Assembly: GCA_964508365.1 (NCBI GenBank)
Contig: CAZDTP010000079.1
Span: 1 to 13,854, forward strand
Length of the DNA stretch: 13,854 nt
DNA from: an uncultured archaeon
Lineage (GTDB): Archaea > Asgardarchaeota > Lokiarchaeia > Sigyniarchaeales > SOKP01
Direction: 5' to 3'
In this document: positions 1-13,854 of the stretch, one piece after another
How positions within the stretch are numbered: the stretch's first letter is position 1
Layout: every line of letters begins with the position of its first letter
The notes under the pieces: generated by a model
What the model was told of the DNA's origin: nothing
What the model saw: only the letters and a program-made list of their open reading frames with translations
Databases searched by the model: none
Position numbers and translations under genes: made by a program

Positions 1-201
1 TCAATCATTATTAAAAACTTCCAAGTTTTTAATTAAGTATTCACCATATAGTACTCCTGAATTTTAAGAATACTCTCTTTTTTTCCAGTTTTAAGATTTC
101 AAACGATTTTTTCTCGAAGTAAGTTTTAAAAAGACTAGCCCATAAAATATCAAATGTGGAAAAATTAACTTTCAAAACTACAAACACAACATTCAAATAA
201 T

Positions 202-234
202 TTATAACTTTTATAAACTTTATAATACTTATAA
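202..234. repeat. Four TTATAA hexamers at exact 9-bp period
   Basis: TTATAA at 202-207, 211-216, 220-225 and 229-234, with spacers CTT, ACT, TAC. Intergenic AT-rich context lowers significance. Confidence 0.55.
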
Positions 235-515
235 ACCCATCAATTTATACAACCAGAATCATAAATGGAAAAAAAAATTGTAAATAAAATTAATTTAGAT
301 AATAGATAATATCGCTAATTACATTGAAATTGCTAATGGATGGAAGGATATAACTATAATTCTAGAAATCTAATTTTAAATTATACCTTGCTTTGTGTTA
401 TCATTTAAATACCTTTTATAGATACAATAAGAGAAATTTAAGTAGTAAGTATTCTATGAAATCTTTATAAGTATTTTTATTCTAAAAAATCATTTTACCA
501 AAATGGTCGAAACCT

Positions 516-1478
516 ATGACTATACAATTAACTAGCATGATTTTGCACGGCATTCTTAACGCCGTTCTCTACATCGCTCTACCTTTGGTTCTCTTCGAAG
601 TTATCGCTATGACGGGTCTTATGACTTTTAGTCAAGCGTTTAAAATGACTATAATAATAATAGGGATTATAGGCGTTGTTTTTTCAATGTTAAGGCATGC
701 ATTTCCTAAGGACACATCAGCAAATCGCCTTATGGCATTTAGCTCAACTATTTATTCTGGATTCTATCTGTTTTATCTTTTCGGTGGATTTACGCCAGGA
801 GTTCAATTAGGAACTTATTTAATAAGTTTGCCTTCTCTTCAGGTACTACTGGGTTTACAAATAATTGCTTGGTTACTGTTAGGGTCTTCAGGATTAAGAG
901 CGTTAAAGTATTTAATCGAAGCAATTGAATTACGGAAGAATAAGGAATATCGCGTAAAAAAGCAATTTAAGCTTAGTAATTTTTTTAAAGTGTTAGGTAC
1001 GATACTCAGTCTAATAATATTTGGGTATCTTGGTAGCATCGCTTACAGTGGGTTGAATCTTGATTTTAATATCCATCCTACTTTTGATTTAAATCACGAT
1101 CCAGGCGCTGATCTTCTAAGTTTAAGCGATGACACGGTTAATTTAACTGTTACTTTTGATCTTGATAACCAGGGTCTTTATGCAATTTATGATGTTTATA
1201 TCGATGCAGTATTCAATACAGTTAATAGTACAAATCCTTCAGCACTTCCAGAAGGTGTGAAAATTGGTGAATCTTTAAACAACTACTTTAGTACTTTCCA
1301 CTCTTTTACAAATAATCTTGATAATAACATAACTATTGTTATGGATCCAACATATATTCCGGGTTTACTGACGACAGATGCGTCTCTGGCTCTTAAAATC
1401 TCGTTTACCACCCTCTACGCCGCAATTCTTATTAGTCTAGATCTAACAGTTAATGTCCCATGGATCCACTTAATCTAA
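516..1478 (+). CDS. Hypothetical multi-pass membrane protein with C-terminal beta-rich soluble domain
   Basis: 320-aa ORF with about 4-5 hydrophobic stretches in residues 1-178 and a basic loop (RKNKEYRVKKQFK). The C-terminal domain carries N-x-T sequons at N209, N237 and N271. No family recognised with certainty. Confidence 0.8.
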   Translation: MTIQLTSMILHGILNAVLYIALPLVLFEVIAMTGLMTFSQAFKMTIIIIGIIGVVFSMLRHAFPKDTSANRLMAFSSTIYSGFYLFYLFGGFTPGVQLGTYLISLPSLQVLLGLQIIAWLLLGSSGLRALKYLIEAIELRKNKEYRVKKQFKLSNFFKVLGTILSLIIFGYLGSIAYSGLNLDFNIHPTFDLNHDPGADLLSLSDDTVNLTVTFDLDNQGLYAIYDVYIDAVFNTVNSTNPSALPEGVKIGESLNNYFSTFHSFTNNLDNNITIVMDPTYIPGLLTTDASLALKISFTTLYAAILISLDLTVNVPWIHLI

Positions 1479-1494
1479 TTTATTAAATTTTCTA

Positions 1495-1506
1495 TTTCTT
1501 TTTTTT
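1495..1506 (+). terminator. Archaeal oligo-T terminator candidate
   Basis: TTTC followed by T8 (1499-1506), about 20 nt after the 1478 stop. Confidence 0.4.
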
Positions 1507-1570
1507 AAAATCGTATAGACTCATTAAAGCATATTATTTTTTGAGGTATTAATATTTTTTAGCCAATCAG

Positions 1571-1578
1571 TTTAAATT
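1571..1578 (+). promoter_or_regulatory. TATA-box candidate for a leaderless or short-leader prx transcript
   Basis: TTTAAATT lies 30-23 nt upstream of ATG 1601, and there is no SD motif directly before the ATG. Spacing fits archaeal promoters, but the region is very AT-rich. Confidence 0.35.
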
Positions 1579-1600
1579 TTAAATATTTTTATTGAATTAT

Positions 1601-2113
1601 ATGAACAACGAAGAACCGCCAAGACCTAATGGATTACTGGAGAATTCTATAGCACCTATGTTTGATACAAAAGACATCTACGGAAAAGAAATGAATTTGG
1701 AAACCTTGCTTGAAGAGTACAACGGAGTAATGATTGATTTTTTTAGGGGAAATTGGTGAAGTCACTGTAAAAAGCATTTATTTCTACTGACGGAAAATAT
1801 TACAGAATTTGAGAGCAGAAATATCAAGTTAATATCAATCGCAAGCGATAGCGAAAGGCTTCTAAAGAAATTTAAAGAAGAAAATAATTTCACTGTTGAT
1901 ATGATCTCTGATCGTGGAGCAAAAATCGCAAAAAATTACGATGTTTACTGGTTTGCTCCCGGCGGAGGAGGAACTTTGAACATTAAACAAGCGATACCAA
2001 GTAAATTTCTGATAAATAAGGATAGAAAGATAGTATGGACTTACATTGGTAAAGATAAGACAGACAGGCCTTCAATAAAAATGATGACTACTATAATTGA
2101 TGAAAATTTATAA
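1601..2113 (+). CDS. Peroxiredoxin-like (AhpC/TSA, thioredoxin fold) selenoprotein, 170 aa, Sec53 encoded by TGA 1757-1759
   Basis: Hand translation from ATG 1601 gives MNNEEPPRPNGLLENSIAPMFDTKDIYGKEMNLETLLEEYNGVMIDFFRGNW*SHCKKHLFLLTENITEFESRNIKLISIASDSERLLKKFKEENNFTVD, which continues in frame into track ORF 1901..2113. The single TGA sits where the redox Cys of the AhpC/TSA FxRGxWCxxC motif is expected. AhpC-type similarity is present on both sides: APMFDTKDIYGKEMNL before and AIPSKFLINKDRKIVW after. A SECIS-like hairpin follows the stop. Confidence 0.92.
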
Positions 2114-2116
2114 ATC

Positions 2117-2174
2117 CCTTTATGGATGACTTATGTATAAAAATAGTTGATACATGGGGACAACCTTGCTAAGG
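2117..2174 (+). promoter_or_regulatory. Eukaryote-like SECIS element in the 3' UTR (core 2126-2161)
   Basis: AUGA (2126-2129) is followed by CUUAUGUAU (2130-2138), loop AAAAUAGUUG (2139-2148), AUACAUGGGG (2149-2158) and GA-C (2159-2161). AUGUAU/AUACAU is perfectly complementary, extended by U-G, U-G and C-G pairs with one bulged G. Tandem G.A/A.G pairs are possible. A weaker lower stem can form: GG 2124-25/CC 2164-65 and CCUU 2117-20/AAGG 2171-74. Confidence 0.78.
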
Positions 2175-2196
2175 TTGGGGTATTTTATTTTTTTTT
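2161..2196. terminator. Perfect 7-bp hairpin plus T-tract between convergent genes
   Basis: CAACCTT-GCT-AAGGTTG (2161-2177), then GGG and TATTTTATTTTTTTTT. It lies between the stops at 2113 (+) and 2215 (-). Confidence 0.45.
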
Positions 2197-2214
2197 AAAA
2201 AAGATAAGAAGTTA

Positions 2215-3027
2215 CTAATAGGTATAAAATCCTTTCTTCGTTTTTTGTCCAAGATTACCTTTATCAACTAGATCTTTTAAAGCTTGAGGAGGTTTATCAT
2301 CTTCTAAGCCACTATTTTTATAATAGGACATTTCAATATCATAAATCACATCCAACCCGATCTGATCCATAAATTGGAAGGGACCTATTCCCATGCCTGT
2401 GAATATTCTCCACGCTTTATCGACTTCTTCTAAATCAGCGTATCCTCCTGCCCATATTTTCATACTTTCTTTTTTGATAGCCCGCCATACTCTATTAAAC
2501 ACAAATCCATAGCATTCTTTTTTAACTATTAGAGGTGTTATATCAATACTCTCAACCCATTTTTTACCTTTTTCAAAGGTCTCATCACTAGTTTTGGTTC
2601 CTCTCATAATATCTGCCATTGGCATAGTAATAACGTTATAAAAATGGATATTTAACAATTTGTCTTTTCGAGCTACTTCATCCTCTAATTTTGAGACCGG
2701 TATTGAGGAACTATTCGTCGCAATAATGGCATTAGGTTGAGCTGCTTCATCAATTACCTTAAATATTTCTCTTTTTAATTCTAATATTTCTGGAACTGCT
2801 TCGATAATTAAGTCTGCGTCTTTTACAGCGTCTTTAATGGTTTCATGTGAAGTTATTTCTCCTGGTGTTTTTTTTCTTCTCTTTAATTTTCTGGAGAATT
2901 TTGCTAAATCTTCTACATTTGTATCATAGAGACGTATAGTATATTCTTTTAATGCTGTTCTCTCAGCTATTTGTTTACCTAAATAGCCAGCACCTATTAT
3001 AGAAACAATTTTTATTTCTTCACTCAT
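2215..3027 (-). CDS. 3-hydroxyacyl-CoA dehydrogenase family protein (NAD-binding + dimerisation domains)
   Basis: Rossmann motif GAGYLG, plus DLIIEAVPE, TNSSS, HFYN, GFVFNR, GPFQFMDQIGLD and GQKTKKGFY. Confidence 0.92.
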   Translation of the reverse strand: MSEEIKIVSIIGAGYLGKQIAERTALKEYTIRLYDTNVEDLAKFSRKLKRRKKTPGEITSHETIKDAVKDADLIIEAVPEILELKREIFKVIDEAAQPNAIIATNSSSIPVSKLEDEVARKDKLLNIHFYNVITMPMADIMRGTKTSDETFEKGKKWVESIDITPLIVKKECYGFVFNRVWRAIKKESMKIWAGGYADLEEVDKAWRIFTGMGIGPFQFMDQIGLDVIYDIEMSYYKNSGLEDDKPPQALKDLVDKGNLGQKTKKGFYTY

Positions 3028-3120
3028 CGATAATCATTATTTAAATTGGTTTTGATAATTTTATTTTGAACGAGATCATATAATAATTTAATTAAACTAA
3101 AATTGAACTTGTGATTTAGA

Positions 3121-4068
3121 TTGATAGAAATAGAAGATTTGAATAGTGTCTTAATAATTGGAGCAGGTACTATGGGGCATTCAATAGCCCAAGTATACGC
3201 TCAAGCTGGTTTTGAAGTAGATCTCGTGGACACACATCAAAAGAAACTAGACCATGCTTTAGATTTGATCAAGTCAAATCTTGCGGTATTAGCTGAATTC
3301 GATAGAGTGCAAAATAACGAAATTCCCTCAATAATCGAAAGAATACACCCAAAAACTGACCTAAAGGAAGCTGCAAATGAAAAGATGTTTGTACTAGAAG
3401 CTGTAAACGAAAATCCCGATTTAAAGAAGCACCTATTTATTCAACTGTCTGAATTATGCCATGAGAATACAATACTAGCAAGTAATACCTCAACTCTAGA
3501 CATCTTTACAATTACTAGAGGTATTAAAAATGTTCACCGTATAATTGCTCATCATTGGTTCGCTCCACCACATATAATCCCACTAGTCGAAGTTGTACCG
3601 AGTAAAAAAACATCAAATGATATAGTAGAATTTTCTGTTAGCATACTAAAAAGAATTGGGAAAGAACCGATTGTAATTGATAAGTTCCTTCCTGGGTATA
3701 TAGTGAACCGTATTCAAACTGCCTTATATGGAGCTATGTATGAATTACTAGCTAGGAATATAGCTACACCAGAACAGATTGATCTTGCTATCAGGACAAC
3801 TTTAGGAATTAGATTACCTATTGTGGGTATCGCACAATCTCAAGACTTTACGGGACTTGATTTAGTGTGCGATATTCAGAAATCGAAGGGTGGTGTATTA
3901 CCATTAATCCAAGAGAAAGTAGATAACAATCAACTTGGGGTAAAAACTGGAAAAGGATTGTTCGATTATCACGGAATAAGTGAGGAAGATATATTGAAAA
4001 AACGAGATCGATTATTTTTACGCCAACTTGAATTTCTTGAAAATTTGACCTCTTTTAAGCGTATCTAA
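3121..4068 (+). CDS. 3-hydroxyacyl-CoA dehydrogenase family protein (second, divergent paralog; TTG start)
   Basis: Motifs GAGTMGHSIA, EAVNE, SNTSTL, HHWFAPPHIIPLVEV, PGYIVNRIQ, DFTGLD and GVKTGKGLFDY. Confidence 0.92.
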   Translation: MIEIEDLNSVLIIGAGTMGHSIAQVYAQAGFEVDLVDTHQKKLDHALDLIKSNLAVLAEFDRVQNNEIPSIIERIHPKTDLKEAANEKMFVLEAVNENPDLKKHLFIQLSELCHENTILASNTSTLDIFTITRGIKNVHRIIAHHWFAPPHIIPLVEVVPSKKTSNDIVEFSVSILKRIGKEPIVIDKFLPGYIVNRIQTALYGAMYELLARNIATPEQIDLAIRTTLGIRLPIVGIAQSQDFTGLDLVCDIQKSKGGVLPLIQEKVDNNQLGVKTGKGLFDYHGISEEDILKKRDRLFLRQLEFLENLTSFKRI

Positions 4069-4277
4069 TATTATGTTTTAGCAGTATGTAGTATTAATAA
4101 ATCACCGAAAAATTTTGATAAACAAAGATCTACATTTATGTCAAATTATACTAATTGCTCCATAAGTATATATTCAAGTTTATATCCATAGATAATAATC
4201 AATAAGATACAAAAATTTATCTTGAAAATTTAATTTACAAATCAAAAAAAATTGATTCCACAAGAGATTAGATTAAA

Positions 4278-5570
4278 ATGGTACAAAAAAAAACAGCTTG
4301 GTATGAAACACCTGTAATTAAAGATATGATGGGATTAATGGGTGGCAGAGCGTTAAGAGGTGTAATGGCCTCTTATTTATCGTCTAAAATTTTTGTAGGA
4401 AAAGCGGCGCTACTACGAGTTGTGCGATACTTAGAAGCTACGATTGATAAACGAGATAGGCGAGCGTTAATTATAACAGATTCGTTTACTCAAAAATTTG
4501 CCAAAAAGCTAACAGATTATCTTGATTTAATTGAAATGGAATACAAGGTATGGTCTGGTGCAGAACCAGAGGTGCCAATCACGACGATCTATGAGGGTGT
4601 TAAAATATGCGAGGAATTTAAACCGCAAGTACTGTTTGCATTAGGGGGTGGTAGTGTTATGGATACGACAAAAATGGTGATGGTTAAATATGAAAAACCG
4701 GAAGAAAATCTTTTAATGATTTTACCATATTTCGGTTCTTTAGGATTGCGAAAGAAGATGAAATATTTTATTGCGATACCAACGACATCTGGAACTGGTT
4801 CCGAAGTAACTCCAGTTGCCGTAATTACTGATAATGAAAGAGATCCTCCTAAAAAAATTGAAGTGTTAGGTGACGAGTTATGTGCAGACATTACGATTCT
4901 ATTTACGGATTTTGTTAAAGATATGCCTCCGTTTCTGACAATGGCAACAGGTTTGGACGCACTATCTCACGCTATGGGAAGTTTCGTGTCAAATTGGGGT
5001 AGCCCATTTACTGATGCCATGAATTCGACCGCGATTAAAGAAGTAGTAAAATACCTTCCTCGTGCGTATAAATACGGTGCAAAAGATATAGAAGCTAGAG
5101 ATCACATGCAGATGGCTGCACTAATGGCGGGAATAGGATTTGGAAATACAATAGCTGGAATAGACCATTCATTAGGGCATAGCTTTGGGAAGATTTTTGG
5201 TGTACATCACGGGCTTAGCGTTGGGATGTTCTTGCCTTATTCTATTGACTTTCAAGCAAAAGTTACTGATAGATGGAAATTATTATGCCCAATTTTCAAT
5301 GTTAAAGTCGAAAACAAGGGAAGAGACGAAATCTATAAAGAATTTCTTCAAGCCGTCAAAAATTTTATACTCTCAATTGATGGTCCTATATGCGTAAAAG
5401 ATTTGAAAAATCCTGTTATTAGTAAAGAAGATTATTTCTCTAAACTAGATTTATTAGCCGAATATGCCGACGACGACGCAGTATCTCTAACTTCTTTTCG
5501 TACAATTAATAGGAAGCTATATAGAACCATTTTTGAGTATGCATGGGATGGAAAAGATATTGATTTTTAA
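4278..5570 (+). CDS. Iron-containing alcohol dehydrogenase, probably NAD-dependent
   Basis: GGGSVMD and PTTSGTGSE motifs. Metal ligands lie in DALSH, HSLGH and HHG. The Asp in IITDS is at the position linked to NAD preference in this family. It has an N-terminal extension of about 30 aa. Confidence 0.93.
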   Translation: MVQKKTAWYETPVIKDMMGLMGGRALRGVMASYLSSKIFVGKAALLRVVRYLEATIDKRDRRALIITDSFTQKFAKKLTDYLDLIEMEYKVWSGAEPEVPITTIYEGVKICEEFKPQVLFALGGGSVMDTTKMVMVKYEKPEENLLMILPYFGSLGLRKKMKYFIAIPTTSGTGSEVTPVAVITDNERDPPKKIEVLGDELCADITILFTDFVKDMPPFLTMATGLDALSHAMGSFVSNWGSPFTDAMNSTAIKEVVKYLPRAYKYGAKDIEARDHMQMAALMAGIGFGNTIAGIDHSLGHSFGKIFGVHHGLSVGMFLPYSIDFQAKVTDRWKLLCPIFNVKVENKGRDEIYKEFLQAVKNFILSIDGPICVKDLKNPVISKEDYFSKLDLLAEYADDDAVSLTSFRTINRKLYRTIFEYAWDGKDIDF

Positions 5571-5573
5571 TAT

Positions 5574-5578
5574 GGAGG
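5574..5578 (+). promoter_or_regulatory. Shine-Dalgarno site of aor
   Basis: GGAGG 7 nt before ATG 5586, inside a 15-nt gap after the adh stop. Confidence 0.7.
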
Positions 5579-5585
5579 GAAAAAG

Positions 5586-7460
5586 ATGAGTGAAAATTTA
5601 TTTGGTTATAATAGAAAAATTGCTTATGTAAATTTAACCGATCAAACGGTCGATGTTAAAGATTTGGACGCTCAAGTTGCAAAGGAATACCTCGGTGGTA
5701 CAGGGTTAAGCGCTAAAATAACTTACGACCTTCTATCAAAAGACGATTACGACACCTTAAAAAAAGATGCTTTTTCAGAAATTAATCCACTAATATTTGC
5801 AACGGGACCTGTAACAGGAACTTTAAGGCCCTCCTCCGGAAGGTACACCGTAACAGCAATATCACCCCTTACAGGGATATGGGGTGAAGGCTCTTCTGGG
5901 GGTTATTTTTGCATTTCTTTACATAACAGTGGTTTCGATGCTATAGTTATTGTTGGGAAAGCAAAAAGTCCGATCTATCTATATATTCACGATGAAACCA
6001 TTGAGTTTAAAAGTGGAGATGCCGTTTGGGGTAAAGACACATACGAAACCCAATTAATTTTGAAAAAAGTACTAAACAACGAAATGATTCGGGTTGCCAC
6101 TATTGGTATTGCTGGTGAAAATTTAGTGAAATACGCGGGAATAATTAACGATGAAGGTCGAGCTATAGGGAGATGTGGTTTAGGCGCTATAATGGGCTCA
6201 AAAAACTTAAAAGCAATTGCAATTCACGGAACCAAAAGAGTGCAAATCGCAGATAATAAAATAGGTAAAGAATTGTTAAAAGAAGCAGAAGATGCAAAGA
6301 AAGGAGACCTCCTTAAATCTATAACGCCTTTTCTATTCACTTTATACGGTACAAATTGCTATTTAGACATAGGTATGGCTCTAGGTGACACGCCAGCACA
6401 TTATTTTACTAAGAACGAATTTTTCGCTGAAAAATTGACGGGGAAAACGTTACGGGAAGAATATCCCGTTTTAGATTACGGATGTGCGGGCTGTACTATG
6501 AGATGTGGTAAAACTACAATTGTAGAACACGAAGGCAAAGATATCGAAGTAGATGGACCAGAGTACGAGTCTGTCGCGGCATTTGGACCTTTATGTGGCG
6601 TTACCGATTCCAAAGAAGTAATTCTCTCGCATCATATGTGTAATGTATATGGTTTTGATACTATTTCTGGGGGCGTGTCAATCGCATTTTTAATTTACTT
6701 AGTTGAAAATAATTTGGGAATTGATAAAATTAAGTCACATCTAAAAGATATTGAAATCGGAGAAATAAAGTGGGGAAATGGAAATTTACTTTTAAAATTA
6801 ATTGATAAAATTGCGAAAAAAGAAGGCATTGGCAACGTACTTTCTGAGGGTGTACGCACCATGGCAAAAGAATTTAATGTTGATCCTGAATTAGCTGCCC
6901 ATGTAAAGGGTTTAGAAATGCCCATGCACGATCCAAGAGCTTTTGCGGGACAAGCTTTAAGTTATATTACTTGTTATGTGGGAGCCAGTCACGAAAAATG
7001 TGATTGGTTCAGCGCTGAAGCAGGAACCCTCGCGTACCCGCAAATACGCGTAAAATCTGGCGATAGAACTTCCATAAAAGGTAGAGAAAAAGGAGTTATT
7101 GCCCTACAAAACATTAGGGCGATAGATGATTCCGCCGTAAATTGCAATTTCCTAAACCCCACACTTGAACACATAATTAAACACATCAACGCAGCAACGG
7201 GTTTTGATTACAGTAAAAAATCTTTATTACTTGTAGGGGAACGAATAAATACTCTTAAAAGACTTATTATATGCAATCTAGGGATAACAAGAGAAGACGA
7301 TAAACTACCTGGTCATCTCAATAAAGTATTGAAGTCTGGTAAAACAGAAGGGGTAAAGTTAGAATTAAATGAAAGCTTAAAGACATATTACAAGATTCGT
7401 GATTGGAATTGGGAAACTGGTTGTCCAACAAAAGAAAAACTCGAAGAACTTAATATATAA
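5586..7460 (+). CDS. aor: Tungsten-type aldehyde:ferredoxin oxidoreductase family protein
   Basis: 624 aa with SPLTG, GRCGLGAIMGSKNLKAI, [4Fe-4S] CAGCTMRC, GPEYES, HVKGLEMPMHDPR, DDSAVNC and YYKIRDW. Confidence 0.95.
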   Translation: MSENLFGYNRKIAYVNLTDQTVDVKDLDAQVAKEYLGGTGLSAKITYDLLSKDDYDTLKKDAFSEINPLIFATGPVTGTLRPSSGRYTVTAISPLTGIWGEGSSGGYFCISLHNSGFDAIVIVGKAKSPIYLYIHDETIEFKSGDAVWGKDTYETQLILKKVLNNEMIRVATIGIAGENLVKYAGIINDEGRAIGRCGLGAIMGSKNLKAIAIHGTKRVQIADNKIGKELLKEAEDAKKGDLLKSITPFLFTLYGTNCYLDIGMALGDTPAHYFTKNEFFAEKLTGKTLREEYPVLDYGCAGCTMRCGKTTIVEHEGKDIEVDGPEYESVAAFGPLCGVTDSKEVILSHHMCNVYGFDTISGGVSIAFLIYLVENNLGIDKIKSHLKDIEIGEIKWGNGNLLLKLIDKIAKKEGIGNVLSEGVRTMAKEFNVDPELAAHVKGLEMPMHDPRAFAGQALSYITCYVGASHEKCDWFSAEAGTLAYPQIRVKSGDRTSIKGREKGVIALQNIRAIDDSAVNCNFLNPTLEHIIKHINAATGFDYSKKSLLLVGERINTLKRLIICNLGITREDDKLPGHLNKVLKSGKTEGVKLELNESLKTYYKIRDWNWETGCPTKEKLEELNI

Positions 7461-7531
7461 CTAATTTATTCTTTTATTTTAATTTTATTTTTAAATATAA
7501 CATGGCAGGATTTAAATAAAGTCCATTCTTT

Positions 7532-8515
7532 TCAATCTCTCTTTTGATAGGTGATTTTTTCTAAAGCTCCTAAAAAATAATCGTTTTCTTTTCTAGTTCC
7601 TATTGTAACCCGAAAATATTCTGAACCAAGTTGTTTTGATACGTCGAGTACCAATACTCCTTGCTCGGTAAGCTTTTTTGAAATGTTAGGAATTGTTGTT
7701 TTCATTAATAAAAAATTCGAATAACTTTTAAAAACTGAAATATCTAATTTTGAAGCAACACTCCTAATTCGATTTTTTTCTTTTTCAACATCGTTAATAT
7801 ATTCTATTGCATAGTTTTTATTTTTCAAGGCACTTATGCCAGCTACTACGTTTGGATAAGGTAGCATTGTATTAATTCCGAGAAACCTCTTTTGGACAGT
7901 CTCTCCTCCAATTATATATCCCACTCCTAACCCGGACAATCCAAACCCCTTGCTTAATGTTCTCAAAATAGCTAGATTAGGATAATCTGCGATTAAATTA
8001 GCATATGTTACATTTGAAAATTCAAAATAAGCTTCGTCTACCAAAAAAATGATGTTTTCATTTTCTAATATCAATTTTACTTCGTTTTTATCTAAAATTA
8101 TATTTCCAGTTGGGTTGTTAGGGTTATCTAAAATTATTAACGTTGGTTTTTTTAACTCATCAATTAACGGTACAATTGAAAGTTTAAATTCAGGTTCTTT
8201 TAATCTTACCTTTAAAATTGAAGAATAGGTCTTTCGACAGGTCGCATTAATTAAAAAAAAAGACGGATCAGCGAGAATAATTTGCCTATTTTTCGAAAAA
8301 AGATAAATAAATTCTTTTAGCAAGATATCAGATGCGGAACTAATAATAATTGAATTTTTAGGAGAATTCGTATATTTACTTAATAAAGATAATAATTCGT
8401 CTACTTTACGTTGAGGAGTATATCGATTTAAGAATTCTATGCTTTCTTTGATAGGATCGGTAATCTCTCTTGGAAGCTTTATAGGCATTTCGTTTCTATC
8501 TAATCTAATTAACAT
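7532..8515 (-). CDS. PLP-dependent class I/II aminotransferase, HisC/CobD-like
   Basis: Motifs RLDRNE, DNPNNPTG, VDEAYFEF, LRTLSKGFGL (PLP lysine), SNFLL and FRVTIG. ATG 8515 is preferred; the track start TTG 8536 adds 7 aa. Substrate is uncertain. Confidence 0.85.
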   Translation of the reverse strand: MLIRLDRNEMPIKLPREITDPIKESIEFLNRYTPQRKVDELLSLLSKYTNSPKNSIIISSASDILLKEFIYLFSKNRQIILADPSFFLINATCRKTYSSILKVRLKEPEFKLSIVPLIDELKKPTLIILDNPNNPTGNIILDKNEVKLILENENIIFLVDEAYFEFSNVTYANLIADYPNLAILRTLSKGFGLSGLGVGYIIGGETVQKRFLGINTMLPYPNVVAGISALKNKNYAIEYINDVEKEKNRIRSVASKLDISVFKSYSNFLLMKTTIPNISKKLTEQGVLVLDVSKQLGSEYFRVTIGTRKENDYFLGALEKITYQKRD

Positions 8516-8598
8516 GCTTCGTACCCTAATTGGCAAGAATCGCTCTTTTTATTCGATTATTATTTTTCAATATATTAACTATGTTAGAAATTAAATGC

Positions 8599-9723
8599 TT
8601 AACATTCAATTTCTATTATTAGCTCCTCCTTGTATCCGATTATCACTTTTGCAAGTCCTTTAAGCATTTCATCGGTCTTAATATCGCCAGTATCTACCAT
8701 TAAACATCTTAAACCTTTAATTTTTTCTTCAGTTGAAACTATTTTAATATTCTTTTTTCCAATTTTTTTTAGAACTTTAGGAGTAAATTGCTTATTACCT
8801 CTTCCAAAAATAAAACCTTGTCCACCTATTGGTGAGACGATAATTTTTGCCTTTTTATGTTTATTCAAAAGTTCTAGGATTCCACGTTCATTTAAATCTA
8901 TCCCAATAATCTTACCGTTATAAAGAGCATCTACTCCAAGTAAGCTTTTTTTTAACTTTAACTGATCAGTGATTGCTTTTACAGTTGTACCAGGCCCAAG
9001 GAAATATAATATTTCATCTACTAAATTTTCAATTACATGTTGAGCAACTTCATGTTTATTTTCTTCAATGGATCTTCCTATTTTAGAACTATCTTTTCCA
9101 GCTTGTAGAAGATTCATAACTTTAGGAACATTTAAGTATCCATATAGTCTTGAATCTAAAATTCCTTCTCGAAACGATTTTTCATTAATATCTAAAACCT
9201 CATTTTCTTGAATTTCTACTGTTTCCTTTATGAATTTGTCAACAATTTCGGCAGCAGCTCTAGGGTTAATGGCAAAAACAGAGCTGAACATTTTAACGCC
9301 AGAAGGTATTGCCACAACAGGTATAGATAAGCCAATGGCATCGTGAATATCTCTGGCTGTCCCGTCTCCGCCACAAAAAATCAATAATTCAATATTTTGT
9401 TGTTTCATCATTATAGCTATTTTTTTTGTATCTTCGGCAGTAGTTTCTTGATTAATATCACCTATTATTTCGAAATCTATGCCCGTTTCTTTCACAATAT
9501 TAGCACCCATATTTCCTGGAGCAACTAATAAGTGAATTTTACCTTTGGTTTTTATATTAGAAAGAAAAGAGCGAATTCTGTCAGGAGTTATTGGCTTAGC
9601 TCCCATTTTAATAGCTTTCTTAAATATATCACCATCAGTTCCTTTAAGTCCTACGCTCCCACCCATGCCTGCAATGGGGTTAATTATTAGACCAATACTT
9701 CTTCTTTTATTATCTATTTCCAA
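8599..9723 (-). CDS. ATP-NAD kinase family protein (COG3199-type); TTG start
   Basis: GLIINPIAGMGGSVGLKGTDG, the GGDGT kinase motif, GVKMFS, GPGTT and GGQGFIFGRGNKQ. Confidence 0.9.
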   Translation of the reverse strand: MEIDNKRRSIGLIINPIAGMGGSVGLKGTDGDIFKKAIKMGAKPITPDRIRSFLSNIKTKGKIHLLVAPGNMGANIVKETGIDFEIIGDINQETTAEDTKKIAIMMKQQNIELLIFCGGDGTARDIHDAIGLSIPVVAIPSGVKMFSSVFAINPRAAAEIVDKFIKETVEIQENEVLDINEKSFREGILDSRLYGYLNVPKVMNLLQAGKDSSKIGRSIEENKHEVAQHVIENLVDEILYFLGPGTTVKAITDQLKLKKSLLGVDALYNGKIIGIDLNERGILELLNKHKKAKIIVSPIGGQGFIFGRGNKQFTPKVLKKIGKKNIKIVSTEEKIKGLRCLMVDTGDIKTDEMLKGLAKVIIGYKEELIIEIEC

Positions 9724-9860
9724 CTTTTATAATCAACTTATATATCTATCAAAATCAATCAGATAGAAATTAATGATAATAATTGAATATTATAATTTGG
9801 AAAAATTATTTAAAAATTATTTATAAAATAAAAAAATATTATATAAATATAAAGTCAATG

Positions 9861-10019
9861 TTACCGATTTCTACGCCTGGGTTTATTACTTTTTATCCGT
9901 CCCATTCCGCGTCTAGAACCTTTTGTGAACCCAGGGGAATCGCTATCAGCACAATCTCCTAAACCTCTACCAGTCTTACTCCCTTTTCCATCTGGTCCAG
10001 TTCTATCTCCTCTTGGCAT
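9861..10019 (-). CDS. DUF5320-like small Gly/Arg-rich protein (52 aa), absent from ORF track
   Basis: Hand translation gives MPRGDRTGPDGKGSKTGRGLGDCADSDSPGFTKGSRRGMGRIKSNKPRRRNR*. It matches the MPxGDxTGPxGxG-x2-TGRGxGxC signature. AAGGAG lies upstream at 10038-10033. Confidence 0.85.
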   Translation of the reverse strand: MPRGDRTGPDGKGSKTGRGLGDCADSDSPGFTKGSRRGMGRIKSNKPRRRNR

Positions 10020-10172
10020 TTTCTTCTCTTATCTCCTTTTATTTTTAAATTCTTTATTTTCTTGTATTATTAATATTAATTTACCTATTTTAATATTAAG
10101 GAATAATTATTCAAAAAAAGTAATTTGAATACTTACAAATATAAAAAAAGATTTAAATTTGCATTCTACTCA

Positions 10173-10222
10173 TCATTTTCCTAAGTACCCTAGAAATCAT
10201 TTTCCTAGTACCCTAGAAATCA
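10173..10222. repeat. Near-perfect tandem duplication, 24 + 23 bp plus partial third unit
   Basis: TCATTTTCCTAAGTACCCTAGAAA (10173-10196), TCATTTTCCTAGTACCCTAGAAA (10197-10219), then TCA. The units differ by one A. Confidence 0.9.
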
Positions 10223-10318
10223 AAAAATTATTAAAAAGGACAAAAATTTAAGTCTAAATTTCTAATAATATATTGAATTTATCATTTTCATTATAACCAG
10301 TTCAGTGAGGTAAATTAT

Positions 10319-10588
10319 ATGGACATAATTGTGTCTAAAGACGAGATAATTGAGTATAAAAAGCTTAAAGTTATTAGTGAAATCACTTTAACAAAGGAAA
10401 AAGTTTCTCTTTTCGAAAGGAAATACGGATGCTCTATAGATGAATTTAGAAAAAGAATGGAGAATTCGAAAGAGAGTTTTGAAGAATGGGATGATTACAT
10501 CGAATGGAAGGCAAATTTTGAATTATTAAAGGATTTGGAAAACAATTTAACTGAACTGGACAATGCAAAAGACATTAAAATTGTTTAA
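10319..10588 (+). CDS. Putative antitoxin partner of DUF6516 (TumA-like), 89 aa
   Basis: GTGAGGT SD at 10305-10311. The FERKYGCSIDEF...WDDYIEW pattern is typical of small acidic proteins found upstream of DUF6516. Its stop overlaps the next start. Confidence 0.75.
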   Translation: MDIIVSKDEIIEYKKLKVISEITLTKEKVSLFERKYGCSIDEFRKRMENSKESFEEWDDYIEWKANFELLKDLENNLTELDNAKDIKIV

Positions 10589-10904
10589 CAAGAGCGGAAT
10601 AATTAAAAAACATACCATTCTTGAAATTAAATATAGTACATCAGCACAATATTTAAAAGCTAGAGTAGAACTTAAGAATGGAGACATATTACATGTAAAG
10701 GAGTACATTTCTTCAACTGAACATTTATATTCATATCATTGGCAAAAAGAAAATGGGGATTTGATAATCAGATGGGACAATTCTCCACATCATAGACATT
10801 TACTAACATTTCCACACCATAAACATAGTCCAGATTTAGAGGAATCCTATGAAACGACTTTTAAAGATGTAATTAAAGTTATCAGTAAAATTTTAAAAAA
10901 ATAA
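10581..10904 (+). CDS. DUF6516 family protein (TumE-like putative toxin)
   Basis: Motifs YSYHWQ, IRWDNSPHH and TFPHHKH. TTG 10581 overlaps the upstream TAA; the alternative start is ATG 10563, as in the track. Confidence 0.85.
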   Translation: MFNKSGIIKKHTILEIKYSTSAQYLKARVELKNGDILHVKEYISSTEHLYSYHWQKENGDLIIRWDNSPHHRHLLTFPHHKHSPDLEESYETTFKDVIKVISKILKK

Positions 10905-10967
10905 GAAGAAAAAAAAATAAAGTTTTACTAAACCTTTTTGTTCATCTTCTTTCGAGCTTTCTTAAGG

Positions 10968-11132
10968 TCACCATCGGAGAAAATGATTTAAAAATGCTTC
11001 CACTCTTTTAGGAAAGACTGGCTTGGCTCCTAATTTAATAGCATCTTTAATAATCTCACTATCTGTTCCTTTTAGCCCTACGCTACCGCCCATCCCTGCG
11101 ATTGGATTTACTATGAGTCCAATTTTCTTCAT
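10968..11132 (-). pseudogene. Truncated ATP-NAD kinase-family paralog (N-terminal 54 aa only)
   Basis: Hand translation gives MKKIGLIVNPIAGMGGSVGLKGTDSEIIKDAIKLGAKPVFPKRVEAFLNHFLRW*. It has 33/45 identities to the N-terminus of 8599..9723. No further similarity was seen in any frame past about 10980. Confidence 0.88.
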
Positions 11133-11333
11133 ATTGATATTTTACCTTTGTAAGAGGTCGAGATAGTTTCACTTATGATTTGAATTTAAAAGTATATTTT
11201 CTTTTACAAACAATATAATTTAGGATTACTTACTTTTATAATTTTAAATTAAAAAATGAAAGGAGAAGAAAATACGCGCAATAATAAAACCTTCGGCTAT
11301 TTGTTAAAAGCTTCGAAATTAATTAACTGTGAG

Positions 11334-11537
11334 TTAATTATCCAATTTATCATAGCAATTTTGGCAGAAAAAGATTTTCCGCCCTTTTGAAACGTCCTTA
11401 ACCATATAACCTTTCTTATGCGCAGTCTCGCAACCCCAACACAGCTTAGTAATATGAGTTTCAACGATGTGATATTCTTTTTTATCAAATTTATCTTCTT
11501 TTATGAGTTCCTTATAACTTACCATTATTTCGCTCAA
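11334..11537 (-). CDS. Small putative zinc-finger protein (67 aa)
   Basis: CWGC...CQNC pairs 21 residues apart. TTG start (or internal ATG). A T-rich tract follows on the minus strand. Confidence 0.65.
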   Translation of the reverse strand: MSEIMVSYKELIKEDKFDKKEYHIVETHITKLCWGCETAHKKGYMVKDVSKGRKIFFCQNCYDKLDN

Positions 11538-11873
11538 CTTTAGTTTTTATAATTCCGAATGATTTTTCGAATAATCATTCAATATATTTTATTATTTGAA
11601 TTGAATCATATGAGATATTTAAGGATTATGAATGCGTATTCAAATAGCAGTAAGAAGGTCTAGAACTATTTTATGAATCTTTTACGTAAATTATATTAAT
11701 AAAAAAGAAAATCTAATCAGTTAAAGGTTTAGAAATTAAATAAATTCAAAAAAAAACAAAAAAAAAAATCGAGTATTTGATTATTCTACTTGCTATGAAT
11801 TTTCATCGGGATTTTTTTTTGAAGGATTTCAACCCTCTTTTATTCTCTCTCAATTTCTAAAATCTTAATTATG

Positions 11874-12848
11874 TTAACTTGAATTAGTAATAAAATTAAT
11901 TGCTTCATTAGCACTGAAAGCAATAAGTTCTTTACATTCTTTACAAGTAGCTCCATATTGCTGAAATTCTTTCCAGTTGTCAAATTTAGTATTAGAAATT
12001 ATTGAGCATTCTAAACTACCCGCTTTATCTAAAAATTTCTCTATTATCCTTCTTCCAGCGGTAAAAACATTCTTATCATCAACTGGATTATTCTTTCTCA
12101 ATTCCTTTGCTGATTTTAATAGACTCCTAATATTTTTAAGCATCCCATAATCCATATAATTTTGCCCTGAATCAACACTAATTGCCATAATCGCTGCAGA
12201 TATCGCTCCACAAGCTCCCCCTTGTAACCCTATACCGCCGTCAAGCGCTACTGAGATCCTTTCTAGAAAAGGGCTTCCTACCGATGTTTTATTTCTCACT
12301 TCTTCAAGAACAGTACGAGCGCAATGGAAACTATTTGATATACCATTATACTGCATGGGATCAATTTCAGGAAGCGAATCTTTGATAGAACAGAGATATT
12401 CCGCAGCACCTCCTGTATGAGACAAACATTTTCTTAAATTTCGAGGGCGGAAAAGACCCATTACACTTTTCCATAGATTTAATCCCGTTCTTTCTCGACA
12501 CAAGGTTGTTCCATATTTTTCATCAAACCAGCTAATGTAATCTTTTATAAGAGCGTGAAGTCGCAATTCATCTTCTATTTCCCAATTTGAGATTTTCGAA
12601 TCAAGAACCGTGGCTAAACTCATTGCACCGCTAAAAATTACTCCACAAGACGAACCCTTTAAAAGAAGCCCGCCCGAACATCCTCCTAACGCTTTTAATA
12701 TATCATCATCCTTCATATCGTAGGCATCTTGAAAAACTCTAATCTGAGTTAAAGCACAACCCATTGTCTTAAGGAGCGTTCTTTTAGCTCTTTTACCTGG
12801 TTCTATGATTTTAATCTCTTTCTTTTGATTAATTGTAATTTTTATCAA
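11874..12848 (-). CDS. Tandem two-domain C-GCAxxG-C-C family putative redox/metal-binding protein
   Basis: Domain 1 has C31, SSCGVIFSGA (C68), KYGTTLCRE (C117) and C141. Domain 2 has C176, GGIGLQGGACGAISAA (C213), KAGSLECS (C281) and TCKEC (C302/C305). TTG start, with an in-frame TAG two codons upstream. Confidence 0.85.
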   Translation of the reverse strand: MIKITINQKKEIKIIEPGKRAKRTLLKTMGCALTQIRVFQDAYDMKDDDILKALGGCSGGLLLKGSSCGVIFSGAMSLATVLDSKISNWEIEDELRLHALIKDYISWFDEKYGTTLCRERTGLNLWKSVMGLFRPRNLRKCLSHTGGAAEYLCSIKDSLPEIDPMQYNGISNSFHCARTVLEEVRNKTSVGSPFLERISVALDGGIGLQGGACGAISAAIMAISVDSGQNYMDYGMLKNIRSLLKSAKELRKNNPVDDKNVFTAGRRIIEKFLDKAGSLECSIISNTKFDNWKEFQQYGATCKECKELIAFSANEAINFITNSS

Positions 12849-13175
12849 CTCCTACTTTTTATGTAATTAAAATAATGTGTTTTTTTTAATATTTAAAGAT
12901 TTCTTTCTTCTTCGAATAATAAATATTACATCTATATGAACTTTTTTATGATCTTATAGTAATAATATAAAACTAGGTGAATCGATTCGTATTCTATTAC
13001 AGAATTATGTTTAAATCAATTGAAAATTTATTAATTGTAATTTCCTATGATTCGGACATCAATAAAACATTTAAGTTCAAATTTATTTAATTTCTTAATG
13101 ATAAAGAAAATAAATATTCACAATCTAAGATATATAGATGAAATTAATAGTCAATAATTCTTAGGTGTAAATAAT

Positions 13176-13854
13176 ATGGAAAAGACACAACTAGTACCCA
13201 CAATGGATGTTTCTGAATGGACTTCAGATATAAGAATTCAAATTTGGGCCCTATTAATTATCTATCATGAATTGAGTTTTTCTCAGTTGGCTCGAAAAAT
13301 AGGAAAAGCAAAATCTACAATTCATCCTCATTTACAAAGACTAATTGAACTAGGGATAATTGAAATTTCAAGAAAAGAACCTGTGAGAGCTAATATAGTT
13401 GCTCATTATTATACTCTAAAACCCGGCTATCAGGAAAAATTGATAGTTATAGGAAAAGTGGATCAATTAGAGAAAAATAGAAAAGAATCTCTTCAAATAG
13501 CTGCTAGATCATTTAAATCTGGAGCTATGTTCAACAAAATGATTTTAGAGAAATATATTGAACTTCTTACAAACTTGGAAGAATCTGAAAATATTGAAGA
13601 ATTGTGGAAAGATCATTTTAAAATTGATTTTAATCAATCCATTTTAGAGAGGGCATTTAACAATTATCAATTTCTAACAGAAAACCAATGGAAAAGGTTA
13701 CAAAAAACAATTTTTCAACTATTTGTTGATTTTGAAAAAGAATGCATTAAGGAAAGGGATAAAAACCCTAATGAAGAAAAGGCTTTCTGTTTTTTTGCTT
13801 CAGCAATTCCTTTGTTAAATCTTTTTAGCTCTCAACTAAAAAAGAAAAAAAATT
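13176..13854 (+). CDS. Winged helix-turn-helix (ArsR-like) transcriptional regulator, 3'-incomplete
   Basis: Hand translation is open from ATG 13176 to the window end: MEKTQLVPTMDVSEWTSDIRIQIWALLIIYHELSFSQLARKIGKAKSTIHPHLQRLIELGIIEI...YYTLKP...IPLLNLFSSQLKKKKN. AGGTG lies upstream. Confidence 0.88.
   Translation, partial: MEKTQLVPTMDVSEWTSDIRIQIWALLIIYHELSFSQLARKIGKAKSTIHPHLQRLIELGIIEISRKEPVRANIVAHYYTLKPGYQEKLIVIGKVDQLEKNRKESLQIAARSFKSGAMFNKMILEKYIELLTNLEESENIEELWKDHFKIDFNQSILERAFNNYQFLTENQWKRLQKTIFQLFVDFEKECIKERDKNPNEEKAFCFFASAIPLLNLFSSQLKKKKN

Follow-up and report, generated by a model that had tools for sequence, protein, structure and literature searches.

SelL, a peroxiredoxin-like (Prx-like) selenoprotein of aquatic eukaryotes, carries a UxxU diselenide motif. 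In archaea, five selenoprotein families were reported for Lokiarchaeota in 2016, with PrxL among them (Mariotti et al., PMC4989117); in that account the Prx-like subclass is defined by a thioredoxin-type redox box set in a Prx-like fold, a UxxU box marks the PrxL.1 type, and no member is given as biochemically characterized. A later survey by Huang et al. 2024 recorded PrxL in 43.2% of the Asgard archaea that use Sec, in most cases with type I eSECIS-like elements (PMC11227280). The insertion signal of the PrxL, VhuU, and HdrA-VhuD genes, the lokiSECIS, is described in section 11 of the 2016 paper as an AUGA, a 9-bp stem, an 11-nt loop, and a GA—the first five bases of the loop favour A and the last is an ultraconserved G (PMC4989117). 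The same source describes a Loki tRNA-Sec with an intron in the T loop and an EFsec gene on the same contig at a distance of about 6 kb, and gives no known SBP2 for Lokiarchaeota (PMC4989117).

Here we describe a locus in a 13,854-nt stretch of DNA (the window) from a Loki-type Asgard archaeon. It is a real gene that gene callers split, and it encodes a Sec-containing, thioredoxin-fold, Prx-like redox protein in which the internal TGA is almost certainly read as selenocysteine (Sec), judging by the evolutionary and genomic evidence below. The full reading—one cytoplasmic PrxL protein of 170 residues, with UGA codon 53 as a SECIS-directed Sec and an oxidoreductase role favoured—is one that we hold with high confidence. 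The features of the locus are collected in Table 1.

Table 1. Features of the PrxL locus, with positions in the window.
Feature	Position	Strand	Basis
TATA-like A/T-rich box, candidate archaeal promoter	1571..1586	+	sequence only; ~15-30 nt upstream of ATG
PrxL (Prx-like) selenoprotein gene	1601..2113	+	Pfam, orthologues, dN/dS, AF2 model
UGA, predicted Sec codon 53, position one of UxxC	1757..1759	+	TGA in 16/16 full-length orthologues and all paralogues
TGT, Cys56, position two of the redox box, predicted resolving partner	1766..1768	+	aligns with Prx peroxidatic Cys
CCA, Pro133, invariant, thioredoxin-fold cis-Pro position	1997..1999	+	family alignment; ResA 'PT.FLID' Pro
Helix I, 5' strand (lower stem; CCC core 2116-2118)	2112..2118	+	constrained folds, 21 homologous 3' UTRs
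AUGA, 5' half of kink-turn-type core	2126..2129	+	invariant in 21/21 aligned elements
Helix II, 9 bp (2130-2138 with 2150-2158)	2130..2158	+	covariation, RNAalifold
Apical loop, 11 nt, AAAAAUAGUUG (AAAAA...G)	2139-2149	+	sequence
GA, 3' half of core, then invariant C	2159..2160	+	GAC invariant in 21/21
Side hairpin, CAACCUU-GCU-AAGGUUG	2161..2177	+	~15/21 constrained folds
Helix I, 3' strand	2178..2185	+	constrained folds
T9 run, likely archaeal transcription terminator	2188..2196	+	sequence; T-run in same place in orthologues

The interrupted frame and its conservation

From the ATG to the TAA at 2111-2113, the frame comprises 170 sense codons and a stop (171 in total). Its sole in-frame stop is the TGA at codon 53; the codons around it read TTT TTT AGG GGA AAT TGG TGA AGT CAC TGT (FFRGNW-U-SHC), just as an initial annotation of this DNA had claimed; that annotation was also right that the ORF track keeps no more of the frame than its C-terminal 70 aa, since the table-11 ORF list splits it into 1592-1759 (55 aa) and 1901-2113 (70 aa) only. 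When the frame is read through, the protein matches the Pfam families AhpC-TSA (5.6e-23, residues 17-146) and Redoxin (1.4e-16), and both matches cross the TGA. Cys and Sec are restricted to U53 and C56, both of which lie in the redox box, and inspection of the translation found no hydrophobic segment, signal, or anchor sequence at the N-terminus (MNNEEPPRPNGL...). The A/T-rich box ahead of the gene is a possible promoter, and from it the transcript would have little or no leader; the T run behind the gene is the likely transcription terminator.

A six-frame search of 40 genomes (39 relatives and the source genome) found the gene in 19 of the 24 genomes of the same genus, with TGA at the Sec position in every match that covers the site. 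The initial annotation had expected homologues to align across the TGA with either Cys or TGA at codon 53; what is found is TGA throughout, a recurrence beyond chance: each of the 16 full-length orthologues of the genus carries it, as do all the more distant paralogues that were recovered, and a search among close relatives for true Cys orthologues found none. The 16 full-length orthologues share a start Met and are 68-92% identical over their full length, and their synonymous sites are saturated (median dS > 1). The dN/dS ratio before the TGA (codons 2-52) is 0.13, and after it (codons 54-170) 0.07, so both halves are translated as protein; codons 54-100, which lie outside any table-11 ORF, hold many invariant residues. 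In the more distant paralogues and in one orthologue codon 56 is TGA as well, giving UxxU.

Close homologues in the databases are of two kinds: C-terminal fragments named redoxin or peroxiredoxin, from Lokiarchaeota/Promethearchaeota, and full-length proteins, some extending beyond the true stop, with W at column 53 and in some cases also at 56 (P0002-P0041). The fragments bear out the earlier expectation that pipelines mis-call the gene. We read the W at the Sec column as UGA translated as Trp, and the W and WxxW homologues as what results when a TGA=Trp code is applied to short contigs, which would mask selenoproteins as false 'W' proteins.

The gene immediately upstream, at 516-1478 (+), encodes a predicted membrane protein of 320 aa that matches no Pfam family and is kept beside PrxL in 16 same-genus genomes (48-95% identity); the convergent neighbour, a 3-hydroxyacyl-CoA dehydrogenase, is also kept across the genus. 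Conservation of neighbours within one genus says little on function. A fermentation/redox cluster occupies 2215-7460, with 3-hydroxyacyl-CoA dehydrogenases at 2215-3027 (-) and 3121-4068 (+), an Fe-alcohol dehydrogenase at 4278-5570, and an aldehyde:ferredoxin oxidoreductase at 5586-7460. Further along the window, an 89-codon ORF at 10319-10588 overlaps the start of a TumE-family toxin gene at 10563-10904 (+) (Pfam 7.8e-23), and 10319-10904 (+) is probably a TumE/TumA-type toxin-antitoxin pair. Two C_GCAxxG_C_C 'putative redox-active protein' stretches occur in the 324-aa product of the gene at 11874-12848 (-); the ~970 nt before that gene (10905-11873) contain no ORF of more than 100 codons, even with TGA read-through.

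Insertion signal, Sec machinery, and the reading of UGA

The Loki-type, eukaryote-like SECIS hairpin begins 13 nt past the stop codon, at a distance of 367 nt from the UGA. An Rfam scan of the whole window (E up to 10) gave no SECIS and no other credible RNA, and MFE folding of the single 3'-UTR sequence does yield helix II, but at an energy that is not unusual (z = -1.07); the structure was therefore tested comparatively, and it rests on covariation. Across 21 homologous 3' UTRs from related genomes, all nine pairs of helix II show double (compensatory) changes, and 93% of the helix II cells are paired, a share that falls to 26-59% once the 3' partners are shifted along—the 21 sequences had been chosen to have 7 or more of the 9 pairs behind an AUGA, which inflates the percentage paired, not the double changes. 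RNAalifold independently recovers helix II from a wider alignment.

Helix I is present in most of the 21 folds although its sequences differ (CCCAUGA/UCAUGGG, UUUCUAAAA/UUUUAGAAA), and the side hairpin shows some covariation of its own (AACC/GGUU, AGCC/GGCU, ACCC/GGGU). On the extended 3'-UTR alignment RNAalifold yields helix II only, because the register of helix I and of the side hairpin varies between sequences; for these two parts constrained single-sequence folds were used, which are weaker evidence. Taken together, these folds place helix I (2112-2118/2178-2185), helix II, and the side hairpin (2161-2177) in the layout of a three-way junction. Support is partial, and we consider it rather unlikely that the SECIS of this lineage is such a junction and not a simple two-helix element. 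If Sec insertion did need the side hairpin, for example for the docking of an archaeal SECIS-binding factor, it would be a feature absent from the descriptions of the element in the relevant parts of the 2016 and 2024 papers (PMC4989117, PMC11227280).

The element at 2126-2160 shows every feature that the 2016 description gives for a type I lokiSECIS, and differs in the penultimate base of the loop, which is U here and 'most often A' in that paper (PMC4989117). A scan of the 4.07-Mb assembly for the lokiSECIS pattern returned five matches, three of which lie directly behind genes with an in-frame UGA, the PrxL element included. The second such match (contig 8: 45839-45873 (-)) lies just behind a VhuU-like gene with a ...DCU... 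Ni-site motif, and the third (contig 72: 3703-3737 (+)) follows, at a distance of 11 nt, a long HdrA/VhuD-like frame that is itself interrupted by an in-frame TGA. Both have AA instead of GA after the stem, which the two papers report for some such genes (PMC4989117, PMC11227280). The remaining two matches have no UGA frame upstream and look like chance.

The machinery that the initial annotation had proposed to search for—tRNA-Sec, SelD, a PSTK-like kinase, SepSecS, and EFsec—is all present in the source assembly, the completeness of which is estimated at 100%. SepSecS exceeds the TIGR03531 cut-off with 477 bits and scores 380 bits with the Pfam SepSecS model. SelD is also above its cut-off and has one in-frame TGA of its own (Sec-containing). 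The PSTK-like kinase (KTI12 family in Pfam; 154 bits) and the EFsec/archaeal SelB, an EF-Tu-type GTPase with the Pfam domain aSelB_III (237 bits), fall below the cut-offs of the NCBIfam PSTK and SelB models, which were built on other lineages.

The tRNA-Sec gene was found genome-wide neither by aragorn, with and without intron mode, nor by Rfam RF01852, and cmscan of the 20 kb around EFsec found no tRNA-Sec either; a pattern scanner for the 9/4-fold returned AT-rich false matches only, and failed because the gene is interrupted. The gene was located by blastn with tRNA-Sec sequences of the same genus, at contig 19: 8044-8194 (+). Two inserts explain why the tRNA finders missed it: one of 28 nt that begins one base past the anticodon (8085-8112), and one of 30 nt in the T loop (8147-8176). 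Once both are removed in silico, aragorn calls tRNA-SeC(tca), with discriminator G, a long variable arm, and an acceptor stem that is 9 bp by manual pairing (GGCCCCCGG with CTGGGGGCC) and that aragorn draws as 8/9. On contig 19 the order is EFsec at 1565-3007 (-), tRNA-Sec, and SepSecS at 8219-9595; the SepSecS ORF thus follows the tRNA gene after 24 nt, and EFsec is ~5 kb away from that gene. A normal 89-nt tRNA-Sec was found in 23 of the 40 genomes. Genome-wide, aragorn calls just 29 tRNAs in the source assembly, so other tRNAs are probably interrupted too.

How the codon is read can be weighed against this background. If the TGA were a genuine stop, the locus would be a pseudogene or split gene that yields a 52-residue peptide, the 70-residue C-terminal ORF, or both—the default reading under table 11, and one in keeping with the many public C-terminal fragments annotated as partial redoxins. 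It is at odds with a TGA that all 16 orthologues retain despite saturated dS, with purifying selection on both sides of the codon (codons 54-100 included), with a conserved, covarying SECIS after the gene, and with a full Sec machinery in the genome; we regard this reading as effectively refuted, and its probability as very small. A sequencing or assembly error that turned TGC or TGT (Cys) into TGA has in its favour that these codons are one base apart and nothing further, whereas the TGA recurs at this codon in independent assemblies of at least 16 related genomes, and the W at the Sec column in database homologues called with a TGA=W-type code speaks for the same codon; the chance of such an error is close to nil. 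That UGA has come to encode Trp, Gly, or Cys in place of Sec, genome-wide or by context, could be argued from the full-length gene-caller homologues with W at the site; however, TGA ends 223 of the 1700 long ORFs in the source genome (13%), where it is not reassigned, the in-frame TGAs coincide with redox-Cys positions, each with a SECIS behind it, and the genome encodes a tRNA-Sec(UCA) and SepSecS, which leaves this reading highly improbable. The evolutionary tests of the TGA site dispose of the pseudogene, sequencing-error, and reassignment rivals; under selenium shortage, some near-cognate insertion of Trp or Cys at the UGA may occur. Sec insertion at codon 53 is thus the reading we keep, and the core of the initial annotation, a UxxC selenoprotein of AhpC/TSA-redoxin fold hidden from annotation in a Lokiarchaeon, is upheld by the SECIS, the kept TGA, the selection on both halves, and the machinery.

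Fold, active site, and predicted chemistry

The AF2 model of PrxL has a pLDDT of 92, and its nearest solved folds are the BCP/PrxQ/AhpE peroxiredoxins (Bcp4, TM 0.84), then ResA (0.68-0.69). The active site was mapped with HMMER against Sulfolobus PrxQ and with BLASTP against the genome's own canonical BCP (FYPKDNTPGC ... TRSTFLIN). In these alignments Sec53 pairs with the Thr of the Prx PxxxTxxC motif, Cys56 with the peroxidatic Cys, and Arg49 stands where the Pro would be—the motif of peroxiredoxins proper, PxxxT/SxxC, is therefore reduced in PrxL to its Cys (C56). The initial annotation had placed the Sec at the redox Cys of AhpC/TSA proteins; this assignment has to be given up, since that position is taken by C56. 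The catalytic Arg of peroxiredoxins has no counterpart in PrxL: it falls opposite Q130 in the HMMER alignment and in a gap beside P133 in the BLASTP alignment.

In the ResA alignment (4nmu), Sec53 pairs with the first, nucleophilic Cys of the WCxxC box, and Pro133 with the Pro before the FLID strand, in the same stretch where canonical BCP has its catalytic Arg. Pro133 is a putative cis-Pro, so named for its alignment position. The KQAxPSK stretch is invariant in the alignment of the PrxL family. The best NCBIfam matches, to the SelL-related redox protein and to ResA, do not reach the cut-offs of these models (for the ResA model NF002854, 49 bits against a cut-off of 170).

With PrxL as the query, the only other match in the genome is a canonical Cys BCP/PrxQ (contig 4: 7811-8158 (-) = L065:1432-1989 (-)), which has both the PxxxTxxC motif and the catalytic Arg. 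With this enzyme in the same genome, PrxL is not the sole candidate for a peroxide reductase.

Sec reacts readily with peroxides, a reactivity established for GPx-type enzymes, and the title of the initial annotation implied a true peroxiredoxin that depends on Sec to reduce hydroperoxides. This possibility draws further support from AhpC-TSA as the top Pfam family, and from a fold that is closest to Bcp4, PrxQ, and AhpE, with a higher TM score to Bcp4 (0.84) than to ResA (0.68). On the other side, the PxxxT/SxxC motif is absent (R49 for Pro, U53 for Thr), no Arg aligns, all three features are found in a canonical Cys BCP/PrxQ of the same genome, and the best NCBIfam matches are the SelL-related redox protein and ResA. 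We therefore see hydroperoxide reduction as a tentative second reading, with a chance of roughly one in three. The missing Prx Pro, Thr, and Arg, together with a UxxC box and a Pro at the cis-Pro position, favour a thiol:disulfide oxidoreductase, and a selenylsulfide enzyme of this kind, perhaps a dedicated disulfide reductase, is the somewhat likelier candidate for PrxL. Of the earlier wording 'Sec peroxidase/oxidoreductase', the second term stands and the classical peroxidase does not, as the Sec is off the peroxidatic position and the Prx Pro and Arg are missing; with the Sec not at the position of the peroxidatic Cys, 'oxidoreductase' is the safer name.

For the favoured thiol:disulfide oxidoreductase, a working scheme can be drawn from the established archaeal and eukaryotic Sec pathway and from the modelled active site. 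EFsec carrying Sec-tRNA-Sec would be guided by the 3'-UTR SECIS to the in-frame UGA. In the folded protein, Sec53, at the N-terminus of the helix 54-65, would act as the nucleophile and attack a substrate disulfide, or possibly a peroxide. Cys56 would then resolve the intermediate to give an intramolecular selenylsulfide, which a thioredoxin-type reductant would re-reduce.

Comparison with known systems

The initial annotation had left open whether this subfamily was described; it is, as PrxL (PMC4989117; PMC11227280). Both the family and the eukaryote-like signal for Sec insertion have been in the literature since 2016, so the present result is an annotation correction and not a discovery. 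Its practical value lies in that correction: pipelines cut the gene at the UGA or, on short contigs, render the UGA as Trp, and public databases therefore hold 'redoxin, partial' fragments. Correct calling matters for counts of the Asgard selenoproteome, and for the transition of the Sec machinery from archaea to eukaryotes, in which the eukaryote-like SECIS is the main argument.

The more distant relatives differ from PrxL in clear respects. BCP/PrxQ proteins (3hjp Bcp4, 2ywn, 4gqf) have the closest fold (TM 0.84) and give the best PDB sequence match (4.2e-11); in contrast to them, PrxL lacks PxxxT/SxxC and the catalytic Arg, and has Sec at the site of the Prx Thr. ResA/TlpA proteins (1st9, 4nmu) share the WCxxC-type box, the Pro before the FLI(D/N) strand, and a TM score of 0.68-0.69, but they are membrane-anchored, extracytoplasmic Cys proteins, whereas PrxL has Sec and no anchor. 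SelL and the model NF040769 (SelL-related redox protein), the best NCBIfam match, share with PrxL the Prx-like fold and a thioredoxin-type redox box with Sec; the match to NF040769 reaches 50.6 bits against a cut-off of 120, in two stretches of which the best covers residues 19-113, and the box is UxxC here and UxxU in SelL. As for the RNA, the element shares with the eukaryotic type I SECIS its place in the 3' UTR, the AUGA...GA core, and the unpaired adenines that open the apical loop; it differs in a small extra hairpin on the 3' side of the internal loop and, by the comparison made in the 2016 paper, in a shorter helix II, of 9 bp (PMC4989117).

Closest of all are the PrxL proteins themselves. 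The gene is, by its sequence features, an already known PrxL.2-type selenoprotein of Mariotti et al. 2016 (PMC4989117): it has the AhpC-TSA/Redoxin fold with a C/U-x-x-C/U box in place of T/S-x-x-C, and it shares with PrxL.2, as the two papers describe it, the fold family and a single Sec that opens the UxxC box (PMC4989117, PMC11227280). As in the 2016 description of PrxL, there is no Cys outside the redox box (PMC4989117). A type I lokiSECIS just after the stop and UxxU paralogues in relatives complete the likeness—nothing of substance differs, and what the locus adds to PrxL.2 is another orthologue from another genome.

Follow-up and report, generated by a model that had tools for sequence, protein, structure and literature searches.

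A probable lokiSECIS behind the Prx-like selenoprotein gene of a Lokiarchaeial genome, with comparative evidence suggesting a three-helix junction

Introduction

The closest described relatives of the RNA element considered here are the lokiSECIS of the PrxL, VhuU and HdrA-VhuD genes (Mariotti 2016, PMC4989117), in which AUGA precedes a 9-bp stem capped by an 11-nt loop, the first five loop nucleotides being mostly A and the last loop position an ultraconserved G, and in which GA, or AA in the case of VhuU, follows the stem; the same study lists Prx-like proteins with a redox box among the Loki selenoproteins. In more than 400 Asgard genomes, Huang 2024 (PMC11227280) catalogued the same element, behind prxL among other genes, under the name of type I eSECIS-like structure, with the core, the upper stem and the loop as the components of the model. 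Both papers report that eukaryotic SECIS models fail on lokiSECIS. No SBP2 has been reported in Asgard archaea, and PMC11227280 points to an uncharacterised protein found near the Sec genes. Among other archaea, the VhuD elements of methanogens bear AUGA and GAC/AAC flanks (PMC4989117). A further point of reference lies outside recoding: in the k-junction known from the TPP riboswitch (Wang 2014, PMC4005666) a G.A/A.G kink-turn accommodates a third helix in its non-bulged strand, coaxial with the C helix, and has the cross-strand hydrogen bonds of a standard k-turn.

Here we describe an element of this kind in a Lokiarchaeial genome of 4.07 Mb (149 contigs, 32% G+C). The window, that is, the whole stretch of DNA under analysis, is the complete 13,854-bp contig C79. 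An original prediction had proposed that a hairpin in this window is a eukaryote-like recoding signal in the 3'UTR of a selenoprotein gene; our analysis upholds much of that proposal and corrects it in respect of the extent, the kinship and the novelty of the element.

Results

The PrxL gene and its recoded UGA

Gene callers break the gene for the Prx-like (PrxL) protein into two ORFs, 1592-1759 and 1901-2113, which read-through of a TGA unites into a single frame (Table 1). The product matches the Pfam families AhpC-TSA (5.6e-23) and Redoxin (1.4e-16), and its only in-frame UGA opens a UxxC redox box. The layout that had been predicted downstream, namely AUGA 12 nt after the stop codon, a 9-bp helix, a loop led by A and a returning GA, all at about 370 nt from the UGA, is confirmed, the measured distance from the UGA to AUGA being 369 nt. 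A bacterial-type SECIS directly behind the UGA was also considered and ruled out, since folding revealed no such hairpin there (z = +1.0).

Table 1. Positions in the window of the PrxL gene and of the parts of its 3'UTR element
Feature	Position	Strand	Remarks and basis
Prx-like (PrxL) selenoprotein gene	1601-2113	+	170 codons plus TAA; translation, Pfam
In-frame UGA (Sec53)	1757-1759	+	W-U-S-H-C redox box; translation
TAA stop of PrxL	2111-2113	+	12-nt gap (2114-2125), then AUGA; sequence
P1 (lower stem), 5' strand	2114-2118	+	AUCCC; pairs with 2177-2181
Internal loop, 5' side	2119-2125	+	7 nt; G2124 invariant (alignment column G15)
AUGA core, 5' half of G.A/A.G quartet	2126-2129	+	invariant in 42/42 sequences
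P2 (SECIS upper stem), 5' strand	2130-2138	+	9 nt; folding, covariation
Apical loop	2139-2149	+	11 nt (AAAAAUAGUUG), AAAAA start, G end; columns A32-A34 and G40 invariant
P2, 3' strand	2150-2158	+	folding, covariation
GA (3' half of quartet, 2159-2160) and invariant C	2159-2161	+	columns G50, A51 and C52 invariant
P3 (third hairpin)	2162-2176	+	6 bp, loop GCU; nested inside P1
P1, 3' strand	2177-2181	+	GGGGU; pairs with 2114-2118
T-run	2183-2196	+	13 T and one A; starts only behind element; sequence

Our comparison comprises 41 orthologous loci from MAGs of Promethearchaeota (Loki-type Asgard; Promethearchaeia) with 68-94% protein identity, the window contributing the 42nd 3'UTR, and the provenance of these orthologues bears out the Asgard origin that had been proposed for the DNA. 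A TGA stands at the same aligned codon in 41 of the 41 orthologues, as it does in all full-length matches from 12 related genomes. No PrxL orthologue containing Cys instead was found among 151 sampled genomes of the phylum, TGA being present in every full-length match, and negative controls are for this reason limited to distant homologues (four bacterial, one from Woesearchaeota) and to TGA-free paralogues.

Some relatives depart from the single UGA. In the orthologue L036:1501-2010 both redox positions are TGA (W-U-T-H-U, a UxxU box), and the PrxL genes at G094:C137 and G147:C240 likewise contain two TGA codons. In three other loci (L018:2752-2832, L020:2741-2821 and L034:2707-2787) the first SECIS is followed, some 700 nt further downstream, by a second one of the PrxL type that scores 82-87 bits, and this suggests that tandem duplicates of the PrxL gene exist in some relatives.

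The SECIS core and its conservation

Both halves of the eukaryote-like AUGA/GA motif are present at the positions given in Table 1, as predicted, and they enclose a perfect P2 helix of nine pairs (C-G, U.G and U.G at the base, then A-U, U-A, G-C, U-A, A-U and U-A). The 35-nt hairpin 2126-2160 folds with -6.9 kcal/mol (z = -3.2), one of 200 shuffled sequences doing equally well. A strict motif, defined as ATGA, 9 bp with at most one mismatch, an 11-nt loop of the form AAA..G and then GA or AA, occurs three times in the 4.07-Mb genome and not once in any of five simulated genomes matched in size and dinucleotide content.

These properties agree with lokiSECIS in every defining feature: AUGA, a 9-bp stem, an 11-nt loop AAAAA....G and GA. 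The host gene belongs to the same family, its product being Prx-like and bearing a UxxC box, and the element likewise lies just behind the stop codon. The notion that the short helix makes the element an informative variant for SECIS evolution is therefore not borne out; a 9-bp stem with an 11-nt loop is exactly the published geometry (PMC4989117), and the short helix is the canonical Loki form. The G-rich wobble base that had also been pointed out does exist, in that two G.U pairs lie at the foot of the stem, but it is a local peculiarity which leaves the defining features unchanged, and the close relative L004 has A-U at both positions. The only other departure from the published description is that the clade of the window has U, rather than the usual A, before the final loop G.

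The element is kept in 41 of the 41 PrxL orthologues, directly behind the stop codon or overlapping it, and conservation behind orthologues that retain the TGA, which had been put forward as a check on the prediction, is hence complete. No variation occurs across the 42 3'UTRs in the AUGA, in the closing U-A pair, in three of the five As that lead the loop, in the final G of the loop, in the GAC or at two positions of the hairpin downstream, while P2 covaries: it is 88.6% paired in the 42-sequence alignment, and eight of its nine pairs have changed on both sides, although the orthologues are kin and such counts of changes exceed the number of independent events. None of 500 shuffles reaches the covariation score of P2, and controls in which the stem was slid along the alignment scored 0.05-0.15 as against 0.48. 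In half of the 42 sequences the bases of the P2 pair next to AUGA do not match, as is expected if this pair belongs to the non-Watson-Crick quartet. The 9-bp/11-nt geometry holds in almost all orthologues resolved by the scan, two having a 12-nt loop and one reading as 10 bp and 9 nt.

The boundary between gene and element is not always clean. In five orthologues (L016, L024, L030, L032 and L037, at about 2012-2030) the UGA within the AUGA core doubles as the stop codon of the gene, and in many others (L017-L022 among them) the gene ends with a TAA situated in the internal loop that separates P1 from AUGA, so that the coding sequence overlaps the SECIS in such orthologues.

As to the earlier concern that the transcript might end before the element is complete, the T-run begins only behind it. 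Oligo-T termination is known in archaea, and the run is likely to serve as the transcription stop downstream of the element. This arrangement invites the reading that hairpins and T-run are a mere terminator or stability structure of convergent genes, with AUGA and GA flanking it by chance: the region does lie between convergent genes, the 3HCDH gene on the minus strand ending at 2215; P3 plus the T-run fits the terminator-like pattern of a pattern scan; and the folding z-score of the whole element is only -1.25. Such a reading would nevertheless have to accommodate the invariance of the core and loop positions alongside a covarying stem, a strict motif whose chance expectation is about zero per genome, the fact that the same architecture elsewhere in the genome follows solely UGA-containing genes, and several elements (on contigs C8, C92 and C6) that have no T-run nearby. 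We regard it as extremely unlikely and retain the identification as a lokiSECIS.

Further elements and Sec genes in the genome

A covariance model, R1, was built solely from the PrxL 3'UTRs. Its one significant match in the window is the PrxL element (79 bits), and in the same genome it retrieves elements behind three FlpD/VhuD genes with two TGA codons each (C46, C53 and C92), behind a VhuU-type hydrogenase fragment, there in the AUGA_AA form (C8), behind a TGA-containing micro-ORF of 62 codons (C6) and behind shorter or less defined ORFs on C4 and C89. Each of 12 genomes sampled from the same family yields 2-7 matches to the model; the model finds nothing in the five loci of distant homologues (four bacterial, one from Woesearchaeota) and nothing behind the TGA-free paralogues examined.

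The genome also encodes SepSecS (381 bits) and an EFsec-like GTPase (237 bits), some 5 kb apart on contig C19 of G000 (C19:8417-9574 and C19:2090-2977, respectively), as well as selD with one TGA. A tRNA-Sec was not found in the whole genome by ARAGORN, with or without introns, or with RF01852, and within the 16 kb around SepSecS and EFsec (the contig start) Rfam and ARAGORN returned neither a tRNA-Sec nor any Rfam family. Since the MAG as a whole yielded no more than about 30 tRNAs, the assembly is probably short of tRNA genes. Taken with the co-occurrence of UGA and element and with the conserved structure, the R1 matches and the Sec genes support, on comparative grounds, the predicted role of the element as the 3'UTR recoding signal for Sec53.

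Two of the R1 matches call for separate description. The strong lokiSECIS at G000:C4:47512-47596 (equivalent to L049:1501-1585, minus strand; 56.7 bits) lies about 20 nt behind a zinc-ribbon-like ORF of about 40 codons (CxxC...CPxC) that ends ...RFK-TGA-TAA; judging from this reading frame, the ORF could carry a C-terminal selenocysteine. A TGA-free paralogous micro-ORF is situated just downstream of the same element. The match at G000:C50:14527-14603 (+) (L054; R1 35.6 bits) possesses the stem, the loop, the GAC and the third hairpin, lacks AUGA and has no convincing UGA-containing ORF upstream; it is possibly a decayed SECIS.

A three-helix arrangement around the core

The conserved structure extends over 2114-2181. 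The span initially proposed, 2117-2174, rightly includes the core; it cuts the full element, and the lower stem (P1) and the third hairpin (P3) were missed. P1 and P3 place the core within a three-way junction whose side arm, P3, belongs to the 3' strand. When AUGA and GA are held unpaired, the three-way junction is the minimum-energy fold of the window sequence; without constraint, a small 5' hairpin is favoured over P1 (-16.5 versus -14.3 kcal/mol, a gap of 2.2 kcal/mol), so that P1 in this sequence rests on comparison and not on energy. Constrained minimum-energy folding combined with loose counts gave no separation from shuffles as a test of the junction.

A homologous P1 stem, AAUCCC/GGGAUU with C-G, U-A and U.G alternatives, is found in the orthologues, and the figure of 76% pairing obtained for P1 is too low because both the MAFFT alignment and the model-fitted one misplace its columns by a single base. 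In a position-specific search across 49 elements (the 42 PrxL 3'UTRs and seven elements that belong to other gene families of a single genome), P1 and P3 were both present at defined places in 47, as against 28% of shuffles, and in 47 of the 49 the start of P3 follows GA/AA-C at a distance of 1-4 nt. Between gene families the sequences of both helices differ and pairing is kept, as seen in AACCUU/AAGGUU, GCCCC/GGGGU and GGACCAUU/AAUGGUUU for P3 and in AUCCC/GGGGU, CUCCC/GGGAG, UCCGAAU/AUUCGGA and GUUGGCUU/AAGCCAAU for P1.

It may be argued that only the core stem-loop is a SECIS and that P3 is a separate terminator or stability hairpin rather than a functional arm. The published models make do with the core, the upper stem and the loop; the pattern scan flags P3 as terminator-like; and covariation of P3 within PrxL is modest, two of six pairs having changed on both sides (alignment pairs 55-69 and 56-68), which is attributable to the sequence there being mostly conserved. 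A terminator, on the other hand, has no need to be nested inside P1 or to start at a nearly fixed distance from GA/AA-C, and a hairpin of other sequence occupies the P3 position behind seven other SECIS elements of the genome. P3 is moreover kept with or without a T-run behind the element, and this independence speaks against a mere terminator hairpin. On balance we consider a separate P3 rather unlikely, and we continue with the arrangement of P1, P2 and P3 around one core.

The arrangement resembles the k-junction in that P3 of the window is placed after GA-C and before the 3' strand of P1, a likeness that concerns the topology of the secondary structure only. The 5' loop of the k-junction measures 3-4 nt as compared with 7-9 nt plus AU in elements of the window type, and the functions differ.

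Relation to eukaryotic and other SECIS

With the eukaryotic type I SECIS the element has in common the AUGA_GA quartet, unpaired apical As, a location in the 3'UTR and action over hundreds of nucleotides, and these traits might be thought to make it a true member of the eukaryotic family, acting through an SBP2-type protein as in eukaryotes. The check with eukaryotic covariance models that had been suggested, however, turned out negative: at E <= 10 none of the Rfam families SECIS_1 to SECIS_5 was matched, neither in 1400-2600 nor when the 106-nt element (2095-2200) was searched by itself, and these scans returned solely noise (fragments of snoRNA, miRNA and rRNA). The eukaryotic models fail in like manner in Mariotti 2016 (PMC4989117). 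The element further differs from eukaryotic SECIS in its shorter stem fixed at 9 bp, in the conserved G that ends its loop and in the extra helix P3 of its 3' strand, and the genome contains only two L7Ae-domain genes, both short (134-aa frames), in a group for which SBP2 is unreported. Membership of the eukaryotic family is accordingly very unlikely; the element is a member of the Loki type, similar to eukaryotic SECIS in layout and outside the eukaryotic family.

The euryarchaeal SECIS of Methanococcales and Methanopyrus shares the 3'UTR position; its asymmetric GAA_A bulge, GC-rich lower stem and 3-bp GC upper stem are absent from 2114-2181. Weak matches to the snoRNAs SNORD20, sR5 and snoR24 nearby (E = 4-10) raise the alternative of a C/D-box or other L7Ae-bound kink-turn RNA with no relation to recoding. 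As all these matches are far below the gathering scores and mostly in coding sequence, as no C'/D' arrangement is present and as the element is tied to UGA-containing genes, this alternative is hardly conceivable.

A second AhpC/TSA-type gene and other observations

A second AhpC/TSA-type gene of the genome, C94:2981-3463(-), has a TGA at residue 50 (..SKS-U-PYA..), and of 26 genomes from the same family 16 retain it. No lokiSECIS follows this gene, and the RNA of its 3'UTR has no AUGA_GA core. The 3'UTR (L064:1407-1508, minus strand) instead contains another conserved three-helix RNA, composed of a P1 of GAUUUGG/CCAAAUC, a P2 of 9 bp whose loop is long and A-rich, and a hairpin of invariant sequence (AAGUUAGCCA); it is 90.7% paired, with compensatory changes in 11 pairs. 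From its sequence and predicted pairing, this RNA may represent a distinct SECIS type.

Elsewhere in the window, two small overlapping ORFs of 89 and 113 aa lie at 10319-10904 (+) within an ORF-poor stretch (9770-11870). The second of them is His-rich (..SPHHRHLLTFPHHKH..), and the two might form a toxin-antitoxin-like pair.

Discussion

The combined evidence leaves us with little doubt that the element at 2114-2181 is a lokiSECIS, i.e. an Asgard type I eSECIS-like element, of the mRNA for a Prx-like selenoprotein in a Lokiarchaeial genome. Its kind, its host gene family and its geometry have all been described before, and it is not a new variant.

In mechanistic terms, the tandem sheared pairs G2128.A2160 and A2129.G2159 would produce a kink-turn, which, together with the A-rich loop, would recruit EFsec carrying Sec-tRNA(Sec) to the ribosome. 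The candidates for a bridging factor are L7Ae, L30e, EFsec itself or the uncharacterised protein near the Sec genes (Huang). The ribosome would then decode UGA-53, 369 nt upstream, as selenocysteine, and transcription is expected to end in the T-run that immediately follows the element. The kink-turn would be set in a three-way junction formed by P1, P2 and the side hairpin P3 in the 3' strand, with the topology of a k-junction.

The sole addition that our results make to the descriptions of 2016 and 2024 is comparative evidence suggesting that the core is embedded in a conserved three-helix junction. In their main texts, supplementary figures aside, PMC4989117, PMC11227280 and a 2026 review make no mention of a third hairpin or a junction. 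Among the papers searched, none joins SECIS, Asgard and the three-way junction; the one paper containing both SECIS and k-junction cites the latter for GA_AA kinks. A tentative extension, which we consider possible although the balance is somewhat against it, holds that lokiSECIS is a three-way k-junction whose P3, a conserved side hairpin with a G in its loop, is needed by an archaeal SECIS-binding factor and was later lost on the way to the two-helix SECIS of eukaryotes.

For this genome, the findings imply a correction of the annotation, by which the two ORFs flanking the TGA become one selenoprotein gene and the intergenic hairpin becomes its recoding signal. If the third arm proves functional, it would offer a guide to the archaeal SECIS-binding protein and allow better search models for the selenoprotein genes of Asgard archaea.
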